A program made the translations under genes and the position numbers. A model generated the notes under the pieces. The model did not search any database. It was not told where the DNA came from and was given only the letters and a program-made list of their open reading frames with translations. DNA of 59,489 nt, filler included, from Squatina squatina (lineage: Eukaryota): the NCBI GenBank assembly GCA_031763465.1. It is 3 parts of 3 records of this genome, joined end to end, with 100 filler letters (N's around TTAATTAATTAA, not from the genome) between each part and the next. Parts side by side here need not be neighbours in the genome. Positions count along the whole stretch, not along the records: positions 16,779 to 41,771 come from JARFOE010000016.1; 2 more parts are not named here. The stretch is one strand, 5' to 3'. The stretch's first letter is position 1; every line of letters begins with the position of its first letter. Shown piece by piece: positions 1 to 59,489 of the stretch.

Positions 1-1884
1 AAGAATACAGTGTAGTGGGATGGGGGTTGGGGAGGTTGTAGGCAGGAGGTGGTTAGAGAAAGGGAAGGGCGAGGCCATGAAGGGATTTTAAAAAATGAGG
101 GTGAAAATCTGGAACAATGTAAACTCTGACATCTGTGCAAATTGAACTAGAAGAACTGCAGAAAATTAGTGTTGGAGCAAATGGTGCTGTGATCATTCTA
201 ACATGTTAAATTTTAGGCAGCTTCAAAGTAACTTCAGAAAAAATCCAAGGTGCAGCTGCCTTGAACTTGAAACGTGCTTTTTTTCCCCTTCTAATTAGAC
301 CATTTAGATTTCTTGCATTCTCTTAGACCTTAACAAAGTGCTCAGATATTAGTAAATATCATAGATTGTTGTATTTGCATTCAGCTACCAAAGCTGATCC
401 TGATACTTACTGGGATCTTCCACATCTCACGCGCACACGCACATGCACACCAAATTAATGTAGTCTTTTCCTGAAAATTATTAAATGATTTTGATGCAAA
501 CATTTACTTCGACAAACTTTTTTTTTCATTTGCATATTGTATCTATTTCTAAAACCCCTTTTTTTTTGCTGGGTCAAAAATTATTGATGACACATTTTAG
601 AGCTCGGAAGTCGGGTTGTTCCCTTTACATAGAAGACTAAAGTGAATGTTAGCCTGCTCGAAATACTGAGTAGAGATCCCTTGCGAGAGCTGAATAGTGG
701 GCTTTGTGCAGCAATGGGAAAAATGTGACATTGCTGTTTGAGAGGTCTAACTTCATACGCATCCCATTCATTTGTTTCATTCCAAGCTGCCCTCAAAAGA
801 TTTAAATAAGGATTCTATGTATGACGACCAACTTGATCTCGGGCCACAGGGATAATCATTGAAGCTGAGGGTTCACACTGCTGGCCTGTGACACCAGTTG
901 TTGACTGATTGTGGTAAATCATTTAGGACTACTGCATGTGAGGTCATCCCTATTTGGGTTTCAGTGCAGATGCGATGTGCTGATTGTGCTAATTTTATGC
1001 TGATGAGTTAAACATTAGGAAGGAACTGAGTTTTTCCCAAGCGAGAACTAGCAGCCTCAGTAATAGCTTGACTGTTCTGTGGCTGGTGTGTTATTTGAAT
1101 GGGGGTGGGGAGCACCAGAGGGGTTGCAGATGGTCTGGTCATGGCTCATGCTGTGGAAATGTGAGAAGGGTTTTGTACATCTCTGTTTACACTGGAACAA
1201 CGTTTGGATTCGCAGCTAATCAGCTGAATCACAGCCTTTTTCATATAGAAACTTGTGTCGTGGGTAGACTGCAACAAGATAGTCTGCTGCATTGTACTTG
1301 CTGCACATTCTAGCATGTGCAAGTTCACTGAAGGTGGGGGGCATGCAGAATTTAGCCTTTTTTAAGATGGAAATTGGTGGGGAGGAGGCGGGAGGAATGT
1401 CTGTTGGCTCTGCTACATGAGGATGTTTAATTTATGGATGCCAGATACAGCACTAAATTCTGCACAACACCGATTCTGTTGTTGGTGAATGTAAAGTCAT
1501 TGCTTGAAGCAAAAATTTAACTGCTGGTACCTCTTGTGGTTGTATAATCATTAAAATGTGTTGAATACAGCAAAATGCAGTGACCCTGCAGCAGCGCTTT
1601 TAAGATTCATTTTTGTTTTGGGTGTTGGCAATAGTTTTGCTGATCACCACCAGTTGGATAATGTTTCTATTTTTTTAAATTACATTGATTTAGAAGATGA
1701 AACTTGCATTTAGCTATCTGTCTAAAATTTAGTTGAACTGCACCAAATTTAGTTCAGTGGCTTTGCATACATATTCTAAATGGCGATACATTCCCTATCA
1801 AATTTAACTCTTTTGTCTATAAACTTTTGAATCTACCAGTGACAAATTCTGAACTGGCATTCCTGCTAAAAGATGAAAGACGGT

Positions 1885-2045
1885 TTCAAGAGTCGCTCCT
1901 GGAAACCTACCTCTTTGACCAAGCTTTTGGTCACCTATCCTAAGATTTCTATGTGGCTGAGTGTCAAATTTTATATGATAATGCTGCTGTGAAGCGCCTT
2001 GGGATGTTTTACTTTGTTAAAGGCAGTATATAAATGCAAGTTGCT
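1885..2045 (+). repeat. L2-like LINE 3' tail
   Basis: aaacctacctctttgaccaagctttt...tgtgaagcgccttgggatgtttt...tatataaatgcaagttg; shares its terminus with the Deu-SINE tail; second partial copy at 20222-20296. Confidence 0.6.
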
Positions 2046-2327
2046 ATTAATTATGAAGAATTTTAGCGCATACGTGGGAAGGGGACAAGATCAGAGTAAT
2101 TTGGAATTTTGTAAAATACTTCAAATTGTGTAAGGTTGAAATTGGATTTGATTTCGATCATGGCTTGACAACATCCTTTTTTTCCCAGATGTTATTTGCC
2201 AAATCAGTCATTTTTGCTTCAGCTGAAAACGATAATCAAATGTAATAAAAGTATTCTGGATCAAAATAGGAGTATTCCAGTGAGCAAATTTTGCCACTTT
2301 CATGAGGCATCACTACTTTAAAAATTT

Positions 2328-2785
2328 GTTCCTGGGATGTGGGCGTTTCTGGTAAGGCCAGCATTTATTGCCCATCCCTGATTGCCCTTGAGAAGGCGGC
2401 GGTGAGTCGCCACCTTGAACCGCTACAGTCCATGTAGTGAAGGTACTCCCACAGTTCTGTTAGTGAGGGAGTTCCAGGATTTTGACCCAGTGACGATGAA
2501 GGAATGGCGATATATTTCCAAGTCAGGATGGTATCTAATTTACAGGTGATGCTGTTCCCATGCGCCTGCTGCCCTTGTCCTTCTAGCTGGTAGAGGTCAT
2601 GGGTTTGGGAGGTGCTGTCGAAGAAGACTTGGCGATGGTATGCACTGCAGCCACGGTGCACCGTTGGTGAGGGGAGTGAATGTTTAAGGTGGTGGATGGG
2701 GTGCCAATCAAGCAGACTGCTTTGTCCTGACTGGTGTCGAGCTTCTTGAGTGTTGTTGGAGCTGCACTTATCTAGGCAAGTGGGA
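2328..2785 (-). mobile_element. Non-LTR retrotransposon (LINE) 3' end
   Basis: Reverse complement of the 27218-27375 family; encodes a decayed ORF2 C-terminus with a WNSL motif. Confidence 0.75.
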
Positions 2786-5700
2786 AGACAATTATCTGTT
2801 TCCATCATCTGAGTAAATTGTGATGTGAAAGCTTGTAGTTTGTCGACCTTGTTATAGCATCTCCATGTTCCCCCTGGAAGAGAAGGTTGTATTGGTAAAC
2901 ATAACTTTAGATTGTAGAAGTTTCAATTGCCTATACCTCTCAACATATTCTCCAAGTATTTTTAAGGTGACAAGTGAGATTGCCCCAATTCTATTATAAA
3001 AAGCTTTGTGCTGATTCTACTCCTAAAATTGTTATTAGGAACCACAATATTTACATAGCCTGGACAGGTACTCTCAGGACAACGCTTGACATTGAATTTT
3101 GTCTGTTCCCTCGGCAACACTAGTTTTGACATTGGTCCCAGCTATATTCACCAAAAATCACTGATCGAAGCTCCTGTCTTGTGATGTGCTAAACTATGCT
3201 AACAGTCCAACCTTGCAGCAGAAAAATTCACATGTCTAAATTCTTGGATTGAACTATTTATTAGGCTTTGACTTTGAGAATCATTTAAATCCTATCAACT
3301 TTTGTTCCCAAAATCATCTGTCTGCCATTTATTATGCTCATAACTTAAAAAAAAAGTTATGACTGCAGTAAGATTCATAATAAAGACATAAAAAAATTCA
3401 TATTTCACAATGACATCTATAAGATAGTCTTGTTCATCAAGAAAAACTTTAACAAAGGGAATAAAGGCCTCTTCTGCTCTCAAAAGCCTGGGGTTGCAGT
3501 TAGTACCTTCTCCAAAGCTATTACATCCTCAGCTGAAGATAAATTACTACATTTGTGCCTGCAGTTCTCAAAATGCTGCCGATTGGAGAATCACACAGCA
3601 TGTGTCAGTATTGTTCTCTAATCTGTTCAATAATTTGGTGTGTCTTTCCTTGAGCTGTAACAATATTTAGGTTCACCTTCTCAAATGATTTCCAAACACG
3701 CTGGATCGTGGATTTTAGAAGCTTTTTTGAGGTAAGGTTTGACAGAAAATTATTATTTAAAGATCAGCTTACTTTTTTACTTCAAAGAGGCTGCTTCAGA
3801 AAAACAGAAAGAGATAGAGAGAGAAAGAGCATCTGTGTTTTTATGCTGAGGATTCAGAAACAACCATTGTTCATATAAAGATTTATTTATCCAGCTACAG
3901 TGGGTAAAGTAAACACTAATTATTTATTTTTCCAAATGTTTCAAATCGAGCTGGAGCATGTATCTTAGAATATTTTTAAGGTAAAGTTTGACGGGAAAAC
4001 TGGCATAGAAATTGGATTGTGCTGCCACAAAAAANNNNNNNNNNNNNNNNNNNNNNNNNNNNNNNNNNNNNNNNNNNNNNNNNNNNNNNNNNNNNNNNNN
4101 NNNNNNNNNNNNNNNNNNNNNNNNNNNNNNNNNNGAGTTTTTGAAGTCTCTCTCCCATCTCCATTGACATCTTATATTTTGTTATATATTTAAGTCCTTG
4201 CAACCACTTTTATTTTCGTAGTATAAAATATTTATAACCCTTCCTGTAGAGATTGTTTTTGGCTTCCAGATGGCTCTAAAAAGCTGAAAAGTGCACTAAC
4301 ATCAAAAATCTAAATTTACCTGAATGCCCCAGATTTTCTGTACAAAAAATCTCATCCTCAGCATGCGCATAGCCCTTCAATAATTCCAAAATTAATTACA
4401 GCTACAAACTGTACACAACATAAGTTGTAACTAATTGTACAGTGGTAAACTAGGAAAACCCAGGATCCCCTCATGTACTCCGTAGAATCTGGCTCCGCAG
4501 TTTGAAAACCTATGCTATACAACAGAGGGATACTTAGTTCTCCAGGCCTGAAGATTGATGTCTCCTGCGTAGATGGATTCAGGATGTTGGAAGCTGCTGT
4601 TCCTGCTTGAACGTTAAGTGACCTTGCAAAATCAGAACATGGCATTAATAGAATTTTTGGGAGTAATGTTGTGTACGCCTCCCGTCTTTCCACCTATTGT
4701 ATTGAAAGTGACAGCTGAAAGGAATTTATCAGCTGTATAGCAGGTTGATGGATCAACATAAAGGAAGGTTTGAGTAAATAGTTTCTGCTCATTCTTGTAC
4801 ATTACTGTAGTCACTGATCTTGGGGNNNNNNNNNNNNNNNNNNNNNNNNNNNNNNNNNNNNNNNNNNNNNNNNNNNNNNNNNNNNNNNNNNNNNNNNNNN
4901 NNNNNNNNNNNNNNNNNNNNNNNNNACTCCTGCTCCTATCTTCTATGTTTCAATGTTACTCCATTTCAAAAATAGCCTGACTACGTTGCCATCAGGGTAA
5001 CCATATTGTACTTTGCAGCCTCAGACTGAGGATTGAATGAAGCAAAATCCAAAAACCATAATTTGCCTTCAATGCTAAATCATTGTTCAAGGGAAGTAAT
5101 CTACACAGATAACTCTTTGATAGCACAATAATCATCGAGCAGTGTCCCAACATATTGTGCGCTGTGGTTCTCTTAACTCTAATGCTTATCTAATTATGAT
5201 TATCATGATTATTCATTTTAAAAATAACGCATTAGAGANNNNNNNNNNGTTTCACTGATGTGCAGCTAGGTGGCAAAACGGAGATCTGTGTGCCCGAGTA
5301 TGCCAAACCAAAAGGGATGGAAAGTCTGGCAGACCAGTCGTGGACTCAGTAACACATCTGCTATCAGCTAATGATGGGCACATAGAGCAACAACAGTGAA
5401 GTCCATGCGAGGCTACATCCTGCCCTATTAAACGCAGGGTGAAGTGTCACAGTGAGAAAGGGAAGAATGGTGGAAAAAAATGAATTAAAATTAAAAAGGT
5501 CAGACCACTGCACCTTCACGTGATGTGTGTTCAAGGGATCAGTATGTGCAATGTCAATTTTGTGTTTACTGAGTGGGCCTGGGTTTGTACAGTTTCTGTA
5601 TTTACCCATGAGAATTGCCTGACCTCCACTTGGTACCTTGGTTGGCATTAGTTGCTCAATGTTGGGGAGAGGTCTGTGGGCACATACCTCTCCCCACGCC

Positions 5701-8409
5701 ATGCCACCATATCTGTCTTTTATTGCACGTGTAAGAATGAGAGACAATTTATTAGAAAATAAAGGTTATGTTTGATATTTAGCAGACCTGTGACATTTCT
5801 GTCATTAAAAACAAACCGTTAAACCTCATTTCAACTTGTGTTCTAATGTTGAATTTGAAATTAACTTCATAATGTAAGTGATGTCTTTACACCATTGAAA
5901 ATATCAATAGCTACATAATACAAAAGTATCAATGCAAGATTAATATCACTGTCGTGAAAATAAAATAAATTGATATATCAATAAGGCCCGACACCTGTTA
6001 TTCGCATGCATGCATTAAGACTCTTCCAGTCATTCTGAGGGATGATGTTCACTGCCTGTCAAGCAACTGCAGCTTGTTGATGCTTTTCCACTGTTGGGCT
6101 TGTGGTATGAGCCGGGCTCTATTATCCACTGATTTTAATTCCAAACAAAGGCAAGATCTGTGGGGCTTCATTTGTATCCGTTTCAATCTTGCTGCGTGCT
6201 TCTAAACCGAAAAGCGCTTGTGGGTGGCAGGCGAAGGTTTTCTGCTGTTCTCGGCAGTGCTGTGAAAAGGAGCAGAAACTGAGATAGAAGTGCAAATGAA
6301 AGTTGCTGATCAATGCTCTCCTGAGTAATCCCTTGTTCAAATAGTAGTTTGAAGTGCTATAGGAATATGGAGACACATACTGGGAATGCATGCTGCTCCT
6401 AACATCATTTCAAACTGAACTGCTTTGTGGTTTCTGAGCCGGACTTGATACTATTTGAAAATAATAAATAATTCTCTTTGCTTTTCCTCTAGTGGCTCTC
6501 GCTGCCCTGCTGCTGTTGACAGTTCAGAATTTTTTTTCTGGAAGGTTTATTTTTTATATTAGCACAAAAATAAACCTTGCTTTAGGACACAGCAGCCGCA
6601 TAATGCCAATGTTTCGCAATGTCAAAGTTGAATCCCCTCAACTGTGCTGTGATATGATCTATAAACTAAAGGTACTGTTACTTCCTCGGTTTGTTTTCAA
6701 AAACGTAAGAGCATTTTGAAGGGTACGTCAAATATATTCCATCCACAGGGTAACCATGTTTGGGAGGCTTGTCAGAACTGCGTACAAAGAAATACATAGA
6801 AGTTACAGCACAACAGGCCCAACCAGTCTGTCGGCTTTTACTCCTCTTGTGAGCGAGTAGTCCGAATCACATTTGCCCATGCTGTTACCATGTTTCTCCA
6901 CCTGTGGAAACCTGCCATTTGAAGTCTCTGCTACTACTTCAGCTGTTCTGTTGATGTGACGAGGTGATCCACACGTGTTTGAGTTAATATGGGAGCTGAT
7001 GTTTGGAGTGGCCAGGAGTTTGATCTGGAGTTAGCCAAGCCGGATGAGCTTAGTATCTACCAGGTGTTTGTATATTTGACTGTTGCTAATTTTTTTGANN
7101 NNNNNNNNNNNNNNNNNNNNNNNNNNNNNNNNNNNNNNNNNNNNNNNNNNNNNNNNNNNNNNNNNNNNNNNNNNNNNNNNNNNNNNNNNNNNNNNNNNGT
7201 ACACAAGACTTACAAATATTACCAGTCAGTCTCTCATGGTGTCCCATGCGGGAGCCAAGACTAATTGTACTCTTCAGGTGGAGTTTGGGATGGAGGTGAT
7301 TGGATCAGTATGTACAGACATAATTCCCATTTTAAAGACATACATTCTTTCCCTATTTTGCTATTTTAAGTTCCTAGGTCCACACTTCTAATGGAACCTG
7401 CTTGCGTACATTTGTCATGCTGTAATTGCACCCTCCTGCCAGTGATGATGCTGCAGTGCCTTTACTGGTGAGAGGGTGTAATTACAGTTTGACACGTTTA
7501 CATATGAGATTTTCATTATAAATATGGACACAGGAGTTTATACTGTTAAAAAGTTGACACGGGATCTGTGAAGATGTTGTAGTTACTATGGCATACTGAC
7601 AATACAAACTTTTGAAACGCTATTAAAATTAAACCGTCTGGAGGGTTCAGACTGCCTCAGCAAGTGATGAATGCAAATATTCTGAAAGGGTTTAAAGTTT
7701 AAGATCTAGTATATCCAGTTGTTCAGTAAGACTTTATTAAATTAAGTGGAGTATTATGCAGGTTTGTTGTAAATACTTTTTAAAATCACAAAGTAATATT
7801 GAAGGTTGGTATGGAGATGGAGAAGGAAATGTCAAATTCCACTGTTTGTATTTTTCAATGAATCACTCACTACGTCTTGATTTATCTTTTACTCCTTTCA
7901 GTCTTGGTGGCCTGCACTAATATTTGGCCGTTTATGTTGGTTTCTTACTAATAAAAGGTCAATTCTAGCATTGAGTAAATTTTAAATATTTATAACTGCA
8001 TGAAAACTGAAATTTAATTTTTTTTTACAATCAATGAATTGTAACTGTAAGTGTCTTAATTTAAATTCAGTTTCCAACGTTCTGTAAATTGCTAGTTATT
8101 TTTGACAGTTTTAAACACATGCACAGGTTTTGGTACTTCATGCAGTCGTACTAATTGCAGCTTTATTTGCTTGTTTTTGCCCCTGCAGATCCTTAACCAA
8201 AGTCCATCTCTGAAACTACTGAAGCATCTGTCATATAGACCATCTCTGCTTTGAGCTGCTGGTCCACTGAAAGTATTGATGGCAATGAGTGACATGCAGT
8301 GTGAAGAACTGAGCACAGATGTGAGAAGGACACAGGATGCACCACTCTGACTGCAAGTTTTGTTCCATCTAGGTGCTGTTTAGATAATTTGGATTTGAAG
8401 ATGGTACAC

Positions 8410-8673
8410 TGAATGCTAATTTTTATCATGTTGATATGATCACTGTTTTCTAGGGGATCTTTTAGTCTGAGATCATTTATTAAACCTGTATTGTTACACA
8501 TTACCAGATTCAAAATAGCCTGTTCCCTGGTTGGCTCCATAACGTATTGCTCTCAGAAACTATCCCGAATGCACTCTATGAATTCATTCTCATAGTTACC
8601 CTTTCCAACTTGATTAACCCAATCTACATGAAGATTAAAGTCACCCATAATTATTGCACTGCTCTTTTTACAC
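8410..8673 (-). mobile_element. CR1-type LINE fragment, AP-endonuclease domain
   Basis: EPTREQAILNLVMCNNTGLINDLRLKDPLENSDH matches the PTR..AILDL...SDH motif. Confidence 0.8.
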
Positions 8674-8794
8674 NNNNNNNNNNNNNNNNNNNNNNNNNNN
8701 NNNNNNNNNNNNNNNNNNNNNNNNNNNNNNNNNNNNNNNNNNNNNNNNNNNNNNNNNNNNNNNNNNNNNNNNNGAATGGTTGCTTGTTTTCTGA

Positions 8795-9644
8795 ATGGAT
8801 ATGAGTGACAAAAAGCTAGTACACGAAGAACAGCCTCATTCCGGTGGTGCTTCAGGATTCTCCACAGAGTCTCCTAGAAGCATGCAGTCTGATGATTTCT
8901 TTGCTAGAAAATACAAAGTCATCAATGGTAACATGGGACCTCCCATTCCTTCTGGTACACCCTGCAAATCTGACAGCAGTAGTCAGGTTAATGGAACACC
9001 TGCCATGCCAAAGATGGGCGTGAGGGCAAGAATCTCTGAATGGCCTCCAAAGAAAGAATTTCCAAAAGAGGGAGCAAATAGTAACCTATTGACATGGGAT
9101 AGCAGGTCATTAGCCAGTTATGATAATGTATCCATGATGAGAGCTAGTCTGAATGGACAGAATGACCAAAGCATTGAAGGTCTGTCTGAGGAAAACACTG
9201 ACATTACTGAGGACTTGGAATTTGCAGATGCAAGATATGTTTTCGGAGATCTCTTCACCAGATCCCCACAGAGGGGGCTTCATCCAATAAGGCAGAGAAG
9301 CAACAGTGATGTTACTATCAGTGATATAGATTCTGAAGATGTTCTTGATCAGAATGCGGTAAATCCAAACACAGGTGCTGCTCTTCATCGTGAATATGGA
9401 AGCACTTCTTCAATTGACCGACAGGGTATAACTGGTGACAGTTTCTTTGCCATGCTTAGAGGGTATAGAAGCGAAAGCGTGGAGCAGAGAAGCCCTGGCC
9501 CACTTGGGCTTAGTGATCTGTTGCGCTGTGATTCTGGAATGTCGCCCAGCCTTCAAGCAGCAACTCAGATTTCTCGTGCTGAGTTTGTCAGAATTTCTGG
9601 ATTTGATTATATGGATAGCCCACTTTTCTTTTGTAAAGACAGAG
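8795..9644 (+). CDS. SIPA1L2: SIPA1-like protein 2 (RapGAP), 5' part of the large first coding exon
   Basis: ORF contains MQSDDFFARKYKVINGNMGP, PKMGVRARISEWPPKK and RGLHPIRQRSNSDVTISDIDSEDVLDQNAVNPNTGAALHREYGSTSSIDRQG, matching vertebrate SIPA1L2. Homology stops abruptly after ...FCKDR (~9644) with no GT donor. Confidence 0.95.
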
Positions 9645-10007
9645 GCTTGGTTCTTGTGTTTCATTCAAGAGGAATTTAATGAATTTTTCCTGAACTGGCT
9701 GTGTATTTTTTTTTTCTCTGAAATGTTTTTCCCTCTTCCAAAAGATAGCATGGTTAGGGGGTTGCAAGGTTGCTTCGTTGAGTAGAGGGGCAGGTTTGAT
9801 GAGCCTGATGTTCTTTTTTTGTCCTTTTCACATTATGTTCTTAATGATATCATGGTCACTGAATCCTCGATGTTCCTTTAATACCACCATAGGCACCATT
9901 TCTGGATCATTATTAGGGATTAGGTCCATAATAGCTGCTGAATGCATTTACCCTTCAAAAAACCAATTCAATCTGATATCAGGTCAAGAAACATGGGGGC
10001 CAATGTT

Positions 10008-10087
10008 CTTCAGAAACAAAATGCTGCGGATGCTGGAATCGAGAATACAAACAAAAATTGCTGGAAAAACTCAGCGGGTTAGGCAGC
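10008..10087 (-). repeat. Penelope-like terminal repeat fragment next to a gap
   Basis: gctgcggatgctggaatcgagaatacaaacaaaaattgctggaaaaactcagc, nearly identical to 21285-21340. Confidence 0.65.
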
Positions 10088-10419
10088 NNNNNNNNNNNNN
10101 NNNNNNNNNNNNNNNNNNNNNNNNNNNNNNNNNNNNNNNNNNNNNNNNNNNNNNNNNNNNNNNNNNNNNNNNNNNNNNNNNNNNNNNCAAGGGAACTGTC
10201 GGCAGCTGAACGCTGGCATGAGTTCTAATGAGGCCACAGTGAATGCCCCAAGACTGCCTAAGACAATCGATTGATAGACAATAGAGAATTAACGATTCAA
10301 AAAAGGTCAATCAAAAAGTTTTGTAACTAAAGTGGGGCAGTAATTTGAATCAAATCAGACACCTCTGGGCTTTCCTTCCCCTATAAGCAATGACTGGTGG
10401 TGTCAGCGCAGCTGGAAGG

Positions 10420-10660
10420 GAGGTTGGAGGGGAAGGGGAAAGACGCATTGCACTTTCCAGGGCTAACTCCTGTTCGTTTACTTGCAGTGAAAGTTGCTCT
10501 TTTGAGTCCTCACTCAGCTCTCACTGCACTAATGCGGGTGTGTCAGTATTAGAAGTACCACGAGAAAACCAGGCAATCCATCGAGAGAAAGTGAAGCGAT
10601 ACATCATAGAGCACATTGATCTTGGAGCATACTATTATCGCAAATACTTCTACGGGAAAG
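10420..10660 (+). CDS. SIPA1L2: SIPA1L2, 3' part of the large first coding exon
   Basis: [17 protein letters not shown]...[48 protein letters not shown]; ends at donor AAAG|GTAAGC (phase 1). Confidence 0.95.
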
Positions 10661-10939
10661 GTAAGCTGGATGTTTTCAGTAAGTCTTGACCTTATTCAGC
10701 TTTTATATTATTTGATCTGTTGTGGCATTTCTCACCAGAAGCTTAAATTCACTTCCTGCAGCTGTGTCGGCTTGTTCCAGTGTCAAATTCTTGTGCCTCA
10801 CCTCGCCTCCCCTGTCCTCCACTCTTTCTCACCATGACTNNNNNNNNNNNNNNNNNNNNNNNNNNNNNNNNNNNNNNNNNNNNNNNNNNNNNNNNNNNNN
10901 NNNNNNNNNNNNNNNNNNNNNNNNNNNNNNNNNNNNNNN

Positions 10940-11355
10940 GAGTCAAAAGTTTGTGGGTTCAAGTCCTTCTCCAGGGACTTGAGCTCAAATCTAGGCTGGC
11001 ATTCCGAGTGCAGTACTGAGGGAGAGCTGCACTGTCAGAGGTGCTGTCTTTCAGATAGACATTAAACCCTCAGGTGGGCATGAAAGATCCCACAGCACTA
11101 TTCAAAGAAGAGCAGGGTAGTTCTCCCCGTTGTCCTAGTCAATATTTATCCCTCAACCAACACCACTAAAAAAAGAAACACATTTTCTGGCCATTATCAC
11201 ATTGCTGTTTTTGGGACCTTGCTTTGTACAAATTGGCTTCCACGTTTCCTACATTACAAAAGTGACTTTTTTTTTAAAAAGGATTTAATTAGCTGTAAAG
11301 CACTTTGGGATGTCCTGAGGTTGTAAAAGGCGTTATACAGGTGCAGGTTCTTTTC
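10940..11355 (+). mobile_element. Deu-domain SINE (SacSINE1/AmnSINE1-related), near full length
   Basis: tRNA-like B box (gggttcaagtcc), then gtgcagtactgagggag...aaagatccca...gaagagcaggg...aatatttatccctca...cacattgctgttt...tgtaaagcactttgggatgtcctgagg tail; many copies in the window. Confidence 0.8.
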
Positions 11356-11692
11356 TTTTTTCATACACCTATTCTGGTAAATGAGTATGCAATGTTGACC
11401 ACAAGGACCATCAACCAGAGTAACCTAAACTCAAATGATGTAGTGTGTTTATTTATGATTCTTAACTAGAATTTCTTCTTCATGGGCATTGCCAGCTTTG
11501 TTTTTTGAGGAAGCTACTTGAATATGAATCAGATAGACCATGAACAAAAAGTAGCTGCAAAGTTCCAATGAGGCTTCTCCTGTCAAGAGGCATTAGCTGT
11601 TTTTTTTTTTAGGCATGTTTGTTCAGTTGCTCCTGCACTCGCACGCTTTCTAATTTTCTGTCTGCCTCTCACACACTCCACCTTTTCCACAG

Positions 11693-11826
11693 AGCATCAG
11701 AACTACTTTGGAACTGATGAAAGCCTTGGACCTGTGGCAGTCAGCATCCGGAGGGAGAAGCTAGATGAATCAAAGGAAAAAGATGGGCTGCAGTACAACT
11801 ACCGTATAGCTTTCCGGACCAGTGAG
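11693..11826 (+). CDS. SIPA1L2: SIPA1L2 next coding exon (134 nt)
   Basis: ccttttccacag|AG CAT CAG... = (E)[44 protein letters not shown]|gtgagc; phase matches the preceding donor. Confidence 0.95.
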
Positions 11827-13704
11827 GTGAGCTGCTACTGCTGTTGCCGTGTATTTCATTTTTGAAGCAGTGAAATGTTTTAAAATTGGGCCAAAATCCT
11901 GAGGTGAGATTCCAGCCAGGGAATCACACCTGTGCATTAATTATCCTTACTATATTCAGCCTTTATAGACAATTGGGAATTGCCATCGTCCTAGTGAGGT
12001 GGAGGGATTTCACCTTCTCTGCAGAGATTTATGTTCGGGTGCTGAGCTGCCCCCATTCTGTTGATGAGGCCTCATTCTAAAAGCGTACCCGTAGATCTTT
12101 GTCATCCAGCAGCAGCAGCAATTTTGATTGTTTTGATGNNNNNNNNNNNNNNNNNNNNNNNNNNNNNNNNNNNNNNNNNNNNNNNNNNNNNNNNNNNNNN
12201 NNNNNNNNNNNNNNNNNNNNNNNNNNNNNNNNNNNNNNNNNNNNNNNNNNNNNNNNNNNNNNNNNNNNNNNNNNNNNNNNNNNNNNNNNNNNNNNNNNNN
12301 NNNNNNNNNNNNNNNNNNNNNNNNNNNNNNNNNNNNNNNNNNNNNNNNNNNNNNNNNNNNNNNNNNNNNNNNNNNNNNNNNNNNNNNNNNNNNNNNNNNN
12401 NNNNNNNNNNNNNNNNNNNNNNNNNNNNNNNNNNNNNNNNNNNNNNNNNNNNNNNNNNNNNNNNNNNNNNNNNNNNNNNNNNNNNNNNNNNNNNNNNNNN
12501 NNNNNNNNNNNNNNNNNNNNNNNNNNNNNNNNNNNNNNNNNNNNNNNNNNNNNNNNNNNNNNNNNNNNNNNNNNNNNNNNNNNNNNNNNNNNNNNNNNNN
12601 NNNNNNNNNNNNNNNNNNNNNNNNNNNNNNNNNNNNNNNNNNNNNNNNNNNNNNNNNNNNNNNNNNNNNNNNNNNNNNNNNNNNNNNNNNNNNNNNNNNN
12701 NNNNNNNNNNNNNNNNNNNNNNNNNNNNNNNNNNNNNNNNNNNNNNNNNNNNNNNNNNNNNNNNNNNNNNNNNNNNNNNNNNNNNNNNNNNNNNNNNNNN
12801 NNNNNNNNNNNNNNNNNNNNNNNNNNNNNNNNNNNNNNNNNNNNNNNNNNNNNNNNNNNNNNNNNNNNNNNNNNNNNNNNNNNNNNNNNNNNNNNNNNNN
12901 NNNNNNNNNNNNNNNNNNNNNNNNNNNNNNNNNNNNNNNNNNNNNNNNNNNNNNNNNNNNNNNNNNNNNNNNNNNNNNNNNNNNNNNNNNGAATTCTACA
13001 TCATTTGCCCAAGTGAAGGAGTGATGTGGTGGTCTTCGCTTCTGCCCCCTCCCCTTACCCAACACAAGCATTTTATTTGAAGGAGTTGATTTCTGCACTT
13101 TCCTCTCTTCCCTAGACAGCAGAGTAACAACTGGTAAATTTGCCTCCTGTGGGAAGCTGCATTGCAAATCCGAATCCTGACTGGTTTTGGATTTAGCCCC
13201 TGTAGCTGAGAGTGCCAGTACTCAAAGCATCACGTTGTTAGTCAACACTATTTTTAATAGATTTGTCGCACGATTAGTATTCTGCACTAAATATGTCCTA
13301 AAGAAACCAGCTAATTTGACTTAGCAATGCTTGTTCCTGTGATCAAAAGATTTTTAATTAACCAGAACATTTTCTGCATGAATAATGACAACAAAACTCC
13401 TATTCAGCAATAATCTGTAGTGTCAGTCCCATAAATTAGTCTCTGGAGACAAGCGGAAGAAGCTTGTTTTTCCTGTTAAATTTCTCTGTTCCCTGGCCCA
13501 CACTCTCCACTCCCATTGAATTTCATTCTCATCAAAATTTCATTCTCATCAAAGTGAAGATAATAGACCTGGTGCTCCACACATGCATTTGGGTTTTAAC
13601 ACTTACTTGAAAGCTTCTGGTGCCCTCTACAAGTAAATCGGCTGGTGTTTTTTCCCCTCACTCTGTATAGGTATCCATTAGTAAAATAACCAACCATGCA
13701 TTTA

Positions 13705-13910
13705 ATACGAAAGCAAAATATTGTGGATACTGGAAATCTGAAATAAAAACATAAAATTCTGGAAATATTTAGCAGGTCAGACAGCATCTGTGGAGAGAGA
13801 AACAGAATTAACGTTTCAGGTCGATGACCCTTCTCTCTCCACAGATGCTGCCTGACCTGCTGAGTTTTTCCAGCACTTTTTGTTTATATTCTAGATTCCA
13901 GCATCCGCAG
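13705..13910. repeat. Fold-back (inverted pair) of Penelope-like terminal repeat
   Basis: Left arm ~13718-13800 (gtggatactggaaatct...gcaggtcagacagcatctgtggagagaga) pairs with right arm 13831-13910 (tctctctccacagatgctgcctgacctgc...agattccagcatccgc). Confidence 0.8.
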
Positions 13911-16722
13911 NNNNNNNNNNNNNNNNNNNNNNNNNNNNNNNNNNNNNNNNNNNNNNNNNNNNNNNNNNNNNNNNNNNNNNNNNNNNNNNNNNNNNNNNNN
14001 NNNNNNNNNNGCATTATATGCTAGCAATGACTGATTAACCTGTCTCTTGGTATGAATAAGGTATTGGGGAATTGCACAAGGAGAAAAAAAAGGGTGTGAT
14101 ACATTCTGATGGCAATTAGATGGTCAGAACAGATTTAATGGTATCATTAAACTTTAGTGGTTGAGTAGAAAGCCACTATAGTATCTCATGCCTGAAATCC
14201 GCTGAAGAGATGGGCCATTGTTCAACAGAGCATAACATAACGGTTCAAAGTCTAATAAATAATTCACAGCTGTCTATGCATTATAAGTATAGAGAGTTAT
14301 CTGCCTTGCATAATCCCTATCCTGTTCATTTGCTGAATTGCTGTATTCATACTGATTCAATTCAACAAGATGCATGACTCGCAGGAATAGTTCACCAAAG
14401 AGCAGTCCATCATGTTTATCTGGTAAATAGAAAATTGGTCAGAAAAGTGGTTATGTTTCCAATTCATTTCAGCATAATAAGAATAAATGTTTTTGGTATT
14501 TAAGTTACATATTTGTAGTCTTAAGATTAAGAATATATGGACGTAATTTCTCCAGCATTATCCTTGGCTACATATGTCACAGCCAACTGTTGTGAGAGTG
14601 GTAATTTTCAAGCGACAACACCACAAGGCACAATTTAGGAAGAAATTTAATGGGAGCATGCAAACCTGTCACAGCTGTATGCATTATATGGAGTAAGAGT
14701 CTTAACCTAGGCAATTGAGATGTGGTCATATGCAGCAAGCCTGGCAGTTGTCACTTTTGCTTTTGTTTCACCAAAATCGTACAAGTGGTTATATAAGAGA
14801 TGATAGATTAGATTTTCCTCCAGGAATCCATCCATTTTCAGGTGCTTTCTGAGGAAAATGGGAGAGTAAGAGTCTTCTATTTTAATCCAACCCTACTCTC
14901 TCTCCCAACCTCTCAAAGTACCTGTTATTTTGCAGTAGGCTTATTTAGTTTCAGTTAAACCTTTTGGGGGTGAAATTCCCCTAGAGGGCCGTTTGGGGCA
15001 AGAACTAAAAAATGTTTGGAAAGTTAGCGCCAGGCACTAAGCTTTTCAAACATTAGTGAAACTCCATTTTTTTTCCCCAAGAGGGAAATGGAGCGCTAAA
15101 TCAAGTGCTGGGAATGTCCCAATCCGGGGCGAAGAGCTGTCACGTTGGAGGGGCTCCTCCCTCAATTAAAGGGAATGGCTCCCTGCTGCGAGCTCTGAAG
15201 TGCTTATATGAGTTGCTGTAGCACCGGGGAGCGGGAGTGCCTGCAACCGGTGCGAAGAAATGAGGTGAAAAATAATCGGCAGTTTTTTCTGGCTGGCTGC
15301 GCCTTTAAGTTGCCACGAGCAGCCGGCCTCAGTGTTCGCAACCCCTGCAGCAGTCAGTGACATCGACAGGCGCTGCTGCAGGACTCAGCAGCAAATTTTT
15401 ATNNNNNNNNNNNNNNNNNNNNNNNNNNNNNNNNNNNNNNNNNNNNNNNNNNNNNNNNNNNNNNNNNNNNNNNNNNNNNNNNNNNNNNNNNNNNNNNNNN
15501 NNGCAAACACGAATTATCCATTTCTTTATGATGGCCCTAGTCTGTCTTCTCGTGTAATTGACTGCTGGTCAGCTTAGTAAGTTTATTTTAGTTTTTAGTG
15601 ATAGACTAGAACCAATCATTGCCATTTTTCACTCATTCCCTAATGTTTAATGGTCGGAATAGATCTTCATGAATTGGAACATATAGTTTGCTGCACGTAA
15701 ACTTACAAATTGATCTGGTTTTGTCCTAAGGGCAAGGTTACTTAATGTTTGAAAGATCAAAGGCTCAGACAGGCAATTGAAGTGTGTAAGGTGAGCATTG
15801 CTTAGATAACTCAAGTATTTCATTTGAAGTCTAAGCTTTGTGGAAATTTAATGCAGCTTTAACCCATTTTGGAACTTGGATGTGTTTCATGAATATACTT
15901 GCTGTAAATGGATTTATAAATATTCATAGTGCTTTAAAATTACTGACTTGGGTTACTAAAGTCTTGTTTTTAAATGGTAATCCTGCATGCCCTTAAAGTA
16001 CATTCTGGTTCACTCCTTCGTACTTTTATTCAATTCCATGCTTTGAGCAACATTTTCTTTTTTGACAATCAATTATTATACCTTGTACATGTTCAGTACC
16101 TACTGCATAATGCATAGACTTTTAATTTGAACAGTTGTCAGAACTAAGGATTGGGCATTAGATTCTGAGGAAAGTGCAGAAAAACCTGTGTCGAAATAAA
16201 TTTGAATCGAAGGATGTGATTTCATTTAGTTAATCTTCTGGTAAGTGCCTTCACCTGACATAGTAATCAACTACTATTTTTAAAACTCACTTTAAAAAAA
16301 AAAACTTCCTAGGCTGAGATTCATCGCAGAAAGTTCCATCCTTTTCTTCTACTGGTTATCCTATATTATCATATATTATGGAATTCTGTTGAGTGAGTAG
16401 GGTGCTCTGTTTTTCAGTATTGACTCTAAATATATTGGGCCGGATCTTGCTGGATTGGGCATCTTGCAGTGTGTGCCATTGGACTTTTTCCTGCACTCTT
16501 TTGAAAAACTTTTGCGCTGTAACTTGCTGGATGTGTGAGCTGATAGGACATGAGGGCATCTGGGACCTTAGTGAACAACAGGACCAACAGTCTGTCTCCT
16601 TAAACAATTAGATTAAAGGATTGAAAAAGAAACAGGAACAAAGGAGAGGGAAATAGGGTGAATTATAGTCAAATCAGGNNNNNNNNNNNNNNNNNNNNNN
16701 NNNNNNNNNNNNNNNNNNNNNN

Positions 16723-16734
16723 TTAATTAATTAA
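16723..16734. other. Artificial scaffolding spacer TTAATTAATTAA (stop codons in all six frames)
   Basis: Palindromic 12-mer flanked by exactly 44 N on each side (100 nt in total). Confidence 0.93.
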
Positions 16735-17069
16735 NNNNNNNNNNNNNNNNNNNNNNNNNNNNNNNNNNNNNNNNNNNNCTGCGGCAACATCAGTGCCCTG
16801 GTCTCGCGGGGGGGTGAAGCCTGCCAGAGTCCATGTTCCTGATTGCAATCCGGCTGGAATGTGGACATGTATGGAGGTCAGATGAAGGCAGGGTGTGATC
16901 ATTTTCATAGTTGAATAGCCTGGGGTCACACATTAAGAATGGTCACTTGGGTGAGACACTGACAGACAGCTAGTGCCCTTGAAATCCTACTCCAGCATGA
17001 TTCAGCACCTTGAAGAAAAATTGGGGGGGAAAATATGTCCAATAATGGTTTCTATTTTAATATCACCAG

Positions 17070-17111
17070 GTTCCGAATCCTATCACATCTATGGAGATCT
17101 CAGTGAAACGG
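17070..17111 (+). CDS. SEMA3G: Class-3 semaphorin (SEMA3G-like) 42-nt exon, end of sema domain
   Basis: accag|VPNPITSMEISVKR|gtgagt; the MEISVKR signature matches SEMA3G. Confidence 0.85.
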
Positions 17112-17132
17112 GTGAGTACCTCCATTCCATGA

Positions 17133-17432
<300 letters not shown>

Positions 17433-17903
17433 TAACGTGCATGTATTTGAAGGGGTTCGGAGGGTTGGAATTCATTAGTGAGTTAATGGGTGGGGCTAGT
17501 GAATAAGTCTGTGTCTGTGTTCAAACGCGGTGAACGAGTTTATTAATGTGCTGGTATGCAAGGTGGTGAGGACTGTGTGCGCACGTGCACACTCATTTTC
17601 TATATCTCGGGAACGAATGGGTATGGCATAAACGCCATGCACCCGGAGAGGAGACCACCGGTGTCGATTCGCCGCCGCCTGCGACCTGCACGCTGCACCC
17701 ACGCGGGCAAAGCCAAGCCGCGCAAGCTCGCCGCCGGTAGGTTCCGACCCTCGGCGGCTGTCACAGTCCGCTAGAGGTAACCGATGTGCATGGGGGCCGC
17801 ACTNNNNNNNNNNNNNNNNNNNNNNNNNNNNNNNNNNNNNNNNNNNNNNNNNNNNNNNNNNNNNNNNNNNNNNNNNNNNNNNNNNNNNNNNNNNNNNNNN
17901 NNN

Positions 17904-18066
17904 CAACTTGTCTAAATCGCCTTGAAGCCTCTTTGCATCCTCCTCACAACTCACATTCCCACCTAGTTTTGTGTCGTCAGTAAACTTGGAAATATTACAT
18001 TTGGTTCCATCATCCAAATCATTGCTCTAGTTTGTGAATAGCTGTGGCAACAAGCACTGATCCCAT
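17904..18066 (-). mobile_element. CR1-type LINE fragment, RT domain
   Basis: DDGTKCNISKFTDDTKLGGNVSCEEDAKRLQGDLDKL (KFADDTKL motif). Confidence 0.85.
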
Positions 18067-18619
18067 GGAGCATGTTTTCCTTGGACTTGTTATTCAGCTC
18101 AAATTTGTCAACTACCGTGCAGAAGGGACGGGAGGGAGAGGGGAGTGGGGGCCCCTCATTATTACAAGCTGATATGTTGAGATTGTGACATTCCTACTTA
18201 GAAGTCTCTTCCACAAGGTGGAACAGTAGTTAAGCTCAGCAACATGACCAGACAAGAGGGAGAAATCGACAGCTCTCCCTAGACTTCCCAAAGTATTGCA
18301 TTGAAAAACAAAATGAGAAGAAGCGTGCGCGCGATCCGGGGAGTGGTCGGGGTGCTGCATCCTGCGATAGGATATTTCTCAAGATCACACACAGATTATG
18401 AAACCCCAGTAAAAAGGTTGACGTGATTGATATCTAATGGGCCTGCGCTGTGGGGATTCAGTTTCTGGTTGTCAGTTCACAGCCCTACATGACTTCCCTT
18501 CCGGTATCAGCTGATTGATGAAGTGTAAAGCAAAATGTTGTGGAAGTATTCTCTCTCCGAGGGAATGAGAAAAGGTTAACCTTGTTTTTTGTGGAGGGGG
18601 GGGGGAAGATTAGCAAAGT

Positions 18620-19320
18620 AGATGGGGCGTGCAGCACATGAATTACAAAAAGGATTTGACGATGTGTCTCTTAGTGGTTGTGATGCCAATGGCATCAAAG
18701 TAAAATATTGTGTGTGGAGGAAAAAGATGGTTAACAGCCTTGAGATAGGTAAGTGGACTGGCAGGATAGTGGGGCGCCTGAGGGATAAGTGTTGGGACAA
18801 CTTTTGTTCTATTATATTAATATAACTATCTGGACTTTTGTCATATATCGATAGTATGTCAAAGTATGCTTCCAAATTGGGTATCAAAACTGTCTAAGAA
18901 TGGAGGAATACGTGAATGGGCCGATAACTAGCTGATGTATTTAGTACAAAAATGGTTGCACATTTTGTGAATGGGAAAATACCCTTAAATTGTATTTTGA
19001 GGGAGCAGCGGAATTCAAGTTTGCAGATGCATATATCTGGATACGGTTTTCTTTTTTAAAAGGCATTAAGAAAGCAAATAGGATTTTGGGGAGAATATTG
19101 AGAGATTGAGCATACAAGCAACAAAACCATGGTTAGACCATATCGGAAATACTGAGAGTTTTGGGCTCCTATTCATTAGAAAGGCCTGGAAACAGAGCAG
19201 TGCAGATTTACTAAGGATGACAAGTGGGGGATAAGAAAGAGCAGAGCGACTAGGGCTATGTTCCCTCAAATTGTGAAGACTGAAATGAGGTATGTGAAAT
19301 GATCTAAAAAAGGCATGCGA
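18620..19320 (+). mobile_element. Old, degenerate CR1-type LINE RT fragment
   Basis: Eroded equivalents of the FQKAFD, QGSVLG and INDLD motifs in order; many stops. Confidence 0.5.
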
Positions 19321-19871
19321 GGTCAATCACAGACGAGCTGCAGTGATCTCAAAGCAAAACCGAGATATGTAAGGAGGGAGTTTCAGANNNNNNNNNNNNN
19401 NNNNNNNNNNNNNNNNNNNNNNNNNNNNNNNNNNNNNNNNNNNNNNNNNNNNNNNNNNNNNNNNNNNNNNNNNNNNNNNNNNNNNNNTTTCGTAAAACAT
19501 ACCTTGACAGAGTTGGAAAGAGGGAGAGACTCTCCTAAGGCACTAGATGCATCTATCATGAAGCCCAAAGGGACAGAACAAGCCTCCCAAGACCTAGGAG
19601 ATTGCTGGCAATCCTAACAAGCCCTAGTACTTATTATTGCTATCCATAGCCTTGAATATAAGAAGTAATTCCTACACACTAGAACATAAAGTGATGGTTG
19701 TTAGTGTCATAGTGGTTTCAATAGTGAGAGAAGTGTCCTTTCACTCAGTGGTTCATGTAAACGTTGTGCAGAGAAGGTTGGTGCAAGACACGCCTACTGG
19801 GCATCACCTCAGTCCTTGCCATCGCTCCCAGGATTGTTTCATCAATTGTTTTCCTTTCCTTTTCCTCAAGA

Positions 19872-20141
19872 TCACTGCACAACGGCGCTGCGGGGAGCCC
19901 TTTCAGCGCGCGGCAGGTCATGCGTTCGGCGGTTCCGCCCCTTCCTGATCTCCTGCAGGTGCTTCCACTTAGTCTGCAGGTTGCGGGCCGACGTCCGCTT
20001 GTGCTTGGGCTGCTTGTTCCTCCGCCTCCACACCTGCGCGCAGATCTCGTCCACCGTCTTCAGGCTGGGGTGGTCGACGAGCTGCAGGAAGTCGCGGTAC
20101 CACACCTTCTGGTTGGGAAAGGTCCCCGGCGGCTCCTTGCG
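19872..20141 (-). CDS. SEMA3B: Class-3 semaphorin last exon, basic C-terminal tail (SEMA3B-like); 5' end lost in gap
   Basis: KVWYRDFLQLVDHP...KWKHLQEIRKGRNRRTHDLPRAERAPRSAVVQ*. WYRDFLQLV and PRAERxPRSA favour SEMA3B over SEMA3A; the KGRNRR basic/furin motif is present. Confidence 0.8.
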   Translation of the reverse strand, partial: RKEPPGTFPNQKVWYRDFLQLVDHPSLKTVDEICAQVWRRRNKQPKHKRTSARNLQTKWKHLQEIRKGRNRRTHDLPRAERAPRSAVVQ

Positions 20142-21267
20142 NNNNNNNNNNNNNNNNNNNNNNNNNNNNNNNNNNNNNNNNNNNNNNNNNNNNNNNNNNN
20201 NNNNNNNNNNNNNNNNNNNNNNNNNNNNNNNNNNNNNNNNNCTCCTTATGTGGCTTAGTGTCAAATTTTGTTTGAGAATGCTCCTGTGAAGCGCATTTTA
20301 AACATCAGCATTTTCAAAAAAACATTTCCTTGAATTTTTCCCGAAGTACACCGTAATTAAAGAATAGAAACACTGACTTTATGGCGTGGGAGTTTCCAGA
20401 GAGAATCCATTCAAATGACAGAGCAAAGAATAACAAACAGAGGTGCCTCTCACTGCATAAGTCAACCAGCTCTTCAGTTAACACCCATCTCCGCCTTCCC
20501 CCCACCCCATCCCACCATGAAAGAACATGATATGCATTGTTTACGGTGGATCATTTTCAATGGTGAATATGTGCTAAAAGCTTGAAATCAATACTAAACT
20601 GCTGGATATCCTGGCCTGTGCTCTCCAAAGACAGGAAAGCTAAAGACATCAAAGAAGGGAGGTGAAATGCCATATCAGTGAGGATGAATTCCCGTCTCTT
20701 ACAATCGAGCCCTTAAGTGCTCAGTTGCGTTATTTCGATATACCTGGTCCTCCAGACTGCACTTTGATGTCAAGTATGTAGATGGAGCGGAGAGAGAAAG
20801 AAACGCAAGATTTTTTTGAAGAGCAGAAAAGGCCATTTGGTTCAACAAGTCCATAATGCTTTACTGATTGCAATCCCACCTTCTCGCCATATCTGTCAAT
20901 CCCTTCTCTCTTCACGACTGCTTCTGACTGACTCTTAAATCTACTTGTAATGTTCCATTTAGAGAGTCCATTCCCTTCACTCACAAAAGTAAAGAGCGGG
21001 GGTGGGGAAAAAACAGATTCCAAATGCGAGCGATGGGTGGCACAAGGGGCACAGAATATTGGCCCCTTGTTGTGCCAATGCAATGATAAGAAGGAAGAGG
21101 CATGTCCACCATGGTCTGCATCCCGAGCTTCCAATCTCAACTGTGGTGACATGGAGAGGCAACAAGCAGAAGTCAGAAAGAGTCCCTTCACAAGCACCAA
21201 ATAACAAATTGCAAGAAACAAGACAGGAGGTTCTTGAGCTAACTCCTAGCAACCAGCTATAAAGCAG

Positions 21268-21441
21268 TAATACAAAAGCAAAATACTGCAGATGCTGGAA
21301 TCTAGAATACAAACAAAAATTGCTGGAAAAACTCAGCAGGAAGAGAAAAACAGTCAACGTTTCAGGTCGATGACCCTTCGTCAGAACTGAAAAAGCCAGA
21401 AATACAGCAAGTTTTAAAGCACTGACAGGCAAAGGGGTGGG
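21268..21441 (-). mobile_element. Penelope-like terminal repeat fragment
   Basis: Similar to 54683-54850 (gatgctggaa...actcagcagg...aacgtttcaggtcgatgacccttc). Confidence 0.72.
21351..21389 (-). ncRNA. Minimal type-I hammerhead ribozyme motif in a Penelope-like terminal repeat
   Basis: Minus strand reads CAGUU-CUGACGA-A-GGGUC(AUC)GACCU-GAAA-CG-UU-GACUG: both core boxes, helix I CAGUU/GACUG, a 5-bp helix II and a palindromic ACGU helix III. Confidence 0.7.
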
Positions 21442-21541
21442 NNNNNNNNNNNNNNNNNNNNNNNNNNNNNNNNNNNNNNNNNNNNNNNNNNNNNNNNNNN
21501 NNNNNNNNNNNNNNNNNNNNNNNNNNNNNNNNNNNNNNNNN

Positions 21542-21617
21542 GTACTTCATTGGCTATAAAGTGCTTTGAGATGTCCGGTGGTCGTGAAAGGCACTATATA
21601 AATCCAAGTCTTTCTTT
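21542..21617 (+). repeat. Deu-SINE 3' tail
   Basis: gtacttcattggctataaagtgctttgagatgtccggtggtcgtgaaaggcactatataaat; further tails at ~22925-22975, ~32098-32207 and ~46780-46867 (all minus strand). Confidence 0.7.
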
Positions 21618-22229
21618 CTATAAATACAAGTTGTTATTTGTTACTTTATAAATCCGCTTTGCCGAAAATGTAAGAGTCACAGTCCCTGAGTTGCCATTAG
21701 AGGATGATTGACGCTTATTGGAGATAAAAGATGATAGATAGGACAAGCAGGAGTTCTGCATTATTGTGCAAGGCCGAGAAAACAGTCTCTCCCCCAGGCC
21801 TTTGCGGTGGGTGTGTGATACNNNNNNNNNNTTGGAAACATCTTGAGAGGTCAGGCGTTTTAACGAGATCATTCCCCGACATACCTTAGAGACAGGTAGA
21901 GGGGGGCAAGAAATGCACTGGCCCACCTTCCTCGCACGGAGTCTGCAAACCAGTTCCAGCTGTGATGTGATAGCTGATGATCGATGGTGTCTAAGTGGTA
22001 TTTTATAGTCAAACACTCAACATAATCACAAACTCCACAGCAGGCTGTGTCCCAGATCAAAGGTGAGAATGGACAGATAATGGAATGTCTTAAGTCAACA
22101 GTAAACAATGAGAAGTCTAAAATGTACAGNNNNNNNNNNNNNNNNNNNNNNNNNNNNNNNNNNNNNNNNNNNNNNNNNNNNNNNNNNNNNNNNNNNNNNN
22201 NNNNNNNNNNNNNNNNNNNNNNNNNNNNN

Positions 22230-22310
22230 CAAAAGCCTTGCTAAAATCCATATAGACTACATCAAACGCACTACCCTCACTGACCCTCCTTGTTACCTCC
22301 TCAAATATTA
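22230..22310 (-). mobile_element. CR1-type LINE RT fragment
   Basis: FEEVTRRVSEGSAFDVVYMDFSKAF. Confidence 0.8.
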
Positions 22311-22476
22311 ACCAGGACTCCAGGGAGATCTCCCCTGCTCCTTTTTGAATAGTGCCATGGGATCTTTTACGTCCACCTGAGCGGGCAGACATCTTGTCCA
22401 AAAGCCGGTACCTTAACAGTGCAGCGCACTCAGTATTACACTGGTGTGCCAGCTTAAAATATGTGCTCAAGTCTCT
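22311..22476 (-). mobile_element. Deu-domain SINE 5' half
   Basis: ccctgctcctttttgaatagtgccatgggatcttttacgtccacctgag...gtgctcaagtctctggag. Confidence 0.7.
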
Positions 22477-25400
22477 GGAGCTTTGACATTTAAGGACTCC
22501 GTTCTGAGCTGCCCCTTTCTGTCTCTGTTGCCTTGCAATTTGCAGCCACTTTGAGACACTGCAAAACATGTTAAATCTCTGGGGAAAGTTTTCTTGCAGT
22601 GGTGGGAGATGCAGAAGTGCTGACACTCTGTTAGCAATGTATCTGCCTATGTTGAGCTGAAGCAGGACATAGAGATTTCCAAGAGGTCTGTGGTCTGGGT
22701 ACTGGGAAAGGATAGAGAAGGATTGAGGCTAAGAGAACTGGAGGGGGAGGAATAGATCATAAATTTTGAATTAAATATATTGGGTGGCGGTGTGAGGGAG
22801 AGTTGTCATAAAGGGAATTAGACCTGCAGAGAAAGACCTCGCTGGAATTGTGCAAGTTCCAGCCGGTGGCACATGATTTTAATGGAAATTTCTTGCTTAA
22901 ATCTGTAATAATGGAAAATACAAAAAGACACTTGCATTTATATAGTACCTTTCACAACCTTGGGACGTCCCAAACACAAGTACTATTGAAGTGGAGTCAT
23001 GCAAAAATTCCATTAATAGCAAATGAGACAGATGAAGCATCATGTCATCTGTAAGCTACAGGCAACTGCTCCAGTTAGCAATGTCTTGCATTGGGAGAGA
23101 GTCAGAGTGTGATTTAACACTTTTTAATTCCACCGGTTTCATTTTNNNNNNNNNNNNNNNNNNNNNNNNNNNNNNNNNNNNNNNNNNNNNNNNNNNNNNN
23201 NNNNNNNNNNNNNNNNNNNNNNNNNNNNNNNNNNNNNNNNNNNNNCAATCTCAGTCTCCGCCAGTCAGCAGAAACACTACCCGAGCGGTTATATTTAATC
23301 AAATAGTGTGTCAAGTTGGGTGGGGAGGAGAAAGCCGAACCGCTTTCTTCTACCACATGTTCATGAACTCTATCTATGCCTCAGTTCCAATGTCAACAGA
23401 ATGTGACTGAATCTTGAATCATAGCCAGTTGAATGTGAGGTTATTGGTCCAAAACCTTCCTGGCAGATGTCCCAGGAGTACAATTTGAAAGGCTTTTACA
23501 CTTCATGTTCTCAGATGTTGCAGCCTAATTTTTTAAATGTTTACAGGGCATCTGATGCCAGTCCACAAGATGTTGAAGCCGGAGTCTTTCCGGTAAGGCA
23601 TTATTATTCTCCAAATGTGTAGCGCCAGTGTGCGAGATTGTCAACTTCTCTCTACCCTGCCCCACATGCATCTCCCCCCACCCACCCCCTCACTGCAGAC
23701 TTAGCTCCGCCTTTGGCTCTGAATTACACCCTCCACTCCCACCACCACCCACGTCATCTTCTCTCTTCTCCATCTCCCACCCCGCTCCCCGGTCCACAAA
23801 AGCAAGCGGCCCAACACTCATGGACCTCAAATTCATGAGCTGCCCATGGAGGAGAGACAGGCGCTGGCAGCTCGCACATGAAATGTCACTGAGGCCCAAG
23901 GCCCAATTTCGGGCAGGCCTCGGGCCTCTGAGTTGGGGCGCAAGCAGCCTGCACACCTCCGAGTCTGTGGGCCCAGACAGATTTCCACCCCAATGCGTTA
24001 ACTTTTATACAGAGTGACAAGGATGTGCTTTTTCTCTGTATTCAATTTTTGATTGGGATTCTTTATGGCTGGGAACAGCATGCAAGAGATTAAAGTTAAT
24101 CTCATACTCTTTAAATAGTCATTAATAAAATGGTCCCAATTACACATGTCAGATTAACTGTTCTAAAATTATCCGGTTCATGCCTCAGTCTTTTTTTAAA
24201 TATTGGGATTACATAGGCAATCTTCCAGTCTTCAGTACAGCTCCAAGCACACACATAGTGTACTACTCAAAGGACTAGTCGTGAGCTGAGAAACCTGACA
24301 GGCTGGCTCCAGTAGTCTTCACAAGCTGTAAAGTGTTAGAGAAANNNNNNNNNNNNNNNNNNNNNNNNNNNNNNNNNNNNNNNNNNNNNNNNNNNNNNNN
24401 NNNNNNNNNNNNNNNNNNNNNNNNNNNNNNNNNNNNNNNNNNNNGTGTGTAGAGAGAAGCTAAGGGATGTACACCACACCCTTGTAAACCATTCCCCTGG
24501 GAGCCAAGTCTTTCATGCATGACAAAAAGGTGTGTGTTCCACTGTATACACAATAATCTTCCTACAAATACTTAACAGAAGAAATCTTACCACCAGCCCC
24601 ATCCCCAGTGTTATAGATCTGTCCAACCCGAAGAAAAAGGTGATGGCTGCAATATCACCATTAAACCTGTGACACGAGTCCTTAGTATTGATTAGAGAAA
24701 AGAACAGGAAGAAACAATATTCTTAAAAATGCCTCTCAGTTCAGTCAACTGGGTTAATTAAAATAATTAGGGTCTGAAATTAAGCAAATATGAATCTATA
24801 GATTTTATTTTGTTTAAAACAGCGGGAAACTGAATCATCCTGGTTTTAACTATTTAATACATAATGCTCTATTTCTAAGTCGGGAACTTTTTTCTCCATC
24901 TTGCCTAAACAGCTTTCACCCATTCCTCTCAGTGATGCATACCAGAGACACTATTTTCTTTGAAAATTCACAATTTCAAATAGCCACATGCATGTACAGC
25001 AGGAGCGCCATATAATGCAAAGCATGTACGTGCTTATGCCTACACAAAGGCTACGTGCTGTCCGTTGCTGGCTCACCTTGAGATCTGAATACAAAATACT
25101 CACAGGTTGGTGCAAAGTTTTACCGAGCACACAGTATTTACTTTCTGGCGCGTCACCTGCCAACTCTTAGAGTTGGACACACACCAGCAGTTATGTATAA
25201 ACAGGCATGTTGATGTGCAGTTTTGAGATCATGGGTAGAAGTGGGTTCTTTGGCAGCTATTTGTTGGCTCCAGGTGGTAGAATAGAGCAGAAAACATTAT
25301 TCCGCAAGTTACCCATGAGACCATCAACTTCGCCTCAAACAGCAATTGTACGTCTGGTTTTTAATTCTACATTTGTTATTAAAGCAACATGACTATACCA

Positions 25401-25889
25401 CTAAAACTTGGAGGAGTGAAATATAACTGCTGCTGCATTTCTTAACCACTACAGTGCTGCCCGTCATATGGACTTCAGCAGGCGTATCATTGAACAAGAG
25501 TTTGTGTCTGACATCCTATAGACTTGTAACATTACAGTTCCACCAGTTGCCCAGTGGTAAAGGCACCACTAAACATTAAGACCAGCAATTTCCAATCTGT
25601 AGCTGATCACAAACATGGCAATAGTTAGGGAATGATAATTAACCTCAGTGCCCCATGACTAACCTCCTGCTGTAAAGTGCATGTATCTCAATATTGAGTG
25701 CAGGCAGGATAAAACTTAGTGGTGATACCATATTCAAATAGTTTATTGACGCTCATTCTGCAAGCTCACACATGGGCAAGGTACTGTAATAACAACTGTA
25801 GACAGTTAGCACACATGGAATCATATCCTACTAAGACATAGTGGCTTAAATCAGTGAAGGAGAAAAGGGAAGAAATTTGCAATAAAAAC

Positions 25890-26135
25890 CTTATACAGAA
25901 TCACAGAGCACAGAAGGAGGCCATTCAGCCCATTGTGCCTGTGCCTGTGCCGGCTCTTTGAAAGATTAGTCCCACTCCCCTGCTCTTTCCCCATAGCCCT
26001 GCAAATATTTCCTTTGAGTACATATGCAATGCCCTTTTGAAAGTTATTATTGAGTCTGCTTCCACCACACTTTCACGCAATGCATTCCAGATCATAACAG
26101 CTGGCTGTGTAAAAAGATTTCTCCTCATCTCCCCT
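25890..26135 (-). mobile_element. CR1/HER1-type LINE 3' end
   Basis: RRNLFTQPAVMIWNALRESVVEADSIITFKRALH plus a gggctgaatggcctccttctgtgc tail. Confidence 0.78.
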
Positions 26136-26394
26136 GTTTTTGTAATTCTACATTATTAAAACAAAAAGAATATATCCCAATAAAAAAAACCAAACAGAAC
26201 CAAAAAAGAATGATTGCTCTGTTCCTTTAAACCACAGCTACTACGTGCATAGTCTAAGTTGCACTATTCGAAGAAAACAATGCACAAAGATAAAAATCTT
26301 TGGATGTGGAATACCAATACCAGGTCAAAGTTACACAGGTGTAGTTTTATATTAGAAACCTGTCCTCCTTAACTGGCCAGATTAAATTCATGGG

Positions 26395-27117
26395 TGCCTA
26401 AATTAAAGGACCCTTAGTGCCCCAATCTCGTCGGTCGTAGTCGCTACCAGGGCACTAGGGTTTTTAAAAAAAACTTATCGTTGGTCCTGCCTAGCGGGAC
26501 ATTTAGGGCCCGTTTGCGGAGGCGCCCACAAAAAACACCTCCGCAGCCCAGCGCGACGCCATTCTCGGCGGCGCACTGTGATGGTGACATCATCGTGCAC
26601 ACCGCGCCGAGCGACCCGGCAGTAAATTGGCAGCTGAAATCGTAGGGGTTGCCTGGGGTTAGCGCAACAGGAAAAGCTGTCACTGCAGAGGTGGCCCCTG
26701 ACCTGCCGCCATATTTTTCCAATTTAAAAAGGTATTTGGCACCACAGCAGCGAGGAGGCGGATGTGCGTGTGTGCGCGCTCTCTCTCTCTCTGTGGCTCA
26801 TGCATTAGCGGCAAAGAATAAGGACTTTAAAGAAGTTTAACCTCTCACACCCAGTAATTAGTTCATTGCAAGGGCACTTTGCATATTGATTTAAATAGCA
26901 CCATGGATGCTGTACTCGCAGTGGAATGTCTTATGCTGCTCCATCTTAGGAATTACCTCATCAGAAGAAGGTGGAGGCAATTGCTGAGGCAAAGGGTCCA
27001 GCAGAGAGATGGCCAAAGGAGACGGGACGTTTAGACACCAAATGCAGGAGCCTGAGCCTGAAGAGGTGCCAGCAGATAGGCACAGGCAGAGGCCAGCCAT
27101 CAGAGAAAGGGGGAGGC
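26395..27117 (+). mobile_element. CpG-rich interspersed repeat, possibly a PIF/Harbinger-type DNA transposon 5' end
   Basis: Abrupt CpG-rich segment resembling 14965-15400, followed by a decayed ORF start MDAVLAVECLMLLHLRNYLIRRRWRQLLRQR. No catalytic motif visible, so the superfamily is a guess. Confidence 0.3.
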
Positions 27118-27217
27118 NNNNNNNNNNNNNNNNNNNNNNNNNNNNNNNNNNNNNNNNNNNNNNNNNNNNNNNNNNNNNNNNNNNNNNNNNNNNNNNNNNN
27201 NNNNNNNNNNNNNNNNN

Positions 27218-27375
27218 GTCAAAATCCTGGAACTCCCTCCCTAACAGCACTGTGGGAGCATCTTCACCACACGGACTGCAGCGGTTCAAGAAGGTGGCTC
27301 ATCATCACCTTCTCAAGGGCAACTGGGGATGGGCAATAAATGCTGGCCTTACCAGCGATGTCCACATCCCCATGC
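27218..27375 (+). mobile_element. LINE 3' end (same family as 2328-2785)
   Basis: SKSWNSLPNSTVGASSPHGLQRFKKVAHHHLLKGN, then gatgggcaataaatgctggcc tail; WNxLP is typical of CR1/L2-group ORF2 C-termini. Confidence 0.75.
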
Positions 27376-27499
27376 AGAAAAACCTGCACAAAATTAATGT
27401 ACTGACTCTGTGCTGTAACGTTAGTTGATTCTATGATTGTCTGCTGTGGCCCGTGTCTGGTTTTAAGTGAAGCCAAGTCTACATTCTGATTGCTCTCAC

Positions 27500-27703
27500 C
27501 TTGTTGTAGTAATACCTAAGTGCCCGGCTCAGCTTGTCATAGTTCATGTTGGTTTTATTCTTGCGCATGCCCCACAGCCGCGCCACCTCCTCTGCGTTAC
27601 GTAACTTGAACTCCCCGTCCTTGGACGTCCAGCAGATGAGGTCGTTCTTGTTCTCGTCCAAGAGCTGCCGCAGAAATTGCCACAATGTTATCGAGTTGTC
27701 CAT
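27500..27703 (-). CDS. ETS-domain ternary complex factor (ELK1/ELK3/ELK4 subfamily), first coding exon; paralog identity unresolved
   Basis: tcctgcag acceptor at 27711-27712, ATG at 27703; [68 protein letters not shown]|gtgaga. An N-terminal ETS domain with an intron after YYYxK is typical of TCFs. Confidence 0.92.
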
Positions 27704-28019
27704 CGCTGAGCTGCAGGAGAGAACCAATCGGTGAAACCAGAGATTCCATATGAGCTGTAAGTAAAAACAAAAATTACATCTGCGTCTACAAAACCTTGCT
27801 TTCTGTTTTAACTATAAACACACAAAATCCAAAAATTGTAAAATAAAAAATGACATTAATGTGGGATTTGAATTGTGCCTGTGCACCATGATCCAAATAT
27901 TCCCATTAGCTAACCCCACTTCAACTGAAGACTACATTTGATCTTGACTCTTTGTGTAACACTGCAGAAGATTGGCCAGTACCCTTAACATTTTTATTTT
28001 AAAGCTATTATTGATTTTT

Positions 28020-28930
28020 CTTCCACCACTGTTTTTGATGTCTATGAACCAGCAACTCTCTGCATAAAAAAAATCCCCTAACTTTCCCCTTCATTCTTTC
28101 AGTGACCATCTTAAATTTATACTTGGTGGAGAGTGGAAATCTATCTTACCAATTTACCTTATTAATGTCCGTTGCAATTTTGAGCACCTATTGGATCTCT
28201 TATTAACCTTCAGTTTGAGTGAAAAGAGCTTCCGGTCTCTCTCTAATCTGTCCTCTGAACTGAAGCTGTTTTTAACAGATGTCATCATAGTAAATCTCTT
28301 CTGTACCTACATTATGGCCTTGATATCTTTAAAGTAAGATGCCTGAAACTAGACACAATATTCTATTGCAGCCTAGCCAATGATTTGTTTAAGTTTAGCA
28401 TTGGCTGTTCTCTTTATAAAACCCATACTCTCTCTCTCATCAGTTTGTCCTCTCACTTTTAAAGATGTATTGACCTGATCCTTAAGTCTGTCTGCTCTTG
28501 TACTACTTTTTTTGTCACTAAGTTTGTTTCATCCCTAAATGTATCACATCACACCTTTCCTTTGTTAAATTTCATCCAACATCCTTCTGCCCAATCTACT
28601 AATTTGTCTTATTTCCTCCTGAAGTCGCTTACAATTCTCTTAATTTTTGTGTTGTCGCAAACTGATACTTTGCTTCCTATACCCAAGTTCAGATTATTTT
28701 TATATACAGTTTCCATCCATCCGAAATAAAAACATCCATTAACCTCTTCTGTTTTCTACCCTTTAGCCAAATTCACATTAGTGCCTCCACGTTCCCTTTA
28801 ATACCGTGCATCTTAATTTTGGCAACAAATCTTCTAGCAAATGGCTTTTGAAAATCCACCTACACCAGGTCCACTGCATTTCCTTTAGCAATACACTCAC
28901 TATTTCCTCAAAGAACTCTGAAATTTATAG
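28020..28930 (-). mobile_element. Old, degenerate CR1-type LINE
   Basis: Eroded CR1 ORF2 3' features on the reverse strand (e.g. gcttttgaaaatccacctacac, aaactagacacaatattcta). Confidence 0.45.
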
Positions 28931-29273
28931 TTCTTTGTATTCACAGTTTCTTGCTGTATTTAGGTATGCTAGTTTCAAATTATTTAAAATTTCAGAGATG
29001 GTCCTGTACCTATAATGCTCATCCATTGGACTTTCACGCAAGAGGTCTGAGTTTGGAAAAGTTTTAATTGACATTCACACACTAGCTTCCCATAGGTAGC
29101 AAGTTTCCCAGTCTCTCCNNNNNNNNNNNNNNNNNNNNNNNNNNNNNNNNNNNNNNNNNNNNNNNNNNNNNNNNNNNNNNNNNNNNNNNNNNNNNNNNNN
29201 NNNNNNNNNNNNNNNNNNATTTTCTCAATATAATTTTCCCTTTGCACAATAAATTAAACTAGCTCCCTCTTAC

Positions 29274-29356
29274 CCTTGCTTCGATGTATTCAATCCTTCG
29301 TTCTAGTGCGGTTAGTTTTTCATTCAGTGTTGCGAGTCGGGAACGGCAGGACATGT
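29274..29356 (-). CDS. BRK1: BRICK1 (HSPC300, WAVE complex subunit) exon 2
   Basis: ttttcacag|(D)[27 protein letters not shown]|gtaag, matching vertebrate BRK1 as recalled; lies downstream of FANCD2 on the same strand, as in human. Confidence 0.97.
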
Positions 29357-29537
29357 CTGTGAAAATGAAAATACCATACTTTACCTTTCAGTGTACATGT
29401 AGTGTCCTTTTGTAGGCACAATGCTCCAAATTAACACCAACACTAAACCCAAGTTGTCCATATTTTATGCCAGATACACAGGCAGCACCCGAGTAAACTT
29501 GTTGAAGGTTAAGGCCAGTGGCCATGAGGGCTCAGTA

Positions 29538-29738
29538 AAAAGAACTTGCATTTATACAGCGTTTCATGACTTCAGGACATCCCAAAGAGCTTTACGGACA
29601 ATTAAACAGTGAGTGTAGTCACTGTTGTAATGTAGGAAACGCGGCATCTAATTTGCACACAGCAAGCTCCCACAAACAGCAATGTGAGAATGACCAGATA
29701 CTCTGTTTTAGTGACGTTGATTGGGGGATAAATATTGG
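29538..29738 (-). mobile_element. Deu-domain SINE 3' half, truncated by gap
   Basis: aagaacttgcatttatacagcg...gggataaatattgg. Confidence 0.75.
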
Positions 29739-29838
29739 NNNNNNNNNNNNNNNNNNNNNNNNNNNNNNNNNNNNNNNNNNNNNNNNNNNNNNNNNNNNNN
29801 NNNNNNNNNNNNNNNNNNNNNNNNNNNNNNNNNNNNNN

Positions 29839-29965
29839 GTGTGCAAATTGGTTGCCACGTTTCCTACATTACAACAGTGACTACACTTCAAAAGTATTTA
29901 ATTGGCTGGAAAGCACTTTGGGAGTCCTGAAGTCATGAATGGCGCTACACAAGTTCATGTCCTTT
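29839..29965 (+). mobile_element. Deu-domain SINE 3' end, truncated by gap
   Basis: caaattggttgccacgtttcctacattacaacagtgactacacttcaaaagta... Confidence 0.75.
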
Positions 29966-30162
29966 CTTAATTCATTGAGGTACTAATTGACCAGCTGCAG
30001 ATTTCCATCAATTTCAATTTCTGTTCCGGACCTCGATTGACCCATTTTCAAAGTGTCCATTATTAGATTACATTTAAACCACTTGAACCTTTTGGTTATA
30101 GCTTTGTTGTCAACTCCTACTTATTTTCTATTGAACTTGCATTTTTTGCTGGAAATTCATAC

Positions 30163-30237
30163 CCTGTGCTTCTTGAAGCTGTAGTCGAGGAGTGGCATGC
30201 CTTGCTTAAGAAAAGATTCAATGAAAAGGCGTCCATG
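30163..30237 (-). CDS. FANCD2: FANCD2 exon (C-terminal region)
   Basis: gatacag|[25 protein letters not shown]|gtatg (human [25 protein letters not shown]). Confidence 0.93.
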
Positions 30238-31343
30238 CTGTATCACAAAAATATAACCATACATTAGGCTAAAACACTGTAGCAATTCCACCATTGTAGA
30301 ACTAATTTCTATAAAAACTATACAGTATGTGAAAAATCAAATAATGTATTTTGATGTTATTTATGGCAGACTGACAGTGACGTACTTTAGTGTTCCAGTC
30401 TGTCGTGTACAAATAGTAGTTAGGACAACATTTCAATTCCATAATCCCCACCATCATTCAAAGTCTTGGTCACACACATTGAGGGAAAAACAGCAACTAC
30501 AGGCTAGGCATTATCCTCGGGAAGGTGTTATAGGAAGACAGAGCATAGTCACTGCATTCTGCCCTTTCATGCCTTCTAAAAACAGGTTCAAGACCAGTAC
30601 CGAGACATCACAGAACACGCTGCTTGTCCACCTTTTGTTTCAGACAACGGGCAAAATTACCAGATGATAAGATTCGAGTATTTTACTTTTTTTCCCCCAA
30701 TTTTTTTTTAACCTATAGGCAGTGTGGGACATTATTGAGAGGCACTAGTAGGTAAACATCCCAACTCCATTTTGATGGGAATGAAGATTTACCAGTGGTA
30801 CCAACAACTGCAGAAGTGTCAGCAGTCTTACCTTTGGAAAAGAAGGTTATGGGTTTGAGCCAGCACCAAGGCATAATCTCAGCTGATACTCCAGAACAGT
30901 ACTGAGAGTTTGGGTGTTGTCAGGTAAGATCTTCAGTTGAGACCTTGCTCAGATTGAGGTGAAAAGGGTAATTGGAAGATTACAGAATGGATCTTTTGGA
31001 AGGATATGATCAAGCGGAACAAGTTGGTTGAAAATGGGAAACTATGTGTATGGGGGAGGGGAGAGAAGAAAGGGTAAAACATCTCATCACCATTATTGGT
31101 CAATCCTCTCGAGTGTTCCATTAAATAAAAAAGGGGAAAAATCCTAACCATTTCCATAGGCTATTTTCAACAGCCTCACTGGCACTATTGTGAACTCTGC
31201 AAAGAGATACCATAGCCACAGTTATACTACTGCAAACTGTAGAACTTCTCTTCTTGTGAGCTTTTTGATTACCATAACAATCACAGAGATCAAAATATCA
31301 TTGGATGTGAGCTTGTCATCTGCTTCATTTTTAGAGGCATATA

Positions 31344-31728
31344 GAAAGAACTTGCATTTATACAGCACCTTTGATGACCTCAGGACAGCCCAAAGCGCTT
31401 TACAGCCAATTAAGTACCTTTGAAGTGCAGGCGTCATTGTAATGTAGGAAACAGCCAATCTGCGCACAGCAAGCTCCCACGAGTAGCAATCAGATAATGA
31501 CCAGGTAACCTGTTTTAGTAATGTGGATTGAAAGATAAATATTGGCCAGGACACCGGGGCTAACTCCCCCTGCTCTTCTTCAAATAGTGCCATGGGATCT
31601 TTTACATCCACAAGAGAGCAGAAGGGGCTTCGTTTTAACGTCTCGTCTGAAAGACGGCACCTGACAGTGCAGCACTCCCTCAGTACTGCACTAGAGTCTC
31701 AGCCTAGATTTTTGTGCTCAAGTCTCTA
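31344..31728 (-). mobile_element. Deu-domain SINE
   Basis: Reverse complement of the 10940-11355 family along its whole length. Confidence 0.8.
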
Positions 31729-31915
31729 GTGGCGGACAGCAGGGAGACCCCTCTATAGTTTCCGCAATCGGACTTGTCTCCTTTCTTGAAGATGGTCACG
31801 ATTATGGCATCGCTGAGACCTCCTGGCATGCTCTCCCCTTCCCAAATGAGGGAGATGATGTCATGGATTCGTGCCATGAATGCCTCACTGCCATATTTCG
31901 GCAGGCATCGTCCGC
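31729..31915 (-). mobile_element. RTE-like LINE RT N-terminal fragment
   Basis: ARIHDIISLIWEGESMPGGLSDAIIVTIFKKGDKSDCGNYRGVSLLSA; IVxIxKKGD...CxNYRGxSLLS is typical of RTE-clade RTs. Confidence 0.75.
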
Positions 31916-32891
31916 ATGCCTGATTCAAACGCCTCCGAGGAGGGCAAAGGAAACACTACAAGNNNNNNNNNNNNNNNNNNNNNNNNNNNNNNNNNNNNNN
32001 NNNNNNNNNNNNNNNNNNNNNNNNNNNNNNNNNNNNNNNNNNNNNNNNNNNNNNNNNNNNNNTGTTCAGAATCTTTTTGCTGTAATGAAAGAAGGAAAAG
32101 GAAGAATTGCATTTCTATAGCGCCTTTCACGACCACCAGACGTCTCAAAGTGCTTTACAGTCGATGAGGTTTTATTTTTAAGTTTAGTGACTGTTGTCAT
32201 GTAGGAATGTTAAGATATAACTTTGTTTTTTCCACTTTCTTCCATTTTTAAAGCTACTTTTAATGCTATCTAATATTTTCTTCCCTTCTTGCTATATTAA
32301 GTAATTCAACAACTGAGAGATGCAGGTAACCCACGCCCAGACTGCCACGTGTGTTGGCTGCCTTCCACTTCTGGTTTTCTGGCCTCCCCAGGAATAAATG
32401 CCTCACTTTGCCAGGAACTATCTTCTACCTCCCTCCCTCCCTCAGCAACAGCATGACTGAGATGAGGAAATACTAAGATGAACCTATGTTATCTCAATGA
32501 CAAATGGCATTAGTACAGCAATGTGTTTTGGCACTGAGCCACCTTTAATTGAAACAGCCAATGTGCAATGTAGAACAAGTCAAATTCAAACGGTTCATTC
32601 GTTCTAATGAAACAGATGAGTGACTACAGTATTTCAGTCTTGCTCATGTATAAAGTAAAAATAGAACAAGGGACATTTGGAAAAGATTTGCAAAGCTGCA
32701 CCCAAGGGTACAGAATATTGCGTGTATATTGTGAACAGTTTATGGCTGCGGTCTAATCTTAAAGATTACAGCATGTGAACTACCTCATATTGTACTTCCA
32801 CACCCAGAGAACATAATTTTTCATAATAAAAAAAAATCAATAATATACTTCCTATTATCATGAGCTTTTCCAGTTTCAATGACATATGTAC

Positions 32892-33008
32892 CTTTAGGAA
32901 GAGCATTTTCTTGGAAGTAGTTGCTACCAGCATGTAGTCCAATTTGCGAGACAGGTCCTCCAGAAGAAACACTAGTTCCGCTGACCCCAGCTGTACAACC
33001 TCAGTAAC
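32892..33008 (-). CDS. FANCD2: FANCD2 exon
   Basis: cttgtag|VTEVVQLGSAELVFLLEDLSRKLDYMLVATTSKKMLFLK|gtac; 117 nt. Confidence 0.93.
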
Positions 33009-33330
33009 CTACAAGACAAGACAGGATGATCCTCAATATTTACATTGGTCTACACGTCAGCTTATGATTAGCAGCCATTTTTGGTCAATTTAACTCGCTA
33101 CTTTTGCAAATAAATTTATACTATTACTATGGTTAAATTGACAATGTTACATTACACAGCAAATTATCTCAGAATTGAACTGTATAGATCATGATTATAA
33201 ACTTGCTATGTAGCAGTATATTACGGTTAAACCAAAAAATGGAATAAAGTGGACAGAATCTTTTTAACTGCCTTATGAATTAGCAAGATAGCTTTTTTGA
33301 CAACAATGTAAGGACTATCCACACACTGAC

Positions 33331-33471
33331 CTTGGCGTGTAGCTCAGTGTCCAGTAGGGACTTGGTTACCAGGCCACAATGTAGGACAAAAAATACATCT
33401 GTATCCAGCTCCCTAAAGTAGGCTCTGTAACTGGGCAAGTTAACAAAGACTTTCCCTTCTTCAGTGTTTTC
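33331..33471 (-). CDS. FANCD2: FANCD2 exon
   Basis: ttctgcag|ENTEEGKVFVNLPSYRAYFRELDTDVFFVLHCGLVTKSLLDTELHAK|gtcagt; 141 nt. Confidence 0.93.
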
Positions 33472-33637
33472 CTGCAGAATACATGATGATATTGCATGAA
33501 ACACCACCTAGATATGTTAGAATATACACACACACACACAAACACTTACTTCCTAAAAGTGAACTATGAATCATCATTGATTAATTTTCACTGTTTTATA
33601 TTTATATTAGATCAGTGATATATAAAGCACTGCCCAC

Positions 33638-33834
33638 CAATGTTCCCACTAAGGTGTGCGCACTCACTGGCTTTTACATTGTAGACACCGACCATGCACA
33701 GAAATTTAAAGGGACAGCGCATTAAAAGAAACAGGCCCCGCAGAACAAAGCGCAGCTTACAGGGAGCATTGTATATGATTATTCTCTGATNNNNNNNNNN
33801 GAAACAGACAACGCGCAGCTCACAGGGACCATTG
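33638..33834. mobile_element. hAT-type MITE with TIRs and an 8-bp target-site duplication
   Basis: Left TIR caatgttccc (33638-33647), right TIR gggaccattg (33825-33834); flanks ctgcccac / ctggccac; extra right-end copy at ~33749-33770. Confidence 0.6.
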
Positions 33835-34794
33835 CTGGCCACCAACATCCACCATGTTGACTGCCCTATAAAGCTACTCTTTCCCCCGTCCCAAAAGAGA
33901 ACATAACCACTCCAGGCGATAACAATTATATTAAAATAAAACATATGGGAGTCATTTCAAGGAAGTGCACTGATCTTGGGTACATGTGCACTGAAGCAGC
34001 AATATATTGCACCACGGAATGGCGGGACAAAAATTTACACCTGCAAACCCTCACCTGCTAATTTGCCCAACTGAGAAGAGGAGGTGCTGAGTTAGGCACA
34101 TGGAGAAACCAACTGGGAAAGTGGGATAAAGAGAGAGAGACAGAGACGAGGGGGGGTCGGGGGATCACTGCTTCACAGTAGCAGGGTACCAGTGAAGCAA
34201 AATAATTTTCAAGCAGAGTTGGATGGGTACTTGAGGATGAGCAACTTACAGGGTTACAGACAAAAAGTGAGGATGAGATTAAGCACGACTGCTCTTTCAT
34301 AGAGCAAGTACAGGCATGATGGGCCAAATGTGCTGTTAGTTTTTATGATTCTAATGGTGAGAGTCCACGTGGATGTTGTTACTTGGATGGATTAGAATGA
34401 GCAAAGTCTTTAAATCTACACTGATTTCAAAGCCTGCATTTGTTGATCATGGGAACACTTAACAGTATTCAGAATTTACTGAAACTATTTACACAAGGTA
34501 CACACAAAAGACGTAATTGCTGAACACATTAGATATTTATTCACTGGTGTTTAATTGAGTAGGTACAGCAATCTTGAAGTTGCATGACAGTATATATATT
34601 TTTTTCAAATTGCAAGTATTTTATAGCTCTTAAAGGAGCCATTGCTAAACAAATTGAGAATAAAATCTCTTCATCTTTGAAAGGGGCTGTATATTTTTGA
34701 TTTATTTCTATGACTGGAGCTCCAGGGTACTCTTGACCCAGCTGCCTACCTTCAAAGCAGCAGCTTCAGAAGTTGGCTGATTGCATGTATCCCT

Positions 34795-34964
34795 GGACAA
34801 GTAATCCAGAAAACGTGAGTTCAAATCTCACTGTGGCAGTTTGAGAATTTGAATTCAGATTTTGGAAATCTGGAAATAAAAAGCTGGCATCATGAAGCTG
34901 TCAGATTGTCATACAAACCCAACTGGTTCACGGATGTCCGTGAGGGATGGAAACCTGCGTCCTT
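34795..34964 (+). repeat. tRNA-derived SINE-like fragment
   Basis: B-box-like gagttcaaatctc followed by gaatttgaattca...aaatctggaaataaaaagctg...aactggttcac; truncated by gap. Confidence 0.5.
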
Positions 34965-35371
34965 NNNNNNNNNNNNNNNNNNNNNNNNNNNNNNNNNNNN
35001 NNNNNNNNNNNNNNNNNNNNNNNNNNNNNNNNNNNNNNNNNNNNNNNNNNNNNNNNNNNNNNNNNNNNNNNNNNNNNNNNNNNNNNNNNNNNNNNNNNNN
35101 NNNNNNNNNNNNNNNNNNNNNNNNNNNNNNNNNNNNNNNNNNNNNNNNNNNNNNNNNNNNNNNNNNNNNNNNNNNNNNNNNNNNNNNNNNNNNNNNNNNN
35201 NNNNNNNNNNNNNNNNNNNNNNNNNNNNNNNNNNNNNNNNNNNNNNNNNNNNNNNNNNNNNNNNNNNNNNNNNNNNNNNNNNNNNNNNNNNNNNNNNNNN
35301 NNNNNNNNNNNNNNNNNNNNNNNNNNNNNNNNNNNNNNNNNNNNNNNNNNNNNNGCCCTTGTTAACTGTAC

Positions 35372-35490
35372 CTTCCCTTGTATACTCTCAGCTTGCACTT
35401 GACTTTCTTCTGCAGGCTCCTCAAGCTGAGAGCTGTCTGTAGAGGAGTTCTTGCTACCCTCAGATTTCTGCATCTTCTTTCCCTTTTGAT
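35372..35490 (-). CDS. FANCD2: FANCD2 exon (low-complexity linker)
   Basis: tttttccttgaag|(D)QKGKKMQKSEGSKNSSTDSSQLEEPAEESQVQAESIQGK|gtac; phase 1 to 0 fits the flanking exons; corresponds to human RKQKTDGSKTSSSD. Confidence 0.82.
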
Positions 35491-36246
35491 CTTCAAGGAA
35501 AAATACAAATAAAAACAAAAAATTAACTCGAACTTACTGATATTAGACTCTTATACCCAGGAGTTGAATTATAAATTTATTGGGACTTCCTGCTCATTTT
35601 ATCCCCCTCTTACTTTGCTGACGACATTGGCTTCAGTTCCAAAGGCACCAGCCACTGGTACCCTGGCCAAGTGGCGATTCCTTATCTGTGAGCACTGGCA
35701 AGCCATTCAACTGCGATGGGGAATCACAGCAGAGTTCGATCATTTCCCAAACAACATCTGAAAATGCATTCTTTCCCATAAGAGTCATTCAATAGTGGTC
35801 AGCAGCAGGAACCCTGGCTGCTTTTCCTCTCCCTTGTGCTGAGATCACCCAACTCACTGTGGCTGGTGATCGGAGCTTCGGATCCTGCTGCTGTATAGAG
35901 TTCACGGGATAGACTGGCAGACCCTGCAGGCGAACTCACTTTTCATTTGAAAATTGAGCAGATACTTCAGAGCCAACTTAACCCCTCTCCCCAAACATGT
36001 TATTGGTCACAGAAGATGGGGAGGAAGAAAAACAGAGACTGGGTCAACTGGAGTCACAATGGTACAGAATGCCATTGCCCTCTTGGCCACTGATGGTGCA
36101 TGATCTGAACAGAAAAACTCGGCTGGGTAAGGGAGGCCATTTAGCCCACCACAGCTGCACTGGCTCTCCAAGAACTTTCTGTTTAGTCCCATTTCCCTGC
36201 CCTCTCCCCAAACTACCAGAATTTTTCTTTTTCAAACTTTAATCAC

Positions 36247-36348
36247 CTTTCTTTCCTTTCTTAGCTGGTGCTGCAGGAGCTACGGTTGGAGGAACCTCAG
36301 TGATCTCTGAATCAAAGTTTGCCAGCGGAGGGACATATCCAGGGGTTG
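36247..36348 (-). CDS. FANCD2: FANCD2 exon
   Basis: catttcag|(A)TPGYVPPLANFDSEITEVPPTVAPAAPAKKGKK|gtgat (human TPDYVPPLGNFD). Confidence 0.9.
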
Positions 36349-37269
36349 CTGAAATGTTAAAGAAAATTGCTGTAGGTTAGAACCTTCACAGTGAACACTA
36401 AGGACAGCGGTAGAATTATAAGCACCAAAATAAAAAATAAGCACAGTTACAATGAGGAAAAAGAAGAGCTTCTACTGGTATCATTTTTAGATTAACTTTG
36501 GAGGGCCACGTGCCCTTTTAACTCAGAGGCGTNNNNNNNNNNNNNNNNNNNNNNNNNNNNNNNNNNNNNNNNNNNNNNNNNNNNNNNNNNNNNNNNNNNN
36601 NNNNNNNNNNNNNNNNNNNNNNNNNNNNNNNNCCCACCATTTTCAAAATTCAGCAAAATGATTTGTTGAAACTCCACAACACTCCCCTCCTCCTCTTTAA
36701 ATGACCTAAGCAGTGCCTGTGTGAGGGAAAGCCCCCCCCATTTAAGTATAGATGTGGGCTGATAGGTAAGTGGAAGCAGTGAAGTCAATTGAGGAATTCA
36801 ACAGCTAAAAGAAACTAAGAAAATCAGTGCTAAGTATGGGACCATTAGCGCTGAAATTAGCACATTTTTTAAAGCTGTTTGTAAGATTTTTTCTTAGTGT
36901 TGAAACGCCAGGATTTAACAAAAATTCCTAAGAGCTGAACTTTGCACCTCCCTATTCATCCCTTAGCACCAAAAACTCAGGGCAATGAAATTGGGAGAAA
37001 CAATTGTTTATTTCTTTCTTTTATTCTTTTAAACCTGCTGAGTCAGACGAGAGTGCGACCGAGTGAGCCATGGGTGACACTTGTACAAAGCCTTGTACGC
37101 ATTATTGTCGTGCCACAGCTCAGTGCAACAAAGCTACAATTAGATTAAAATTCAGGAACAAAACATTTAGCATAAGGAGCTGTTTGTATTTTAAACGGAA
37201 TATTCTGAACCGCTTTTGTGGGAAATGATGTGATGACTTGTGACATCCGTAGTAAATCCCATGAATCTC

Positions 37270-37680
37270 TACAGTCGCTGGGATTGTTCTCCTTAGAGAT
37301 TTAAGAGAGGTTTAATAGAGGTGTTCACAATTATGAAGGATGGATTAAATTAGGAGAAATTGTTTCAACTGGTGGGCGGGTCAATAAACATAAGACACAG
37401 GTTTAAGATAATTGACAAAATAAACAGAGGTGACATGAGGAGAATTTTTTTTAAGCAACGAGTTATTATGATCTGTAACACGTTGCCTGAAAGGGCGATG
37501 GAAGCAGATTCAATTTTAACTTCCAAAAAGAGAATTGGATAAATAATTGAAGAGGAAAAATCTGCAGAGCCACGGGGGAAGGATGGGGGGAGTGGGGCTA
37601 ATTTGATTGCTCTTCCAAAGAGCCGGTGCAGGTATGATGGGCCAAATGGCCTCTCTCTGTGCTGTAAGATTCTATGATTT
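37270..37680 (+). mobile_element. CR1/HER1-type LINE 3' end
   Basis: HRFKII...RRIFFKQRVIMICNTLPERAMEADS plus a gggccaaatggcctctctctgtgctgta tail. Confidence 0.78.
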
Positions 37681-38139
37681 AATGGTTCTATCCTGAATGT
37701 ATTGTGCCTGAGTCCTGCAAGATTACATAAAAAGTCACAGAGGCAGTGAAAAATACTGGATTCTTGGCAGATCTGAACAACAATAAGTAACTCATTGCAA
37801 TAAATCACTTCTCCATGAATTAATAGTGACTCAGCTCAACAACCGTTCTGTCGTACCCAACTGGACAAGGTTTTGCTTAGTTTTTCCCTTTCAAAAAGAA
37901 CTCTTCATTAACCAATGGTTAAGATATTTATTTTCATGGCACATATAGTGTTGATACCAAACTTTATGTAGAGAATTAAATGCCAGCTTCAAAGCTCAAG
38001 AATCACAAAGGGCAGCAATGACTTCAAAAGCCAATGATGAGTAAAGTGCAAAATCTGGCAGAACTTTTTCACACAAAGGCTAATAGAGTTGTGGGATGAG
38101 TTACCAGGAAAGGACATTAAATCAGACTGTATATTAGAA

Positions 38140-38510
38140 AGAAAATAAAGTCTTGCACTTCCATAATGTATTTCATGACCTCAGGATGTCACAAAGCACT
38201 TTACAGCCAATGAAGTAGTGTTGAAGTGTAGTCACTGTTATAATGTAGGAAACACGGCAGCCAATTTGCACACAGCAAGATCTCACAAATAGCAATGTGA
38301 TAATGACCAGATAATCTGTTTTAGCGATGCTGATTAAGCAATAAATACTGGCCCAGGTCACTGTGCCATGGGATTTTTTACGTCCACCCGCGATCTCAAG
38401 ACAGGACATCAGTTTAACGTCTCATCTGACAGTGCAGCACCTCCTCAGCACTGCACTGGAGTGACTGCCTAGATTTTTGTGCTCAAGTCTCTGGGATTTG
38501 AATCCACAAC
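38140..38510 (-). mobile_element. Deu-domain SINE with internal deletion
   Basis: Same family; lacks the gaagagcagggg segment. Confidence 0.78.
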
Positions 38511-38575
38511 TAGACACTGCAGGCAGGTAAAATAGACAAACATGCACAGCCACAATAGCATAAACCATTCCGAAC

Positions 38576-38684
38576 CTGCTATGCACTTCTCCAGCAACAC
38601 CTGCAGCTGTGTAATGTTCTGCAACCGGAGGAGTACCTTTCCCTTCATCTCAGTATCCCGCTGCTTACAGAACGCATTCACTAC
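38576..38684 (-). CDS. FANCD2: FANCD2 exon
   Basis: ccttccag|VVNAFCKQRDTEMKGKVLLRLQNITQLQVLLEKCIA|gttcg; 109 nt. Confidence 0.93.
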
Positions 38685-39802
38685 CTGGAAGGCAGACAGA
38701 AAAATAAATCACTAGTGACAACCCAAATGATAGCACTGTCTTTCTGTACACATTATTGGTCAGCTACACACACTGCAACTGTCTTTTGCATATTTTGACT
38801 TTGTAATTCAAGGAGTCAGATCAGCAACTAAATCTGTACTTATCCATCACAGAATCAACATTTAGAGCTTAAAAACAGTTTTCCCATCCACTACATACTG
38901 ACACCAGACCAGCTCATTAATGCAATTTGATGACTATCCCAGTATATAGTGCATGACATACCTGGAGTGCAGTGAGGTTGAGGTGTGGGATTTCCTGCAC
39001 CAACAGCACATAAAAGGCAATTACAATATAGAATGGCCTTGTAGAGGGAGGGAAGGAGACCAGTGTCCAAATAAAAATTGTCCTCTTTGAACCAACAGTT
39101 AAAGAAAAAGCATCCATGGTAGCCTTATTCTAAGTTTAGGGCTGTGCAAGAGATTTTAAAACACTAGCCTTCCCTGCCATCTGGATACACAATGTGTAGG
39201 CTCTTGAGTACTGGCATTGCTTTGGGCCTTCATTGGAGGATGTAGAATGCACGGGGTGAATGGTCGGCCTCCCTGACTGATAATACGGGAGTGGTGTCTA
39301 ATGTGCTTCAGTGTAATTGGTGCTGACCATCTCATTATCATCCTCATTGTGTGGAGGGAAAGTGCTACTGCAGAGAAAGAGAGCCAAAATCTCAGGCTAA
39401 CTATATTCTGTTAATCCCATACACCATTTAGTGGCAGAAATAACAGTGGTGCTGAGGACAATTATAGCCCCTGAACAACTGCCTTGGCTCAGTTCATTTA
39501 ACAGCCCAGATCAAGGATCGNNNNNNNNNNNNNNNNNNNNNNNNNNNNNNNNNNNNNNNNNNNNNNNNNNNNNNNNNNNNNNNNNNNNNNNNNNNNNNNN
39601 NNNNNNNNNNNNNNNNNNNNCAGAGTGGCTACTTATGGATTCCACTGTCTACTCATTTCCAGGTTTAGAGGGTTACATCTTTGCAAAAAATCATTCTCAT
39701 TGGAAAAAAAAACACTCTTCCACTCTTTCAACAGCCTTGCTAAAGCATTTGCCCCCCCAGAGTCATTAAAGACTTAATGAGATGAGATGTACGTTACAAT
39801 AC

Positions 39803-39912
39803 CTGTCATAAGCCATGCAGCCCACCATCATGACTGCCCCAATGATCCCAATGCGCTTGTATTTGGATATTGTACTAGACAGCTGTTTCCTGACAACAAT
39901 GTGCATGTCATC
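39803..39912 (-). CDS. FANCD2: FANCD2 exon containing the monoubiquitinated lysine (human K561 equivalent)
   Basis: ttccgcag|[36 protein letters not shown](R)|gtat; the DDMHxVxRKQL motif carries the ubiquitination site. Confidence 0.95.
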
Positions 39913-40124
39913 CTGCGGAATTGGACAAGGCAACTGTTAGCAATCCTTCTAGTTAACATGAACATTTCCGCAAGGGCTAGTTCTTGTAGGTAAAGAAAAT
40001 ACTTGTAAATGCATACACAAATGCAGGTTTTAATCAGACCATCCATCCGAACTTGCAGAAGGGCTCTAAAGCACAGGCATGAGAAACCCATGGACTTTTG
40101 AGACTTTCAGATTCTCTCCCTCAC

Positions 40125-40232
40125 CTGAATGTGACTGCCCTCCTGTCCTCTGCTAAAAGCCAGTGTGCTGAGTACAAAAAACAGCTTCCTAATCTGTTGG
40201 GGAGACAAGTTTTCCATGTAATCCAAGATACC
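40125..40232 (-). CDS. FANCD2: FANCD2 exon
   Basis: ttttgcag|[36 protein letters not shown]|gtgag; 108 nt. Confidence 0.95.
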
Positions 40233-40560
40233 CTGCAAAATAAAAAAACAAACTTCCTAAAGATGCAATAAAGATTGCCATGAGAACCATTTTAAAGCAC
40301 TGCTAAGTTTCTCTACATGCCACAGAAATATTACCACTCCAAACCCCGCCACATATATGATTCGACCCATTTCAGGAACAAGCCGGGGGTTAGTAGCAGA
40401 ATCAGAAGGGCGGACGGATGTCCAGCCCCTCAACTGAATCACCACAGACCAGGGATTTAACCTGGGACTTACCTCATCTGGACAGCTGAGTATCAAGACG
40501 AGGGTCCGTCACCACCTTCTCAAGGCAACCAGGAAATTGAGCAACTGCCGCCCACATCCC

Positions 40561-40725
40561 GAGGATCAGTGCTGGGGCCTCAGCTATTTACAATCTGTAT
40601 TAATGACCTGGACAAAGGAGCCGAGTGTAACGTATCCAAGTTTGCTGACGATACAAAGCTAGGTGGGACATTAAGCTGTGAGGAGGACACAAAGAGATCT
40701 AGATAGACTAAGTGAGTGGGCAGTA
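40561..40725 (+). mobile_element. CR1-type LINE RT fragment
   Basis: GSVLGPQLFTICINDLDKGAECNVSKFADDTKLGG. Confidence 0.85.
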
Positions 40726-41152
40726 AACATAGAAACATAGAAAATAGGTGCAGGAGTAGGCCATTAGGCCCTTCGAGCCTGCACCGCCATTCAATATGAN
40801 NNNNNNNNNNNNNNNNNNNNNNNNNNNNNNNNNNNNNNNNNNNNNNNNNNNNNNNNNNNNNNNNNNNNNNNNNNNNNNNNNNNNNNNNNNNNNNNNNNNA
40901 CTCAAAGCTTCTTGTTGTGAACCAGAGAAGGAAGGAGGTCGAATGCCAACAATTGTCACAGCTCTTAGTATTGGCTTGGTTCCACAATGACAGGTCTGTG
41001 AAAGGCAAACAGTGTCCATATGGTTCACAGGTGCCCACAACACACAAAACCAAAATAGTGTCATACCAAACCTTAGTACTTCATTGCACCCACCCATTTA
41101 ATATTTGACCTTGAAAACTTTGTCAACATAAAGAAATGACATTTGAGATCAC

Positions 41153-41258
41153 CTTAATCCAGGCTTCAGCTGTCGCTTTCCGAAACCGCACAGCAGCTTT
41201 AATGACATCGAACATAATCGCAACGCAGTCGTGACCGCTGTTCTGATTCACTGAGGTC
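41153..41258 (-). CDS. FANCD2: FANCD2 exon
   Basis: ttttatgtttag|xTSVNQNSGHDCVAIMFDVIKAAVRFRKATAEAWIK|gtgat (human [29 protein letters not shown]). Confidence 0.9.
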
Positions 41259-41542
41259 CTAAACATAAAAACAGAACATTGATCAGCATTATCAACATTG
41301 TCCTCTGAGCGAGCATTGCATTGTATGCAAGGAACTCCCGAGGTGCACGGATTGCAGAGATCAGGTGTATTTTCCCATATGCTTGGTGGACTCCATCAAT
41401 ATAAAACGATACAGCCTTGCATGCTGAGCATTACCCTGGTTCAAAATCACCAATTCTTCAAAAGATTTTGGAAATTAGGAGCTCGTGGATTAAAAATTAA
41501 GAAGTTTATTATCAACGGGTTTGTAAGTCCACAGGGCTATTC

Positions 41543-41771
41543 ATAGAAACATAGAAGATAGGAGCAGGAGTAGGCCATTCGGCCCATCGAGCCTGCTCCG
41601 TATTCAATGAGATCATGGCTGATCTTCCAACTTCAGTACCCTGTCCCTGCTTGCCCCGTATCCCTTGATCCCTTTAGCCTTGAGAGCTATGTCGAACTCC
41701 CTCTTGAATATATTTAATGATTTGGCCTCAACTGCTTTCTGTGGTAGAGAATTCCACAGGTCCACCACTCT
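41543..41771 (-). mobile_element. CR1/HER1-type LINE 3' tail
   Basis: catagaaacatagaa...ggagtaggccattcggccc...gatcatggctgat; similar tails at 40728-40799, 48375-48495 and 50110-50200 (-), and 41872-42012 (+). Confidence 0.78.
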
Positions 41772-41815
41772 NNNNNNNNNNNNNNNNNNNNNNNNNNNNN
41801 NNNNNNNNNNNNNNN

Positions 41816-41827
41816 TTAATTAATTAA
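41816..41827. other. Artificial scaffolding spacer TTAATTAATTAA
   Basis: Same N44-12mer-N44 structure as at 16679-16778. Confidence 0.93.
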
Positions 41828-42706
41828 NNNNNNNNNNNNNNNNNNNNNNNNNNNNNNNNNNNNNNNNNNNNAGCTTTATGTTTAGCAAAGGTATTAAGGG
41901 ATATGGGCCAAAGGTGTGTATATGGAGTTAGGTCACAGAGCAGCCATGGTCTCATTGAATAGCGGAACAGGTTCGAGAGGCTGAATGGCCTCCTGCTGTT
42001 CCTATGTTCCTATCAAAAGAAAGAAAAAAGCCAAAATAATTAAAATAGGGCTGAAATATTGCATGTCAATGGATTTACCTGTGCCTTTTAAGTCAGCTGA
42101 TTTCCCATTAATGCTGTATCGCCATGGGCACTGTTTAGATATGATTGTCTGCATGCCAAAGCATTCGGAAATGGCGGCAGCATATCCCTGTCCCCAAAGG
42201 AAAGCTAAAATGAAGCGCTGCCTAATTGAGGTAGGCACTTCCTACACTGTTGGTTCCCACCTCCAGTGAGCTAGTATCACTGTGTCAAGATTGGTTTTAA
42301 ATAGTGTGGAATAAGAATCAGACATCGTCTATTACTATGGTTTCATATGTGCATTCGGAATATCAACCTCTTACCTTCAGTTTCTGTAAGGCGCTCAGTC
42401 TAGTGTATAGACACTGCTCTGGTAAATCCTTAGAGAGTAGGTAGCTGCCTGTTTCTTCTGGCGTTCCTTTGTTTGTCTTTTTAGGATCGATGTCTAAGTC
42501 CTGTTCGCATAACAAAATATATCATAAATAGAAATAGTTTGTGGTTACTTGTCTCATCATGTTGAAAATAAATGCCAATTATTCACTATNNNNNNNNNNN
42601 NNNNNNNNNNNNNNNNNNNNNNNNNNNNNNNNNNNNNNNNNNNNNNNNNNNNNNNNNNNNNNNNNNNNNNNNNNNNNNNNNNNNNNNNNAGTGTTTCAAA
42701 CCTTAC

Positions 42707-42914
42707 TTGTCGTAACAGTTAAAATCATCCAGCCAGCAGCCTTTCTTGACCAGTTCGATTGAACCGGAATTATTCCGCCAGGAAGCGTAGCAGTGAAGGC
42801 GCTTGTCCTTCTCGCCCTTGCACGGTTCCACACCGGTCCGGTTCGTCCTCTCAACCTCCCAGTTTGCATTGTAGTAGGCACACTTCCTGGTCTCTGCCTC
42901 GCCGTGTCCCGGAC
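42707..42914 (-). CDS. ACVR2B: Activin receptor type-2B exon 2 (extracellular ligand-binding domain)
   Basis: ctcgcag|(G)[68 protein letters not shown]|gtaag; 208 nt. [18 protein letters not shown] and LDDFNCYD are 2B-type. Confidence 0.95.
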
Positions 42915-42993
42915 CTGCGAGGTCGCACAAAAAAAAAAGTTAACAGGTCAGGCGAGCTCACACCCAATGCAAGTGGGCGCCTGGGAAATGCCC

Positions 42994-43172
42994 AGATCAG
43001 CCAGCAGCATCTGTGGGAGGGAGAAAGGAACAGAGTCACCGTTTCACCCGAAACGTTAACGCTGTGTATCCCCCCGTCTCTCGCCACAGATGCTGCCTGA
43101 CCCACTGGGCGGTGCCAGCATTTTTGGTTTTATTTCAGATTTCCAGCATCTGCAGTGTGTTGCTTTTGTACT
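42994..43172. repeat. Fold-back derivative of the same Penelope-like repeat
   Basis: gcagcatctgtggga...cgtttca / cgaaacgttaac...ccacagatgctgcctgac...atttcagatttccagcatctgcag. Confidence 0.7.
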
Positions 43173-43814
43173 AGTGAACATCTGTTGGACACTTAAAAAT
43201 AAACACAAGCTTTAAGCGTTTGGTTTGGGTCGGGGGAGAAGAGAGAATTAGTCCTAAGGTGTGACAAAGACCACAAGCTTGTGTTACGAAACTCCCCTCC
43301 CCGCCACCTCCCCCATCACAATCATTAAAGGAGATTACTCAATGGACTCAGGTTTCATGTTTATTGCATACTTGAAATAACTGGACAACAACTAGAGCTG
43401 TCAGAGACCAAGTCCTCGTCCAAACTCCCCTGAGCCCCTGCCAGATAGTAGGAATGCTTTACCGTGAGCCTTTGCCCACTGCAGGTTTCGTGCCAGGGAT
43501 TCAGCAGAGCAGCCTGATGAATGGATCGGGTCAGTCAAGGCTCTCTTCTCACACAGACTGCTGCGAATTTCCAGAGCTTGCTTTCCTTTGGTGAGGTCAC
43601 ATTTTCCCATATCTGCAATTTAAAACATCAGCAGTACATTAAGATGAGAAAATAAACTTCCAACACTAAAAAAATCTATAATAAAATCTTAAAATGCTGG
43701 AAATAAGTAGCAAANNNNNNNNNNNNNNNNNNNNNNNNNNNNNNNNNNNNNNNNNNNNNNNNNNNNNNNNNNNNNNNNNNNNNNNNNNNNNNNNNNNNNN
43801 NNNNNNNNNNNNNN

Positions 43815-43987
43815 TATTCAAAAGGGAGTTAGATGTGGCCCTTACGGCTAAAGGGATCGGGGGGTATGGAGAGAAAGCAGGTACGGGGTACTGAGTTGAA
43901 AGATCAGCCATGATCTTATTGAATGGCGGTGCAGGCTCGAAGGGCCGAATGGCCTTCTCCTGCACCTATTTTCTATGTTTCTATGTT
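43815..43987 (+). mobile_element. Young CR1/HER1-type LINE 3' tail
   Basis: FKRELDVAL...gaagggccgaatggcc...tttctatgtttctatg; near-identical copy at 45038-45190. Confidence 0.8.
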
Positions 43988-44718
43988 AAACTCACATTAA
44001 CCCCTTACAGTGCTTTATGCCCACATTCCCCTACCTCACTGTAGTGCCTTATTGTGGGCCCAGCTAGGATCAGTTAATTCAGCACAAACCAAGAATTGAG
44101 AGACATTCCTGGTCTTTATGGCTCAAAACCACAGTGATGCATTTACTCACTAAGTACCTGGGAAACTCTATTCCCCTTCTTTTGCCTCCCAGGGCCACAG
44201 ATTCTCCTTAGTCGAGAGGGAAGGTGGGTAATCTCCTCTCAGCTGCTGCAATGCTACTCTGACACTGCCGTGTGTGACTTAGGATAACTCTCACTTTAAA
44301 TTTTCCTCCCATGTCCTCTGTTCAACACAGCATCTCCCTGTGGAAGCATGGCTGTGACTGCGGCCTCAGCACATGGATTACTGTAAGTACAAATGCACAA
44401 CCTATCACTTCATGGCCTGGTGAGTTTGGCTGACAGAAATGTGAAATAAAATGAGTAAAGCTATTTAAAAAAAACCAAACATTGTTATTTAAAACTGTGG
44501 AAGGTTACTAACATTACTGTTGTATCTAAACCATTAGGGTTGGTTTCTTACCCCCATCCCAGTTTCAACTAACTCAGTATGACAGCTGTTTGGCTGTCAC
44601 TGTCTAACTGACCATGGGATGGCTTCAAAGATGGAGATCAACAGAAGGAAGCTTACAATGGAAGCAGTGCGTTTAGTCCTATTAAATGAAATATGGTGCA
44701 GGTTTCACTGGTTCTTAC

Positions 44719-44896
44719 CTTTTCCTGCACATGTCCAGCAGGAAGACATTCAACCCCGTCTCCTTCTCTTGCATTAGTTTTAGGATGCTCTGCACACACA
44801 AGCAGTTTGCTGACCTATAGGGATTCGGAGCATTAATCGGCACCATAAAACTGTTTCCATAGTTTTCGTATCCGTGTCCAGCATAGTACAACAAAC
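44719..44896 (-). CDS. MALT1: MALT1-family paracaspase, caspase-like catalytic exon (His-Cys dyad)
   Basis: attccag|(G)LLYYAGHGYENYGNSFMVPINAPNPYRSANCLCVQSILKLMQEKETGLNVFLLDMCRK(R)|gtaag; YYAGHG and LDMCRK motifs intact. MALT1 (PCASP1) versus PCASP2 is unresolved. Confidence 0.92.
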
Positions 44897-45037
44897 CTGG
44901 AATAATTAACCCAGACGTACATTAAGTCAAACACAGTNNNNNNNNNNNNNNNNNNNNNNNNNNNNNNNNNNNNNNNNNNNNNNNNNNNNNNNNNNNNNNN
45001 NNNNNNNNNNNNNNNNNNNNNNNNNNNNNNNNNNNNN

Positions 45038-45190
45038 ATGTGGCCCTTACGGCTAAAGGGATCAGGGGGTATGGAGAGAAAGCAGGTACAGGGTACTGAG
45101 TTGAATGGTCAGCCATGATCATATTGAATGGCGGTGCAGGCTCAAAGGGCCGAATGGCCTACTCCTGCACTTAGTTTCTATGTTTCTATG
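45038..45190 (+). mobile_element. Young CR1/HER1-type LINE 3' tail
   Basis: Near-identical to 43830-43987. Confidence 0.8.
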
Positions 45191-45889
45191 CTGTAATGAT
45201 GCAAAACATACGCTAACAAGCTTCTTTATTCAAATTCCACTAAATTCATATTCCAGCTCCATCTTTGATTGACTGTAACAACTATTGTGGTTTAAGATGT
45301 TACTATGTTTGTATATTTGTTTTTCTATGGGATGACATACTGTGGCAACTTGAAAATCAGTTATAAATCCTGCAGTGGTGAATTCTATGTTAAGGTTTGT
45401 TTGTTGTTTCTTTTGGATAGAAGAATAGCCCATTCCTATTTCCCACTGGAGAAATCATTTGAGAAGGAACGGATCACAAAGTAACCAGCATGCATTAGAA
45501 TTGGCATATCTAGGTCCCAGTAGAGTTTGCAGCCATTCCACCAGAGTTACAGTGGGAGTCCGCGAGAACAGCCATGTAATCTCAGCCCTGCCAGCAGCAG
45601 GCAGCACTCACAAGCTTAGTTTCCAGTCAAGAGTTCAACTGGTTGAGATACTAAACAAACCAGCTTAACCATCATACGACTCACCTCTGGCTTTCTTACT
45701 GTACAATCCTATACTACTTTGGTTCAAAGGGTATGTTTAATGATGAGATAATATTTTCTCTTTCACCCCCTGTCCAAAAATTGTAGTTTATAGTAAACAC
45801 AACATCACATTACAATGTATCATGGGCTTATACTGATTATATGTATTTGTTATACAATGTCAACTCTCAATCAAATTTTTGAATAATAA

Positions 45890-46303
45890 AAGAAAGAACT
45901 TGCATTTATATAGCACCTTTCATGTCCACTGGATGTCCAAAAGCACTTTACAGCCAATTAAGTACTTTTTGAAGTGTAGTCACTGTTGTAATGTAGAAAA
46001 CGTGGCAGCCAGTTTGCACAAAGCAAGCTCCCACAAATAGCAATATGATAATAATAAGGAAATCTATTTTATGGTGATATTGATGAAGGGATAAATATTG
46101 TCCAGGACACCAAGGAGAACTGCCCTGCTCTTCTTTGAAGTAGTGCCATGGGATCTTTTACATCCACCTGAAAGAGCAGGCGTGGCTTCGGTTTGCCATC
46201 TCATCCGAATGAAGGCACCTCCGACAATGTACTCCCTCACTACTGCACTAGAGCGTCAGCCTAGATTTTTGTGCTGAAGCCTCTGCAGTGGATTTGAACC
46301 CAC
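45890..46303 (-). mobile_element. Deu-domain SINE
   Basis: Same family, from the aaagaaagaacttgcatttatatagc tail to the atttgaaccc B box. Confidence 0.8.
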
Positions 46304-46358
46304 TGTTAAGAGGTAAGGGTGTTACTCTTAAAACTCTCAAAAAAGATTAACTCCTTAC

Positions 46359-46455
46359 CTATAATAATGTCTGCTTCCATACTCCATTGTTCTGCCTTGT
46401 CATTGAACACATGGCAACGGTACTGTCCCTGATTGTCCAGATTTATTTTACTTAT
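46359..46455 (-). CDS. MALT1: MALT1-family paracaspase, Ig2 domain C-terminal exon
   Basis: aatag|ISKINLDNQGQYRCHVFNDKAEQWSMEADIII|gtaag; 97 nt; aligns with human HQGTYWCHVYNDRDSQDSKKVEIII. Confidence 0.82.
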
Positions 46456-47686
46456 CTATTTTCAAATAAAGGTGTGTTTGGATAAGTTACTAATATAAAC
46501 AAAATGTAAAGTACTACACCTGTAACAGGAGCAATTCTTCCAGTTCACACTGCTGGAGAGGAGCCTCACCCAACAGGTGTGCAAACCGGGATATTGTGGG
46601 GGTGCTACCTATGATTTCCCAATATGCACTTCTGGACCTTGATGCTCCCACAAGCAGTGTGAACATGAAAAATTGGCTCTAATGCATATATACATTTTAA
46701 ATAAAAAAATAAGTAAATAGTACTGCACTTAAACCTTAGAAAGAAGCAGCTTGAGTTTAGGAAACAGGTTTTAGCATGTAATCTAAGGTTTTATGATTTT
46801 CACAACTTCAGGGTGTCCCAAACTGGTTTACAGCCAATGAAGTACTTTTAAAGTGTAGTTACTGTTGNNNNNNNNNNNNNNNNNNNNNNNNNNNNNNNNN
46901 NNNNNNNNNNNNNNNNNNNNNNNNNNNNNNNNNNNNNNNNNNNNNNNNNNNNNNNNNNNNNNNNNNNGAAGAAATGACACAACTTCAGGAAGACCACAAA
47001 GGTAAAGCGTGGGTATCATTGTTGAGTAACAGCACAATTATTTTATGGACATAATGGTCTGCAGTTGTTAAAGTGATATGCCAAAAATAGTGTAATCCCA
47101 GAAAAATGCTAGCAAGGATGTAGTAAGATATTATGGGTGCAAATAGCAAGGTTATAAAAATTACATGATACCTATCATTATTAGAAAACAAAGGTACAGC
47201 ATGAAGGAATTCGCATATGCCAAATCATGATTCCTCAAGCCCACTAAAAGTTGTTGTTTAATGATAAATTTGGCATATAAAGAGTGGATGTAGTGTGCAA
47301 CACGTAGTGAAAAGAACGTGCTGCATTTGAGCACACATTATTTGATTTAATCAGGAGACGCTGCAAGGCATATGGGGTCTATAGGACTGCAGAGTCTGGA
47401 CTAAGGTGTGGAGAACTAAGTAGCCAATTTGCATGTTAAAAGTGGCCTCCCACCTGAAATAGGGAGTGCTCTGGCCGCCCATTTTCACCAGGGGTCAGAA
47501 ATGGCAGCAGCCATCTCACATACAGGAATGAGGTAGTAAGTGGCGTGGTGACATTTTCGGCCCACGATTGCCCCGTTCCCACCAGTACTGATAATCAGGG
47601 CCAATGGGTCTTTTTTTTAATGGTAATGCTTGGCAAACGCACTACACAGACAGTGAACATACGATTGAAAAGGTTTTGAAACTGAC

Positions 47687-47853
47687 CTGAAGATCTCAGA
47701 AACTGAAAAGCTTCAGTCTGTCCCATAGCTTGAAGGAATTCCAACAGGTCTTTCACAGTCACGCCCCGGTTACCCATCACATGGAGCAAACTTCGACTGG
47801 GACTTCCATCAGGATCCAGTACTTTCAGCGAGCATTTATCCAAGTCTTCCGAG
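47687..47853 (-). CDS. MALT1: MALT1-family paracaspase, death-domain exon
   Basis: ctttttgcag|xSEDLDKCSLKVLDPDGSPSRSLLHVMGNRGVTVKDLLEFLQAMGQTEAFQFLRSS|gtcagt; 167 nt; human LDLEQCSLKVLEPEGSPSLCLL...FLQAMEHTE. Confidence 0.9.
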
Positions 47854-48639
47854 CTGCAAAAAGAATGTTTGCATGTGATGTCTTTGAGATCATGAAAGGA
47901 ACTGACAAAGTGGATCTAGTAAGTTGTTAGTCATTGCAAAGGGTTTAAATAACAAAAAGTACTAACTTAGAAGCAAGAAGGGAAGATAGGCAAACATTTT
48001 AAGCCAAAAAGTAATAATCTTAAGTAAATCATGCTGAGTGGCTTTGAACTAATTAGTATAAATATGTTCAGGATGCAACAAATATGCTTCTGCAAAAGAA
48101 TAATGGATTGAAGGATATGGTGAGAAGCAGGTAGGTATGTCTCAAATCAATCTAAAAGGGGGTAAATTGTTGGGCCGAATGGCCTTTTCCTGTTACTATC
48201 ATTTTAAGTCCAAGAGTTGCTGGCATAAGTACTGCATCAGAGAAGGTTCTGTAACAATTCAAGTTTCTCTTCCAACTTGCATCCATGGTTGAAAGATAGT
48301 TTTCCATAAGCAGATGAAGACTTGTCTGAACCAAAATCTATGTCGTTATATGCACCTTGCATGTATTAGCATGTCATAAGACCATAAGAAGTAGGAGCAG
48401 GAGTAGGCCATTCGGCCTGTCAAGCCCACTCCGCCATTCAATTGGATCATGGCTGATCCGACATTTCTCAATTCCACCTCCCCGCCTTCTCCCCANNNNN
48501 NNNNNNNNNNNNNNNNNNNNNNNNNNNNNNNNNNNNNNNNNNNNNNNNNNNNNNNNNNNNNNNNNNNNNNNNNNNNNNNNNNNNNNNNNNNNNNNCCTGC
48601 TCCTATCTTCTATGTTTCTATGTTTCTATTTCTTATATT

Positions 48640-49910
48640 CTCTGCTCCTTCACTCCCTTTAAAATTGTGCCATTTAGTTTATACTTCCTCTGGTAATTTT
48701 TCTTTCCAAATGGATCACTTCACACTTCTCTGCATTAAATTTCATCTGTCATGTGTCTGCTTATTTCACCAGTCTCTCTATGTCCTACTGCAGTCTACTA
48801 CTATTTTCCTCACTGTTTATTACATTTCCAAGCTTGGTTTCATCTGCAAACTTTGAAAATATACCCTTATACCCAAGTCTTTGAGCACTGCCAACTATTT
48901 TAGTACCTCCTCTTTATCTATTTTTATCCTTTCCAATTTCTCTATTCCTCCNNNNNNNNNNCTTTACTGTAACATTGGCAGCATCCTCTTCTTTAGTGAA
49001 GACAGATGTAAACTACTCATCAGTACCTCAGCTATGCCTTGTGCCTTCACAAGAAGATTTCCTTAATCGGTCCCAACTTTCCTGTGACTATCCTTTTAAT
49101 CTTCATATGTTTACAAAATACTTTAGAGTTCCCCTTTATGGTATCCACTGATCTCTTCTCATCTATTCTCTTTGCCCCTCTTATTTCCTTTTTGAATTTA
49201 CTTCTGAGCTTTCTGTTTCTGCTTCTCTACCATATTATTAACAACAAAACTGTTGTTGTCTCCAACATGTTATTAACAACAACAAAATTGTTGTTATATT
49301 AATAACCTGACATTTAGCTTCCTTTTTCTGTTCCATTTTAATTAATTTAGTCATCCAAGGAACTCTAGCTTTGGCTGCCCTCCCTTTCCCCCTCATAAAA
49401 GTGTATAGCCAAACTATCTCCTTCTTGAAGGCTTCCCATTTCTCATTTACTGTTTTACCTGCCAATCTTTGTTTTCAATCCACCTGGGTCTCATTCCTTT
49501 TCAACTTACTGAAATTAGCCCTCTTCCATTTGAGATCTTTACCTTTGATTTCCTCTTGTCCTCTTCCATAACTACTCTAAATCTAATGATATGGTGATCA
49601 CAGTTTCCCAAATGCTCTCCCACTGAAACATGTCCCACTTACCTCCCGAGAACTAGATCCAGTGCTACCTTCTTCCTTGTTGGGCTGCAAACATACTGAC
49701 CAAGAAAGCTCTCCTGCATACATTTCAGGAATTCCTTCCCTCCTTGCCCTTTATACTGTTTTTATTTCCCCAGTCTATATTAGGATAATTGAAGTGCCCT
49801 ATTATAATTACTTTATTGCTTTTACATCGTTCTGAAACTTATCTGCAAATTTACTCCTCCTTCTCCTTCCCACTATTTGGTGGTCTATAGTGTACATAGC
49901 CAGCAGCGTA
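48640..49910 (-). mobile_element. Degenerate CR1-type LINE ORF2 (endonuclease-linker region)
   Basis: AGKTVNEKWEAFKKEI...AAKARVPWMTK; SDH-like region near 49590-49620. Confidence 0.7.
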
Positions 49911-50649
49911 ACGGCTCCTCCTCTGCTCTTTAACTCCAATCAAATAGATTCTGGTTGCCCAATTGGTCCTCCAGCACTGGCGCTAAATTGGCGTAGAAGT
50001 GGCGTAAGGNNNNNNNNNNNNNNNNNNNNNNNNNNNNNNNNNNNNNNNNNNNNNNNNNNNNNNNNNNNNNNNNNNNNNNNNNNNNNNNNNNNNNNNNNNN
50101 NNNNNNNNNCCATTCAATATGATCATGGCTGATCATCCAAATTCAGTATCCTGTCCCTGCTTTCTCCCCATATCCCTTGATCCCTTTAGCAATAAGAACT
50201 TGATACAGCATACCCTATTGAATGATAGTTAGGCAAGTAGTTGCTGCTGAAGCTTTACTTGCCTAACTGCATCAAATTCATAGCAGGCACCACCCTTTGA
50301 TAATATGGGCACGTTGTCCCATACCTGACCTTCCAGCAGCTGCCATACCAAGCCTTACACCCTCATTGTGAGAAGAAAATGCAGAGTTTAGTACAGAAAA
50401 AGATTGCCAAGTCCCTCTTGTTTAACATTAGACTTGAGAAGACAATGGGGTGTCTGTGAGTAGCATTGCATTCCCCAAATCTGCAGTACAATAAGAGCAA
50501 AATCTTCAATGACACATTCATGGCTTATTTCTGTTACTTCGAAATGGTTTATCTTTGCTGGAAACTTCTAAAAATGTTAGACAAACAGCTTACAGTGTCA
50601 CAGTCAACATATCAGGTTAAAATAACTTTATTTTCTCACTTTTTTTTAG

Positions 50650-50921
50650 GAGAGGAAATTGAGTTGTTACAACCCATAGTTGAAAAGGAGCTCATAAATG
50701 AGTGTAATTTTAATGCCAAGATGTGTGGGAGTATCGCAACAGAAGAATTACATTTTGGTGAAGGATTGCATCGAAAAGCATTTCGGACAAAAGTTATTTA
50801 TGGCCTTGTACCTCTGTTTGATCCCGGACACAGCTGTGTCTTAAAAATTCACAATGCTATTTCATATGGGACTAAAACAAACAGTGAGCTCATACAACGG
50901 AACTATATGTTGGCAGTACAG
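50650..50921 (+). CDS. ALPK2: Alpha-protein kinase 2-like, kinase domain exon
   Basis: tttttttag|(G)EEIELL...[63 protein letters not shown]|gtaaa; the [11 protein letters not shown] and CVLKxHNAI motifs are ALPK2-type. Confidence 0.9.
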
Positions 50922-50939
50922 GTAAAATATACAGACTGA

Positions 50940-51128
<189 letters not shown>

Positions 51129-53532
51129 TGATGGGCACGTCCTTGTCAGAAAGTAGAAAAAAAAACGTGCAATACAAACAGCAAATGCTAAAAGTGTTTG
51201 AGGCAGAATAGAAACCGCCTCGAAAGGACATGCGTAAGAGGCCTCTGACAATCGGTACCTGAGANNNNNNNNNNGGCAACAAGCTGCGGCAGCGGGGTGG
51301 GTGGGTGACTACAACAGGCAAAAGAAAGGTGTTGTTGTGGAGATGCAGATGGTCCGCCGAGAATTTTGTTTTTAAAAATCATTAAAAGTCAGGTTGTGGA
51401 GTTGGAGTCACTCCTTAGGCTTTTTTGCTGATGGGGAAAGAAAGGAGGAAGGAATAGAAAGAAGGGGAGGTAGAAAGAGGAAAGGCAGAAACTTGCAAAA
51501 GAGAGANNNNNNNNNNNNNNNNNNNNNNNNNNNNNNNNNNNNNNNNNNNNNNNNNNNNNNNNNNNNNNNNNNNNNNNNNNNNNNNNNNNNNNNNNNNNNN
51601 NNNNNNNNNNNNNNNNNNNNNNNNNNNNNNNNNNNNNNNNNNNNNNNNNNNNNNNNNNNNNNNNNNNNNNNNNNNNNNNNNNNNNNNNNNNNNNNNNNNN
51701 NNNNNNNNNNNNNNNNNNNNNNNNNNNNNNNNNNNNNNNNNNNNNNNNNNNNNNNNNNNNNNNNNNNNNNNNNNNNNNNNNNNNNNNNNNNNNNNNNNNN
51801 NNNNNNNNNNNNNNNNNNNNNNNNNNNNNNNNNNNNNNNNNNNNNNNNNNNNNNNNNNNNNNNNNNNNNNNNNNNNNNNNNNNNNNNNNNNNNNNNNNNN
51901 NNNNNNNNNNNNNNNNNNNNNNNNNNNNNNNNNNNNNNNNNNNNNNNNNNNNNNNNNNNNNNNNNNNNNNNNNNNNNNNNNNNNNNNNNNNNNNNNNNNN
52001 NNNNNNNNNNNNNNNNNNNNNNNNNNNNNNNNNNNNNNNNNNNNNNNNNNNNNNNNNNNNNNNNNNNNNNNNCTACGCACACAGAGCTGTGAGGATATGG
52101 AATTCACTTCCAGGGTTAGTGGTTGAGGTAGAAACTATATCAACGTTCAAGATTAGATTGCATTGGTGGGTGAAGGAAAAGTGGTTATAGGGACCTGAGA
52201 ACAGGGTGGGTAAATGTGATTAGAACTATATACTCACAGGGAGGGTAAATGTCGATATGGACAGGTTGGGCCAAATTACTTGTTTCCTTGTTGCAACTAC
52301 TTTGTAAACGTGGACATAACAATTTATAATAGAAAAAATGCTGGCACAGGAAGTGCATATGGGTCCAAGATTTTTTAATATATTGAAGTAGATATTTTAA
52401 CTGTGTCAACTTTTTCCCATTATAAATTCCTATTTTATCTGAGTATTCTGAGCACGAGCAGTTTGCAGAATTTCCCGGCATGTAAACTTTGCATCAACAG
52501 GAGTTGAAGAATGTGTCCCCTCAACATGTGAGGATTTGACAATTTCTTTTGCTTTTTCCAAAAGACTGAGAATTTAATCTCTGGTTTCTTTTAAAGCTTT
52601 ATTTCAGGCAAGTAATGACATTTATTAAGAAATGCTGTTTTCTGTTATGAAGTGCTCAGACAGACAACACCTGTGAATGGTAGCACCCAAGAATAGTAAC
52701 ACCTGCTTTCTTTATGGTTATAAAAGAAAACAGATTGTTTATTGAGAATGGATTGTTGTTAAAAATTCATTTAATCCATTTTTGAGGTTTATGGAGTATT
52801 TTAAAACTCTTGGAAACTGCATTTATTACCCCAAAAAAGCATTTACTATGGTAATTTTCACTTGTTTATGGAAATGTAAACTGGATAAGCTGACAAAGTC
52901 AGTAATAGTGCATGGAAGCATCAGTGTTCCGTTTCTGCACTCCTAGCTAGCATAGGCTGGGTATGCATTTTGAGAAGTTGTAAAACTCCCAGCCTATGAT
53001 TTTCTGGCCAGTAATTTTAAGAAGCAAAAGATTTACGCTCAAGTAACTTTAGGCAGAAACATAAAAGCTGATATTGGCTGAGTGGTGGGGGACGTGGCCG
53101 AGGATACCTGAGGGTATAAAAGAGGCTGTGGACAAATTGGAGGAGGCGGCTAATGGGCGGGAGCACAGTGGGAGGAGGGGGCATTGGGGCCTGATGGTTT
53201 CCAAAGGGCCGAGGGCAATTTGTGTCCCATTCTCCTCAGGCCCCTTCCCAACCGGGCAGCTANNNNNNNNNNNNNNNNNNNNNNNNNNNNNNNNNNNCCA
53301 TCCTGGTTGAGAATCCGCTAACGTAGCACAGACTGGGACCTTCTTGCCTGTCTGGCTCAGTTACACATTGCAGAGCAATTCCTTTAATAACCATGCTAAT
53401 TTCTGACCTTATTTTTCATGTGCTTCAGTTACTGTAATTAAATAGCAAATGTTTAGCAAATGTTTTTGTTATCCAGCTGGCAGGAGGTACATATCCAATA
53501 CCAGGTGTTACACAATCATGTTTCTTTTCTAG

Positions 53533-53750
53533 AGTTATTCCCATATATCTGATTCACCGCCCAGCAAGCAACATCCCTTATGCAACTGTAGAAGAGGAAC
53601 TGATAGGAGAGTTTGTTAAGTATTCAGTGAAGGATGGCTGGGAGCTGAATGTTGGTAGAAGAGAATCTGAAGTTGGTCAGAAATGCTGTACATTCCAGCA
53701 CTGGGTGTATCAGTGGACAGAAGGAAACCTCCTTGTTACAGATATGCAAG
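53533..53750 (+). CDS. ALPK2: ALPK2-like kinase domain exon
   Basis: tttcttttctag|[73 protein letters not shown](G)|gtaaat; not in the supplied ORF track, translated by hand. Confidence 0.93.
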
Positions 53751-53899
53751 GTAAATATGATGTATTTCTTTGCAACCATTTAAAAGAGAGAATGCTCTAG
53801 AGCTGTGTAGGATGGCCAGTGTCTGTTCTAGTGATGCAGTTTATATATACTAACTGATCCAATATCAGAATCAGAAATGAAAAGAGTATTATAATTATC

Positions 53900-54110
53900 A
53901 TAGAATCTTGCAGCATGGAGGAGGCCATTCAGCCCATCTTGCCTCATTTGAAAGAGCTATCCAATTAGTCCCATCCCTGGCTGTTTACCCATAGCCCTGC
54001 AATTTTTTCTTTTTCAAGTATATATCCAATTCCCTTTACTTCGACTACCATTTCAGATGTTGCATTCCAGATCTTAACAACTCGCTGTGTAACAAAAAAT
54101 TCTCCTCATA
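53900..54110 (-). mobile_element. CR1/HER1-type LINE 3' end
   Basis: Same family as 25890-26135. Confidence 0.7.
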
Positions 54111-54682
54111 AATATGCCAACTTATCCCAAAGTACTTGTCATTGCTTCAGTCATGGTAGTTGTATTGTACAGTTTGCCCAATGAGAAGAATTTCAGTTCC
54201 TTGTTGTCACCATTAAAATTTAACCGGTATTTGGACACAAGTAAACAGAGCCTTAAGTATGCATATAGAGCGCTGTTTTCCTGACCAAAGAGGGGTATGG
54301 AGCCAATGGTATAAGTCAGGCCTGACCACCCAGTATCATTTGAAACAGGTACCAATCTCAGTACTTGTAGTATAACTGCACCCCGAGAAGACTCTCAGTA
54401 TACACATGTACTCCCACATTGTTGGGGACCAACTAATCACTATATTTCCATAAAAAACATGCTCTCATGCATCTGTCACCATTTCTATTAATTTGGGGAT
54501 GGACCCAAGCTTTATATGCGTCAGAATTAGTCTAAAAGACTACCCGCAGATAGGTCAGTTAGGAAGTCACAGACATCGCTATAATTTCACCCCAGGTGTT
54601 ACACTGTGTCAAATAGTGCAATGTTAACTATCTCCAAGTTTTGACACCTTGCTGTGTCAGGGAACCAAAGTGCAGGTAGTCA

Positions 54683-55399
54683 AAACAAAAACAGAAAATG
54701 CTGGAAATACTCAGCAGGTCAGGCAGCGTCTGTGAAGAGAGAAACAGAGTTAACGTTTCAGGTCGATGACCCTTCATCAGAACTGGATAAAGCTAGAGAA
54801 TGAGCAGGTTTTAAGAAAGTACAGAGGCAGGGAAAGGGGGGAGGGAGGAAAGAATAAAAGGGATGATGGTGCAAGGTAAAAGGGGATGGTAGTAGNNNNN
54901 NNNNNATTACCAACAGCTGCTGTCTGAAAAAATAGAAGTGGTGGTTATGATCTGAAATTGTTGAACTCAATGTTGCATCCAGAAGGCTGTAAAGTGCCTA
55001 ATCGAAAGATGAGGTACTGTTCCTAGAGCTTCCATTGAGCTTCATTAGAACAGTGTAGAAGACCAAGGACAGAGAGGTCAGAATGGGAGAGGAGAATTAA
55101 AATGACAGGCGACTGGAAGCTCAGGGTCATGCTTGCGAACTGAATGGAGGTGTTCCGCAAAGTGATCACCTAATCTCAGAGTCATAACGGCACAGAAGGA
55201 AGCCATTTGGCCCATCGAGTCCATGCTGGCTCTCTCTAGAGCAATTCAGTCAGTCCCACTATCCACCCACCTCTCCAAATCTACATTTGGTCTCCCCATT
55301 GGAAAGGAGACCACATCGTGAGCAGCGAATACTGTATACGAACTTGAAAGAAGTACAAGTAAATCACTGATTGTCCTGGAAGGAATGTTTGGGGCTCTG
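54683..55399 (-). mobile_element. Penelope-like retroelement 3' fragment with decayed GIY-YIG endonuclease, interrupted by a CR1-type tail (~55175-55275)
   Basis: Minus-strand translation FTCTSFKFVYSIRCSRCGLLSNGETKCRF / GDHFAEHLHSVRKHDPELPVACHFN / LSVLGLLHCSNEAQWKL*EQYLIFRLGTLQPSGCNIEFN, followed by the hammerhead-bearing terminal repeat. Confidence 0.8.
54748..54784 (-). ncRNA. Minimal type-I hammerhead ribozyme motif downstream of a Penelope GIY-YIG remnant
   Basis: Minus strand reads AGUU-CUGAUGA-A-GGGUC(AUC)GACCU-GAAA-CG-UU-AACU. Confidence 0.7.
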
Positions 55400-56695
55400 N
55401 NNNNNNNNNNNNNNNNNNNNNNNNNNNNNNNNNNNNNNNNNNNNNNNNNNNNNNNNNNNNNNNNNNNNNNNNNNNNNNNNNNNNNNNNNNNNNNNNNNNC
55501 CTACGATTTAAAATTACAGTTGGCTAGAGCAGGTCAGGAAGCTAGTAGCTGAGTCCCTTGTTCCATTTTAACTGCCCCCACCCTGCATCCGGTTTCCATT
55601 AGGTGAGGGGGATTATTGTTCCCATGTGTGTTCTGGCACATCATTGTATGGTTCCTGTCACAGTTCATTAACTGCCACTGTCCACCTATGTGTGGAAAGC
55701 ATCATTATGTGCAGCACTGTGGTGGTAATTTAGTTGCAGGATTGCATGTGCCATCAAGTGAATGAACTGTCATTTAGAGGGAACTGAGTGATGCAGTAAA
55801 TTGGAATACCTATGTGCTGGCTTTTTACAGTGATCCTTTTCACTAAGTTTCCAATCTCTGCCATATCTATGGGGGATTGTCAGACCGAGTTGAAACTGAG
55901 GACGACAAACACTTTCCCAGAGGGTAAGCTATTTTGTGGAACATGCTAAAGCGTTTCCCAGTAATTCAATTTACAGCAGCAGCCAGAGGACAGGTTGCAT
56001 GCTTTCTTAGACTTGGGAAGAAAAAGAGAGAATATTACACTCATTATTTATGTTCATAAGAATTCAGATTTTTTAAATTTTTTTAATTCTGCTGTTTATG
56101 GAGAGGAGTTGCTGGAAATAATCGAAGGAAGTGATGGGACCATTCTCCCAAATAATGCAAAGTGAAAAATCTAACAAAGTCTATTCTGGACTTGCGAGGG
56201 TCAGGAATTTACCCTTTTGTCTTTTTTGGGGGCCACTAGCAGAAAATGATTGACCTACCTTGTACTGAGCAAAATACAACATGACACAGGCAGGTTTTGC
56301 TGGACTGGTTTAAGGGAAGGCCATTTTACTGACTAAGTGACGAAGTGCAACAGCGCAATTTAGTGGCAGATGTATGGTACTACATGAACAAAATCTCAAG
56401 CAATAGCCCCTTAAAGCTGCACGTAAGTTTTTTGAAAGACAAATCTCACTTCTGACACAATCTGAAAGTCTAGACCTTCCAGGTCTGTATGGTTCAGTGG
56501 TGCATTTATCAGCCAAGCCATTGATGGAGTTACACAATTAGTTTTTCCAAAGANNNNNNNNNNATGGAACATATCAAAGGGTAAGTTTTTGATAAAGAGT
56601 TAGCAACAAATAGACCTGTTGTGGCTGCATAAATTAGGGGATCATAGGCAAGGCAGGTCAATTGTATATCTAATCTCCTGTTTATTCTCTTCCAG

Positions 56696-56939
56696 ATACA
56701 AAGGATTTAAAGGGAACTGTTCAGTTTCCTTTATTGATCAGTTCAAAGCCCTCCATCAGTGTAATATGTACTGTAAAATTATGGGTTTGAAATCTCTGAA
56801 AGTCTCTCAACACAAGCCCAAGAGGAATCCACCAATGAAGACCCAAATGTCACAGCCAACCCCACGGAGCACGAGAAGGAGCTTTACTTCTCAGTCAAAG
56901 AGCATATCTGGAGACAAAACTTTACAGAAACATCTATAA
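56696..56939 (+). CDS. ALPK2: ALPK2-like terminal coding exon
   Basis: ctcttccag|[35 protein letters not shown]...LQKHL*; alpha-kinase GxxGNC and HxCNxxC zinc motifs. Confidence 0.92.
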
Positions 56940-59489
56940 GCTCTTGAAACATTCAATTCCACTGCAATATGAGCCCTGTATCTTATTTGTGTTGGTTATA
57001 TTGTATCACATTGTCAGTTATGAAGCTTTTTGTCGAACTTATCAATGCAAGTGAAAAAATACAAGGGTAAACTCATCAATCCCACGCACCTAGTAAGGAG
57101 CTAAACTTGAAGAGAGCACAGGTCAAAAAAACTGCACAGCACCATTGTAGGTATTTTTGGGATTCATGCTCCCTTTGAGCTTCGCTCCCTTCTGGGAGCA
57201 CAAAATCAGAAATGTACCCTTTGTAGTTCTGAAGTATAATAGCTTCAGTGGTCGTGATATATGTTAACAAAGTACTGTAATCTGAATAGAAGCATGATGA
57301 AGTTCCCTATTACCTGCATGGTATCTGATAAGCAATTCTGTCACCTCAAGTCTCCAATCTCTCATTTCACTGCTACCTGTCTTGNNNNNNNNNNNNNNNN
57401 NNNNNNNNNNNNNNNNNNNNNNNNNNNNNNNNNNNNNNNNNNNNNNNNNNNNNNNNNNNNNNNNNNNNNNNNNNNNNNNNNNNNCCATTAGAAATATATT
57501 CCTGTATTTTTAATGGGTTCGTCAAGGGGCAGTTGTGTAAGGAGTGGCCCAATGTTAGATGGATAATCACAAGGCTGTTGTCCTGGCAACCTAAAAAATA
57601 CTGATAAAGTAATGGACCAATGACGGGCCACTAATCTCTTTAAATGCTGCAAAAGTAGCAAAGAGGATCAATTTAGTATGGGTATCCTCTGAATGCCCAC
57701 AAACCTTTGCCTTGGTGTCACAACATTTCAAAATACAATGAAGGGTTGCAAAGAAAGTTATCTGAGAGANNNNNNNNNNGAGAGAGTAAATATGAACCCC
57801 ACACCTTCATCTGTTGCTTGTTTGCCCATTCTAAGTACTGATAACGATCATGCTTGTTATCTGAATGCACTAAGTTTCTTTCACCAGGAACCACAAAATG
57901 TATTTTTTGTTGGTGGCCTTTCCCTTCCACACTAATTTTTAAAAATCACATTGTTTAAGGTCTTAAAGACCATGTATTGTAATTTCAAATTAGCAGCTCA
58001 GGTTGACTTATAATTTGTTGCCTGTAATCAAAATCTACAGGCAAATGAAGATCAAGAAACAGAGCAAAAACATATTGGAATTTAAGTTCATATAGATTTG
58101 CTCATATGGTCTTGATTTAATTCAATTTGACTATGAGATTCTAGTTTTCAAACAAAAACTATTTCTTGCTTCAGTACAAGTAAATGTGGCTGAAGGATTG
58201 GACTGGCTGTTCTGTTATTTNNNNNNNNNNNNNNNNNNNNNNNNNNNNNNNNNNNNNNNNNNNNNNNNNNNNNNNNNNNNNNNNNNNNNNNNNNNNNNNN
58301 NNNNNNNNNNNNNNNNNNNNAATAAAAGTAAACTTATTTATCAACTAATAATGTAAAAGAGAAACAGGAAACTATTGTCATACATGCAAAGTTGTTTATT
58401 TTTCAATATCTCAAAGTGTGATAATACAGCTGCTGCAACACTATTTAAAGGAATGAAGGACAGAGCACAACAAAGAGAATCTTCATTTAGCGCTGTCATT
58501 GAATTCTTTTGCAAATAGTTTCTGAAAAGTGGAAATATTCCATCAATAGAATTATTCATGATCAATTATTAAGTCAATAAATTAACATTTATTTTCCTTA
58601 AGATTTATGATAAAAATGGAGCCATTTTCATTGTTAATTATGTTTCTATTTTCAGGCTAAATGCAATGAACCGTATTAATTAACCATAGTTAATAAAGAT
58701 CATGCAGAAAACAAAGAAAGCTGATGGACTTTACCCTTCATAATTAAAATGTACACCGAGTATATGTATAATGAAATTTATACACTTCGTGCCAAAAAAA
58801 CCAAATCAGCAAAATAGCAGGTGCTTGGCAAATATACATATAAAAAGCAAGGTAAGCCATACAGACATCACAGGTCTGTTGAGACCAAATGACAGTTGTA
58901 AATGATGAATTCATACCACTTTTGAGTCTTGATAGCAAAGCTAGAATTAGATATTTTCAAATGCTAGATGTGCAGAATCAATAGGTTTCATTGCCAATAC
59001 ACAAGATATTATTACACTACATGCTGAGTATATTTAACAAATTGGAAATGAGGAGGATGTCATCCTTAATTTCAAAATTAGTAATTGGACAAGCAAACAA
59101 TATGGTGACCTGCACCACTTTAACTCAGGCTCCATCTATCATAGAATCAATATCTGTTCATTTTTTTAATAAAAGAATCAGATCCAATTTAAATCCACCA
59201 TTCATGGCATTCTGGCTCACTGTGCAATAATGCTCAGCAAAGTGAGTTGAAGAAAAGGGAATTCTGTGTGCATCTTTAGCCCCTGGAAACCATTCAGTTG
59301 AGAGACTGGACAGGCAAAATGGGAAAGCGGTTCTACAGCACTGCAATTTGAAACTGGGAAAACTTCTACCTGAAAGTGAATTTGGGAATAAGTTGTTTCA
59401 ATTAGTTCTCCTTCGGAGAGAAAACATTCAACAGCATCGAGTTAGGAAATCAAGAACCGATTATATGCCGTAAGCAAGTTGCCATTAAA

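Follow-up and report, generated by a model that had tools for sequence, protein, structure and literature searches.

This locus raises the question of whether a single ETS-domain exon in Squatina squatina belongs to one of the three known ELK genes or to a fourth. The DNA that we analyzed (here, the window) is a stretch of 59,489 nucleotides, filler included, from assembly GCA_031763465.1; its second part (16779-41771) holds the exon and equals scaffold C16 with an offset of 697,807. An earlier note, made from the sequence alone, had read the exon as a divergent member of the ELK/TCF family and proposed that cartilaginous fish retain a ternary complex factor missing in human. The TCF subfamily consists of three genes, according to the available passages of a 2021 review (PMC8151852). 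We found no description of a fourth member in the literature searched, nor any ELK term in the elephant shark genome supplement; TCF-evolution and shark or coelacanth genome studies outside the reach of that search may mention one. On the evidence below, we consider it very probable that the exon belongs to a fourth ELK (TCF) gene that is separate from ELK1, ELK3, and ELK4, lies in linkage with BRK1 and FANCD2, was likely born in the two early vertebrate genome doublings (2R), and is predicted to encode an ELK1-type, MAP-kinase-switched SRF partner.

An ELK-type exon and its clade

The first coding exon of the new gene occupies 27500..27710 on the minus strand: 7 nt precede an ATG at 27703, from which 68 stop-free codons (27703-27500) encode most of the ETS domain, the final codon ending at 27500. 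A pyrimidine tract and AG set the start at 27710, the coordinate given by the earlier note, and a GT donor follows 27500; with intact AG/GT ends, no stop, and a Pfam Ets match of E 1.2e-25, its description of a spliceable 68-codon ETS exon is borne out. The nearest solved structures are the ETS domains of ELK4 and ELK1 (104-107 bits), while other ETS classes (ERG, FLI1, ETV, and ETS1) score ≤81 bits, which marks the domain as TCF/ELK type. Over the matching stretch, the ELK4 ETS domain has 69 residues and that of ELK1 has 70, compared to 68 in the exon. Sub-cutoff Pfam matches in the window (LEF-8, Sri, DUF1289, scorpion-toxin, and portal models) were dismissed as chance.

Upstream, 17 in-frame codons (27754-27704, minus strand) encode the same N-terminal extension that the isoform X2 model of horn shark carries, and a second AG acceptor precedes them. 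Judging from the sequence, this AG is likely a conserved alternative 3′ splice site, use of which would extend the exon over 27711..27754 (minus strand). The intron downstream of the exon contains, outside the coding sequence, a high-copy interspersed repeat (27218..27370; unstranded) of the short interspersed type, abundant in all four contig sets compared. No splice joint for the exon was found in those four sets, where the signal was swamped by this repeat.

The earlier note had singled out four motifs as unlike ELK1, ELK3, and ELK4 (FLRQLL, KLRNAEE, WGMRKN, and YYYNK). All four are present in the exon, and part of the claim stands. Among 373 fetched proteins with an LWQFL-to-YYYxK span, the one-residue-shorter spacing occurs in 24, every one a member of the new clade; R at position 12 and the 68-codon exon are common to the shark, coelacanth, lungfish, and caecilian copies, and KLRNAEE is found only in chondrichthyan members of the clade (18 proteins). 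The other two motifs were rejected as clade markers, because WGMRKN also occurs in lungfish ELK1 and elephant ELK4 and YYYNK is private to the S. squatina genome (0 of 16 orthologues). At codon 67 (27503-27505, minus strand) the exon reads AAC (N), a place at which all 16 of 16 orthologues carry D or E; the corresponding residues are D69 in ELK1 and V68 in SAP-1, at a site that we take to tune DNA binding. D67N may reflect either variation in this species or an erroneous base. Agreement with orthologues extends to 67 of the 68 exon residues.

A protein search with the exon (best 120 of 681 matches listed) returned at least 14 records from 13 cartilaginous fish species at 96 to 99% identity, all named "Elk-1-like" except for one "Elk-1" and one unnamed record. 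Beyond chondrichthyans, identity among the matches listed was 87% for coelacanth, 81% for a lungfish-type match (a protein cluster containing Protopterus "Elk-1-like"), and 79% for "Elk-3-like" of the caecilian Rhinatrema. A second search, with the full-length Mustelus protein as the query (best 120 of 1532 matches listed), brought out the separate ELK1 copies described below.

For phylogenetic analysis, 43 proteins were hand-chosen from about 410 fetched, covering each group and lineage and including four cyclostome and three invertebrate rows. The LG+C20 tree of these proteins recovers four clades, namely the new clade (100/97), ELK1 (99/99), ELK3 (100/99), and ELK4 (100/98), and pairs the new clade with ELK1 (99/99) and ELK3 with ELK4 (94/94); the S. 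squatina exon falls among the elasmobranch members of the new clade. In AU tests (22 rows, LG+G4, with the alternative groups named after the first tree was seen), five of five alternatives were rejected, at p values from 1.2e-5 to 0.005: a shark-specific duplicate (p = 0.0025), a lobe-finned-specific duplicate (p = 1.2e-5), nesting of the new clade with ELK3 (p = 0.001) or ELK4 (p = 0.0009), and a grouping of the shark copies with all ELK1 that leaves out the lobe-finned copies (p = 0.005). With four clades in the trees and AU p ≤0.005, the peptide lies outside the ELK1, ELK3, and ELK4 clades, as the earlier note had supposed.

The deeper branching is sensitive to sampling. In the 22-row LG+G4 tree, the new clade plus ELK1 receives only 55/9 and ELK1 itself 88/89; Heptranchias ELK1, misplaced inside ELK1 in the 43-protein tree, is basal there. 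When the data were restricted to 151 conserved columns, support was 95/89 for the new clade and 82/49 for ELK1, one cyclostome pair grouped with ELK1 (86/85), the root stayed open, and a cyclostome pair placed within ELK3 broke up that clade. For jawed vertebrates alone, the same 151 columns split the new clade plus ELK1 from ELK3 plus ELK4 at 100/98. The clade and its unrooted pairing are therefore firm; the root is less so, and the rooted sisterhood of the new clade and ELK1 is unstable. Both of these clades contain shark and lobe-finned members, and the duplication that separated them is older than the split between cartilaginous and bony vertebrates. Two ELK lineages occur in lampreys and hagfish: the C terminus of one resembles that of ELK1 and the new gene, and the other leans toward ELK3/ELK4, a pattern that a shared first doubling would produce.

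Linkage to FANCD2 and the 2R paralogon

The neighborhood of the exon agrees with what the earlier note had described. On one side lie a BRK1 exon (29271..29357, minus strand), with 29 of 29 residues identical to human BRICK1 residues 40-68, and a partial FANCD2 gene (30163..41254, minus strand) represented by nine exon matches in order; one further FANCD2 exon was identified in the flanking scaffold sequence. The same stretch holds a class-3 semaphorin exon encoding a PSI domain, identified by sequence match (17217..17381, plus strand), which we take to be SEMA3G, and what is probably the final exon of another class-3 semaphorin gene, read from the sequence (19875..20141, minus strand), presumably SEMA3B; a solved-structure search with the latter gave no match. 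Within a FANCD2 intron, a weak, sub-cutoff reverse-transcriptase match (40461-40703, plus strand) is probably a retroelement remnant. The note's caveat that this linkage crosses 100-N gaps is right: the ELK exon sits alone on a 1.9-kb piece between such gaps, one gap from BRK1 and seven from the semaphorin exon.

Linkage to FANCD2 holds in other chondrichthyan genomes. In eight of eight comparable species (Heterodontus, Heptranchias, Mustelus, Scyliorhinus canicula, S. torazame, Stegostoma, Narcine, and Rhincodon), the new gene and FANCD2 are on contigs of identical length; not counted are Pristiophorus, for which no length was given; Carcharodon and Chiloscyllium punctatum, each lacking a row that names the partner gene; one S. 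torazame scaffold record of older date; and a Rhincodon FANCD2-like partial record on a contig of 50 kb. RefSeq number gaps between the two genes in seven species are 2, 2, 3, 3, 25, 29, and 245 (≤3 in four of seven and ≤29 in six of seven), and this accession order suggests that the new gene adjoins FANCD2. The available parts of the little skate genome paper (PMC10115646) list promoter bins on a single chromosome, Leri_16C, for Sema3g (28.76 Mb), "Elk1.1" (29.37 Mb), Brk1 (29.41 Mb), and Fancd2 (29.50 Mb). This order is that of the window; about 130 kb separate "Elk1.1" from the promoter bin of Fancd2, and judging by its position, skate "Elk1.1" is the new gene. The genes lie much closer together in the window than they do in skate. 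The S. squatina scaffold has therefore probably been compressed, and a reference may have supplied its order. Such guidance may well explain the placement in S. squatina without making it wrong.

As for the human counterparts of these blocks, we take ELK1 to be on X, ELK3 on 12, ELK4 on 1q, and FANCD2 on 3p. In the portions of the skate paper covered, linkage group E comprises 1-alpha (LER16, chicken 12), 2-beta (LER24, chicken 26), and 2-alpha (LER19+22), 1-beta was not found in skate, and Elk4 and Cdk18 are on Leri_24C (PMC10115646). Lagman et al. (2013) described a paralogon on human 1, 3, 7/12, and X that includes ATP2B, CDK16-18, and SEMA3; ELK is not listed in the passages of that paper covered here (PMC3826523). 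The new gene is on a paralogous block, matching human 3p and chicken 12, that no other ELK uses. Scaffold C16 also carries an ATP2B exon about 2.0 Mb and a TIMP exon about 2.5 Mb from the ELK exon; the former scores 160 bits to ATP2B2 versus 143 to ATP2B1, the only two compared. ATP2B exons occur on the scaffolds of both the new gene (C16) and ELK4 (C56), and ATP2B and TIMP exons share C222.

A fourth ELK would have arisen together with ELK1, ELK3, and ELK4 in 2R. The new gene would be the 1-alpha copy and ELK1 its 1-beta sister, with ELK3 and ELK4 as the 2-alpha/2-beta pair; the split between the new clade plus ELK1 and ELK3 plus ELK4 fits this 2R pattern. Losses in ray-finned fish, in frogs and salamanders, and in amniotes would have come later, and the new gene is likely the 2R copy that humans lost. 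In bichirs, a gene named KLF15 has an accession adjacent to that of ELK4; one model of 844 residues seems to be a fusion of these two genes, and the KLF15-named gene is possibly another paralogue retained from this paralogon.

An origin outside 2R must also be weighed: if ELK1 had been copied long ago in the jawed-vertebrate stem, by a single-gene or segmental duplication, and the copy had moved to a 3p-like chromosome, that copy would likewise be closest to ELK1, as the new gene is in the 43-protein tree, and timing alone cannot part 2R from another stem duplication. Moreover, we know of no paralogues of BRK1 or FANCD2 beside ELK1, ELK3, or ELK4. We nevertheless regard this origin as improbable, given that the pairing of the new gene with ELK1 and of ELK3 with ELK4 matches 1-alpha/1-beta versus 2-alpha/2-beta, and that the new gene fills exactly the vacant block of the four-block paralogon, as published in the parts of the two papers available (PMC10115646 and PMC3826523).

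Co-occurrence with ELK1 and distribution

Sevengill shark (Heptranchias), coelacanth (Latimeria), lungfish (Protopterus), and Rhinatrema each have the new gene and a separate, ordinary ELK1. In the three species with surely comparable records, the two genes are on different contigs (new gene versus ELK1, in Mb: Heptranchias, 65.7 versus 3.88; Protopterus, 544 versus 2,000; Rhinatrema, 487 versus 840). An alternative is that the gene is no more than ELK1 in its chondrichthyan form, as the database names Elk-1 and Elk-1-like imply, or else a shark-specific ELK1 duplicate; this reading gains something from our finding no ELK1 in S. squatina and only one chondrichthyan ELK1 among the matches listed. 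It strikes us as very improbable in the face of both genes coexisting in four species, the AU results for a shark-specific duplication (0.0025) and for sharks with ELK1 to the exclusion of lobe-finned copies (0.005), and the 68-codon exon and R12 that shark, coelacanth, lungfish, and caecilian copies have in common.

Among the matches listed for Heptranchias are the new gene, ELK1, and ELK3, and ELK4 is not among them; ELK4 was seen in sawfish, stingrays, and S. squatina. Chondrichthyans as a group hold all four clades, the new gene, ELK1, ELK3, and ELK4, in line with the earlier suggestion of more than three TCF genes, and the maximum seen in any single genome is three of the four. The sole chondrichthyan ELK1 among the matches listed, that of Heptranchias, is compositionally odd. 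It has repeated glutamate-rich blocks and lies on a 3.88-Mb scaffold, which fits a small, poorly assembled beta chromosome.

Members of the new clade were seen in a holocephalan, sharks, batoids, coelacanth, lungfish, and one caecilian. The proposal that cartilaginous fish retain the missing fourth TCF is thus upheld as to retention, but the gene is not confined to them. For ray-finned fish, frogs, salamanders, two other caecilians, and amniotes, only ELK1, ELK3, and ELK4 appeared among the matches listed (best 120, 120, and 150); because these are ranked best-match lists, we can only infer the losses.

Other pieces of the gene appear to be present in the S. squatina assembly. An open piece running from the B-box to the D-site on unplaced contig C1108252 scores best with the new clade (717 versus 174), as does an open C-domain exon on unplaced contig C683942 (179 versus 160). 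By sequence similarity, the exon and these two contigs would belong to one gene. Neither its last exon nor the 5′ part of exon 2 was found in the S. squatina assembly searched. ELK3 is on C120 and ELK4 on C363331/C56, so that S. squatina shows three of the four genes. ELK1 was not found in this assembly, a result that tells us nothing either way, since the sequence is broken into 1.15 million contigs and the first exons of ELK3 and ELK4 were not found there either. That the S. squatina exon is a pseudogene fragment, or stands beside BRK1 and FANCD2 merely through reference-guided scaffolding, might be read from its isolation on a 1.9-kb piece between 100-N gaps and from the private D67N, but we give this hardly any credence in view of the 67 of 68 agreeing residues, the intact splice sites, the further open exons on unplaced contigs, and the same gene order in the independent skate assembly, as far as its published account is available.

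We offer a broader scenario tentatively, as a conjecture that is more doubtful than probable: jawed vertebrates ancestrally had four TCFs, and the fourth, on the normally better-kept alpha chromosome, persisted as far as the living tetrapod Rhinatrema and disappeared in three or more independent events. It may be the sole ELK1-type gene in some sharks and skates, in which case "Elk1" there and mammalian ELK1 would be reciprocally kept sisters.

Predicted function and relation to known TCF genes

The B-box, the D-site (a basic-LxL docking motif), and FQFP, scored as consensus patterns, are present in 16 of 16 full-length orthologues, together with six to nine S/T-P sites. The PLNLS motif of ELK3, which we take to be its CtBP site, occurs in none of the 16 orthologues versus four of four ELK3 proteins. 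The orthologue B-box aligns to the end of SAP-1 chain 1hbx_G (entry 1hbx). The lysine matching ELK1 K35, a mono-ubiquitination site according to the available passages of the 2021 review (PMC8151852), is kept as K33. The same passages describe TCFs as forming a ternary complex with SRF on serum response elements and being activated by MAPK phosphorylation (PMC8151852). Retention of the B-box, D-site, FQFP, and S/T-P sites makes the new protein a likely SRF partner of the ELK1 type. By analogy with ELK1, it would bind GGAA/ETS sites adjoining SRF and recruit SRF, and ERK phosphorylation would then switch on immediate-early genes. A promoter anchor of skate "Elk1.1" in the H3K4me3 loop table, within the material covered, suggests an active promoter in the embryonic pectoral fin.

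A fourth TCF completes the 2R quartet and provides a clean marker for the 3p/X/12/1q paralogon. It also exposes hidden paralogy. What annotations of skate, elephant shark, and other sharks call "Elk1" is a different gene from ELK1, with consequences for orthology tables and for comparisons of MAPK-SRF signaling in developing fins and limbs. Because the gene survives in coelacanth, lungfish, and one caecilian, the repeated loss of a signaling transcription factor can be tested directly. The gene adds a family member rather than a new mechanism, and ohnologues retained in sharks are a known class.

That class provides one comparison. Little skate has 68 differentially retained ohnologues, such as wnt6b and cspg5, and ELK is not named in the main text as covered (PMC10115646); the new gene may be among the 68. 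Retained ohnologues of cartilaginous fish are likewise 2R paralogues kept in chondrichthyans and lobe-finned fish and absent from model species. RefSeq models of the same gene go under three names, "Elk-1-like" in sharks, rays, coelacanth, and lungfish, "Elk-1" in elephant shark, and "Elk-3-like" in Rhinatrema; the labels are automatic and carry no statement of a fourth paralogue. The gene models are known already, under misleading names.

Among characterized TCFs, ELK1 is the nearest clade and resembles the new protein in its N-terminal ETS domain, intron after YYYxK, near-identical B-box, D-site, HFWSTLSP, and FQFP C-domain. It differs in having a 69-codon exon (70 in the placental mammal) compared to 68 codons, in lacking R12, and in length, the new protein being shorter (about 370-410 amino acids). 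ELK3 (NET) and ELK4 (SAP-1) share the domain order and 77 to 81% identity over the exon; however, they fall on the other side of the 100/98 split, whereas the new gene has a B-box of the ELK1 type and no PLNLS.
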